Source: Squalus acanthias
Taxonomy: Eukaryota
DNA length: 64,000 nucleotides
Assembly: GCA_030390025.1 (NCBI GenBank)
Contig: CM059431.1
Span: 155,064,001 to 155,128,000, forward strand
Direction of reading: 5' to 3'
Part shown: piece by piece, positions 1 through 64,000 of the stretch
Layout: each line of letters begins with the position of its first letter
How positions within the stretch are numbered: the first letter of the stretch is position 1
The notes under the pieces: generated by a model
What the model saw: the letters and a program-made list of their open reading frames with translations, nothing else
The model's database searches: none
Told to the model about the DNA's origin: nothing
Program-made: the position numbers and the translations under genes

Positions 1-490
1 CAACTGATCCAAAACTTTTCTGCCGGTATCCTAATTCGCAACAATTTTCTCTCACCCATGTGTTATCTGGCCTACATTGGGTCCACTTCTAACAACGCCT
101 CGAATTTAAATTTCTTATCCCAGTGCTCGAATGCGACCCGTGTACAGCACCTCCACCTTTATGCAAACTCCTCCAGCACTACAACCGTCAGAAATCTCCG
201 CGTTCCTCTAATTCTGATCTCTTGTGCATCAACAATTTCCATCGCCCACCATTAGCTGCCCAGGCCTTAAGCTATGAATTCCTCCTCTGAACAACTCCGC
301 CTCTCTACTTTTGCTCCTCCTTCAACACGCTCCTTAAAATCTACCTTTATGACCAAGCTTGTTGTCACCTCTCTTAACATCTCCTTATGTTGCTCGTTTA
401 CAAATGTGTCTGATAACACTCCTGTGAAGCCCGTTGGGACGTTTTGTTATGCTAAATGCGCTATATAAATCCAAGTTGTTGATGTTGGTT
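1..490 (+). mobile_element. L2-clade LINE 3' fragment
   Basis: Degenerate LHW-type ORF2 end followed by the L2-type tail gcgctatataaatccaagttgttg; similar to the copy at 720-1280. Confidence 0.6.
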
Positions 491-719
491 ATACTCAATT
501 TTTATTTTACCCAAGTGATAGATTGAGATAATTTAGCAATTATTTTAATTGAGACATTCTGGTTCATTTTCGTCTTCACCGCTTGCGAATTTAGCCGGGA
601 AGACAGCAAGCCCATTGTAGAACCTGCCCAATTGTAATTGTGTTGACATTAATCGACTGAACGGCTGATGGTCTCTTTCACAGACTGTTCAACAGCCCAT
701 CCGCTGCTGAATCCGCCAG

Positions 720-1280
720 CCATGTATTTGTTACATCTAGACTTGACTATGCAAATGCACTCCTGGCTGGCCTCCCACATTATACCCTACATAAACTTCA
801 GATGATCCAAAACTCTGCTTCCCGTTCATCCATCACTCGTTGACCTACATTGGCTAACGGTTAAGCAACGCTCTACTTCAAAATTCTAATCATTGTTTTC
901 AAATCCCTCCATTGCCTCCCCCCTCCCTATCTCTGCAATCTCCTTCAGCCCCACAACGGCCCGTGATATCTGCGCTCCTCTAATTCTTGAGCATCCCTCA
1001 TTGTAATCGCTAAACCTTTGGTGGCCGTGCCTTCTGTTGCCTAGGCCCTAAGTCTGGAATTCCCTGCCTAAACCACTCCGCCTCTCTACCTCTTTTTCCT
1101 CCTTTAAGACGCTCCTTAAATCCTATCTCTTTGAAAAAGCTTTTGGTCACCTGCCCGAAGTACTCCTTATGTGGCTCGGTGTCAATTTCCTTTGTCATCA
1201 AATACTCCTGTGAAGCGCCTTGGGACGTTTTAATACGTTAAAGGCGTTATATAAATACAAGTTGTCGTTGTTATTGTTGG
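720..1280 (+). mobile_element. L2-clade LINE 3' fragment
   Basis: Translates as HVFVTSRLDYANALLAGLP...LHWL, typical of the L2 ORF2 C-terminus; tail gcgttatataaatacaagttgtcgttgtt. Confidence 0.75.
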
Positions 1281-2198
1281 TTATCAGCTCCGTCAGTTAC
1301 TGACCATTTGGTGAAGACTGAAATTATTCTATGGGACTTTAACAGCAAAGAAGGAGATCAATTGTCTTGTGGAATTTACGTTGGCACTCTGTGAGTGCAG
1401 TCCACTTTGCATGGCCCTTTCCCAATATTCTATTCCATTTTTTCAAATATTAGTTCACTTTCCATTGAAAAAGTAATACAGATCTGATTCCATCTCTGTC
1501 TCTCGTGAGGCATTCCATGTCCTTACAAGCCTCTGCGTTAAACAAAATAAAGTAACGATCCGAATATCTACATTTGCCTTTGATGCAAAGCTAATAAATT
1601 TGCAGTTAACTAGTTTTGTTTTGTAATTGTTTTGAATAGTGGTTCAACGTTACCTTGTTTTTAATCCACTGCTACCTCTAGTATTGAATAATTTCCTTCT
1701 TGAATGCCAATTCTCTCGATTTGTCATTCTTTATGCAGCACACTGTGGTGTATCATATCTACCACATTAAATTTATTGTTTTAATTCGGATCTATCAATT
1801 GCTAATACTGTTAAAACATCCTGAAATTCAGGTTCAGGATTAGTTTGATGAGTGAATGGTTCTTTTGGTCTTTTGATCGATCGAAGTATCGATCTATCAG
1901 TCTGTTGTGCTATTACTCTGTCGGTGAAATCATGTAACCTAAATATGTAAAACAAGGAAATAACTGCAAACGCTGGAAATCTGAAATGGAAACAAAAATG
2001 CTCTTTAAATACCTCATGAATTGATGATAACTCAACACGCAGGGTGTGTCCAGCACCTGCTGATTTAGTAAAAACATTAACTATAGCATCCCTAATTGTA
2101 ACAACTGCGCTGGACATATTTGTCTTACAAGTATTAGGCATACTTGATATGGTGCAACTCAAGATGTTGGGTTGAATCTCTCTGCATTGTGTTTCCAG

Positions 2199-2370
2199 CA
2201 TATCAGGGAGCTGACGGAAAGTAAACAGATGACCGAAGCTTCAAAATTACTTTTCGAAAAAGTGATGTCAATCGGAGCAAAAGCAGGGAGAGCAATGTGG
2301 GAAATACTTGTGAACCTGCAGAGTACGATACCAAAGCTGAGGGAAATACTGAAAGAAATGCAAGCAAAAG
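2199..2370 (+). pseudogene. NLR A exon: helical N-terminal domain (HIRELTESK...LREILKEMQAK)
   Basis: tttccag|CAT acceptor, AAG|gtatta donor, open frame; helical pattern like the N-termini of shark NLRs. Confidence 0.8.
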
Positions 2371-2478
2371 GTATTAGCTGGTTCATTTGCATAACATGAA
2401 AATATTAACATATATTTTACTAAACACCGGGTGTACTATTCCATTGATGATAAATCTGAATCACACTTTTCTCAATAG

Positions 2479-2544
2479 GTGGCAATTTACAATATGAAGC
2501 AACTTGGAGCCAAATACCGTCAAAAGTACCGCCTTATTTAGAAG
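2479..2544 (+). pseudogene. NLR A 66-nt linker exon (GGNLQYEATWSQIPSKVPPYLE)
   Basis: ctcaatag|GT acceptor, GAAG|gtacgt donor; phase 1-1 joins the neighbouring exons in frame. Confidence 0.75.
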
Positions 2545-2654
2545 GTACGTGGTGTTTAAACATTTCATGTACTATTAAACCACTCTTCCTTTACTATGAA
2601 AGAAACAGCTTAGAATTATATAGCGCTTTTCTTATCCTCAACAGGTCCCAAAAA

Positions 2655-2895
2655 GCTAGATAGATAGATAGGTATAGTTGATAGAAAATTTTGATAGATA
2701 CGTTCAAAGATAAAGATATACACACCTATATAGAGACAATTATAGCTAGATAAATGGAAGGATAAATAAAGTGTCAACAGCATAAATAGATAGATAAACA
2801 AAGGAAATACATGAAAAAGTAACGATAGAAGCAAAGAAAGAATGAAAGAAAAAAAGAGAAACATCGATGGAGAGATGTATGGATAGATATTAGAC
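2655..2895 (+). repeat. Degenerate (ATAG)n / purine-rich microsatellite in intron
   Basis: tagatagata ggtatag... gatagata runs. Confidence 0.7.
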
Positions 2896-3015
2896 AGTAC
2901 CATTGCTTTTCATGTCACATAGTCATTGTGTTTTATCTTTTGAGGCATTACGCGCATGCTCATTCAAAGTGTAATGATTTTGCCGTCGACTTTATTAATT
3001 TTAATTGCTTTGCAG

Positions 3016-3319
3016 AGATTCAAAATAAACATAAAGAAACTCTCCGTCGGCAATACGACAAGATGAAAGTGAATAGTGGGGAACGGACAAGTATTTTTTC
3101 GCTTGATGATCGATACACAAAAGTAATAATCGTTAAAAGCCCTCTGGAAGGTATAACTGCAAAAGACGAACTTTGGGCCATTGGTAGAAAGCACGAAAAA
3201 TGGCAAAAGAAACATCTAACTAATTCGCTGGAGAAAGTTGGAATTGATCAATTATTCAGAAGCAGTTTCGGTCGAACGAGCCTGTCTGGAACGTCGGTAG
3301 TAACAGGTGTGGCTGGTAT
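3016..3319 (+). pseudogene. NLR A NACHT exon, 5' part, up to the first half of Walker A
   Basis: ttgcag|AG acceptor; EIQNKHKETLRRQ...LDDRYTK...VVTGVAG(I); interrupted at about 3320. Confidence 0.88.
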
Positions 3320-3442
3320 AAGAACATAAGAACATAAGAAATAGGAGCAGGAGTAGGCCAATCGGACCCTCGAGCCTGCTCCGCCATTCAATAAGATCAT
3401 GGCTGATCTGATCCTAACCGCCAATCTACTATCTATCACAGA
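3320..3442 (-). mobile_element. CR1 3'-terminal fragment (~120 bp) with (TTCTTATG)n tail
   Basis: Matches about 53373-53491 except for one substitution and one 3-nt indel. Confidence 0.9.
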
Positions 3443-5603
3443 TAGGTATCGGTATTCATCAGGAGAATGAGGCTCCGGGAATACTTCCACAAATCCCAAG
3501 ATGTCAGCAACAAACCCAATGAGACAATCAATGATCCAGAACAGCAGACAGAGGGACTCGCAGTGCAGCAACCGAAGAAAAAAGAGTCAAACTGGACCCC
3601 TCCGGAGGGTCGCTGCCTCAAGCTTGACATGTATGCTCAAGCTGTCAGGAGATGCATCAACGCCAGATTCATCAGCCGCACTCACAAGACAGTCCAGAAT
3701 GTCACCCGAGCACAACGCAACGCCATCCACGCTCTCAAGACCATCCGCAACATTGTCATCAAACCAGCGGACAAAGGAGGAGCCATCGTCATACAGAACA
3801 GAACGGACTATTGTAAAGAAGCATACCGAAAACTGGACAACCAGGAACACTACAGACAGCTACCCGCAGATCCGACCAAAGAACACAGCCGCCAACTCAA
3901 TAGACTGATCAAGACCTTCGATCCAGACATTCAAAACATCCTACGCTCTCTCATCCCACGTACTCCCCGCGTGGGAGACTTCTACTGCCTCCCAAAGATA
4001 CACAAAGCCAACACACCCGGACGTCCTATCGTATCAGGCAATGGAACCCTGTGTGAGAACCTCTCTGGATACGTCGAGGGCATTCTGAAACCCATCGTAC
4101 AGGGAACCCCCAGCTTCTGTCGCGACACTACAGACTTCTTACAGAAACTCAGCACCCACGGAACAGTTGAACCAGGAACACTCCTTGCCACGATGGACGT
4201 ATCGGCACTCTACACCAGTATCCCCCACGATGACGGCATCGCTGCAACAGCCTCAGTACTCAACATCAACAACAGCCAATCTCCAGACGCCATCCTACAA
4301 CTCATCCGCTTCATCCTTGACCACAATGTCTTCACCTTCGACAACCATTTTTTTACCCAAACACACGGAACAGCCATGGGGACCAAATTCGCACCCCAAT
4401 ACGCCAACATCTTCATGCACAAGTTCGAGCAAGACTTCTTCGCTGCACAGGACCTCCAGCCAACGCTGTACACCAGATACATCGACGACATTTTCTTCCT
4501 TTGGACCCATGGCGAAGGATCACTGAAAAGACTACACAATAACATAAAACAAGTTCCATCCCACCATCAAACTCACCATGGACTACTCCTCAGAATCGGT
4601 CTCATTCCTGGACACACGAATCTCCATCAAAGACGGACACCTCAGCACTTCACTCTACCGCAAGCCCACGGACAACGTCACGATGCTCCACTTCTCCAGC
4701 TTCCACCCTAACCATGTTAAAGAAGCCATCCCCTATGGACAAGCCCTGCAAATACACAGGATCTGCTCAGACGAGGAGTAACGCGATGGACACCTACGGA
4801 CGCTGAAAAACGCCCTCGTAAGAACGGGATATGACGCTCGACTCATCGATCGACAGTTCCGATGGGCCACAGCGAAAAATCGCATAGACCTCCTCAGAAG
4901 GCAAACACGGGACACAACCAACAGGGTACCCTACGTCGTCCAGTACTTCCCCGGAGCGGAGAAACTACGCCGTGTTCTTCGCAGCCTTCAACATGTCATC
5001 GATGACGACAAACACCTCGCTAAGGCCATCCCCACGCCTCCACTACTTGCCTTCAAACAGCCGCCTAAACTCAGAAGTACCATCGTTCGCAGCAAATTAC
5101 CCAGCTTTCAGGATAACAGCAACCACGACACCACACAACCCTGCCATGGCAAACTCTGCAAGACATGCCAGATCATCAACACAGATACCACCATCACACG
5201 TGAGGACACTACCCACCAGGTACATGGTACATACTCATGTGACTCGGCCAACGTTGTCTACCTCATACGTTGCAGGAAAGAATGCACCGCGGCATGGTAC
5301 ATCGGCGAGACCATGCAGACACTGAAACAACGTATGAACGAGCACCGCACAACAATCGCCAGGCAGGATTGTTACCTCCCAGTCGGGGAACACTTCAGCA
5401 GTCAAGGACATTCAGCCTCGGATCTGCGGGTAAGCGTTCTCCAAGGCAACCTTAGAAACACACGACAATGCAAAATCATCGAGCAGAAACTGATAGCCAA
5501 GTTCCGCACTCATGAAGACGGTCTCAACCGGGATCTTGGATTTATGTCACGATACATGACGTGATCCGGACTCGACACGTCGTTGGCTTGTTCACAGATG
5601 TGA

Positions 5604-5650
5604 TTCCCAGTAAAAAAGTAAAAATTTTCCCAGTAAAAAAGTAAAAATTT
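5604..5650 (+). repeat. Tandem duplication (~23 bp x2) in the Penelope 3' region
   Basis: ttcccagtaaaaaagtaaaaatt occurs twice in a row. Confidence 0.8.
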
Positions 5651-5894
5651 TAAAGCTTTTCGTTTTACATACAGACGGCAGCTTTTGACACGTTAGAACC
5701 CCTGCGACTACACCTCATTGTCTCAGTTGTATCTTGCTATGTCTTTGATGTGGTAACTTCCTGGCTGACTTAATTAACTTTATCACACCTCGGCAGATAG
5801 TCAGGATGATTTAATTTAGTGGTCTGCAATTGTAAGGTACACATGCTTTGTTCTCTATCTATATATGCTTTGGCGATTCTGTATCTAATTTACT

Positions 5895-5936
5895 TCACCT
5901 GAGGAAGGAGCAATCGATAGCTCCGAAAGCTTGTGA
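5895..5936 (+). ncRNA. Minimal hammerhead ribozyme motif (Penelope-associated)
   Basis: TCAC-CTGAGGA-A-GGAGC(aatcgata)GCTCC-GAAA-GCTT-GTGA: CUGANGA and GAAA boxes, 5-bp stem II, palindromic mini stem III, TCAC/GTGA stem I. Confidence 0.8.
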
Positions 5937-5985
5937 TTTCAAATAAAACTGTTGGACTATAACCTGGTGTTGTGCGACCTCTCAA

Positions 5986-7405
5986 ATCGGTAAAACTGCC
6001 ATGGTGCAGAAGATTCTCCATGACTGGGCCGCAGGCAAAATATATCAACAATTCAACTTTGTCTTTCTTTTCACATTTCGGAAATTACGAGTCATAAAAG
6101 AGAAGACAAGTCTGAAGCAGCTAGTACAAGATTCATATCGTTATTTCGGGAAGGACCTTGAGCGCGTGTGGGAAGAACCAGCGAAGATACTGCTTATATT
6201 TGACGGGTTAGATGCATTTCATGAGGATATCATTTTTAGTGATCAGCAGAGAAACGTGGACCCAGAGCATCAGTGTTTCGATCCCGAGTGTCGGTGTGAA
6301 GTGTCTGATATTGTCCGGTGTCTGGTTCAGGGGAAGTTACTGAAGGGTTGTTCGGTGTTGGTCACGAGCCGACTCAGTGCCCTGGATTCGCTGAATAAGA
6401 AAGAAGTCAATATCTGGGCTGAGATACTCGGTTTCCTTGCTGAAGAAAGAAGAAATTATTGTCGGAGATTTTTCAGGGATGCCAAGATGGCGGTCGCCGT
6501 TTTCAAATACATCGAAGAGAACGACGTCCTATACACCATGTGTTATATTCCTGTGTACTGCTGGATCATCTGTTCCACGTTGGCCCCGCTCTTTAGAGGT
6601 CAAGAGAAAAGAGAAAGGCAACTTCCTGAAACTATCACTGAACTCTTTTCAAATTTCTTGGCCAGCTTGTTAAAAAGAGAAGGTTGTAATATTATAAACA
6701 GACGTGAGCTTTTACTCAAACTCGCGGAGATGGCCTATGACGGAGTCAGCAAGAGATCCGTGATATTTCATGATGATGATTTCAAACGTCACAACCTGCA
6801 ACCTTCAAAATTCACTTCCGGGTTTATGATGCAAATTCTGCACGAAGACAACTCAGCCAGGAGTGCCGTGCACACATTTACTCATCGCACACTACAAGAG
6901 TTTCTCGCCGCTCTCTCACTGTTCCTGAAATCAACTCCACAGAAAATGGAACAGCTCCTGAATAAAGCAAACTGGGACAGTTATAGTCAGTTTGAGATAT
7001 TCTTCCGTTTCCTGGCTGGTCTTTCTTCTCCATAATCAACTCGAGAGCTAACAAAGGATTTGCGCTTGTTCGATGAATCAACATGCCACAAAGTGATAGA
7101 TTGGTTGCAAGAGGAGGTGCAGCGAATGATTGAAAAGAGTGAGGGACAGGAGAATAAAACAAAATTCTGGCCACATTCTACCTACTGTCTGAATCCCAAA
7201 ACTCAACACTGATGAAGAAATTGCTTGGATCTGTAAAGAAGGTTGCATTTTCTGATTTAGAACTCAGTCCGGTGGATTGCATGGTACTGGCGACGGTCCT
7301 GAGGCCTTGTGACGTTTTAGAAGAACTAGATCTGACCCAGTGCTCAATACAAGATGAAGGGATCCAGAGATTGGCAGGGGTTTTACACAAATGCAAAATT
7401 CTGAG
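5986..7405 (+). pseudogene. NLR A NACHT exon, 3' part (IGKTAMVQK...LHKCKILR)
   Basis: ATC GGT AAA ACT GCC ATG is in frame with ORF 6001-7035; NLR-like sequence continues past TAA 7033; frameshift near 7160 into ORF 7212; donor AG|gtaatt at 7406. Confidence 0.92.
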
Positions 7406-7699
7406 GTAATTTTAAATAAGTTACTGAAATGTACTAACGAATTCCGCGACATCTACATAAGCATGGCAGCAATTCCGTGAGAGGTCTTTCCATCGGGTGA
7501 CATGGGAAAAAAGAAAGAAAGAAAGAGATTTAATTTACATAATCGCACATTCAGGACACTGAGATAATTGTAGGGTCTTTAAAGGTCACATTACTATCTC
7601 CTGGTGGAAAATGCACCGATTTGGGCAGCTTGAACTGCCTGGCATTCGCCCTCAGGCGCTTCACTTCCTCCGAGCACATCAGCTTACAGGCTTAGTGTC

Positions 7700-8345
7700 A
7701 TAGAGTAATAGAGTTATGCAGCACAGAAAGAGGTCCTTTGGCTTATCGTGTCTGCGCCGGCCATCAAGCACTATCTATTCTAATTCTATTTTCCAGCACT
7801 TGGTCCATAGCCTTGTATGCTATGGCGTTTCAAGTGCTCATCTAAATGCTTCTTGAATGTTATAAGGGTTTCTGCCTCTACCACCCTTTCAGGCAGTGAG
7901 TTCCAGATTCCAACTCCCTCTGGGTGAAAAAGATTTTCCTCAAATCCACTCTAAACCTCCTGCCCCTTACCTTGAAACAATGCCCCCTGGTCATTGACCC
8001 ATCTACTAAGGGGTAAAGTTCATTTCTATCTACCCTATCTATGCCCCTCATCATTTTGTACACCTCAATCAGGTCGTCACTCAGCCTTCTCTGCTCTGAG
8101 GAAAACAACCCCAGCCTGTCCAGTCTCTCTTCATGGCTGAAACGCTCCAGCCCAGGCAACATCCTGGTAAATCTCCTGTGCACCCTCTCTAATGGAATCA
8201 CATCCTTCCTATAGTGTGGCGACCAGAACTGCACACAGTATTCCAGCTTTGGGTTAACTAACTTTTTGCACAGTTCCATCATAACCTCCCTGCTGTTATA
8301 TTCTATACCTCGGCTAATGAAGGCATGTAACCCATATGCCTTCAT
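7700..8345 (-). mobile_element. CR1 LINE 3' end
   Basis: LEYCVQFWSPHYRKD...LERVHRRFTRM...TRGH ORF2 C-terminus plus 3' UTR and tail. Confidence 0.9.
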
Positions 8346-8415
8346 ATTGGCACACCCTCTGGTGACAATAAAGGGAACTGGGTAACTATATGCATATTAT
8401 CAACCGGGGCAAATG

Positions 8416-8900
8416 TTATCGAAAGTTCAAGTGACATATTTTACAAAAATAGCCCTTAAATTCCTTAACGCTTACCTTAAAAATGTATTGGCATTTTATG
8501 GGCAGAAAACTGCGAACCATAAGCACCTGATATTCGTCCCCTGAAAAAAGAAGGGGAGCAAGAAAGGGAGAAAAAGGGATGTTCCTCTGCATGAGGTGAT
8601 TTTTCATTTTTGTCACAAAATGGAAAACGGGCTGGATTGGATTGGGAGAGATGTATAATGGGTAACCAATTCTCTATCACCAGTCTTATATTATTGTACA
8701 AAGTCAAAATCGTCCTTTTTGTGTCGAACAACGATCCAGCATCTGTGACAAGCGGCACTGACGCATACCCTGGCATTCTTCTAGTAGAAGGATCAATTTC
8801 TTCCGCATAAATTGAGTACATTCTTGTAAATTTCAAAAAGCTAACGACTCTATACGATTTCCAAATAGGGTACTCAAATCTATGTTCACCAAGTTCACTT
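8416..8900 (-). other. Degraded non-repetitive antisense reading frame, possible endogenous viral nucleoprotein remnant
   Basis: Two overlapping ORFs (8477-8836, open back to about 8900; 8416-8616) joinable by one frameshift; the motif resemblance is by eye only. Confidence 0.3.
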
Positions 8901-9159
8901 TAAATTTAGTCTGTTATGTCTGTATCTTATGGGCTCTCTCTAACGAAGACTAACGTTCTTGGGTAGATATCTCAAGCGGAACAATGACAATTAAAGACCA
9001 TGTGTAATCGCTCCTACCTTACGTGAAATCTTTCTCTGATATGTATTATCAGTGATGGGCTCCAATGATTAGAATATTCTTTATGATGCTTTATTTTGTG
9101 AACCTCAAGAAATTCGTAAATCAGATGAATCAACTATATGAACAAAGTAACAGAAATTC

Positions 9160-9314
9160 TGAAATTCGTCTTGCTCAACTGAGCAAAATGGACACGATCG
9201 CATTGTCCGCCTGTTATACTGTTCAATGGAACCGAATATCCGGCTTGGCATATAAGGGGCGGGCGGTGCTATAAGGCCAATATTACGCTACCGCCCGAGA
9301 CGAATTTCTATCCT
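9160..9314. mobile_element. Palindromic MITE-like remnant (same family as 25521-25865)
   Basis: gaaattcgtc...ccgcccgagacgaatttctatcc ends; ttcaatggaac centre. Confidence 0.55.
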
Positions 9315-9396
9315 ATGGGTTTAAACACTGGAATGTATTCCCCAATGTCGGAGCTTAAACACATTCCACGTTATGTCTAATGTTATTTGTGTTTAG

Positions 9397-9483
9397 GCTC
9401 AATGAGAATAAGCTGGAAGATGTGGGAGTGAAAAGGCTGTCTACAGCATTGAAGAAAAATGATTGCAAAATACAAACACTGGA
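9397..9483 (+). pseudogene. NLR A LRR exon, 87 nt (LNENKLEDVGVKRLSTALKKNDCKIQTL)
   Basis: tttag|G acceptor, GA|gtaagt donor; ribonuclease-inhibitor-type LRR. Confidence 0.88.
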
Positions 9484-9575
9484 GTAAGTGAAGCTAATTA
9501 TAGTAACTGCAATAAAAACAGAAAATGCTGGAGATACACAACAGGTCAGGCAGCATCTGTGGAGAGAGAAACAGA

Positions 9576-9610
9576 GTTAACGTTTCAGGTCGATGACCCT
9601 TCGTCAGAAC
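9576..9610 (-). ncRNA. Minimal hammerhead-like motif
   Basis: Reverse strand reads GTT-CTGACGA-AG-GGTC(atc)GACC-T-GAAA-CGTT-AAC. Confidence 0.7.
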
Positions 9611-10014
9611 TGGAAAAAGCTGAGATGGAACAGGTTTTTAAGCAAGTGTAGCGGCAGGGGAAGGGGGAGTGTTGGAAATAATTAAAGGGAAGTTCTGTGA
9701 TAGGATGGAAGGCAGGAGAGATTAAGAGAGAAAGGGGATAATGAGTTTAGATGCTGCCTGACCTGCTCAGTATTTCCAGCATTTTCTGTTCAGATGCTGC
9801 CTGACCTGCTCAGTATTTCCAGCATTTTCTGTTCAGATGCTGCCTAACCTGCTGAATATTTCCAGAATTTTCTATCTAGCATCATCCCTTTTGTCTCTGA
9901 ATCTCTTCTGCCTTCCATCCTATCACAGTCCTTCCCTTTTGTTCTTTCCTCCCCTCCCCCCTTTCCCTGCCCCTACACTTGCTTAAAAACCTGTTCAATC
10001 TCCAGCTGATTCCA

Positions 10015-10049
10015 GTTCTGACGAAGGGTCATCGGCCAGAAACGTTAAC
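10015..10049 (+). ncRNA. Minimal hammerhead-like motif
   Basis: GTT-CTGACGA-AG-GGTC(atc)GGCC-A-GAAA-CGTT-AAC. Confidence 0.65.
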
Positions 10050-10239
10050 TCTGTTCCTCTCTCCACAGATGCTGACTGACCTGCTGAGTATTTCCAGCAT
10101 TTTCAGTTTTTATTTCAGATTTCCAGCATCCACAGTATTTTGCTTTTGTATAATAACTGCAATACTGACGAATATTATATAGGAATGATGATTCGCAATT
10201 TTACAATGAAAAATAAAATACTATTGTTTCCACTTGGAG

Positions 10240-10967
10240 GATTTCAAAACCTCGGGCCGCCGACTTGTCAAAGTAGAGCATCCTAATACACCGCTCCTCG
10301 CTGAAGAGAGAATTGCTCTCTGAATACCATAGATAGGCGAGGTTTCCTGTTGAGAGCCAACCTGCCCCTCCTCCTCCCTCTGCATGAATCTTCTCCTATT
10401 TTCCCCTGCCTCCGCTCCTTCTCTCGAAGATACTCGAGCGCGAGGGGGTCTGCAAGTAGAGTCGCCATGACGGTGAGCAAGTGACGTAAATAAGAATGAA
10501 AACGTTCTCCACTTGCCCAAACACTCCCTATACCTTAGGGATATAAGGTATAAGTAATACATTTATAGAGCTGCTGGAGTTGCAGAAAGTTTCTCAGAGC
10601 CAGTCAAACTGCAGTAACATGTCAGCTGCGAGCTGTTGCTGATGATCCCTTTAAATAACACTGCTGGAGCTTCATTCCTGCTTGTCAACGCTTGCTCAGC
10701 TGGTCGCAGATAAGAGATTCTGATAAGTGGAGTGGCGAAGTTGAAAATGGCAGCTCGGGCGTCAAGTGAGCGTTGCCCACTATCTGACGTCACCATATGC
10801 ATAATCTACATAATTTACGCGAGCTCAGATATCGGCAACGTTACCGCCCAGCCAAAAATGGCGGACGCCGCGGGAACCGCCTGCAGCGGGCGGAAATACA
10901 GCGGTCGCTAGTTCTTCCTGAATCTGGCTGCAACGGGTTGCGCTAAATCCCCGAATTTTTATCCCCT
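10240..10967 (-). mobile_element. Truncated PIF/Harbinger-like DNA transposon with transposase N-terminal remnant
   Basis: Minus strand RGRRRGRLALNRKP...VFREQFS / FSEERCIRMLYFDK resembles a HARBI1-type N-terminus; terminal ccccgaatttttatcccc resembles the MITE TIRs in this window. Confidence 0.6.
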
Positions 10968-11634
10968 AGTAATTTTTATGATAATGGAGAACTGACATTA
11001 ATCCATAATATGACATCCATAAATATAAAGTTTTTCAGGCACAAAAAAGGGGTTTAGCAGTCAATACGCAGTTAAAACCCCTGTTATATATATTATAACA
11101 AGGTTTAGCATTGAATGTGGTGCTTAAGAGAGATCTTACGGGGGAAAAGCTTAAGTTTTCGTCAGTTCCAGTGATTTTATTGATTGTCGGCTATGGGGAG
11201 TGGTGTTCCACAGCGCAGCCTCAGTCGGACAAGTGAATGAATGACCGCTTTAAGAATTTCTGCGTTCACCTGTGCACGCGCTGAATCCTGAATTTACGGT
11301 CAGTTTCAGAGGAGTAATGATGGCGAATGCTGACAGTTCGCCGTCATTAGCCACTACAAAATCCGGGCCATGTGGGAGAAAGAAGGACACGACATGTCGA
11401 AGGAGTGAGATGAAAATAAATAGAATGTGAGGTGGCTCGTCTGAAGCATAGACGCCAAAATGGACCATTTTACTTTAATTTCTAATTAATTCTGTGCTGT
11501 ATTGTCAATTTTCATTCTCAGAAATGAGCAGATATGCTACTTGATTTGGAGATTCTTCCATTGCTTTTTTCCGTCACAGTATAATTTACCTGTGTGTTGC
11601 TAATATTAGATTCCGTGTTTTCGTTTTACCACAG

Positions 11635-11826
11635 CTTAAAAGCTAACAATCTCACAAACGGTTGTATCGAAGAGCTGACATCCGCTATTATTGGAAACCA
11701 GTCAGTAATGGAGCTGGACTTGAGTAACAAAAGCAAGGGTAGTAAATGCAGGAGTAACCTAACAGACAGCTCTATTCCCGCACTGCGCCGCCTCATCCAG
11801 ATGAACCAATATCTGAGGGAAATCAG
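11635..11826 (+). pseudogene. NLR A LRR exon, 192 nt
   Basis: cacag|C acceptor; LKANNLTNGCIEEL...ELDLSN...NLTDSSIPALRRLI...LREI; AG|gttaga donor. Confidence 0.88.
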
Positions 11827-11911
11827 GTTAGATAAAAAGATATATATTAAGTAAAAGTTTTATTTATTAGTGAAATATTCACAAGGAATAACGTAAGTGT
11901 TTATTTTTTAC

Positions 11912-12305
11912 AATGGCTCAGTTGGTATTGCTCCCGCCTGCGCTTCAGAAGTTGGTGAGTTGAAGCCTGGGGAGCACATAATCTAGGCTGGCGCTTCAGA
12001 GCAGTACTGAGGGAATGTTGCACTGTGGAGGTGCCGTTAAACCGCGGCCACGCTGCCCTAGTAGATGCATGTCAAAGTCGAACTAGGGAGTTATTTTGCT
12101 GTCCTGGGCAATATTTTCCCTCAAAGACATCATTGAAACTGATTATCTGGTCATTATGTCATTGCTGTTTGTGGGATCGTGCTGTGCGTATGTTGTCTGT
12201 TGGTTCCACTATTACAAAAGTGACTGCACTTCAAAAGTGCTCATTGGCTGTAACGCGTTTTGGGACTATCTGAGCTCGTGAAAGGCGCTATATAAATGCA
12301 GGGTC
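11912..12305 (+). mobile_element. tRNA-headed SINE with Deu-like core and L2-like tail (SacSINE1-like)
   Basis: tggctcagttggta box A; ggaggtgccgttaaacc...tgtcctgggcaatatt core; aaggcgctatataaatgca tail. Family name from recall. Confidence 0.7.
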
Positions 12306-12507
12306 TGTCTCTGTTTTTAACTGATAAACAAGATATGAAGCAAAATGGCGCATTCGTTTTACAGCGAGTTACTGTGTTGCATCTGCAACGACATCATAGA
12401 CGCGTACTTTTTGGCAGACGTTATGAGATCGCTACATGCAATGGACAGAACAATTCTCACTCTTACTGTCATCTATTTTCATTATTTTTCCTAGGGTAAT
12501 TTTACAG

Positions 12508-12592
12508 ATTGGGTCGCAATTACTTCACTTTAGGAGGACAGAAATCTCTGGAGTCGGACCAGGTAACCAGGACCAGATTTAACTTTGACTGA
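12508..12592 (+). pseudogene. NLR A last coding exon (LGRNYFTLGGQKSLES...FNFD*)
   Basis: tttacag|A acceptor in the correct phase; LxxNxFxxxG pattern shared with the gene B last exon; AATAAA near 13170. Confidence 0.7.
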
Positions 12593-13974
12593 TTGGCCGT
12601 TTCTCAATAAGGTTGATTAATTTCAATGGCTATATTGCTTAACACCAGCCAAAATTTAGAGGATGCGTGGGAATAACGACACATAAAAGAGAAGTATATT
12701 GAAATGTGCAGTGCTGGGGGATTGACTGCCAGGAACAGGCCGACTGTTCCACCATTCACCTTTGAGTAACGCACCGAGAAATCTGTCAACTGTGGGGCAG
12801 GCGAGACGCAAAGAGAAGGCTTGTCAAAAAATTGAACTATCTGATTTCCAGAAGCACCGTTGGCGATGCTACCTTTTTCGTGATAACTATTAACAGATGA
12901 CTTTTCCCGGGAAGATCGCTGCACAAAGAGCGGTGGAAACGTTGTCCAGGACCCTTAACACTAATTTTGCGTCAGATCTATTTCTTCACACTTGGTTTCC
13001 AATTAATGGTGGTCCACCATGCAGTCTCTGCTATAGGATTTTAATGCCAGGTTTATGTGATTGATGTAGTAATCGTATCCTTAGTGAATGTCATTGCGAT
13101 AGATAATGTATCAAGGATATTCTCACTAATTGATATTATTTAGCTGAAGCACAATTCGTGTTATTAATCAATAAAAACGCAGCTCGCTCAATTCGCACGT
13201 TATGAACTCAATGGAAGAACTCGTCATCCAATGCAAACAATATGGAAACACATGGGAGCACTAAATTTGTTATACTCCATCAACGTGATAACCTATGCTG
13301 CTTGCTTTCAATGTATCCGAATAGCAGAAGTTTGAGATTCCTAACTGTTATCAATTGTAATGGATCATTAAATTCTATAATAAACTAATTATATATTGTA
13401 CCTATTCCGGCAACATAATGGACTCACTGCTGTGAATTGCAGCAATCAAGAACAGAAAGTTGTCAAGTCAGCTTCTGATCTGTGCTAAAATGACAATATC
13501 ATGCGCAAACAAAGCTGTGGTGAGGTGGGAGTGGGAGGCGGGGGGGGGGGGGGTGGCGGTGGGGAGCGGTGAGAGGGTGATGGCTGTGCCCGGCTTCGTG
13601 CTCTTTATTAAAACCTATTGATGACGAGCAGGCAAAGTGTAGTTAGGCCTCTTGCATTCTAATTTTTCAGTTTACAGTCTAAAGCATCACTGGGAGTGAG
13701 GTAAAAGGCCGTAATCAAATTTCAGATGTGACTTTCAATCGTGGGAAAACCGCTCCATTTCCAACCTCACGTTACTCTCCAAAGTCATTGAACGTATTGT
13801 CATTTCACAAATCTACGCCTATCTTTCCCTCAACTCCATGTTTGTACATCTCCGATCGGGTTTCCGCTCCTGCCACAACACTGGAATGTCCATTATCAAA
13901 TTTATATTTGGCATCCTATGTGACTGTGACTCTGGTGCACCAGCCACCGTCATACCTCGAGACGTGTCCATAGC

Positions 13975-14210
13975 CATTGACACAGTTGAGCATAACTTTG
14001 CACTCCAACGCTTCTTCAGCGTTGTTCAGCTTGATGGGACTGTCCTCGCCTGGTTCCATTCCTATCGAGCTAGTCGAAGCCGGAGAATCACCTGCAATGT
14101 CTTCTCATTGTTTGCCTCGGTGTGAATTTTTTTCTGATAATATTCCTGTTAAACGCCATGCGGCGTTTTACTACGATAAAGGTGCTATATAAATGCAAGT
14201 TGTTGCTGTT
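13975..14210 (+). mobile_element. Internally deleted L2 fragment
   Basis: DTVEH...L.GTVLAWFHSY RT piece joined to the gctatataaatgcaagttgttg tail. Confidence 0.65.
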
Positions 14211-14914
14211 GCAGAAATTTATGTCGTTCAGATGAATGCTAATTACCCCGTGGTACCATCAGAATATGCTTAGGAGCGTCTGCTGATGTCTCGGCCAACA
14301 TTCCTCCCTCAATCGATAATACCACAAAACACATTAAGTGGTCACTCAACCCATTACTTCTTGGAATTAATCATAACGTTGGATCCCCATGCAGAGACAG
14401 CATCAATGCTGTCGGAAAATTACTAAACAGATCAGCACGAGCAGCATCGTCCCTAAAACTTGCGTTCAGTGCAGGACAGGTTTATAGGCTTTACCTGAAC
14501 GCAAGAGTGAGACTTAAGTACTCATGTGCATTTGCATATTTTGCACTTTTCCATAGAATTTTTTATGGTAACCCATTAAATCATGCTGAACTCTTCTCTC
14601 ACCACGCTTTGAATATTTCTTCACCACTGACAGCATGTTATGGCCACAGCTCCCCTTCCCATTAAAATACAGCCTGCTGCTCATGCCCTCCAACATTCAC
14701 AAACTGTAATCTGGGTACATCTGTTCACAATGTGAAGGTTTTTTTTTACTCTTCTACTAACTGCTTGCATTTTTTACTCATTACAGGCACACTCTTACAA
14801 AGAAAACCCACCTACCATTCTGATTTTATGCTTCTCGCCCACTTATCATGCGCTGTAGTTAAATAAACCTTTCAGAGCTGAACTCTTTAAGAAACAAAAA
14901 CTAACAAATTGTGA

Positions 14915-15165
14915 CAAAAACACAAAATGGTGGAAACACATAGCAAGTCCGGTTATATCTGTGGAGAGAGAAACAGAGTTACCGTTTCAGGTCGATGACC
15001 TTTCATCAGACTGGAAGATGTTAGCGATTAACAGGGGCTGTGCAGGAAAAGATCAAAAAGAATGAATACACTGTATAACTAACTGTGATGGGGTGTAGGG
15101 CAGACGTGATTAGATGACAAAAGTGATGCTGGTGGAGGGATAATGAGGTGATACTGAGGCAAGGG
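14915..15165 (-). mobile_element. Short Penelope-like element with a decayed hammerhead motif (about 14978-15011)
   Basis: Homologous to 9515-9740; reverse strand CTGATGA-AA-GGTC(atc)GACC-T-GAAA. Confidence 0.65.
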
Positions 15166-15559
15166 CAGAAACAAAAGATCCCATTATCAGAGCACGTTCC
15201 ATTTGTCACCGCTCTGCATCCAACCTCTCTACCTGACAGTGCAGGCTCGTGAACTGCTACAGACTCATACAAAAAAATCATAATTGCACTACTTTAATGG
15301 CGTACAAAAAGCAATGAAACTGATTTTCACCCAGGAGTTCACCAATGATGACTTCTGACACGACCTCCATCCTGTTCTACTATTCAATGAATTCCTCTCC
15401 CCCAGTAACGTCAACATTTGCATTAGAAGGTTGATGTTTATCAGGTGTGGACTTCTGATATCATTGTGGTCGGCGACCTATAGGAGTTTGGGTCTGAGAC
15501 GGTTAGCTTTGTTACAGGCTTCGATTATTTGTTGATTAATTCTATGCCCAACGGTATAG

Positions 15560-17020
15560 CTACTGTTAGGGAGCCTATAAATTATTCCCGCCAGTGTTTT
15601 CTGCCCCTTGTTATTTCTTATCTCCACCCATACTGATTATATTTCCTGATCTTCCGAGCCAAGATCCTTTCTCACTACTGCCCTTATCTCATCCTTTATT
15701 ATCAGGTTTATAGCCTCCTTTTCCTTTCTCCCTGTTTTTTTTCGAAACATCAATTAACCGGGAGTATTTAGTTCCCAACTCGGACACCATACAACTACGA
15801 CACACAAATGGATATTAGATGAAAGCCATTTATCTGTATTTGTGCAACTAATTATTGTATCTTGTTACGAATGCTTCGGACATTCAGATAAAGAGGCTTT
15901 AATTTTAACTTTTTACCATTATTCCCTGGTTTCACCTTATTTGCTGATGAACTATTACTGTTAAAATCAGTCTGTGCCTTCGTTTCACACTCTACTTATC
16001 TTTACCCAAATCGCTACACTGCTGCATTTTCTTAACTTTTATTGTTAGATTTCAAAATTTTCCCTTACCTGACAACTCTGCCTTTAGGTTTAATGCCCCA
16101 TCTATAGCCCTAGTTATTCGATTCGCCAGGACACTGATTCCAGCCGGTTTAAGTAAAGCCTGTCCCAACGGAACAGCTCCCTCTTTCCACATTACTAGTG
16201 CCCCATGAATCAATACGGTTTCTCGCACACCAATCTTTAAGCCAGGCATTTAAATCTCTCATCTACTTGTCCCAATGCCAATTTGCGCGTAGCTCAGGTA
16301 ACAATTCGGAGATTCTTACCTTTGAGGTTCTGCATATTAATTTGGAAACTAGCTCTACAAACTGTCTCAGCAGAACCTCATCCCTAGTTCAACCAATGTC
16401 ATTGGTTCTTACGTGGACCATGGCCACTGGATCTTCCTCCTCCTACACCAATTTCTTCTTCTTGCGCGCGGAGATATCCTTAACTCAGATAAACAGCCTT
16501 CGTAACTCCCGATCGCGGCTTCAGAGAATAGTATCTATCCCACTGACTATGCAGTCCCATACCAATACAACATTCCTTTTCATCGCCCCGGACCCTTGAA
16601 TGGCTTCCTGTACCACGGTGACGTGGTCAGTTTGCTCATCAACCCTGCAGACTTCGCCCTTATCCGCGCAGGCAGCAAGAAACTCGTACGTGTTGGATAA
16701 AGGCAAAGGCCGAGGCTCCTCCAGCAGCGCACCAGGAGTCCCCTCACCTGCCTGAGTCGCAGTCACACCCTGCTGTTCCAGATCACTAACCAGACATGTA
16801 CCACTACCTAACCGAATAGGTGTGACTGCCTCCTGGATCAGAGTGTCCAGTTAACTCCCCCTCCCTGATGCCCCGCAGTGTCTGCACCTCGCACTTAAGC
16901 TCAGCAAATCTGAGCTGAAGCTCTTAGAGATTCAGACACTTACTGTGGACGTCGTCATCCGGGATTGCAATATTCTCCACAAACTCCCATATGCTGCAGT
17001 TGCGGCACACCACCTGCACC
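15560..17020 (-). mobile_element. Decayed CR1 5' half (ORF1 and start of the endonuclease)
   Basis: PLPLSNTYEFL...VVL..DCIVSGID esterase-type ORF1 motifs; endonuclease-like sequence at about 15600-15900. Confidence 0.7.
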
Positions 17021-17469
17021 ACATATATATACATACATGTTTTCTTTATTAGTTAAATAAAGTTTATATATTTAATTAACTTAGCTTATAGTTTAATTTT
17101 TAACTCATTAGTAGATCTATTTTAATTTATAGGCAGATGCAATTAAATACTTACCTGTAGCACAAAGCGCTCCAAATTTTGGAGGCAAAACGCAACAACT
17201 CTATCCCACACTGCGCCGAATTCCCACTTTCTCGAAATTCTCAACTTTAATACTCTGTTTGGAAGCATTATATTTAAGACCACTCTGTGCAGACCATTCT
17301 GTGCGTCAACAGATACGGTTTACTTTTACACACCTTGGAGCCAAAACCAGATTAGAATTGCTATCTCAGACCCCAATTCACCCGAATTAGCACCTATTCA
17401 AGACAAACACGCACAGCTGCTCATTGACAGTTACCAGAAGTTTCGAACATATTTCAAGTGCTTGAGTTT

Positions 17470-17795
17470 TATTCGTTCTTGGGATGTGGACGTCACTGGC
17501 CAGGCCAGCATTTATTGCCCATCGCTAATTGCCCTTGAGAAGGTGGTAATGAGCCGCCTTCTTGAAACGCAGCAGTCCGTGTGGTGAAGGTACTCCCACA
17601 GTGCTGTTAGGTAGGGTGTTCCAAGATTTTGACACAGCGACGATGAAGGAACAGCAAGATATTTCCAAGTCAGGATGGTGTGTAACTTGGAGGGGAACTT
17701 GCAGGTGATGGTGTTCCCATGCTCCTGCTTCCCTTGTCATTGTCGGTGGAAGAGTTCGCGGCTTTGGGAGGTGCTGCCGAAGAGGCCTTGGCGAA
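17470..17795 (-). mobile_element. 3' end of the non-LTR family seen at 22390-25425
   Basis: Reverse complement of about 25095-25420, including the gggcaataaatgctggcc tail. Confidence 0.85.
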
Positions 17796-17796
17796 T

Positions 17797-20700
17797 TATA
17801 GTCATAGAGTCGTAATGGCACAGAAGGAGGCCATTGGGCCCATCGAGTCCGTGCCGGCTCTCTGCAGAGCATTCGAGTCAGTCCCATTCCCCCGCTCTAT
17901 CCCCGAAGCCCTGCAAGTTTATTTCCCTCAAGTGCCTATCCAGTCTTCCCTTGAAAACATTGAGTGTCTCTACTTCCACCACTTCCGTCAGCAAAGAATT
18001 CCAGGTCATCACCACTCACTGCGTAAAAACGTTTTTCCTCACGGCCCCCTTGTATCTCTTGCCCAAAACTTTAAATCTGGGTCCCCTAGTCCTTTTACCA
18101 TCAATTAGTAGGAACAGCCTTTCCCCGTCTAGCCTATCCAAACACTGCATAATCTTGTACACCTCCATCAAATCACCCTCAACCTCCTTTGCTCTAATGA
18201 AAACAAATCCAGAATCTCCAACCTGTCCTTGTAGCTAAGATCCCCCATCCCCGAAACCATTCTGGTAAATCTTCTCTGCATCCTCTCAAGGACCTTCACA
18301 TCCTTCCTGAAGTGTGGTGATGAGAACTGGACGCAATCAATCATTTGCGGCCTAACCAGTGCTTTACAAAGGTTCAGCATAACTTCTCTATTTTTGTACT
18401 CAGTACCTCTACTTATGAAGCCCAAGATCCCATACGCATTGTCAACCACTACCTCAATATGTCGTGCCGCATTCAGGGACCTATGCACATTAATTCACAA
18501 GTCCCTCTGTCCCTGTACACACTTTAGAACTGTACCATTAAGTGTATATTGCCTCTCCCTGTTACTTCTGCCAAAATGCATCACCTCACACTTCTTTGTA
18601 TTAAATTCCATCTGTCACTTGTCTTCCCATTCTGCTAGCCTTCCTGTAGCAGTCGTTTGATATCATCATCACTGCTTGCCACACACCCAAGTTTGGTGTC
18701 ATCAGCAAATGTAGAAATTCTACATTGTATTCCAATATCTAGGTCATTTATATGTATCAAAAAAAGCAGTAGCCCCAGCACTGACCCTTGGGGAACACCG
18801 CTGTCTTCCATTCTTCAGTCTGAAAATCAGTCATTTACCAAAATTCGCTGTTACTGTCTTTAAGCCAATTCCTTTTCCAAGCTATTCCATGAGCCTCAAT
18901 TTTGTTAACCAGCCTTCTATGTGGTACTTTGTGAAACGCCTCCCGAAAATCCATGTCGACAACGTCCATTGCATACCTTTCATCAATCCTCTCTGTTACC
19001 TCATCAAAAAGTTCAAGTAGACTGGTCAAACACGATCTTACTTTTACAAACCCTTGTTGATCCTCCTTACTTAGCTTAAACCTCTCCAAATGCCAGTTAA
19101 TTTTTACCTTGATTATTGTTTCAAAAACTTTATCCACCACTGATGTTAAACTGACCGGCCTGTAGTTACTAGCATTGTCCTATATACTTTCTAGAAGAAT
19201 GGTGTCACATTTGCCAATTTCCAATCCTCAGGCACCTCCCCCGCATGTAGGTAAGATTGGAAAATTATGGCAAGCCCTTCCCCTATCTCCTCCCCCAATT
19301 CCCTTAGCAACTTGGGACGCAAACCATTTGGACCAGGCGACTTGTCCACTCTAAGCATATCCAGACATTATAGTACATCCTGTCTATCAATGTTTACCCC
19401 TTCCATTGCTTCTACCTTTTCCACTCCTACCGATATACTGTCAGCATCCACATAATTAGAAAACACCGATACAAAGTACTCATTGAGTATTCTAGCCTTG
19501 CATTGCGCCTCTAAGCATATATCACCTTCTTTCTTTCTAATAGGCACCACCCCGCCTCTTACTACCCGCTTACTGTTTACATGCCGGTAGAAGATTTTTG
19601 TGTTCCCTTGAATGTTAACCGCCATTCTATTCTCATATTCTCTCTTTGTACATTTTTTTCCCATCTTCACATCCCCTCTCAACTTATTGTTTTTGGTCTG
19701 GTTGTCCCTTGAAGAATTCACCTGACATGCATCATACACCCTCTTTTTTTGTTTCATCATCTTCTCTATCTCCCTCATCATCCAATGAACCGTTGCTTTG
19801 GTTCCCTTACACTTCGCTTTTGTTGGAATGTACCTAGCCTGTGCTTGTAACATCTCCTCCTTAAAGATCACCCATTGTTCCGTTACAGTTTTTCCTGTAA
19901 GTATTTGGTTCCATTTTACCCTGGTTAGATCCTTTAGCATCCCATTGAAGTTAGCCCTCGTACAGTTTGGAAGTTCCACTCTAGATTGTTGCTTGCTCTT
20001 CTCCATTGCTAATATAAAACACATGATACGATGATCACTCGTACCCAAGTGTTCTCCCACAGGCACTTGATCGACCTGGCTCACCTCATTCCCCAGCACC
20101 AAATCCAGCAATGCCGCATTCCTAGTTAGGCCAAGAACATATTGGGCAAGAAAACTCTCCTGAATACATTTCAGAAATTCCTCCCCTTCCATTGCCATTA
20201 TCCTACCAATATCCCAATCGATATTTGGGTAATTAAAGTCCCCCAGTATCACCACTCCATAGCTCTTGCATATCTCTGCAATTTCCCTGCATATTTGCTT
20301 CTCTACCTCCCTCTCACTATTTGGAGGCCTATAGAATAACCCCAATAGCGTGATCATACCCTTTATGCTCCTCAACTCTAACGGAATGGATTATGTCCTT
20401 GTCCCCTTAAAAACATGCACCCTTTCCAAAGCTACAATGTCTTCCTTAATCACCACTGCCACATCACCTCCCTTTTTTCCTCCACTATATTTTCTGAACA
20501 TTTTGTACACTTGAATATTAAGTGCCCAGTCCTCACCGTTTCTAAGCCACGTTTCCGTTATTGCCACAATATCATATTGCCAGACGTCTAATTGTAGCTC
20601 ACCAACTTTATTCACCACACTTTGTGCATTTACGTACATGCATTTTAAGCCCATTTTTGAATTTTCCGTAGTCTTCCTCAGACTGCTCCTGTCTGCTATG

Positions 20701-21900
20701 TTACTTCTAACGCCTCTGGTATTATCTTCTCTTGTACTAACCAACACACTCACTCATTTATGCACCCTATTCCTCTTTGCTACTAATCTATGCTGGTGCC
20801 AATCCCCCTGACAAGTTAGTTTACTGCCTCCCCAACAGCACTAGCAAACCTCCCCGCGAGAATATTGGTCCCGGCTCAGTTGAGGTGTAACCAGTCCAGC
20901 TTGTACAGTTCCCACCTTCCCCAGAAACGGTCCCAATGCCTCAGGAATCTAAAGCCCTCCCTCCTGCATCATCTCTCCAGCCACGCATTCATCTGTTCTA
21001 TCCTCATATTCCTGTACTCACTAGCACGTGGCACTGGGATTAATCCAGAGACTGCTATCTTTGAGGTCCTGCTTTTTAATCTCTCTCGGAGCTCCCTAAA
21101 CTCTGCCTGCAAGACCTTATCTCTATTTCTGCCAATGTCGTTGGTACCCATATGGACAACGACCTCTGGCTGTTCCCCCTGCCCGCTCATTATCCTGCAG
21201 CCGCTCAGTGACATCCTTGAACTTGGCACCAGGGAGGAAACATACCATCCTGGAATCACGTCTATCGAGAAACGCCTGTCTGTTCACCTAACTATCGAAT
21301 CCCCTACCACTATCGCTCTTCCGTTATTTTGCCTCGCAGCGTGACTCTGAGCCACCCTTGGTGCCGTGGACTTGACAGTGGCTGCACTCATGAGACGAAC
21401 CATCACCCTCACCAGTATTCAGAAATTAATACTGGTTTGAGAACGCGATGCACTCCGGGGAATAATGCACTACCTGCCTGGTCCTCCTCTTTTGTCTGGC
21501 GGTCACCCATTCCCTCTCGTCCTGCATACTCTTAAAGTGCGGAGTAACCACCTCTCGAAACGTGCTATCCACGTAACTCTAAGCCTCGCGGATGCACTGC
21601 AGTGATTCCAGCCGCCACTCAAGCGCTCGAGTTGCTGTAGCTGGCGACTCTTACTGCACATGTGATCGTCCAGGCTCAGCGAAGTGTCCAGGTCTTCCCA
21701 CATGGCACAGGATGTGCACTCCACGGGACTGAGTTGCCCTACCATGTCTCTACTTAATAGACTAAGAACTAACCCAGCAGAAATAAACTTAAATTTTAAC
21801 AAAAAACACTCCCCAGCTGCTCACCAATCAGCACTTTCCCTCTATTTAATAGGCTATTAATTAACTTAGCAGACATAAACTTATAATCTCTCCAATCAGC
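17797..21900 (-). mobile_element. Near full-length decayed CR1 LINE (Zn-finger/esterase ORF1; APE-RT ORF2)
   Basis: VECTSCAMWE, VVHMGTNDIG, YVNAQS...ITETW, GDFN, SDH, YMDF-type and C-terminal motifs in order, with multiple stops and frameshifts. Confidence 0.9.
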
Positions 21901-21914
21901 TCCTTCTCTGTATT

Positions 21915-22385
21915 AATTTCCATCTTCCACTTGTCTGCTCGTTCTGCTAGCCTTTCTATGTCCTGTCGCAGTCGATTGGTATCATCATCACTCTATGCCA
22001 CACCCCCAAGTTTGGTGTCATAGCCAAATTTAGAAATTCTACATTGTATTCCAATATCCAGGTCATTTATATATATTAACAAAAGCATTGGTCCCAGCAC
22101 TGACCCTGGGGGAACACCACTCTCTACCATCCTCCAGTCTGAAAAACAGTCATTTAACACAACTCGCTGTTTTCTGTCCTTTCGCCTATTCCTTATGCAA
22201 GCTGCCACTGATACACCTATTCCATGATACTCAATTCTGTTAACCAGCCGTCTATTTGGTACTTTGTTAAACGCCTTCCTAAAATCCATGTAGACAACAT
22301 CCATTGCATTCCCTTCATCGATCCTCCCTGTTACTTCATCAAAAAATTCAATTAGATTAGTCAAACTCGATCTGCCTTTTACAGA
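21915..22385 (-). mobile_element. CR1 RT fragment
   Basis: DVVYMDFRKAF...SGVPPGSVLGP...YINDL...DTKL. Confidence 0.85.
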
Positions 22386-22389
22386 TGTG

Positions 22390-25300
22390 AATTCAGACAC
22401 AATGTGGATGACTCTTAACTGCCCTCGCAAATGGTCTCGCAAGACACGCATTTGTAATCAACCGATAAAATGCACACTAATCAGAAGAAAAGCCGACGGA
22501 CCACCCGCTCTCGACCTCGGCACTGGCTACGGGCACCACAACAGCACACCCAGCCGAGTGGTCCCTGCAAAGTCCTCCTCACCAACATCTGGGGACTTGT
22601 GTCAAAATTGGGAGAGCTGTCCCACAGACGAGTCAAGCAAGAGCCTGACATAATCATACTCACAGAATAATTCCTTTGAGCAAATGTCCCAAACTGCTCC
22701 ATCACCATCCATGGGAATGTCCATCCCATCGGCAGGACAGTCCAATCAGGGGTGGCGGCAGAGTGATATACATTCGGGAAGGAGTGGCATTGGGTGTTTT
22801 GAACATTGACTCCAGACCCCATGAAATTTCATGTGTTCAGGTCAAGCATGGACAAGGAGTCCTCCTGCTGATTACCACCTACCACCCTCCCTCCGCTGAT
22901 GAATCAGTACTCCTCCATGTTGAAAACCACTTGGAAGAAGTACTGAGCGTAACAAAGGCACATAATTTACTTTGGGTGGGGGACTTCAATGTCCATCACC
23001 AAGAGTTGCTCGGTAGAACCACTACTGACCGAGCTGGGCCGAGTCCTGAATGACATATCTGCCAGTCTGGGCCTGCGACAGTTGGGGAGACAACCAACAG
23101 TAGGGGAAAAACTACTTGAACTCGTCCTTACCAATCTACCTATCGCAGATGTATCTGTCTATGACAGTAGTGGTAGTAGTGGCCACCGCACAGTCATTGT
23201 GTTGACGAAGTCCCGTCTTCACGCTGAGGGTACCCTCCATCGTGTTATGTGGCACGAACACTTTGCTAAATGGGATAGATTCGGAACTGATCTAGCAGCT
23301 CCAAACTGGGCATCCATGAGTCGCTGAGGGCCATCAGCAGCAGCAGAATTGTATTCCACCACAATCTGTAACCTCTTGGCCGGTATATCCCTCACTCTCC
23401 CATTACCATCAAGCCAGGGGACCAATCCTGTTTCAATAATGATTGTATAAGAGCATGCCAGGAGCAGCACCAGGGATACCTAATAATGAGGTGCAAATCT
23501 GGGGAAGCTGCAAAACAGGACTAGATGCATGCTGAAAAGTGGATGCAGCATGCTATAGACAGGGCTAAGCGATCCCACAATCAACGGATCAGATCAAAGC
23601 TCTACAGCCCAACCACATCCATTCGTGAATGGTGGTGGATAATTGAACAACTAACGGGAGGAGGAGCCTCCGTAAATATCCCCATCCTCAATGATGGTGA
23701 AGCCCAGCACGTGACTGTAAAAGAGAAGGCTGAAGCGTTTGCAACCATCTTCAGCCAGAAGTGTCGAGTGGATGATCCATATCGCCTACTCCTAAGGTCC
23801 CCACCATCACAGAAGCCATTCTTCAGCCAATTTGATTCACTCCACGAGATATCAAGAAACGGCTGAGCGCACTGGATACAGCAAATGCTATGGGCCCCGA
23901 CAACATCCCGGCTATCATGCTGAAGACATTTGCTGCAGCGCTAGCCGTACCTCTAGCCAAGCTTTTCCAGCACAGCTACAACACAGACATCTATCCGACA
24001 ATGTGGTGAACTGCCCACGTATGTCCTGTCAACAAAAAGCAGGACAAATCCAACCCGGCCAATTACCGCCCCATCACTCTACTCTCAGCAAAGTGATGGG
24101 AGGTATCATCAACATTTATATCAAACGGCACTTACTCACCAACAACAAAAGCTCACTGCTGCCCAGTTTCGGTTCTGCCAAGACCATTCAGCTCCCGACC
24201 TCATTACAGCCTTGTTCCAAACATTGAAAAAGGAGCTGTATTGAAGAGGTGAGGTGAGAGTGATGTTGTTGATATCAAGGCAGCATTTGACCGAGTGCGG
24301 CATCAAGGAGCCCCAGTAAAATTGAAGTCAATGGGAATCGGGGGGAAAACTCTCCAATGGCTGAGTCATAACTAACACAAAGTAAATTGTTTGTGGTGGT
24401 TGAATGTCAATCATCACAGCCCCAGGACATCGCTGCAGGAGTGCCTCAGTGCAGAGTCCTAGGCCCAACCATCTTCTGTTGCTTCATCAATGATCTTATT
24501 TCCAAATTAAGGTCAGAAAGAGGATGTTCGCTGATGACTGCACAGTGTTCATCTCAATTCACAACCCGTCAGATAATGAAGCAATCCATGCCCGCAAGCT
24601 ACAAGACCTGGACCATGTTCAGGCTTGGGCTGATAAGTGGCAAGTAACATTAGTGCCACAGAAGTGCCAGGCAATGGCTATCTCCAACAAGCTAGAATCT
24701 ATCCATTGCCCCATTATATTCAATGTCATTACCATCGCATATCCCCCACCATCAACATCCTAGGGGTCACAATTGACCAGAAACTTAGCTGCACCAGCCT
24801 AAAAAATACTCTGGCAACAAGAGATGTCAGAGGCTAGGTATTCTGTGGCGAGTGCCTCACCTCCTGCCTTCCCAAAGCCTTTCCACCATCTACAAGGCAC
24901 AAGTAAGGATTGTGATGGAATACTCTCCACTTGACTGGATGCATGCAGCTCCAACAACCCTCATGAAACTCGACACTATCCAGGACAAAACAGCCCGCTT
25001 GATTGGCAAACCATCCAGTACCTTAAACATTCACTCCCTCCACCACCGGCATACCGTGGCTGCAGTGTGTACCATCTACAAGATGCACCGCAGCAACTCG
25101 CCAAGGCTTCTTCGGCAGCACCTCCCAATCCCGCGACCTGTACCACCGAGAAGGAGAAGGGCAGTAGGCGCATGGGAACACCACCACCTCCAAGTTCCCC
25201 TCCAAGTCACACACCATCCTGACTTGAAAATTTATCGCCGTTCCTTCATCGTCGCTAGGTCAGAATCCTGGAACTCCCAACCTAACAGCACTGTGGAGTA

Positions 25301-25425
25301 CCTTCACCGCACGGAATGCAGCGGTTCAAGAAGGTGGCTCATCACCACCTTCTCAAGTTCAATTAAGGATGGGCAATAAATGCTGGCCTTGCCAGCGACG
25401 CCAAGAACCCGTGAACGAAAAACAA
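22390..25425 (+). mobile_element. Decayed APE-RT non-LTR retrotransposon (CR1/L2 group, separate family)
   Basis: TNIWGL...IILTE, GDFNVH, GPDNIP, AGVPQ..VLGP, FADD, YKAQVR.MEY; tail gggcaataaatgctggccttgccagcgacgcc. Confidence 0.88.
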
Positions 25426-25520
25426 TATCATGGCAGTTAATGCGGGAGCTCTTGGGTTGTGTTCGCTGATTACAGGAAAGCGACATGTGAACTAATACAC
25501 TATTGCAAAGGTAGGAAAAA

Positions 25521-25865
25521 GAAATTCGTCCTGGGCGGTGGCGCAAAACGGACGGTATCGGATCGGACGCCCCTTATACGCAGCGCCTGAATTTCAGTTC
25601 TATTGCAGTTAATGGAACTGAATATCAGGCGCTGCGTATAACGGGCGGCCGATCCGATACGGCCCGTTTTTCGCCACCCGCCGAGACGTATTTCTAGGCC
25701 CATTGATCTCGACTTTTTTCTCGGGCGATGGCGCAAAACGGGCGGTATCGGATCGGCTGCCCGTTTCATTGCTGTCAATAGTAAACATCGGGCGCTGCGT
25801 GTGAAGGGCGGCAGATCCGATATGGCCCGTTTTGAGACACAGTCCAAGTCGCATTTCTAGGCCCA
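25521..25865. repeat. Two tandem palindromic MITE-like units
   Basis: Unit 1 folds back around cagttctattgcagttaatggaactg; both units end in atttctaggcccat. Confidence 0.8.
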
Positions 25866-28505
25866 TATCGTTCAGCTGTTCACAATCAATTCATCTTTCA
25901 AAGCAATAAAATGCGGTTTTTCAGCTACACTGTTGTAACGAATTCAAATCCCGCTAAAATTTCGCTGTTCCAGTAAATATCACGGTAATTAGAGCGGTAG
26001 CGTTATTTCAACGATACTGAATCTGCCGTCCATTTTAAACTGCACCAGACGTTCCTTTCAATTGATTTTAACGGACAAGAAAGACAGGTGGGATGCGCCA
26101 CGGGCTGTGCTTTCGCTATGTCCCTTTTTCTCCAACCGCCCAAGACCAAGTTTGCCCCAATGATTTTATTTATTTACTGGAATAGAATAACGTCAGACGA
26201 TTTTTTAATCCATGTGAGGAATATAACTATGAAGAACATAAGAATATTACATCGCTAGAAGAGAACAGATCCACCGCCCTATTGGTCGCATGATACAAGG
26301 CTAATGGAGCAACGTGAAAATTACCGGTTGAGGAATCGATCCTTTCTTTTCCCCGTGAGGTTTTGCACTTGGCAATATGACTGCAGTTTCATACAGTTTT
26401 CCTTCTCATCAGTCATTTTACGGTTACGGAGGTCCAATATTCTCAGTGACTCGTTTGTGCGGAGTGTGCAGCAGAGTCCCTCGGTACAAGTGTCTGTGAG
26501 AACGTTGTTGCTCAGCCCGCATTACAAAGAGAAAACATGTTGGTAGTATAATAAGCAGAGATGAAAATAAAAATATAAAATACTAATGCTGCCAATCTGA
26601 AAGCAAAGCAAAAAATGTTGCAATTCCACAGTCGGTCGTTATGGGTTTTAAGTCATTTACGTAACGGGTTAAATATTGAAGTAGAACTCGGCATGGACCT
26701 GTTGGGCCGAATGGCCTGTTTATCTGCTGTAGATACTTTGTAACTCAGAACTAAATAGATGTAGTCCCTGAATTTGCGGTCTGTCTGACGGCGTACCTTC
26801 ACAGTAGGCCATCATAACCTACCCCTTTAAAAAAACTGACTGCAAATTCGGCATTTCTGCTGCGCTAAATCACAAACTTGCGATCTGGCAAGTTCCGACT
26901 GCACATTTGCTTCACAGCGTCTTTCACCTCCTCATACAAATCAATGTGATGACGAAAAGGTGGGCTTATTTCCCACCTACGGCTGAACACTTTTAAGTCT
27001 GGTGCAAACGGGCACAGGAAGCTTGTTGCACAGGGTAAGGGGACCGGACGCGAAAACTTTAATAACAAAATGATCCGTAACAAAACAATGCTATCATGGG
27101 AGATTTGTTTTCAGAGGTTATCATAATGAAGTGTTTGTAAACACACCGAATAAAGCATAAAATTAGGGATTTGTAACCATTTCTAATGAGAAGTTAACAA
27201 TCAAAGTGTAACGTAATGAGAGACTTTTATTGCCAGTATGTGTTATGAGAGGTTTTAACAAATGATATTTGTGAATTTTGAATAAACATACTTTGTTCTT
27301 TTGAAAGATGTACAATAACAGATTGTTACCATGAGAAGATTGCAGTTACTGAATTTATTATAATGGCAGCATTTCAGTGTTAGATTTTTTTACATTGCAT
27401 TATTTGTGACAATGTATTTTTACGTAACAGATAGTTTGTAATAAGGTTTCATTATGATGAGTCGTCATTACACAACCCCATCCAATCCCGCTTTCCATTG
27501 ACTTCAATGTATTTTGATCTTCACCTCCTTGGCCTCAGCATCGGCTACGCCGACTGCAAATAAGGCTTAAAGGATTCAACATTTCTGGAAGGTGCATTTT
27601 AATGCCATGCAGTAGATTTTGTGGCTATTTTTACTTTGGCCTGTGGTGCAAAATGGGCGATTTCGAAATAGCCAACTATTAAGCTCCACGCCTGATTTTC
27701 TTCTCCATTGATGTCAACGGGTACATCTGGACTTTACGCGACCGTGTTAAACGAGATTCATCCCAATGGAAATGAAATGCGGTCATGGTGTATAATGGGC
27801 AGCCGTAATTTTTTTGCCGAATATTTTACAATATCGCCCACAGTCAATATCACCCGCTGTGGAACACTGCCATGGAGAAGGATTTACAGATTTGAAGGGA
27901 CATTTGAGAAGGTAAAATGTTTTCACTGTAGCTGAAATTTTTAACGAAGTACCACTAAAATACTTTTAGGATTACAGCAAAGCAGATAGTAATCGTTTGT
28001 GGTGACTGGTCAGTAAGATGATGATGATTGGGCACAGATTTCACATAATATTAAAAACAGTCATTTGAAAAATGTATTTGCACAGATGAATTGAGAAGTT
28101 TTTCAATGGTACTGTGGTTAGACTATTTGCTTCTGTCATTGGTCTCACTCACAATGACTTTGCGAATCTCTTCCACTCATGCCCCTTTACAAGATGCATG
28201 ACGATGCTTGACCGTCTTTTTTATCACCTTGGAATGCAAGCGGCGTGGATTAAGAGTACATATAATCGGCTCATTAAGTGGAAGAACATTTCTCAACGCG
28301 CAAGGGAAATGGAACGTGTTTGTAAACGTCTTTCAGCGGCCGCCAGCTGTCCTACACAACAACTACAACAAATTGAATTCATACAGCTCCTTTAACGTAG
28401 TAAAGCTTCCCAGGGCGCTTCACCGAAGCGTTATAAAACACGATTTAACATCGAGCCACATATTAGGACAGGTGACCAAATACTTGGTCCATAAAGTAGA
28501 TCTTA

Positions 28506-29192
28506 GGGCTGGATTTTCATTGACCCGTGGAGGCGGGTTTGGAGGCGTGTGGGGGGTTAAAATTACGAAAACTGGCGGGCGGGCACAAGTCCGCCTCCAT
28601 CCCGCCTCTACGAAATTTCCATTAAATCGTCTCTGCTGGTCCCGACTGCGTCCCGCCTCTGAAAGGCGGGATAGGCTGTTAAGGCCCTTAACAAGCAGCA
28701 AATTGGCTCTATAATGCCATTTTGAAAGGCCTTTGTGATTTTAAACCTTGTTCTACGTGAAGCACGCCTGTTCTGAACCACGATTGTGAAACCTGGCGGG
28801 AGCACATTTGGATATGGGTAGTTGATGCTGATCGTTGGCTGGCTGGCTTGCTGTGGGGATGCATATATGGATGGATAGAGAGGAGACATATCTGGGAGTG
28901 GTGGTGTAAAAATATCTGGGAGCAGACTTAGGGCTGCTGCTTATTTTGCAGGGCTCTCACAGCAAAGGCCAGTCAGTCTTTGAAGACCTTCAATGCAGCA
29001 GCAATGATGACATCATCAGAGACGACTGTCAGACTGAAAACACTGATTGGTTCATGGGTTCCCACATGTTGGAACTCAATTGCCGAATTAGGTGCAAATT
29101 TCATCAATCTCCCACATCCAATTGCAGTCGTGTGGATAACACGAAAAGTGGATGACACGACCCCAACACGCCCCAGTATCAAAATCCTACCC
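28506..29192. mobile_element. PIF/Harbinger-like MITE with TTA TSD
   Basis: tta|gggctggattttc ... aaaatcctaccc|tta. Confidence 0.75.
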
Positions 29193-29833
29193 TTAGTGTC
29201 TTAAAGGAGGAGTGAGAGTTAGAATGTCGTAGCGGTTTCGGGAGGGAATTCCAAAGTTTAGAGCCTAGGCAGCTGAAGATGGGGCGGTGAAAAACGGGGA
29301 TGCACATTAATTGGAGTGCAGAGATCTAGGCGTTTTGTGAGGTTGGAGGAAGTTACAGAGATAAGGAGGGGCAAAGCCATGGAGGGATTTGAAAACAAGC
29401 ATGATAATTTTTAAACCAAGGCTTTGCCGGACCGGGAGCCAATGCAGGTCAGAAGCACTGGGGTAATGGGTGAACTGGTCTTGGTACGAGTTATCATACG
29501 GGCAGCGGAGTTTAGGATAAGATCAAGTTGATGAAGTGTGATAGGTGGGAGGCCGTCCAGGAAAGCAGTGGAATAGTCAAGGCTAGATGTAACAAAGGCG
29601 TGAATGAGAGTTTCAGCAGCAGATGAGCTGAGGCAGCGGAAGAGACGGGCAAAGTTACGGAGCTGGATGTAAACTGTCTTGGCGTTGAAGCGGATATGTG
29701 GTCGGAAGATCATTTAGGGCTCAAATACAACACCAAGTTTGCGATCCGTCTGTATCAGCTGCAGACAATGGGCAGGGAGTGTGATGGAGTTATTGGCTAG
29801 AGAACAAAGTTACTGGTGGGTACCGAAGACAAT

Positions 29834-30575
29834 GGACCAAAAATTAGTGAGTGAGCCTTCGTGCGAGGGTAAGGCCTCCACCCGATCTCTCACAGCGCGC
29901 TGGCTTTTTCAGTCCGAGCTCGCACGAACTTGATGTTCTGGACAGCAGCTGTGCAGGGCTTTCGTATCCCACAGGCGTAGTTAATTCGTGCGAGCTGTGG
30001 GATCACTTATCTCAGTTAGAGCCAATGGCAGCACACCATCTTTCATTCAAAGCTTTCACAGCACGGCTGTGAAAGCTATGAATACTATAACCCCACAAAA
30101 GAACAGCTAAACCTCAATTAAATTTAAAAAAAACCCATCACATTAATAAAATAAGTACAGTTAAATAAATTAACCAGTTTAAACAAATAATTACATTTTT
30201 GAAAAAATTTAAAATCTTTGAAAATGTTATAAAAATAAACTTACCTGTCTTTAAAGTCTCTAAAAAAGATATACCTGTTAAAAAAATTCAAAATAATACT
30301 TAATTAAGTACTTACCTTGTTAAAAGAGGGTCTTACACCTCCTTTCTTTATGTCGAAAATGTTCCATGCTTAGCTGCGCGTCCAAAGCACTAAGTGCACT
30401 GCGTGCGCGCAGCCTGTAGCGCACCCGCGGTTCACCTTGGAACCGCCCCCTTTTGAATTCACCAAGTGCCGGTTTTCAGCGCATGCGCAGTGCATGCAGA
30501 AAACCGGCAATTGGAGACAGAATACGCGAGAGTACACAGTGCGTACTCTCGCGTAGCGGCACTAATTTGTGGGCC
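29834..30575. mobile_element. MITE (family shared with 38072-38818 and 51657-51968)
   Basis: Imperfect TIR ggaccaaaaattagtg / cactaatttgtgggcc; shared internal AT-rich block and cgcatgcgcagtgcatgcag motif. Confidence 0.75.
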
Positions 30576-30845
30576 ATTGTGTTTTCAGATGAGGCTGCCA
30601 AGGGGCAGCACGTAGAGGTGAAATAGAAGAGGACCAATAATAGATCATTGGGGGACTCCAGAGGTAACAATGTGAGAGTGGGAAGAAACGCCACTGCAAC
30701 GATTCTTTGACTACGAGTCGAAAGATAACAATGGGACCAGGTGAGGAACGTCTCTCACCCTAACCTGTAATATCGTTGACTAAAAAATATCTATCAATTT
30801 CAGTTTTTATTTTTAAATTGACCCAGACTTAACAGCTTTTTGTTG

Positions 30846-33575
30846 AACATAAGAACATAAAAAGTAGGAGCACGATTAGGCCATTTAGTCCCTCGAGCCT
30901 GCTCCACCATTGAATAAGATCATGACTGATCTTCTACCTCATCTCCACTTTCCTGAACTATCGCCAATTCCCTTGCTTCCCTTAATATTCAAAAATCTAT
31001 GAATCTTCGTCTTGAATATACTCAACGACTGAACCTCCACAGCCCTCTCGGGTAGAGAATTTCAAAGTTTCACCTCCGTATGAATGAAGACATTTTACCT
31101 CAGCCCTGTCCTAAATGGCCGACCCCTTATTCTGAGTCTGTGATTCCCGGTTCGAGACTCCCCAGCCAGGGGAAACATCCTCCCTACATCGACCCTGTCA
31201 AACCCTGTAAGAATGTTGTATGTTTCAATGAGATCACCTCTTACTCTTCCAATAATCCAGTTGTGTTCTTACCAGGATCCTATATAATTGCAGTAAGACG
31301 TCTTGGCACTTATACTCAAATCCTCTTGTAATAAAGGCCAACATTTAATTTGCTTTCCTAAATGTTTACTGGCCCTGCATGTTAACTTTCAATGATTCGT
31401 GTACAAGGTCGCCCAGGTCCCTCTGAACACCAACATTTCCTAATCTCTCACCATTTAAAATTACTCTGCCTTTCTATTTTTTTCTACCAAAGTGGATAAC
31501 TTCACATTTCTCCACGTTATATTCCATTTGCCATAATCTTGCCCACTCACTTAGACTGTCTATATCCCCTTGAAGCCTCCTTGCATCCTCCTCACAACTT
31601 ACTTTCCCACGAAGCTTTGTATCATCAGCAAACTTGGGTATCTTACATTTGGTCTCCTCATCCAAATCATTGATGTAGATTGTGAATAGCTGAGGTGCAA
31701 GCACTGATCCTTGCGGTACCCCACTAGTTACAGCCTGCCAGCAGGAAAATGAACCGATGTTTCCTACGCTCTGCTTTCTGTCCGTGAACCAATCCTCAAT
31801 CCATGCTAGTATATTATCCCCAATCACATGCGCTCTAATTTTGTTTAATATCTTCTTTTGTTGCAACTTATTGAATGCCTTCTGAAAATCCAAATACACC
31901 ACATCAACTGGTTCCCCCTTATCTATTCTGCTAGTTACAACATCAAAAAACACTTAACAGATTCGTTAAACCCGATTTCCCTTTCATAAATCCGTGTTGA
32001 CTCTGCCCAATCCAACTATTATTTTCTAAGTGCCCTGTTACCACATCCTTAATAATAGAAACCAGCATTTTCCCGACTACAGATGTGAGGCTAACTTCTC
32101 TGTAGTTCCCCGTTTTCTCTCTCCCTCCGTTCTTAAATAATGGGGTTACATTTGTTACCATCCAATCCGCGAGATCCGTTCCAGCATCTAGAATTTGGGA
32201 AAATGACAACCGATGTATCCACTATCTCTACAGCCACCTAGGATGTAGGCCATCAGGTCCAGGGAATTTATTGGCTTTCAGTCCCATTATTTACTCCAGT
32301 ACTTTTTTTTACTATTAATAATTTCTTTCAGTTCCTCATTCTCGCTACACACTTGGTTTTCCACTATTTCAGGGGCGTTTTTTGCGTCTACCTCCGTGGA
32401 GACAGACACAAAGTATTTGTTTAATTTCACATCCAATTCCTTAATTCCCATTATAATTGCTCCTGTCTCATTCTGTAAGGGACCCACGTTTACTTTTGCG
32501 AATCTTTTCCTTTTTACATACCTATAGAAGTTTTTACAGTCTGTTTTTATGCCTCTCGCAAGTTTACTATCATATTCTATTTTCTCTTTCTTTATCAATT
32601 TCTTGGTCCTCCTTTGCAAAATTCTAAAATCCTGCCAATCCTCAGACTTACTACTCTTTCTGGCAATATTATACGTCTCTTCCTTTGATCTAATAATACC
32701 TTTACCTTCTCTTGTTACCAAAGTTGGACCAATTTTGTAGTGGGGTTTTGGTGCCTTAAAGGAATGTATATTTGTTGTAAATAATGTATTAAATCTTTAA
32801 ATGCTAGCCATTGCTTTTCTACCCTCATACCTTTTAATATAGTTTCCCAATCTACCTGAACCTACCCGTCCCTCATAACTACGTAGTTTGCTTTGTTTAG
32901 AATTAGACCCTAGTTTCGATTTAACTAAATCGCTTTCAAATTCAATATAAGATTCTATCGTTTCATGGCCATTCTTCCCTAAAGGCCCTTTTATTACAAG
33001 GTTATTAAGTAAACCTTTCTCATTACACAATTCTAGATCTAAAATAGCAGGTTCCCTAGTTGGTTCCTCAACATACTGATCTAGAAAACTAGCTGGCATA
33101 TATTCCATGAAATCGTCCTCAATGCTATTACTCAAAATATGGTTCGCCCAGTCTATATTCATAATAAAGTCCCCCATTATTTCTGTATTATCCTTGTTGC
33201 ATGCGCTTCTAATTTACTGATTTATACTCTGCCCTACATTACAGCTACTGTTTGGGTGCCTATGAAAGACTCCTACCAATGTATTCTGACCCTTGCCGTT
33301 TGTTAGTGCCCTCCAAACTGATTTTTCTTCTTGATTTTCGGAGCTAAGATCCTTTTTCTCGACTGTCTTCATCCCACCCTTTATTATCAGGGCTACCCCT
33401 CCTCCTTTTCCATTTTGCCTATCTCTTCTAAATGTTAAGAATCTTGGAATATTTAATTCCCAACCTTGGCAACTTGGCAACTACGTCCCCGTCATGGCTA
33501 TTGGTTGAAACCTGTTAATTCTATCTGCGCTATTCATTCATCTATTTTTTGCGAATGCTCCATGCATTCAGATTA
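30846..33575 (-). mobile_element. CR1 LINE ORF2, decayed
   Basis: aagaacat tail at 30847; RT and APE motifs in ORFs 31474-33480. Confidence 0.9.
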
Positions 33576-34265
33576 GTCATAGGGTCATAGACTCATAGAG
33601 TCTTAACGGCACAGAAGGAGGCCATTCGGTCGATCGTGTCCGTGCCAGCTCTCTGTAGAGCAATCGAGTCAGTCCCATTCCCCCGCTCTATCCCCGTAGC
33701 CCTGCAAGTTTATTTCTCTCAAGTGCCTGTCCAGCCTCCCCTTGAAAACATTGAGTGTCTCCGCTTCCACCACGTCAGTCGGCAGCCATTTCCAGGTCCT
33801 CACCAGTCGCTGCGTAAAATATATTTTTCCTCACATCCCCTCTGTACCTCTTGCCCAAAACCTTAAATCTGTGTCCCCTAGTCCTGTGCCATCAACTAGT
33901 AGGCACAGCCCTTCCCCGTCTAGCCTATCCAAACCCGTCATAAGCTTGTACACCTCCATCACATCACCTCTCAACCTCCTTTGCTCCAATGAAAACAAAT
34001 CCAGCTTCTCCAACCTGTCCTTGTAGCTAAAATCCCCCATCCACGGAATCATTCTGCTAAATCTCCGCTGCACCCTCTCAAGTGCCTTCACATCCTTCCA
34101 AAAGTGGGGTGACCAGAACTTGAAGCAATATTCCAGTTGTGGCCTAACCAGCGCTTTATAAATGTTCAGCATAACTTCTCTAATTTTGTAATCAAGACCT
34201 CTATTTTCGAAGCCCAAGATCCCATATGCTATGCTAAACACTCTCTCAATATGTCCACCACCTTC
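33576..34265 (-). mobile_element. CR1 3' end (same subfamily as 17797-18480)
   Basis: Colinear with 17800-18480. Confidence 0.85.
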
Positions 34266-37200
34266 ATAGAAACATAGAAACATAGAAGATAGGAGCAGGA
34301 GTAGGCCATTCTGCCCCTCGAGCCTGCTCCGCCATTCGATGAGATCATGGCTGATCATCCAAACTCTGTACCCTGCACTTGCCTTCTCCCCATATCCCTT
34401 GACACCTTTAGCTTTATGAAATATATGTAACTCATTCTTGAATATATTTAATGGCTTGGCCTCAATTACCTTCTGTGGTAGAGAATTCCACAGGTTCACC
34501 ACTCTCTGTGTGAATAAATTCTTTCTCATTTCTGTCCTAAATGGCTTACCCCTTATCCTTAGATTAAGACCCCTGGTTCTGGACTCTCCGAGCATCGGGA
34601 ACATTCTTCCTGCATCTAGTTTGTCCAGACCTGTCAGAATTTTATATGTTTCGATGAGATCCCCTCTCATTCTTATATACTCCAGCGAGTATAAGCCCTA
34701 TCGACCCAATCTCTCCTCATATTTAATTCCTGCCATCCCAGGTATCAGCCTGGTGAATCTTCGCTGAAATCCTTCCATGGCAAGAACATCCTTCCTCAGA
34801 TAAGGCGACCAAAACTGCACACAGTACTCAAGGTGTGGTCTCACCAAGGCCCTGTACAAGTGCAGCAGGACATCCCTGTTCCTATACTCAAACCCTTTCG
34901 CTATGAAGGCCAACATACCATTTGCCTTCTTCACCACCTGCTGCACCTGCATGTTTACCTTCAGCGACTGGTGCACAAGGATACCCAGGTCTCGTTGCAC
35001 TTCCCCTTCTCCCAAACTATTGCCATTCAGATAATAGTCTGCCGCTCTGTTTTTGACACCAAAGTGGATAACCTCGCATTTATCCACGTTATATTGCATC
35101 TGCCACGCTTCCGCCCACTCACCCAAACTGTCCAAATCATCCTGGAGTTTCTCGATATCCTCCTCGGAGCACACACGCCCACCCAGCTTTGTGTCATCTG
35201 CAAACATGGAGATATTACATTTAGTTCCCTTATCCAGATCATTAATGCATATTGTGAATAGCTGGGGTCCAAGGCCCGAACCCTGCGGTACCCCACTAGT
35301 CACTGCCTGCCACTCGGAAAAAGACCCATTAATTCCTACTCTCTGCTTTCTGTCCACCAACCAGTTCTCTATCCAAGTAAATACCTTGCCCCCAATCACA
35401 TATGCCTTAACTTTATACGCTAATCTCTTATGCGGGAACTTATCGAAAGCCTTTTGAAAATCCAAATACACCACATCTACTGGTTCTCCCTTATCTATTT
35501 TCCCAGTTACATCCTCCAAAAATTCCAGTAGATTAGTCAAGCACGATTTACCTTTTGTAAATCCATGTTGACTTTGTCCGATCCTGTCACTGTTTTTCAG
35601 GTGGTAAGCTATTACATCCTTTATAATGGACTCTAGCATTTTCCCCACTACCGATGTCAGGCTTACCAGTCTGTAATTTCCCGCTTTCTCTCTACCACCT
35701 TTTTTGAATAGTGGGGTAACATTAGCTACCCTCCAATCCATGGGTACAGTTCCAGATTTCATCGAATGTTGGAAGATGATCAGCAATGCATCTACTATTT
35801 CTCGGGCCACTTCCTTAAGTACCCTAGGATGTAGATTATCAGGCCCTGGGGATTTATCGGCCTTCACTCCCATCAATTTCCCTAACACCATTTCCCTGCA
35901 AATACTGATTTCTTTCAGTTCCTCCCTTTCATCAGACCCTATGTTCTCCAACATCTCTGGGAGGTTAATTGAGTCCTCCTCTGTGAAGACAGAACCAAAA
36001 TATGCATTTAATTGGTCTGCCATTTCTTTGTTCCCCATTATAACTTACCCGCTTCTGACTGCAAGGGACCTACACTTGATTTCACTAATCTTTTTCTCTT
36101 CATATATCTATAAAAGCTCTTACAGTTAGTTTTTATGTTCCCTGCAAGCTTACTTTCATCTACTATTTTCCCCTTCTTAATGAATCCCTTTGTCCTCCTT
36201 TGTTGAATCCTCAACTGCTCCCAATCCTCAGGGAAACCGCTTTTTCTGCCCAATTTATATGCCCTCCCCTTGGATCTTATGCTAACCGTAATTTCCCTTG
36301 TTAGCCACGGTTGAGTCACCCTTTTTGTTTTATTCTTATGCCATACTGGGATGAACAAATTCTGTAGTTCATCCATGCAGTCTTTGAATGTTTGCCATTG
36401 CCTATCCACCGTCAACCCTTTGAGTGACATTCCCCAATCAATCCTACCCAATTCACGCCTCATACCATCGTAGTTTCCTTTATTTAAATTCAGGACCCCA
36501 GTCTCTGATTCAACTACTTCACTCTCCATCCTAATGAAGAATTCTATCGTATTATGATCACTCTGACCCAAGGGGCCTCGTACAGCAAGATTGCTAATGA
36601 ATCCTTTCTCGTTACATAATAACCAGTCTAAGATGGCCTGATCTCTGATTGGTTCCTCGACAAATTGTTCCAGAAAACAATCCCGTAAACATTCTAGGAA
36701 TTCCTCCTCCACTGTATTTTTACTAATTTGGTTAGCCCAATCTATATGTAAATTAAAGTCACCCATGATGACTGCTGTGCCCTTACTGCATGTTTCTCTA
36801 ATTTCCATTTTAATGCCATCCCCAACCTCCGTATTACTGTTTGGAGGTCTATATTGCACTCCCATCACCTTTTCCTGCCCCTTGTTATTTCTCAGTTCTA
36901 CCCATATAGATTCCGCATCATCAGAGCTAATATCCTTCCTTTCAATTGTGTTAATCCCCTCTTTATCCAGCAATGCTACCCCACCTCCCTTTCTTTCCTG
37001 CCTATCTTTTCTAAATATTGAATACCCATGGATGTTGAGTTCCCAGCTTTGGCCACACTGGAGACATGTTTCTGTAATCCCAATCAAAACGTCTTCATTT
37101 ACGTCTATTTGCGCAGCTAATTCATCCACCTTCTTCCGAATGCTCCTTGCATTAAGACACAAAGACTTCAGGCTTGTTTTTTTACCGCTCTCAAAACTAT

Positions 37201-37905
37201 AGGAATTATTATTTACTGTGACCATGATTGATTTAAACCGTTGAGTTCTTTGCCTTCTACTTTTGTTTATCTCCTTCCTGTCTTTTGCTTTTATCCTTGT
37301 TTCCCTCTCCTCTGTCTCCCTGCTCAGGTTCCCAACACCCTGCCACTTTAGTTGAAACCCTCCCCAACAGCACTAGCAAAAACTCCCGCTAGGACATCAG
37401 TCCCGGCCCTGCCCAGGTGCAGACCGTCCGATTGTACTGGTCCCACCTCCCCCAGAACCGGTTCCAATGTCCAAGGAATTTGAATCTCTCCCCCTTGCAC
37501 CATTCCTCTAGCCACGTATTCATTTGAAATATCCTCCTATTTCTACTCTGACTAGCACGTGGCACTGGTAGCAATCCTGTGATTACTACCTTTGAGGTCA
37601 TATTTTTACATTTACCTCCTAACACCCTATATTCTGCTTTTAGGACCTCATCCCGTTTTTTACCTATATCGTTGTTGCCTATGTGAACCACGACAACTTG
37701 CTGTTCGCCATCCCCCTCCAAAATGTTCTGTAGCCGCTCCATGACGTCCTTGTCCCTTGCACCAGGGACGCAACACACCATCCTGGAGTCTCATTTGCGG
37801 CCGCAGAAACGCCTCTTTATTCCCCTTAAAATTGAGTCCCCTATCACTATAGCTCTTCCACAGTTTTTCCTCCCAGCCTGTGCAGCAGCAGAGCCACCCA
37901 TGGTG
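34266..37905 (-). mobile_element. Well-preserved CR1 LINE (ORF1 esterase part and almost intact ORF2)
   Basis: ORFs 36038-37225 (APE) and 34698-36038 (RT: YLDFQKAFD, GVPQG, FADD) separated by one frameshift; ORF1 VHIGNNDIG. Confidence 0.93.
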
Positions 37906-40310
37906 CTAGGAAGTTTCCCTGCAGTTTAGGTTCTCTGCCTTCCTCTCACTATTTGGAGGCCTATAGAATACCCCCAATAGCGTGACCATACCCTTTTTGC
38001 TCCTCAAATCTAACCAAATGGACTTGTGCTTATCCTCTAAAGAACATCTTCCCTTTCCAACACTACAAATTGGGCCAGAAATTCGGCTTTCCGGCTTCCT
38101 GCGGGTGCAAGCTTCGCGCGCGTACTTACATACCACGCCTGCAGTTGTGCTTTGAACCCACGAGGACTTCGGGTCCTGGGCCTCCTCCAGCTGCCGGCGC
38201 GCAGTGCTTGCGTATCCCAGGGGCGCAGTTAGTTCAAAGCGTCCGCTGGGATCACGTGGGCCATGGAGAGCAAATCCTAGCAGGGCATTTTCATTCATAG
38301 ATATGACAGGAAGAATAGAGATCGGCCCCAAAACCACACTTAAACTTCAAATACATTTGTAAAAAAACATAACATTTTTAAAATAACTAAATGTTACATA
38401 AATGAACTACTTTAAACAAAAATGTAAATAGTTGAAAAAAATAATTATACATTTTAACGGTGCTAAAAATAAACTTACCTTTCTTTAAAATATCTAAAAT
38501 AGATAAATCTGCTGAAAAAATGTTTAAATTGTAATTAATTAAGCACTTACCTTGTTAAAAACAGGCCTTGCGCCTCCTTTTTAAAAGTGCAGCTTTTCAT
38601 ACTTATCTTCCTGGAGAAACCTGAAAAAAACCCGAAGTTTGCTGTGTGCGCGCAGCCTCTCCCGCGCACGCGTTCGACTTCTGAACCCCACCCTTCTGGG
38701 GAACGGAAGGTCCGGTTTCCCGCGCATGCGTAGATCATGCAGGAATCCGGCACTTCAGGTGGCCTTACGGGTGAGTACACAGCGCGTATTCACCGGACAA
38801 GAGCCGAATTTCTGGCCCAATGTCTTTCTTAATCAGCACTGCCACGCCTCCTCCCTTTTTTTCTTCCCTATCTTTTCTGAACACCTTCAACCCTTTAATA
38901 TTAATGCCCAGTCCTCATAATTTTTAAGCCACGTTTCCGTTATTGCCACAATATCATATTACCACACGGCTAATTGTGCTTGTAGCTCACCAATTTTATT
39001 CACCACACTTTGTGCGTTTATGTACATGCATTATAAACCCATTTTTGAATTTTGCCTACTCTTTCTTCGTCTGCTCCTATCTAATATGGTACTACTTCCG
39101 CCTCCAGCACTACCGTCCCCTCCAGTACGATCCAACACACTTCTGCAGCTTTGACATATTTCTATTTATCCCTGATGTCAATTTGTCACTGATGCCTTAT
39201 TATCTTGGTTAAACTCGCTGTCCCTTCCTGACCCACTCTGCTGATATTTACCCAAAACTCTACTCTGCTCTAGAGCCTTGACATTTCTCTCGCAGCTTTT
39301 AAACTGGCTCTTCCCTCGAACCTCCCACCCCCACCCCTTCATTATTTTAACTCACTGTCTACTGCACTTGCTATTCGGTTCGCCAGGACTTTGGTCCCAG
39401 TCTGGTTTAAGTGGAGCTCGTCCCAAAGGAACAGCTCCCTCGTTCCCTAGTACTGGTGCCAGTGCCCCATGAGGTGAAACCCCTTCCTTCCACATCACTC
39501 TTTGTGCCACGCATTAAACCTCGAATCTGTTTGTCCCTAAGCCAATTTGCAAGTGGCTCGGGTAACAATCTAGAGATATTTTGCTTTGATATTCTGCTTT
39601 TTAATTTGGAGCCTAGCTCCTCAAACTCCCTCAGCAGAACGTCATTCCTAGTTCTACCTATCTTGATTCCTACGTAGACCACGACACCTGGATCCTCCCA
39701 CCCCCCCCCCCCCCCCCACTCCAAGTTCATCTCCAGCCGAGAGGAGATGTCTTTCACCCTGGCACCGGGCAGGCAACACAACCTTTGAAACTCTCGGTCG
39801 CGCCTGCGGAGTACAGTATCTGTCCCGCTGTATATAATGTCCCTTGCCACAACAACATTCCCTTTCACTCCCCCAGTTAAATGGCCTCCTGCACCATGAT
39901 GCCATGGTCAGCTTGCTCATTTTTCCTGCATGCTTTTCCTTCATCCACACATGCAGCAAGAACCTCATACCTGCTGTACAAGGGCAAAGGCTGAGTCGCC
40001 TCCAGTACTTCAGCTGGGGTCCCCTTCGCTGTCTGAGTTGCACTCACACCCTCTTGTCCCTGATCGCTAAACAGATCTGTATCATTACCTAACCTAAGGG
40101 GTGTGACTGCCTCCTGGATCAAAGTGTCCAGGTAACTCTCCCCATCTCAGAAACCCCGCAATGTCTACACCTCAGACTCCAGCTCAAAAATTCTGAGCTG
40201 AAGTTCCTCAAGTTGCAGGCAATTACTGCAAACGTGGTTGGCCCGGATCACAATGCTCTCCACAAACTCTCACATGCTGCAGTTGCGGCACACCACCTGC
40301 ACTGCCATCC
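37906..40310 (-). mobile_element. CR1 5' fragments (APE start and ORF1) split by a MITE
   Basis: LLGVFYRPPNS; sequence colinear with 20280-20700 on both sides of the MITE; ORF1 motifs at 39407-40122. Confidence 0.8.
38072..38818. mobile_element. MITE with perfect terminal inverted repeats
   Basis: (att)gggccagaaattcggct ... agccgaatttctggccc(aat); the host CR1 resumes on both sides. Confidence 0.88.
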
Positions 40311-40512
40311 CTTTATGACCTTGTTTTATTTAATTCAATCTAATTATATGTGTAATTAGAAACCCTATCAAATCACGTAATCATGTTCAAAACCTCAATT
40401 AGAGGATCCATTAATCTTTTATACTCAAGGGAAAACCAGCCTAGTCTTTGTAACCAATCTTCCTAATTTAAACATTTTAGCCCGCTCATCATCATATGCT
40501 GTACTCCCATGA

Positions 40513-40584
40513 GTTGCAATGTCCAAGTAGAAAGGCGTCGGTCTCAGAAACCGAAGAGTGCAGTTTCGATCATTGTACGTGTAA
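40513..40584 (+). pseudogene. Decayed tRNA copy, resembling vertebrate tRNA-Thr(CGT)
   Basis: ccaagtagaaaggcgtcggtct-cag-aaaccgaaga...ttcga; anticodon stem TCGGT/ACCGA intact, acceptor and T stems broken; T6 run near 40599. Confidence 0.65.
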
Positions 40585-41139
40585 GCTTTGAGGCTCCATT
40601 TTTTAACAAACTATTTTTTTCGCGAAAGCTCTTAATAGCCCCATGAGCTTGTCTCCCAGCGTCTTAGCTGGAATGTCAAACACCCCAAGTAAACAATGAA
40701 CATTTAACAATTCTGCTGGAGTAGTTTACCATGGAGTAGCGTTTTTTGAGGTCAGTATTTACTACACTTTAAATTTTATTTTCGATTGACACAGAGAGAA
40801 CATTGTGTTCCAGACGTTCGATGTTACGAAAATAAATTATTTTTGGCAAATCTTGGCCGCGTCTTCATGATCTCAGAACAATTAATGTTTCCTGATACAT
40901 CGATTATCAATCTATCGATAATTTCACGAATTATTGACTGTAATCGATTGAGAGTTCTCGATCTATTAAAGATTCCCAATCTTTTCGCTGATCCAAATCC
41001 AGTGAATGATACAGCAATTTGTAGGTCCAGGCCTGGCGGAGGCCACAGTGGGGTCGCTCTGGCTGCCCATACCAGGGAGCAGGGACCACCTGGTGTATGC
41101 TTGAGTCCATTCCCGACCGGGGGCATCGCAAGATATAAT

Positions 41140-42010
41140 CATAGAATCATACAAATTTAAAGCACAGAAGCAGGCCAATCGGCCCATCTTCTCCGTGGCG
41201 ACCGACAAAGAGCTATCCACCCTAATCCCACGTGACAGGGCTTGGTCCGTAGCCTTGTAGGTTATTGCACTTCAAGTGCAGATACTAGTACTTTTTAAAT
41301 GTGATGAAGGTCTCTGGTTCTAACACGTTTCAGGCAGTGAGTTCCAGATCCCCACCAACCTCTGTGTGGAAACATTTCTCCTCCAATCCACTCGAAACCT
41401 GCGACCAATTACTTTAAATCTATGCCCCCTGGTTATTGAACCTTGTGCTAAGGGAAATAGAGCCTTCCTATCCACACTATTTCGGCCCATCATAAATTTA
41501 TACACCTCGATTACGTCTCCCCTGAGCCTCCTCTGTTCCTAAGAAAACAACCCCAGCCTCTCCAATCTTTCCTCATAGCTAAAATTCCCGAGACCAGGCA
41601 ACATCGACGTAAATCTCCTCTTGACCCTCTCTAGTTCAATCAAATCCTTCCTGTAATGTGGTGACCAGATCTCAATGCAGTATTCTAGCTGCGGCGTAAC
41701 TAGGATTTTAGACAGTTCAAGCATAATTTCCCTGCTCTTATATTCTATGCCTCGGCTAATAAAGGCAAGTATCGTGTATGACTTCTTAACCACCTTATCT
41801 ACCTGTCCTGCTACCTTCAGTGATCTGAGGACATGCACTCCAAGGTCCCTCTGATCTTCTGCACTTCTCAGTGTCCTACCATTTAATTTGTATTCCTTTG
41901 CCTTGCTGGCCCTCCCCAAATGCATTACCTCAATCTTCTCCAGAGTGAATTCCATTTGCCGCTGCTCTGCCCACCTGACCAGTTCATTGATATCTTCCTG
42001 CAGTCTGCAG
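41140..42010 (-). mobile_element. CR1 3' end
   Basis: QRDLGV...LEYCIEIWSPHYRKD...TRGH. Confidence 0.88.
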
Positions 42011-42449
42011 CTTTTTTCTTGACTGCAATATAATTAAATATCAAGGGCTGCGTATAACGGGCAGCTGATCCGATCCGATACCGACAGTTTTTCTCCACCG
42101 CCCGAGACGAATTTCCATCCTATTGTTTTTTTTAGCCATCAATAAGCATATCCTCATTTAGTTGGGATGGTATCCTTTTGTTTTGGTGGCACCTGATGCT
42201 TATTTTGCATATTTTTATTTTGATGGCACCATCGCATATGCCTACAAGGGGCATTTGTGATGGTTTTTGTTGTGTGATCCTGGTGAAACCCACTGTGACA
42301 CTTATTGGTTCATCAAAAATGCCCAAATCTAGTAATGTTTCCCATCCATTGCTGTTTCATTTAGAAGTGAGCGATTTCGAGCCTATTTCAATTGGATTTT
42401 GGACTGTCCCTTTGCCTGTGGCTTCTCTCGGTCACTTGCTCAGCGGCTA

Positions 42450-42930
42450 AGAACATAAGAACATAATAATTAGGAGCAGGAGTAGGCCGAGCGGCCCCTC
42501 AAGCCTGCTCCACCATTCAATAAGATCATGACTGATCTTTTACATCAACTCCATCTTACCCACTATCTCCATTTCCCTCGATTCCCTTAGTGGCCACAAA
42601 TCTATCGAACTCAGCCTTGAAAATGCTCAACGACTGAGCATCCACAGCCCTCTGGGCTAGAGAATTGCAAATATTCACAACCGTCTGAGTGAATACATTT
42701 CTTCACATCTCAGTCGTAAATGGCCGCCCACTTCATCCTGAAACTATGACTCCTAGTTGTATATCCTCTAGCCAGGGGCAACATCCGCTCAGCATCTAAC
42801 CTGCTAAGCTCTCTAAGAATTTCATACGTTTCAGTGAGATTACACCTCTTCTTCCAAGCTACAGAAAATATAGGCCTATTCTACACCATGACTACTCAAA
42901 GGACATCCCTCTCATCGCAGGAATCAGTCT
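42450..42930 (-). mobile_element. CR1 3' end
   Basis: aagaacataagaacat tail; 3' UTR as at 30847 and 56723. Confidence 0.85.
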
Positions 42931-42989
42931 AGTTGAAGGGAAAATGAGGCTGAATTGTGTCACCATGCCCTGCGAAATTGTGCCTGACG

Positions 42990-44340
42990 AGACTCAGAGT
43001 ACTCTCGGCTAATGGGCGAGGCAGATGCAAAGCTTGCCCTGTGCTTTGCGGAGGGCGAGAGTACCATGTGCTATCTAGAGTGTCAGATTACCTTGTGATG
43101 ATATGTAGAGGTTAATAGTACCTTGGGTATAAAAAGGAAAATAGTACACTGGTATATTGGCCTGAAAAGTCTAGGAGTTCTCTGGTTTATTGGGCCTGTA
43201 GAGGTTCAGAGTACCCTGGGCTATAAAGAAGGATAGCGTACAATGAGCTATTGAATCTGCAGAGTGTCAGATTTCCCCGGGGCTATTGGATCTGTGGAGG
43301 ATGAGAGTGCCCTGGGTTATATAGACGTTCAGATTACTTGTGCTATTAGGCCTGTATATTCTCAGACTACCTTTGGCTATGCAGTGGGTCAGAATTCCCT
43401 GGGCTTTTTTGCATGTACTGTGTCGGAGTTCCCTGTGAAATTGAGGCTGTAGTTCGTCAGCTTTTGGGGCAGTAGAGACTCAGAGTACCCTTGGATATTG
43501 AGTCTGTAAAGGATCAGAGCGCCAAAGTGCAATGGGCAATGATAAGGTTCAGAGTACCCTCAGCTACTGGACTGATAGTGAACTGGAAAGCATTGCTTGA
43601 AAGGGTGGTGGATGAAGACTGAACAGTAACATTCAAAAGAAAATTGGAAAAATACATGAAGGAAAGCAATTTCAGGGCTATGATGAAAGAAATGGTGAGT
43701 ACGACTAATTGGATAGTTCTACAGAAGAGCTGGCACAGGCACGATGGGCGGAATTGCCTCCTCTGTATTGGCCCTGTAGTATTTCAGAGTACCCTAGGCT
43801 ATGAAGTGTTCAAAAGCATTCTGGGGTATATAGAGGACTCCCTTGGCTACTGGGCTGTATAGACGGTCAGTCTAGCCTGAGCAAATCAGTGGTTCAGTCG
43901 TCCTGGGCTATTGCTCCTGCAGAGGAACAGCCTGCCCTGGGCAATACAGAAGGTCAGAGTATCTTCTGCTATTGGGCCTGTAAAGGGTCAGAATGCTATG
44001 TGCTGTTGGGCCTGCAGAGGTTCCGATTAACTTCTGCTATTGGGCCTGTAGAGTGTCAGAGATTCCTGTGCAATTGGGACTGTAGTGGCTCAGAGTACCA
44101 TGGATATTGGGCCAATAGAATGTCAGGGTTCCTTGGGCTATTGGGTCTTGGGTGGGTCAGAGTACCTTGGGCTAGGCATCGACTCAGCATATCCATGGCT
44201 ACTGGGAATGCTTAGGGTTAGAGTACCCCGGGCTATGTCGAGGATAAGATTCCCTGGCCAATGGGCATGTGGATGCTCAGAGTACCCTGAGGCTATTGGA
44301 TATGCAAGGGTCAGAGTATCCTGGGCTATTGGCTTGCCTA
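42990..44340 (+). repeat. Degenerate ~35-bp tandem array with an internal CR1 3' fragment (about 43590-43765)
   Basis: Recurring ggctattgggcctgtagag(g)gtcagagtaccct units. Confidence 0.8.
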
Positions 44341-44341
44341 G

Positions 44342-44465
44342 GATGTTACATCTCTAACTTTTACCAGTTCTGATGAAAGGTCTTCGAGCTGAAACGTTAA
44401 CTTTGTCACTATCTCCACATATGCTGCCTGACCTGCTGAGTATTTCCAGCATTTTCTGATTTTCT
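44342..44465 (+). mobile_element. Short Penelope-like fragment with a hammerhead-like motif (44367-44401)
   Basis: GTT-CTGATGA-AAGGTC(ttc)GAGCT-GAAA-CGTT-AAC, then tgctgcctgacctgctgagtatttccagc; stem II has a mismatch. Confidence 0.7.
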
Positions 44466-44939
44466 TCACGATATCATTGTTCAGTTCCTTGCAGAGTAAT
44501 TTCCTGGCATCAGTGAACTCTACCGCTCTACAAACTAAATTTTCAATAGTTTTATCAATATGTATCAAAAGATTATTGCAAATCAAATTATTCATGTAAA
44601 AATAATGGCAATATGCATGCCTTTGAAATTGGGACGGAATTATATCCGCCCATCTCTGGAATAACTCCTCTTCACTTGAGGATATCAACTTCGTGGAAAA
44701 ATTCTTGTCTCTGAGTCAAACCGTGCACAGTTCCATCACCAATCTCAGCGAGCTGAGAGCTGAACTCCGGCTCTGAATTCTGTGATAACATCCAACGGCA
44801 ACAGTAGAAGCATTACCGGGACTTGCTGTCATTAAAAAATGGGAGCAGTGTTTATGATCTAATGTCGTTCAATATAGTGTTCGTTCCGGAGGGTTGTGAA
44901 GTGCCTAATCAAAAGATGATGTACCATTCCGCGAGCTTC

Positions 44940-45235
44940 CGATGAGCATCATTGGCCGAGCACAATGAGGTCACCGTGGGATGGAGAATTATAATGGCAA
45001 GCCAAAAGGAAGCTCAGGGTCACGCTTGCGGAGTGAACAGAGGTGTTCAGCAAAGCGATGATTGATTCTGCACTGGTCTCCCCACTGTAGTGGAGACCAC
45101 GTCGTGAACAGCGAATACAGTATAATAAATTGAAAGAATTACTAGTATATCGCTGTCTAACCTGAATGGAGTACTTAGGTCCCTGGACAGTGGTAAGGGA
45201 GGAATGGAAAGGGCAGGTGTTGCATCTCCTGCGCT
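44940..45235 (-). mobile_element. Decayed Penelope GIY-YIG fragment
   Basis: Minus strand GET...RFAEHLCSLRKRDPELP...YNSPSH, read across frameshifts. Confidence 0.55.
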
Positions 45236-45365
45236 CGCTTGTGGTTTCTTTTCTCTCTGGAGCACATCCCGAAAATGTTCAAAAACTGGCCTGATTAAAT
45301 AGAGTATCACCTACAAAATATACACAACACAATTGCATCAAACAATCTTCATGTTAAGTAATCAT

Positions 45366-45453
45366 TTATTCTGTAATTACAGTCAAATGACCCGATACAC
45401 TGACCGACTTCAGATTTGTCAGTCCTTCTGCAGAGAATTAATTGTGAGTCAAA
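45366..45453 (-). pseudogene. NLR B last exon (LTHN*FSAEGLTNLKSV...ITE*)
   Basis: tttttcag|T acceptor; homologous in pattern and phase to 12508-12592; internal TAA. Confidence 0.7.
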
Positions 45454-45697
45454 CTGAAAAATATTAAAATAACGAAACAAAATTATCGATACGGAGTGGA
45501 ATCTTCCGTTCACTGTGAGTAGCAATATTATTAAATTCATTCAAAATAAATGTGTTTACTCATGCGAAGGAGATTAATTTTCCACAAGATAATGATTTCA
45601 TTTTCCCCATATCTGGTCTATTCAAATTAAAATATCGGAAATACATTTTACACGTGAAAGAACATTTAAATAATAAATAGGTAACTCGGAAACTCAA

Positions 45698-45889
45698 CTG
45701 GTTTCCTTGAGATTAGCTCTACTCTGGATGAGACGGCGCAATGCCGGAACGGAATAGTCAGTCAGTCTGTTGGCCCGTTCGCCATCCTGATTTTCGTTAC
45801 TCAGATCGAGCTCGATGAGTGAACCGTTTTCACGGAGGGCAGAGACCAGATTTTCCACACAATGATCTGTGAGATCGTTAGATTTTAAC
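45698..45889 (-). pseudogene. NLR B LRR exon, 192 nt
   Basis: ctgcag|G acceptor; LKSNDLTDHCVENL...PALRRLIQ; same length as the gene A exon; donor reads TTGAGT. Confidence 0.88.
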
Positions 45890-47099
45890 CTGCAGTGACC
45901 GAAAAATAAACAGAAATTATACAAGACGCTCATACATTAAAAACATCACCACTTGCTAATAATTACTGTGAAATTTCAGAAACACGGGAGAAAGCTTTTG
46001 ATATGTGCCTTTTTTTCCTGTTTCTAAATTATTTTCATCTTAATGTTAATTGAAAAGTGAGCTGCCTGATCATCATTAACACACTAATTAGAATTATTAT
46101 CGATAAAAAACTTTTCAGTTGTGCTGTTCTAATTATTAAACGTAATTACTCACTCCAATCTCGGAATGTTACCATCACTTTTATTCAGAACGGCAGAGAG
46201 CCGTTTCACTCCCGAATCTCCCAGTTTATTCTCATTGAGTCGAAACACAAATAACCAAAATCAATAATTGATAGGTAGCAATGCAACAGATAGAAAATAT
46301 TGGTAATTAAATAATGTATTTAACGTGGACACTTTGGATATCCAAGACGCGAATATAAGACCCGTAATTCAAATTCAATTTAGTTATAGCGCATGCGGTC
46401 AAATCAGTGACAATCACAAAGTGTACTTGTTTTACCGGGAAGTTACTCTAATGCCCGTGCTCATGATTTAAACATACATTATAAAATTTTTACATTTAAT
46501 GTAGTCACTGTGTGGTTAGCAGATTAAATGCTGTAAATCGTAGCCTGCAATGAAGAGGAATCCACGACATATGTCTCTCACAGGACGATTCTCTTCATTA
46601 ATTGGAGAATTTAGGGTAACATTAGAGACCGTCTCTTTGATCTTGTCTCTATTTTAGGAAAGTTATCTATCTGATGCATTGAGGTTCACAAATGCCTTTA
46701 AATCATCCCCAAGTCTATTGGAGAAACCACTGATGGGGATTGTAACAGATCGCTCGAATGTGCATCAGAGCGGGTGGAGTGATATTCCCTCTCACTTTCC
46801 TTCCCTCCGGACCTCTGATGATGCCGTGGCGCAGCAGTGCGGCTGGAGAGAGTACTCAGAATTTGAGCAATCGCAGACGCGAACCCACATCTAACTGTCT
46901 CATTTGGCAACATTGACATCAAAAACAACATTATTGATTAGGCAAATCTGATCTGATCGAGGAATTGGGAATTTTAGAAAAGTACAGTTAAAACTCGCTT
47001 ATAAATTATTCAAATTGCAAAACATAACAATGTTATTTGGTTACAGTTTAAAATAAAACAGATATTTTGTCACTGACAATGTGGAATTGGCACAAGGTT

Positions 47100-47375
47100 C
47101 AGTAAGCAGAGGACACCGATTTAACGTAATTGGCTAAAAAGCCGTAGGTGACATGAGGGAAACCATTTATGGAGCTAGTTGTTAGGATCTGGAATGCCCT
47201 GCCTGAAAGGCTGGTGGAATCAGATACAGTAGTAGCTTTCCAAAGGGAATTGTATAAATACTTGTAAGGGATAAATATGCAGGGCTATGGGGAAAGAGCA
47301 GGGGGTGGGTCTAATTGGATAGCTCTTTCAAAAACCGGCATAATCACGATGGGCTGTACGATTATGTGATTCTGT
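47100..47375 (+). mobile_element. CR1 3' fragment
   Basis: RGHRF...WNALP-like sequence and gggctatggggaaagagc UTR. Confidence 0.7.
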
Positions 47376-47736
47376 GAAATATTGTCCTTCTACCAACAGC
47401 GATGTAATATATAATGATTAAAGGGTAGGGGAATATATCTTATTGATTAATCCGGATTCTCCGGTCGTGCAAAGAGTGCGCTGGATTCCAATGTAATGTG
47501 CCAACATCCAATCTGATCTAATTAAATGAGCAGCGCAGCAATTTCAGGCATTACCCGAACAGACACTCCGGTGCCGTGTCTTACGGTTCAATTTAGCACA
47601 GCAGATAGTGGAATGAGGGAATGTGTTCATTAATTGATCGAATTGAGTTAATGTTGTTGCTTTTAACTAATATTATCCCACGTGCCAGTAAAACAGTATT
47701 TGTTGATAATGCTTTTTAACGGTTTCGGTGAATTAC

Positions 47737-49451
47737 CTGCGTATTTTACAATTGTGTAGCACGAGCTCCAACTGATGGATGCCTTCATCTTGTATCCCAC
47801 AGGTGCTGAGATTCAACTCTTCAATCACTTCAAGGGCCAATAGTGCGTTTGTCAGAACCGCACAGTCAGAAGGTATAAGAGGACACATTGTGAATTCCAT
47901 TGTCTTTATCGGTGTTAATGCTGCCTTCATCCGTTTTATGTCTCCAAATTCAAGAAAATAATGCAATATCAGTAAGAATGTCCTTTGGCTTTGCCCATCT
48001 TCCAGGTTCTGAACACGTCTTTTGACATTTTCCGTGAGCCAATGCGACACACACGGGAATGCTTGAGAAGGAATTTCCCCCAATTTTCTATCAAGCTGAT
48101 CAGTTGAATTCCGTGAGGAGACACCGACAAGAAAACGAGAAAAATATATTGAATCTCTCGTCAATGCACGTGTAGCCTTCATTGAGCAATCGTGTCACAC
48201 CATTTCCTGGTGTGCTTAGACTTTCCATAAGTGCAGCGAGAAAGTCATGCACGACGGAATGAGTGAGTGTCTAGACAACACTACACAGATGTTCATCTCG
48301 AATCTCCATCATAAACGTAGAGATAACATTGGAAAGTTCGAGTCTGTGGCGATTGATTTGCTTTTCATTAAACACAACGGTTTTTTTGCAACTCCCTTGT
48401 ACGCTAACTCGCCGAGTTTCAGCAACATGTCTTGAGCGGTTTCTGCGTCACAGCCGCATCTCTCGAAAAGGCTTGTGACATACGCGCAGAACACCTGTGT
48501 GCTGGTTGTGACGGACAATGGTCTCTCCCCCGCTCCTTGTACCCGGTGTGACTCTAATAATGAAGCGAGGAGCGAGCAGTACAGAGGATTATAGCACATG
48601 GTGTACATTGTCTCATTCTGCTCAATGTACTCGATTACATCATTCGCAAACTGTTCATCTACAAAATAACGACCGACGTATTGTTTTATTTTCTCAGAGG
48701 TGAAACCCAGAATTTCCACCGTTGGAAATAAGTGTGCCTTTCCCAGTGACTTCAGTTTCCATGTCCGGCTTGTGATCAGTACTGAACAGCCTTTCAGTAA
48801 GTGTCCCTGTATGAAGCAGCGCACGATGTCTGACACTTCACTGCAGCAGTCGGGATCGAAACATTGATATTGGGGGTCGTTGTTTCTCTGAATTTCGGTG
48901 AAATCGATAGTTAAATTTGTCTAAATAATCAAATATAAAGAATATCTTTCCGGGTCCTTTCCACAGAAGTTCCAACTCAGTTTGGAAGTCGGAGTAGGAA
49001 TCCAGGATCAGGCTAGTTAGACATGTTTTTCCTTTTATTAAATTCAATTTTCGAACCTTAAAAGGAAAGACAACTTGAATCTGTTTGTATATTTTCCCTG
49101 CAGCCCAATCATGGATTATCTTCTGTATCATGGTGCGTTTCCCAATTCCCGAGGCCCCAATTACCACGGTTGTCCCAGAACTGCCTGTTTTCGTGAAACT
49201 CAGCAATTGATTCAGGTGAATTTCTTCTCGTTCATTCTGGACGGTTTTGATCTGTAATTCTTCATGCTCTCTACCTCGGGCCTTCAGTTCATTTTCTACG
49301 AATCTCCGCTCACGCAGGGAAGCAACACGCGTTACTTTAGTTTATTTTTCATCCAGAAAAAATCTTCGAAATCTTTTTTTTCCTACAGTGGTTTTGAATG
49401 TCATCTTCACATTTTCTTTGTGGAGAGTGTCTTTGTGCTGCAGTTCTATCT
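47737..49451 (-). pseudogene. NLR B NACHT exon (5' boundary uncertain)
   Basis: EIELQHKDTL... to ...LHNCKIR; donor AG|gtaatt matches gene A. Confidence 0.9.
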
Positions 49452-49989
49452 CTTGAATATGAACAACGTCATTGGTGTAGTCCTTGTAATTCAAGAGATA
49501 AATATTTGACAGATCAGTGATATGAAGGAAAAACTAATCATCATGAAACAAAAAAACTAGAAAGATTCTGACCAATGAGTCAACCATTCATTATTTTAAA
49601 GTTTAGTGCCCAGACACTCTGAGCAAAAAAGACAATATCCGTACACATCATAAATTTCTGAAGTATAAGGACAATGCATTATAAAGCAAGCTTGAGGATT
49701 GTGGGCCGTTTGCTTTTGTATTTTCAGCTTCTGGTAATGAAGAATTCTAAATTACGAGAAATATAGCAAACGTCAATATTGGTAAATTATTGTCATTTTA
49801 TGTTCACAGGTCGATAAGGGTTATGAACGACCCCTGGTTTCGTCATGTAATAAACGATGTTTGAAGTCACGGGTCTGGCCAGCAATCGAGTTCATTCATT
49901 GTTTTCTAATCCTGAGGGTTCCGTTTGTTCTGATTCTGCTGCTCAGTGCTTTTACGGTCAGAAACGTTTTACTGACCAGCACATGAGAC

Positions 49990-50168
49990 GGGAAAGGTAT
50001 CATAGTGGTAATGTCACTGGGTGAGTAATCCGGAGGGCATGGACTAATGATCTAGAGACGTGAGTTCAAATCACACTACATCAACTGGGGAATTTAATTT
50101 CAGTTAATTAAATACATCTGGAATAAAAAGCTAGTTACAGTAATGGTAACCATGAAACTATCGGATTG
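49990..50168 (+). mobile_element. tRNA-headed SINE, 5' part
   Basis: tagtggtaatg...gagttcaaatc A/B boxes; colinear with 61733-61915. Confidence 0.65.
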
Positions 50169-51656
50169 ACCTCGTCCTCGCCAACCTACCTGTCGCAGAT
50201 GCATCTGTCCGTAGCAGTGACGAAGATCCCGTCTTCACACTGAGAATAGATCTAGCAGTTCAAAACTAGGCACACATGAGGCAGCAGCCGAATTGTAACC
50301 TGGGGACGGTGCAACACAGGACTACATGAATGCATGCTTAAAAGCGGAAGCAGCATGCTGTAGACAGGGATAAGAGACCCCGCATTCAACGGACTAGATC
50401 GAAACTCTGCAGCCCTGCCACATCAAGTCATCAATCAATTAACAGGAAGTGGACTGAAGAGCCCCAACCTAGAGGGTGGAGCCCATCACGTGAGTGCGAA
50501 AGCGAAGGCTGAAGCATTTGCAACCATCTTCAGCCAGAAGTGCTGATTGGATGATACATATCGATCGACTCCTGAGATCTCCACCATCGATTCACTACAC
50601 GCTGAGCGCTCTGGATAGAGCAAAGATTATGGGCCCCGACAACATCCCGGCTATCAAGCTGAAGACATGTGCTCTAGCCAAGCTGTTCCAATACAGCTAC
50701 AATAACTGGCATCTATCCGACGATGTGGCAATTAGCCCAGGTCTGTACTGTCCAAAAAAAACAGAACAATTACCGCCCCATCAGTCTACTCTCAATCATC
50801 AGCAAAGTGATGGAAGGTGTCATCGGCAGTGCTATCAAGCAGCACTTGCACGCCAATAACCTGCTCACTGATGCCCAGTTTCGATTCTGCCAAGACCCAC
50901 TCGGCTCCCGACCTCGTTACAGCCTTGGTTCAAACATGGACAAAGGTGCTGAATTCTAGAGGTGAATTGAGAGTGACTGCCCTGGCCAGCATTTGACCGA
51001 GTAGTAAAACTGAATTCAATGGGGAGGGGGCCGGTAATCTCCACTGGATGGAGTGATACCTAACAAAAAGGAAGATGGTTGTGGTGATTGAAGCTCAATC
51101 ATCACAGCCCCAGGACATCGCGGCAAATGTTCCATATTAACGCAGTCTCCTGTGCCGAATCTGCTTCATCAATGAACTTCCCTCCAACATAAAGTCAGAA
51201 ATGGGGATATTTGCTGGTGACTACACAGTGTTCAGTGCCATTCAAAATTACTCAGATATTGAAGCCGTCCATACCCGCATGCAACAGGACCTGGACGACG
51301 TTCAGGCTTGGGCTGGTAAGTGGCAGGTAACATTCACGCCACAGAAGTGCCAGGCAATGACTATCTCCAACAAGCGAGAGTCTAACCACCACCCCTTGGC
51401 ATTCAACGGCATTACAATCCTCAACCTTCAACATCATGGGGGTCACCTTTGACCGGAAACTTAACTGGACCAGCCACATAAATACTTTGGCAACAAGAGC
51501 ATGTCAGGGCTAGCTATTATGCGGCAACTGTCTGACCTCATGAATTCCCCAAGCGTTTCTACCATCTACAAGGAACAAGTAAGGAGTATGATGGAATACT
51601 CTTCACTTGCCTGGATGAGTGCAGCTCCAACAACACTGAAGAAGCTCGAAACCATC
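50169..51656 (+). mobile_element. Multiply deleted copy of the 22390-25425 non-LTR family
   Basis: Colinear blocks: GPDNIP, NYRPISLLS, FAGD, YK.QVR.MEY. Confidence 0.85.
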
Positions 51657-51968
51657 GGTTGAACAATTTTTTAAATTATACTTAATTAACCACTTACCTT
51701 GTTGAAAACGGCGCCTGCGCCTCCTTTTTATAAGCGTAGGTTCTTCACTACTTACCCTCCCGTAGAAACCTGACAAAAAAATCTAAGTTCGCTGCATGCA
51801 TGCTGCCTCTACCGCACACGCGGTTCACCTAGGAACCGCCCCCTTCACCAGACCGGAAGTTCCGGTTTCCCGCGCATGCGCAGTGCATGCAGGAAACCGG
51901 CACTTCGGGACGCATGACGGGTGACTACTCACTGTGTACTCACCCGAGAAGGGCCGAATTTATGGCCC
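51657..51968. mobile_element. Right half of the MITE family
   Basis: Colinear with 38520-38818; ends ccgaatttatggccc. Confidence 0.8.
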
Positions 51969-52044
51969 AGTAATTCAGGTTTAGTATCAAAGGGGGGAAT
52001 GTAAGCTTCGCAAAATCCGCCAGAAACTCGAACAGAAACCTAAG

Positions 52045-53259
52045 TGTAGTGATTTGAGGTAAAACCCTCAGTTTTGGACATTTTTAAAGATCAGGGAAGA
52101 AAACCCTGAGGAAAATGACTTTTTGAATCTTACTGTTGGGAAAGACACCTTTCACAGACACCGACAGACTGCGGAGGGGCGTGGCCAGGCAGTGGATAGC
52201 TTTGTGGATTGGGGCTCAATTAAGATATCTGGGAATGTGTTTACACTGCCATTCTACCAAGGAGGAAGAGACGAAACCCAAAAGCCTCACACAGACATCG
52301 AAATATGAATAAACCAAGACCTCTTTTGAAATTCCCAGGCCCACACAGGATGCCAGGGGCCTGCAATCAATAAAACATTTAATAACCCGATTTACTTCAT
52401 CAAAAACCAATCAACCAGGTATCCACAGGACAGATTTAAATCCCGCCAAAATACCTAGGACAATAGGGACAAGATTTGGCGCCTAGATAAAGGCTTTGCC
52501 TAAACCGGAAGCTATCAGGACATGTTTAACACCAAGTTAAAGCCATCGGAACTGACAACCCCGCCAAAACTAAGAGAATGGACTAAACAGGGCTCATTTG
52601 AAATCTAAAGGAAACCGTTTTAGTGAGGGGTTTTGGGCGCGAAAAAGACAGTATCATTGGTGCCTAATGTCCCAGGACTCGCTCTCTCTGGACTCGCTGA
52701 CAACACTGGCACAGCTCTCTCTCTCTCTCAGCTCTGCTCCAGCAAAGACATCACGAGGCACGAGGAGGAGGAGGAGGAGGAGGAAGGAAGGGCAACAATT
52801 TCAGAAACAGACCATCACACAGTGAAACCGGAGCAACTGCCTCAGTGACCATCGGACACCTCGCAGCAACAAGGGCCTGATGAAACCTTTTACTCAAAAG
52901 ACTCTAAAAACCCTTTCAAGGATTCGTTTGGTGAGCATTATCCCTGATCTCCTGAAACCAAAACCTAGCTAGATAGTGGGATTTTTGGGAGGGATAAGGT
53001 TTTTTTGTTTGGTATATTGTCTCTTCTCCCTCGCCTGTACCGTGTGTTCCCCAACCTGTGTTTAAGTATTACGTGTGTTATAAGTTTGTTACCTTTTTCT
53101 TTTAATAAAGTCAAAATTCTTTCATCAGAACCTGTTGTCTGCTGCATTTTCGTTCACAACCCCTAAATAAGTCCAAAGTATAGGAACCAGGGGCGTGAGA
53201 GCGATTCGAACCGCTCACTGAGTCAGAGGTGAAGGCTGACCCCTGTACCACACCCTACA
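52045..53259 (+). mobile_element. Probable solo LTR (~1.2 kb)
   Basis: TGTAG...CTACA inverted ends, AATAAA at about 53104, no convincing ORF; no clear TSD. Confidence 0.5.
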
Positions 53260-53363
53260 CTTTACCACATGTACCGAATCTAATTCCATTCAGTGTACAA
53301 TTACAGCTAATATTTTACCAATATCTTCTTCTTCTTAGGCAGTCCCTTGGAACCGAGGATGAC

Positions 53364-55126
53364 ATAAGAACATAAGAACATAAGAAATAGGAGCAGGAGT
53401 AGGCCAATCGGCCCCTCGAGCCTGCTCCGCCATTCAATAAGATCATGGCTGATCTGATCCTAACCGCCAATCTACTATCTACTATCACAGAACCATCTCC
53501 TGCATCTAACAGAATTGCACACAAGAAATAGGAGCAGAATCAGACTACACGGTCCCTGGGCCCGCTCCACTACCCACAGGGCCATGACCGATCCGAAAGT
53601 AGACTCATGTCCAAATTCCTGCCCGCTCCCCTTAACCCGTAATGCCCTTTACTTCTAGGAAACTGTCTATTTCTGTTTTAAATTTATTTAATGATGTAGC
53701 TTCTACCGCTTTTTGTGGCGGCATATTCCATGGACCTACCACCCTCTGAGTGAAGTAGTTCCTCCTCATCTCAGTTTTGAAAGAGCAGCCCCTTATTCTA
53801 AGACTATGTCCCCTAGTTCTAGTCTCACCCGTCATCGGGAACAGCCTCCCCGCATCCACCCGATCCAACCCCTTCACAATCTTATATGTTTCAATAAGAT
53901 CGCCTCTCATTCTTCTGAACTCCAATGAGTAGAGTCCCAATCTACCCAACCTCTCCTCATACGACCACCCCCTCATCCCCGGGATTAACCGAGTGAACCT
54001 TTTTTGCACTGCCTCGAGAGCAAGGATGTCTTTCCTTAAGTAAGGACACCAAAACTGTATGCAGTATTCCAGGTGCAGTCTCACCAATACCTTGTACAAC
54101 TGAAGCAATACCTCCCTATTTTTATATTCTATCCCCCTAGCAATGAAAGCCAACATTCCATTTGCCTTCTTAATCACTTGCTGCACCTGCATACTAACCT
54201 TTTGAGTTTCGTGCACCAGGACCCCCAGATCCCTTTGCACTTCAGTGCTCTCCAGTTTCTTGCCATTAAGATAATAAATTGCTCTAGGATTTTTCCTACC
54301 AAAGTGCATCACCTCACACTTTCCAGTGTTGTATTCCATCTGCCAAATCTCTGCCCACTTACTTAGCCTGTCTATGTCCCCTTGCTGGTTTTTTATGTCC
54401 TCCTCACTCACTACTTTCCCTCCCATCTTAGTATCATCTGCAAATTTTGATATGTTACACTTGGTCCCTTCCTCCAAATCGTTAATATAGATTGTAAAGA
54501 GTTGGGGACCCAGCACTGACCCCTGTGGAATACCACTAGTTACTGATTGCTAGTCTGAGAATGAACCATTTATTCCAAATCTTTGCTTTCTGTTAGATAG
54601 CCAATCCTCTATCCATGCCAGAATATTACCCCCAATCCCGTGATTTTTTACCTTAAGCAATAATCTTTTGTGTGGCACCTTGTCAAATGCCTTTTGGAAT
54701 TCTAAATACACTACGTCCACTGGTTCCCCTTTATCCGCTCTATATATTACTTCCTCAAAGAACTCCAGCAAATTTTTCAAACATGACTTCCCCTTCGTAA
54801 AACCATGCTGACTTTGTCCTATTAAATTATGATTATCCAAATGTCCTGTTACTGTTTCCTTAATAATGGACTCCAAAATTTTACCTACCACAGATGTTAG
54901 GCTAACCGGTCTATAGTTACCAGCCTTCTGTCTACTGCCCTTTTTAAATAAGGGTGTTACATTAGCAGTTTTCCAGTCTGCCGGGACCTTAGTGGAATCC
55001 AGGGAGTTTTGAAAAAAATATTACCAATGCATCTACAATCCCTACCGCCACTTCCTTCAAGACTCTAGGATGTAAGCCATCAGGTCCAGGGGATTTATCC
55101 GCCTTGAGTCCCATTATTTTACCATT
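53364..55126 (-). mobile_element. Young 5'-truncated CR1 with ATGAC TSD
   Basis: RT frame broken by a single TAG at 54550-54552; ATGAC at 53359-53363 and 55127-55131. Confidence 0.92.
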
Positions 55127-55515
55127 ATGACTTGCTTCCACAGTAAAAATGAGTTCGCAGGTGACTGATGAGTCCAATGCGGGACCTACAGTCTCTGTCA
55201 CAGGTGGGGCAGACGGTGGTTGAAGGGGCGGCTGAGTGGGGTGCGTGGGTTGACGAGCACTCCTTACGCTGTTGGGCGCTGTACTTCCGCTTGATCCCGG
55301 CGAAGAGATTCGAGGTGTTCGACGACTTCCTGGATGCTTCTTCTCCACTTTGTACGATTTGGGGCCAGGGATTACAGGGAGCCTACTGTCAACAATGGCA
55401 GACGTCGATGACGAAATCCAACACCGCCTTCACTGTGCCAGTGCAGCCTTCGGTCGCTAGAGGAAGAGACGGTTTGAAGACTAGGACCTCAATCTCGGCA
55501 CTAAGCTCATGGTCA

Positions 55516-55800
55516 TGATTTGGCTATGATAAATTGACCCTTAGTGTTAGGGGGGGATTAAATATGTGGGGTTACGGGGATAGGATGGGATATGTTAGGG
55601 GGAATTAAATACGTGGGGTTACGGGGATAGGGTGGGATATGTGTCTGTGCAGGCTCGATGGGGATTCTGTGTGAGGAAGCAGGGATAGGGTACTGGATTT
55701 GGATGATCAGCCATGATCGTATTGAATGGTGGAGCAGGCTCGACGGGCCGAATGGCCTACTCCTGCTCCTAGTTTATATGTTTCTATGTTTCTATGTTTC
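55516..55800 (+). mobile_element. 5'-truncated V-SINE/HE1-like element with CR1-type tail
   Basis: aaattgacccttagtgt core remnant; gggccgaatggcct stem; (tttctatg)n tail. Family name from recall. Confidence 0.6.
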
Positions 55801-56589
55801 TGCAGAGCAGCATTGATACCTGCCCTTCTGTATGCCTCAGACACATGATCCATGTACAACAGGCACCTCAAAAAACTGGAGAGGTAGCATCACCGCTGCC
55901 TCCGCAAGATCCTGCAATTCTATTGGCAGGATAGGCGCACCAACATCAGTGTTCTCGCTCAGACCAACACCCCAGCATCGAAGCTTTGACCACGCTCGAT
56001 CAGCTCCGATGGAGTGTCATATCGTCCGCATGCCCGATAGTAGACTCCCAAAACAAGCGCTCTACTCGGAGCTCCGACACGGCTAGACAGACCAAGGTGG
56101 GCAGAGGAAACGGTTCAAGGACACCCTCAAAGTCTCCTTTACAAATATATACCACCCTTACTGACATTGATTCTGCCTTTCCTTTTTTTTAACAAATCCC
56201 ACAGCATTTTAATTTCCCTTTGCATTTTCCTCTGGTCTTAATAAGTAACTGTACTCCACATTTTCGCAACCTCTGCAAATTCCAATCATGATATATAATC
56301 AAGTTAGTAATTGATTAGAATAGTGGCCGCAGAACTGAATCCTGCGAGGCAGCACCACTACTTTCAACAACTTGTTTGCAGAACAATACTTGGACGTTGA
56401 CGGTAACTTCAATGCAATTTTCAAGTAACTTCAAGATGAGTGTATCCGGTAAGTAAAAATACACTAATATATCCTTTTAGGATATATATATAGAACACAT
56501 ACATATTTGAGTGCCGGCGCCCCACAAGATCAGGCTGTCCAACAGCTCCTCGACCCTCTCTTTGCATTCAGTCACTAGTCTAACGTTAA

Positions 56590-59500
56590 TTTGCAGAAGA
56601 GACGCATTTTACAGCATGGATTTGTGAAAGGTATATCATGCCTGACAAATCCGATTTACATTTTTTGAGGAGGTGACGAAATTAGTGGACAGGGGTACGT
56701 GAATGAATGTTATTTATATGGACATAAGAACATAAGAACATAAGAACATAAGAAATAGGAGCAGGAGTAGGCTATTCGGCCCTTCGAGCCTGCTCCGCCA
56801 TTTAAAGAGATCATGGCTGATCATCTGCCTCAACTCCATTCACCGGCCCTATCGCCATATCACTTGATGCCCGTACTGGTCAGAATCTATCGACTTCTGT
56901 TTTGAATATACCCAATGACTGAGCCTCCACAGCCCTCTGGGGTAGTGAATTCCAAGGATTCACCACCCTCTGCGTGAAGAAATTTCTTCTCATCTCAGTC
57001 CTGGATGGCCTAAGCTTTCTCTTGAGTCTGTGGCCCCTGATTCTAAACTCCCCAGCTGATGGAAATATTCTCCCAAATTCCATCCTATCAAGCCCTGTAA
57101 TAATTTTGTATGCTTCAATGAGATCCACTCTCATTCTTCTGAATTCAAAAGAATTCAGGCACAGTTTACTCAATCGCTTCTCAAACGACTGTCTTGCCAT
57201 CCCAGGAATCAATCTCGTGAACCTTCCTTGCACTCCCGCTATGGCAAGTATCTACTTTCTTAGGTAAGGAGACCTAAAGTGTACACAGAATTCCAGGTGT
57301 GGTCCCACAAAGGCCCTATATAATTGGAGTAAGACTTCTTTACTCCTGTACTCAAATCCTCTTGTAATGAAGGCCAGCATACCATTTGTTTTCCTAAAGG
57401 CTTGCCGCACATGCACATTCACTTTCAGTGACTCATGCACAAGGACACCCAGGTCCCTTTGACCATCTGCATTCCCCAATCTTCCACCATTTAGGATATA
57501 CGCTGTCTTTCTGCTTTTTCTACCAAAGTGGATGACTTCACATTTATCCACAATATATTCCATCTGCCATGTTCTCGCCCACTCACTGAGCCAGTCGAAA
57601 TCCCCTTGAAGCATCTTCACATCCTCTTCGCAACTGACACTGCCACCTAGCTTTGTATCATCAGCAAATTTTGAAACGTTACATTTAGTCCCCTCATCCA
57701 AATCATTGATATAGATTGTGAATAGCTGGGGCCCAAGCACCGAACCTTGCTGTACCCCACTAGTCACAGCCTTCCATTCTGAAAAAGACCCGTTTATCCC
57801 TACTCTTTGTTTTCTGTTTGTTAACGAATTCTCAATCCATGCTGGTGTATTACCCCCAATTCCATGTGCCCTAATTTTGTTCACCAACCTCTTGTGTTGG
57901 AACCTATCGAAGGTCTTCTGAAAATCCAGATACACCACAACTAATGTTTCCCCTTAGTCTACTCCAGCAATTACCTCCTCAAAGCTATCAAATTGGTATG
58001 TCAAACAGGATTTACCTCACATAAATGCATGTTGACTCTGCCCAATCTTACTATTAGTTTCGAAGTGCACAGTTATTGCATCCTTTACAATTGATTCCAG
58101 CATTTTACCATGGCCAACTTTACCCTTATACCCTTCTAGTTTCCTCTGTTTAGATTGAGGACCTTAGTTTCAGATTGGACTACATCACTCTCAAGTTTAA
58201 AGTAAAATTCAATCATATTATGTTCACTTGTCCCTAAAGGCCCCTTTACCACAAGATTATTGATTAGCTCTTTCTCACTACACTGTACCAGATGCAGAAT
58301 AGCCTGTTCCCTGGTTGGTTCCTCCACATACAGATCGAGGAAAACATCTCGCATGCATTCCAAGAATTCGTCCTCCACAGCATTAGTGTTAATTTGATTT
58401 GCCCAGTCAAAATGTAGATTAAAGTCCCCCATGATTACCGTTTTGCCCATGTTACATGCACTTCTAATATCTTGATTGATACTGTGCCCCACATTACCAT
58501 TACTGTTTGGTGGCCTATACACAACACCCACCATTTTTTTCCGCCCTTTGCTATTTCTTAGCTCCCCCCAAATTGATTCCAGTTCTACATCACGATCTGC
58601 CAAGCCAAGATCTTTTACCAATATCGTCCCTTAATCACAGCGCAACGCCACCTCCTTTTCCTTTTTGTCTGTCTTTCCTAAATGTTGAGTACCCTGGAAC
58701 ATTCAGTTCCCAGCTTTGGTTACCCTGCAAGCATGTCACTGTAATGGCAGTTACATCATACCCATTTACTTCTAATAGTGCCATTAATTCATCCACCTTT
58801 TTGTGAATGCTACGAGCATTTAGATACAGTGCCTTCAACTTTGCCTGTTAAATATTTTTCTGCACTTTGAACCTCTTTACTGTTGGCCTTTGTTTCTGCT
58901 CCCTATTGTTTTGCTGACTACTTTTCTAACTTTCACTTCCAGCTTTGTTTCTCTCCGTTCTGGGCCCAGACTTAGGTTCCCAGCACCCTGAAAAATGAGC
59001 TTAAATCCTTCCCAACAGCACTAGAAAGCCCCCCCTGAGAGGATGTTGGTCCCGCTTCTGCCGATGTTTAACCCGTCCAGCTTGTACACGTCCCACCTTC
59101 CCCAGAATCGGTCACAAAGCCTTAGGAATTTAAAGCCCTCCCTCCTACATCATCTCGCCAGCCACGCATTCATCTAATCTATTCTCCTATTTATGCTCTC
59201 GCTAGCACGTGTCACTAGTCTTAATCCTGAGATTACTAACTTTGAGGTCCTGCTTTATAATTTATTTTCTCGCTCCCTATATTCTGCTTGCAGAACCTCG
59301 TCCCTCTTTCTACCTATGTCGTTGGTACCGATATGGATTACGACCTCTGGCTGTTCATCCTCCCACTTCAGAATGTCCGGCAGTGACATCCTTGACCTGT
59401 CACCAGGGAGGCAACACACCATCCTGGAGTCACGTCTGCGGACACAGAAACGTCTATCTGTTCCCCTTACGAGAGTATCCCCGATCACTATTGCTCTCCC

Positions 59501-60850
59501 ACTCTTTTTCCTCCCCTCCTGTGCAGCTGAGTCACTCGTTGTGCCACGGACTTGGCTCTTGCTGCATTCCCCTGAGAAACCATCTCCCCCAGCAATATCC
59601 AAAAAGGAAAATCTGTTGCAGAGGGAGATGGACCCAGGGGACTCCTGCACTACCTTCCGAGTTATTTTACTCTGTCTGGCAGTCACCCATTCTCTTTCTG
59701 CCTATGCCCTCTTTACCTGCGGTGCGACCACCTCGTTATACTTCCGGAAGGCATTTGATAAATTCCCACATAAGAGACTGTTAAATAAAGTAGAAGCCCA
59801 CGTAATTGAGGACAAACTATTGACTTGGTCAGGAAATCAGCTGACCGGCAGGAGATACGAAGTAGGAATAATAGGTAGGTACACACATTGGCAGGAGGTG
59901 ACTAGTGGTACCGCGCAGCCTGAACTATTCACAGTATTTATTAATAGTTGGATGATTGCATAGAATGTAATTTATCCTAATTTGGCGATGACACTTCGTA
60001 GGCAGTGCAGATGAAAGCATAAAATTACAAAGGGATATCGACAGATTAAATGTCTGGGTAAAGCTGTTGCAAATCAATTTCAATGCAGGCAAATATGAGG
60101 CCATCCACTTTGGATCTAAACAGGACAGAACAGGGCACTTTCTAAATGGTGAAAATCTAAAAACAGTGGATGTCCACAGAGTCTTAGGGGTCCTGGTACA
60201 TCGATTATTAAAATGTCATGAACAGGTAAAGAAAATAATCAAAAAGACGAATGGAATGCTGACCTTTACATATAGAGGACTATAATACAAGGGGTTTAGA
60301 AGTTATGCTGCAGCTGTACAAAACGCTGGTTAGATCACACCTGGAGTGCTGTGAGAAGTCCTAGTCACCACACCTCAGGAAGGATATATTGTCCTTGGAG
60401 GGAGTGCAGCGTAGGTTTACCAGAATGATACCCGGTCTCCAAGGGTTAAGTTGCGAGGAGAGAATACACAAATTAAGGTGGTATTCCCTAGAATTTAGAA
60501 GGTTAAGGGGTGATCTGATCGAATTTTTCAAGATATTAAGGGGAACAAACACGGTAGATAGAGAGAAACTATTTCGGCTGGTTGGGGATTCTTGGACTAG
60601 GGGAGCATATTGTAAAATAGAGCCAGATGTTTCTGGAGTGAATTTAGGAAACACTTCTACACACAAAGGCTGGTAGAAGTTTGGAACTCTCTTCCGCAAG
60701 CGGCAAGTGATGCTACATCAATTGTTAATTTAAAGTTTGAGATTGATAGCTTTTAATTATGCATATATATAAAGTGATATGGGCAGAAGGCGAGTATATG
60801 AATTCGGAGCAGGCTCGAGGTGTTCAATGGCCTAGTCCTGATCCAATGTT
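56590..60850 (+). mobile_element. Older + strand CR1 RT/3' end, split by a - strand CR1
   Basis: QHGFVKG...VIYMD ends at about 56722 and resumes as FRKAFDKFPH at about 59741. Confidence 0.85.
56723..59735 (-). mobile_element. CR1 LINE with internal deletion (ORF1 esterase, APE, RT)
   Basis: ORFs 56880-59686; the APE region joins RT directly near 58110; (aagaacat)n tail. Confidence 0.9.
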
Positions 60851-60859
60851 TCTAAGAGG

Positions 60860-61585
60860 TTTGTCTCTGTGACAATTCGCGCGTGGCTCAGGTAAAAATT
60901 TGCTTTTTAATTTGTACCCTAGCTTCTCCAACTTTCTCAGCAGAACTTCATCCCTAATTCTACCTTTTTCGTTGGTTCCGATTTAAAACATTACAATTGG
61001 AACCTCCCCATCCTGCTCCAAATTCTTCTCCAGTCGCGAGGAGATGTCCTTAAGCCTGGCACCGGGCAAACAACAGAACCTTCTGGACTGCTGGTCATGA
61101 CTGCAGAGAGCAGGATCCCACCCGTGAATTCTACTAGCCCCTACATCTACCACATTGATTTTCGCTCCCTCCCCCTGCACTGTAAGGCCTCCTGTACCAC
61201 GATACAGTGGTCAATTTGCCCATTTTGCCGTGCAATATTTAATCTCATCCACACCGGTACCTGTTGGACCAGGACAAAAGCTCAGGCTCCTTCAACACTG
61301 CATCTGAGGTCAGCTTACATGCCTGACTCGCAAGCACATCCTCCTGTAAGGTCTACTAACCAAATGTGAACCAGTACCTAACCCAAGGGCTGTGGCTTTC
61401 TATTGGGTCTAAGTGCCATCTCCCCCTGCCTGGCAAATCACAATGTCTGCACCTCAGACTCCAGCTCAACAACTCTAAACCGACGTTTCTCGAGTGACAG
61501 AATCTTACTGCAGATGTGGTGGTCCAAGTTCACGCTGCCCTCCACAAAATCCCACATGCTGCAGATAAACAGGGCCAGCAGCATA
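60860..61585 (-). mobile_element. CR1 ORF1 fragment
   Basis: CCLPGARLKDISSRLE. Confidence 0.75.
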
Positions 61586-61732
61586 CTATAGACAGATCTA
61601 AGTGATGCTAAACCAATGGATCAGATCAAATCTCTGCAGCCCTGCAGCATTCAATTGTGAATGGTGGTGGATATGTAAACAACTTACGGGAGGAGGAGGC
61701 TTCGGCAACTTGCCCATCCTAAAAGATGGGGG

Positions 61733-61985
61733 ACGGTAGCATGGTGGTTACGTTGCTGGACTAGCAATTCAGAGGCCTGGACTATTGATGATCCAGAGTA
61801 TAGGTAGTTCATATCCCAACAGGGGAGCAGTGGAATTTTAATGCAGTTAATTTAACAAATCTGGAATTGAAAAGCTAGTATCAGTAATGGTGACCAAGAA
61901 ACTACCGGATTGTCGTAACAACCCACCTGGCTCACTAATGTCCTTTATGGAAGGTAATCTGCCGTCTGGCCAATATGTGATTCGA
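61733..61985 (+). mobile_element. tRNA-headed SINE among non-LTR and Penelope-like fragments (61590-62250)
   Basis: ggtagcatggtggtta...gttcatatccc; colinear with 49990-50168. Confidence 0.6.
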
Positions 61986-62250
61986 GAAAGAGAACAAGAG
62001 GTAACGTTTCGTCCGAGATGGAAAACGTTAGAAATATAATAGGTTTTAAACAAGTACAGAGGCAGGGAAAGGTTTATCCTGAAAAGCCCCCTCCCCACTG
62101 ACATTTGGGGACTTGTGTCAAAATTGGGAGAGCTGTCCCACAGACTAGTCAAGCAAGAACCCTGTCATAATCATAATCACAGAATCATACCTTTCAGGCA
62201 ACGCCCCAGATTCATCCAGCACGATCCCTGTGTATGCCCTGTCCCACCGC

Positions 62251-64000
62251 TAGTACCTCCTCCCTCTCAATACTAATTTGTTCAAGTATATCACAATCTC
62301 CCTGCCTGATATCTATGCCTACACCGTCCTTCTCCATAGTGAACACAGATGCAGAATACGCATTGAAAACCTCACCTACATCTTCTGGCTCTACGCACAT
62401 ATTGCCACTTTGGTTGCTAAAGGGCCATTCCCTTTCCCTGGTTATCCTCTTGCCCTTAATATACTTATAAAACACCTTGGGATTTTACTTTATTTTGCCC
62501 ACCAGTGTTTTTTCATGCCCCCTCTTCGCTCTCATAATTTCTTTTTTAAGTACCCCCCTGCACTTTCTATACTCCTCTCGGGCTTCCACTGTTTTTAGTC
62601 CTTTGTATCTGCCAAAAGCCTACCTTCTTTTCTTGATCCATTCTTGTATATCCCTTGACATCCAGGGTTCCCTGGGTTTGTTGGTCCCTCCCTTGACCTT
62701 TACGGGAACATGTTTGAGTTGTATTCTCTCTTTTTTCTTTCTGAAAGACTCCCACTGCTCTGATGAGGCTTTACCTACTAGTAGCTGATCCCAGTCCACT
62801 TTGGCCAGATCCTGCCTTATCATATTGAAATCGGCCTTCCCCCAATTTAGAAACTTTATTTCCGGTCCATCTTTGTCCTTTTCCATGACTACCCTATATC
62901 TCAACGAATTATGATCACTGTAACCAAAATGCTCTCCTACTGACACTTCTACCACTTGCCCGGTTACATTCACTAAAATTAAGTCCCCCTCTCTTGTAGG
63001 ACTTTCTACATGCTGGCTCAAAAAGCTCTCCTGGATGCTCTTTAAGAATTCCGCACCTTCTAAGCAGTTCACACTCTGACTATCCCAGTTAATATTGGGG
63101 TATTTTAAATCCCCTACTATTATTACCATATTATTGCTACACTTCTCTGAGATTTTCCTACATATATGTTCCTCTATCTCCCCCTGACTTTTTCAGTCAT
63201 ATAGTATACTCGCAGGAAAGTGCTTGCCCCCTTTTTGTTTTTAAGTTCTACCTATATGGCCTCATTAGAGGAACCTGCTAAGATATCATCCTTCCTTACA
63301 GCAGTAATTGACTCCATGATTAATATTGCGATAACCCCTCCTCTTTTACACCCCCCTCTGTCTCGCCTGAAGATTCTATACACCGAAATATTGAGCTGCA
63401 AGTCCTGCCCCTCCCTCAACCATGTCTCTGTTATAGCAACAATATCATACTCCCATTTGTTCATCAACTCCTTCATTTCATTTCCCATACTCACAAGACT
63501 CCATGCATTAAAATCGATGCAATCCATACTCCCTTGTGCCGTTACATATTTGCTCTGCCTTCCAGGCTGAATTGTTTTTCCTCTATATTTGGTTGTGCAT
63601 CACCCCCTACTATAGATCCACTCCTTATCCCATCCTCCTGCCAAGTCATTTTAACCACCCCCCAAATTACTAGCAAACGATCTCGCAAGGATGTTGGTCC
63701 AGTTCCGGTTCAAAGCAACGCATCCGACTTGTACAGGTCCCACCTTCCCCAGAAGCAGACCCAGTGATTCACGAAACTAAAGCCCTCCCTCCTTCACCAA
63801 CTCTTTAGAAATGCATTTCTCAGCTCTATCCTCCTATTCCTATACTCACTCGAACGTGGCACCGGGAGTGAACCAGAGATTACAAACTTTGAGGTCTTGC
63901 TTTTTAATCTGCTACCTAGCTCCCTAAATTCTTGTTGCAGGACCTCATCCCTCATTCTACCAATGTCGTTGGTACCAATGTGAACCACGACCTATCACTG
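62251..64000 (-). mobile_element. CR1 LINE (ORF1 end and APE), running off the window
   Basis: VHIGTNDIG, ITETW, SDHN, FYKYIKGKR. Confidence 0.9.

Follow-up and report, generated by a model that had tools for sequence, protein, structure and literature searches.

The NACHT exon of an NLR (immune-sensor) gene in a 64-kb stretch of Squalus acanthias DNA (hereafter, the window) appears, from its junctions, to be interrupted by two unrelated retroelements lying head to head rather than by one. With a probability of about 0.86, we read them as a CR1-type and a Penelope-like element that inserted successively by target-primed reverse transcription, each leaving its own target-site duplication. The features concerned are the following.

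2199–2370, + strand: upstream coding exon of the NLR gene, a putative helical N-terminal domain, probably death-fold/CARD-like; 52% to residues 216–273 of P0002; open, AG/GT
3016–3319, + strand: NACHT exon, 5' portion, covering the FISNA-like region and the opening half of Walker A (GVAG + AT); 58% to residues 293–397 of P0002
3315–3319, + strand: left CR1 target-site duplication, GGTAT; its final two bases also match the CR1 tail repeat
3318/3320–3442, − strand: last ~125 bp at the 3' end of a CR1-type LINE from a young family, extremely 5'-truncated, with the octamer tail at the left junction
3443–3444, no strand: TA, two filler bases that follow the CR1 5' end, missing from the sister CR1 copy
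3445–3454, + strand: GGTATCGGTA, identical to the empty target and lying between the elements; the right GGTAT (3445–3449) overlaps the left ATCGGTA (3448–3454)
3455–5985, + strand: Penelope-like element, 5'-truncated, with reverse transcriptase (RT), CX4CxxC linker, GIY-YIG endonuclease and a 3' UTR ending within the pseudo-LTR region
5894–5935, + strand: hammerhead-like motif at the Penelope 3' end, in which a 5-bp stem separates the core words (a pattern match only)
5986–5992, + strand: right Penelope duplication, ATCGGTA, where the host resumes at the Ile codon
5986–7405, + strand: NACHT exon, 3' portion, with IGKT, the NACHT domain, winged helix, HD2 and the first LRR; 60–66% to P0002
9397–9483, + strand: LRR exon of the same gene; open, AG/GT splice sites
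11635–11827, + strand: LRR exon of the same gene; open, AG/GT splice sites
53359–55131, − strand: sister CR1 copy, used as internal control (element 53364–55126), flanked by 5-bp ATGAC (53359–53363 and 55127–55131)

The predicted FISNA-like, NACHT, winged helix, HD2 and LRR layout identifies the interrupted gene as an NLR, whose nearest proteins are P0002 of Pristis (63%) and P0003 of Heptranchias (62%) and whose relatives carry the RefSeq name 'NACHT, LRR and PYD domains-containing protein 3-like'. The NACHT domain with its split GxxGxGKT Walker A motif (the consensus used for NLRs in the cited part of PMC9633759), the winged helix, HD2 and LRR were all recognised; Pfam matched NACHT (E 5e-29) and NOD2_WH (E 4e-14) in the 3' part of the exon and FISNA (E 5.5e-05, under the curated cut-off) in the 5' part. 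The reading frame is broken by a stop at 3327–3329, a TAA at 7033–7035 and a frameshift near 7160, the latter two as an earlier note on this DNA had listed, and the copy reads as a pseudogene.

The split separates GVAG (3306–3317) from IGKT (from 5986). Both closest homologs read VTGVAGIGKT, and their alignments are gapless to either side of the insert (for P0002, residues 293–397 on 3006–3320 and 393–790 on 5974–7167); of 127 Walker A motifs matched among the 120 homologs listed, 28 are GVAGIGKT. We confirmed the flanks given in the earlier note, GGT GTG GCT GGT AT at 3306–3319 and ATC GGT AAA ACT from 5986, and deletion of 3320–5985 plus one AT does restore GVAGIGKT with zero host bases lost. 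The note had assigned the whole of 3320–5985 to a Penelope insertion; a Penelope-like element indeed sits in the Walker A codons, but it starts at 3455 and is preceded by the CR1-type piece and a copy of the target. Because this second element and the internal target copy were overlooked, the 2-bp AT duplication or microhomology proposed there is wrong, and the AT is best described as the overlap between a 5-bp and a 7-bp duplication.

Both duplications, GGTAT for the CR1-type piece and ATCGGTA for the Penelope-like element, are exact and allow no extension. The target copy at 3445–3454 is the only occurrence of GGTATCGGTA in the 64 kb (1 observed versus 0.01 expected; as many were seen in 1 of 100 shuffles), and the chance of such a copy falling within 5 bp of the element boundary is about 7e-6. 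It is foreign to both elements. The CR1 family departs from the window at 3442 in related organism X1 (26 records) and in X3 (1 record) and at 3435 in X2 (3 records), so that 3443–3454 is not CR1; beyond 3442, the X1 and X3 contigs continue like the sister CR1 copy. Before FIRR the window encodes VSV while the full-length Penelope protein has TEE; therefore, 3443–3454 is not Penelope either. The AT occurs three times (3318, 3448 and 5986), which excludes a single round of fill-in on a duplex unless the left AT derives from the tail, and a single event with four nicks was ruled out by the triple AT together with the intact middle target copy. The filler TA completes a 6-bp hairpin at 3429–3445 (DNA fold z −3.5, 2 of 200 shuffles equally stable) and was possibly added by snap-back synthesis.

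The assignment of the left piece comes from its sister copy. Positions 3318–3442 match 53364–53491 at 97% over 128 columns, with one substitution and one 3-bp indel, and the family-typical 5-bp duplication is present at both; at the sister copy it is accompanied by a 2-base overlap with the tail and about 3 filler bases. The 3' octamer microsatellite (2.6 units at 3318–3338) is common to the copies at 53364 and 56724, and two hairpins are predicted in the 3' UTR (z −0.77). The 125-bp piece has no ORF and could equally derive from a SINE with the same tail. The RT ORF of the sister copy (53632–54549) matches mainly bird ORFs at 39–54%, none of them labelled CR1 at source, and an APE domain was found only in a related copy at 36038–37372, which is 70% to the sister. 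Three older CR1 copies showed no clear duplication at their homology ends (1 of 4 copies tested was clear). An insertion order from divergence was dropped because the CR1 piece, with its one substitution and one indel, is too short.

Homology of the right element to Penelope starts at 3455, where the alignment with P0123 begins, and reaches 88–91% with its nearest protein, P0122 of Heptranchias perlo, from a cluster of 54. RT and C-terminal GIY-YIG lie in one ORF, as both halves align to the single proteins P0122 and P0123; Pfam gave RVT_1 at E 4e-09 and GIY-YIG at E 4e-04 (21.2 bits versus a cut-off of 22.6). The CX4CxxC of the linker that joins RT to endonuclease falls within the CX2-5CxxC defined for the Neptune and Nematis clades in the cited section of PMC8557442, and reading of the translation by eye places two Cys in YLIRCRKEC and two His downstream, giving the CCHH around GIY-YIG. 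The 7-bp ATCGGTA agrees with the short target duplications of Penelope-like elements. The window holds a single 5'-truncated unit, with no second copy and no tandem or inverted pseudo-LTR; this absence is expected of truncated copies, and thus Penelope membership is still allowed. The hammerhead-like match at 5899 is one of 15 that a permissive pattern gave across the window; its stems appear in the fold no better than in shuffles (z −0.99), and Rfam at gathering score gave no match anywhere in the 64 kb. As the earlier note had remarked, the element is little decayed, carrying one extra base near 4546 and one stop at 4779–4781 in its 2.1-kb ORF remnant (3455–5564). After 5985, one X1 contig continues the Penelope family with other letters. 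A 21-base pattern from the Penelope 3' end had 0 matches in metagenome and viral contigs, and 0 of 63 candidates for the endonuclease half were confirmed as loci in metagenome contigs. Dating of the copy against 15 of the 54 Heptranchias cluster members was set aside, in that the columns off the majority (10 of 172 and 37 of 336) mostly reflect family-level differences.

From these junctions, we suggest a course for the two insertions. The CR1 enzyme would have nicked the top strand after GGTAT, with priming on the octamer tail through the two-base overlap and copying that stopped at 125 bases, leaving the 5-bp duplication. The Penelope enzyme would have nicked the bottom strand before ATCGGTA, and copying would have started inside its own terminal repeat without target homology, resulting in the 7-bp duplication. 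An anole Penelope element is described in the cited portion of PMC11167929 as initiating within its RNA without target homology, and target duplications of 8–10 bp are given for a rotifer in that of PMC3846280. The later element would have struck the duplicated target at the earlier element's 5' junction, and the final sequence would be the same whichever came first. A target copy within the junction is the stated hallmark of double insertion in the part cited of 10.1101/158386. Given one further insertion in the exons of this gene, landing within 5 bp by pure chance has a probability of about 0.5%, so that a hot spot or a coupling must be assumed. The shared site would most simply be a local hot spot, arising from target preference and very high copy numbers, with a composite element not needed.

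A coupling of the two events is an unlikely alternative. Here, within one cell lineage, the element of the other class would use the fresh 5' junction of the first (a nick, flap or the 6-bp hairpin) as its substrate, or CR1 RNA would stand in for the inverted copy frequently present at Penelope 5' ends. The head-to-head layout with both 3' ends facing outward, nick positions only 2 bp apart, the hairpin at the CR1 5' junction and the 0.5% chance of co-location are all in keeping with this, as are, in the cited passages, the frequent inverted 5'-truncated neighbours at Penelope insertions (PMC8557442) and an anole Penelope protein that cuts and extends both strands (PMC11167929). However, the intact internal target copy and the three ATs require that fill-in was finished before the second event, the CR1 piece bears the very signature that a free-standing copy shows, and this is a single locus. 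Moreover, both families are extremely abundant in relatives (in X1, a summed contig depth of 2e5–4e6, which is not a copy number, versus 6–56 on the NLR), and some co-locations are therefore expected genome-wide. The broader conjecture that, in this shark genome, each class prefers the 5' junctions of the other is a speculation of similarly low probability. Penelope-like and CR1-type elements would then enter each other's fresh duplications, pairs lying head to head around an internal target copy would be far commoner than chance predicts, and such pile-ups would help to kill copies of the expanded NLR family. A single Penelope insertion at 3320–5985, with a 2-bp AT duplication or microhomology and the CR1 piece carried within a composite donor, fits the arithmetic and the AT on both sides of the whole block, but is very improbable: it leaves the 10-bp copy of the same target inside the block unexplained, and indeed is contradicted by it, Penelope homology begins only at 3455, and among the joints listed from three runs in which both families are abundant there is none of 3442 to 3455, the CR1 family continuing otherwise. 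We consider a misjoining of repeats into the exon during assembly equally improbable. No reads or contigs across the junctions were among those listed from the relatives' runs, yet such an artefact would not yield two exact family-typical duplications, filler bases and 3' ends correctly facing both flanks. The successive insertion of two elements is the reading we retain. Pieces spanning the insert were absent from those listed in the three relatives' runs, and neither a one-element allele nor an empty-site joint was among the 15 of 36 joints listed (these runs represent relatives and not the window's allele); an alignment of X3 contig 22 that ends exactly at 5986, with 94 letters unplaced, is the only hint of either.

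Either element alone would introduce a stop within 3 or 25 codons, and the whole NACHT and LRR part would consequently be lost whatever exon position was hit; the earlier note's argument from the P-loop is therefore not relevant, and the first insertion by itself would be enough to truncate the NLR protein. A shortened N-terminal product ending at the stop at 3327–3329 might conceivably act as a decoy, which is a speculative reading. Disabling lesions number 2 in 2174 bp of NLR exons and 2 in 2110 bp of Penelope ORF. This parity leans slightly toward death of the NLR copy near the time of insertion, as a fit and not a proof of cause, and the 95% interval of the rate ratio, 0.07–13, makes the clock nearly uninformative. 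The lesions at 7033 (stop) and near 7160 (frameshift) probably arose around or after the first insertion. With 5993–7560 as query, a run search listed three DNA runs (best share 0.23), in which the placed sequences are those of relatives and not the window's allele, and no RNA run was among those listed. The homolog in X1 is 96% identical (54 differences in 1368 bases, 7 contigs among those listed), reads TAT at 7033–7035 and so lacks the stop, and has one extra base somewhere in the contig covering 7086–7430, i.e. around the frameshift; it may be a paralog rather than an ortholog.

Alternatively, both elements may have piled up without effect in an NLR copy that was dead or relaxed beforehand, a serious contender to which we give somewhat less than even odds. 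One exon holding two insertions and two point lesions argues for it, as does the NLR paralog at 47.7–49.5 kb in the window, which died through stops and frameshifts with no insertion in the aligned stretch; this NLR family, moreover, has expanded and probably turns over by birth and death (PMC8455134, passage cited). Among the 40 of 219 rows listed, 7 of 10 changes specific to the window's branch are non-synonymous versus a neutral expectation of 0.75 (p 0.72), which also agrees with a gene under relaxed constraint along much of that branch. On the other hand, the remaining exons and splice sites are intact, the lesion density is no higher than that of the Penelope copy, and the relative's homolog is without the stop.

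Double insertion at one site is a known kind of event; the CR1-Penelope pairing was not found in the literature searched, which returned only same-family cases and covered few subscription journals. The comparisons that follow refer to the cited parts of each source. McGurk and Barbash (10.1101/158386) describe, for Drosophila, head-to-tail dimers of a single family and leave inverted pairs out of consideration. As in their double insertions, the elements here are adjacent, a target copy is kept at the junction (3445–3454) and the non-LTR partner is 5'-truncated, whereas here two classes (CR1-type, with a putative APE endonuclease, and Penelope-like, with GIY-YIG) face each other head to head, and their duplications are offset and unequal in length. 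The CanSINE hot spots (PMC4084570) likewise show independent insertions at one spot with differing, overlapping duplications and one element reversed, but they involve intergenic sites and a single SINE family that inserted in separate cat lineages, while here two unrelated elements share one chromosome and a coding exon. The right element resembles EN+ Penelope elements of the Neptune/Nematis type (PMC8557442) in the order of RT, CX2-5CxxC and GIY-YIG, the 5' truncation and the short duplication, and may do so in its candidate hammerhead-like 3' end; it differs in having no tandem pseudo-LTR and no inverted copy of its own, the CR1 tail being the inverted neighbour, and a non-microsatellite target. 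The left piece shares severe 5' truncation and an octamer tail, and may share a hairpin-forming 3' UTR, with CR1 LINE 3' ends (PMC4316615, PMC8665684), with an octamer sequence different from the avian one and a non-coding fragment.

The locus is a clean case, resolved to the base, in which two unrelated retroelements share a site, and it gives duplication lengths of 5 bp (CR1) and 7 bp (Penelope) for both shark families. It also cautions that a seeming 2-bp duplication around a composite block can conceal two normal ones. Were cross-class pairs to turn out enriched across the genome, this would show that endonucleases of different folds are drawn to integration junctions or to a common target word, with consequences for treating retroelement insertions as independent markers. 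For the host, the loss of one NLR copy from a large family is ordinary, and this gene family often loses copies. The gene itself resembles the NLRP-related NLRs that are expanded in cartilaginous fishes (PMC8455134, part cited) in its FISNA-like, NACHT, winged helix, HD2 and LRR order, differing in that the window's copy is a pseudogene; it may be orthologous to the whale-shark clade.

In the interrupted NLR gene, now a dead copy, we found that the insert likely represents two successive retroelement insertions with overlapping target duplications. The split feature is real, but its structure was misread in the earlier note. The flanks are as claimed there, GGT GTG GCT GGT AT running to 3319 and ATC GGT AAA ACT starting at 5986, and no host residue is lost at the insert: the Pristis homolog P0002 aligns to 3320 and resumes at the right junction without a gap, and both it and the Heptranchias homolog P0003 read VTGVAGIGKT at this site. 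These two are the closest relatives by identity (63% and 62%, respectively), and the top NLR relatives are shark and ray models named 'NACHT, LRR and PYD domains-containing protein 3-like'. By this homology the window derives from a cartilaginous fish. The exons of the gene, all with AG/GT sites, are as follows.

2199-2370, NLR exon
3016-7405, NLR exon, interrupted
9397-9483, NLR exon
11635-11827, NLR exon

The alignment to homologs also confirmed the two lesions pointed out before, a stop at 7033-7035 and, near 7160, a frameshift. The NLRP Walker A motif is described as GxxGxGKT, with a lysine that matters to NLRP3 activity (PMC9633759). This motif is split, as stated in the earlier note, while the relevance of its loss is secondary because the NLR frame already terminates at 3327-3329, three codons inside the insert.

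The insert had been taken for one Penelope element spanning 3320-5985; Penelope homology begins only at 3455, and 3318-3442 matches LINE 3' ends instead. When 3300-6000 was compared with the window by BLAST, matches elsewhere were obtained only for the first 143 bases. The 3318-3442 piece differs from 53364-53491 by one substitution and one 3-bp indel and matches five other places in the window over about 90 bases, all of them LINE 3' ends with an octamer tail; at 3318 this end lies on the minus strand. The 53364 copy continues into an RT ORF (Pfam RVT_1), whose listed matches are mostly bird ORFs. CR1 is the main bird LINE, with a 3' end described as a hairpin plus octamer (PMC4316615, PMC8665684), and we provisionally call the piece CR1-type.

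Between the two elements, 3443-3454 reads TA GGTATCGGTA. Contigs from X1, X2 and X3, the sequencing runs of three related organisms, diverge from the window at 3435-3442 along the CR1 tail and then continue like the sister CR1 copy (53364-55126, minus strand); therefore, 3443-3454 is not CR1. Nor is it Penelope, because a full-length Penelope protein has TEE where the window has VSV. The ten bases after TA are the empty target, the host sequence at Walker A before the insertions, and they are present once in the 64 kb (0.01 expected). The CR1 piece is bounded by GGTAT at 3315-3319 and 3445-3449, and the Penelope element by ATCGGTA at 3448-3454 and 5986-5992, neither repeat being extendable. 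The AT previously read as a possible 2-bp duplication or microhomology is the overlap of these 5-bp and 7-bp duplications.

The same signature as at 3315-3449 surrounds the sister copy, which sits inside an older repeat with ATGAC on both sides (53359-53363 and 55127-55131); the last two bases of this duplication fit the tail too, and the right ATGAC comes after about three filler bases. The control for the CR1 duplication is this one copy of four, the sole young one; three older CR1 copies in the window showed no clear duplication where their homology ends. Within 53364-53620, the tail region occurs again in the sister copy, at 53519-53568, in a diverged form with 76% identity to the terminal tail. 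It follows a short unique spacer that recurs in contigs of X1, X2 and X3, and the CR1 family seems to have acquired a new 3' end. A further stack of repeat ends lies within an older repeat at 55510-55800, including a plus-strand CR1 tail (55673-55797) with an unrelated, duplicated G-rich segment in front of it.

In the proposed mechanism, CR1 insertion would involve a top-strand nick after GGTAT, priming by the tail with a two-base overlap, an early stop of synthesis, a short snap-back that possibly adds TA, and a second nick five bases leftward; a 6-bp hairpin is found at 3429-3445 (z -3.5). For Penelope, a bottom-strand nick before ATCGGTA would be followed by copying that starts inside the terminal repeat without target homology, and by a second nick seven bases rightward. 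An anole element has been reported to initiate copying in vitro without target homology (PMC11167929), and in one X1 contig the Penelope family carries on with other letters past 5985. Since AT is present in three copies, fill-in must have been completed between the two events, unless the left AT derives from the tail; the sister copy signature favours a 5-bp CR1 duplication over such a tail-derived AT. Both insertion orders give the observed string. Double insertion is recognised in published work by a copy of the target left within the junction (10.1101/158386), and cat SINEs are known to share insertion hot spots where their duplications overlap (PMC4084570). No CR1-Penelope pair was found among the papers searched. 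The chance of one more insertion in these exons striking the same five bases is about 0.5%, and both families reach very high abundance in relatives as judged by summed depths, which are not copy numbers. Cross-class targeting of fresh junctions, with this one locus as its basis, appears unlikely.

In the Penelope element (3455-5985, plus strand), an ORF remnant at 3455-5564 comprises RT and GIY-YIG domains joined by a CX4CxxC linker; the 3' UTR, which includes a hammerhead-like motif, extends from there to 5985. Linkers of this type are reported to mark the Neptune and Nematis clades (PMC8557442), and the 7-bp duplication is close to the 8, 9 and 10 bp given for Adineta Penelope elements (PMC3846280). 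At the protein level, the element shares 88-91% identity with a 54-member family from Heptranchias. The copy carries one stop and one private extra base near 4546 that is left out in contigs of X1, X2 and X3. Two short high-depth contigs (X2, X3) covering 3508-3649 show 1 difference in 141-142 bases, others up to 12, and NLR contigs of the same organisms differ by 3.5-6%; judged from these contigs, the family is young or slow-changing across these organisms. The Heptranchias RefSeq protein P0248, 'divergent protein kinase domain 2Ab isoform X1', matches both halves of the ORF at 88% and is probably a mis-annotation or an exonised Penelope copy. At 44890-45230 (minus strand), an old decayed remnant resembles the Penelope endonuclease region (28-35%, tblastn).

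That the insertion caused the death of the gene is a little better than an even proposition. X1 comes from a relative and does not carry the window allele, its seven listed NLR contigs showing 54 differences across 1368 bases. Two X1 contigs read TAT at 7033-7035, and the X1 contig that covers 7086-7430 includes one extra base relative to the window, at a place not given. If X1 is the ortholog, the lesions at 7033 and 7160 probably arose on the window's branch. X3 contig 22 hints at an empty site, its alignment ending exactly at 5986 with 94 letters remaining; none of the joints shown (15 of 36) was an empty-site joint. Disabling lesions number two in 2174 bp of NLR exons versus two in 2110 bp of Penelope ORF (ratio interval 0.07-13). 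Among the 40 of 219 rows shown, 22 of 34 exon differences are non-synonymous, as are 7 of 10 window-branch changes (neutral expectation 0.75). These data are compatible with death near the time of the first insertion, and also with a copy relaxed somewhat earlier. The NLR family is reported to be expanded, with probable turnover (PMC8455134), and a second, neighbouring paralog at 47.7-49.5 kb has been inactivated by several stops and frameshifts. This paralog (47700-49460, minus strand) lies in the opposite orientation, with GASGIGKR as its Walker A. Additional LRR exons are listed below.

near 46150-46250 and 45700-45890, LRR exons of the second NLR paralog
26339-26515 (minus strand), further LRR-like exon

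Just behind an LRR exon, an inverted-repeat element at 9505-10140 has arms at 9507-9622 and 10003-10118 (91%) and 43-bp direct repeats. The arms, like their relatives at 14907-15010 and 44370, match a loose hammerhead core pattern.
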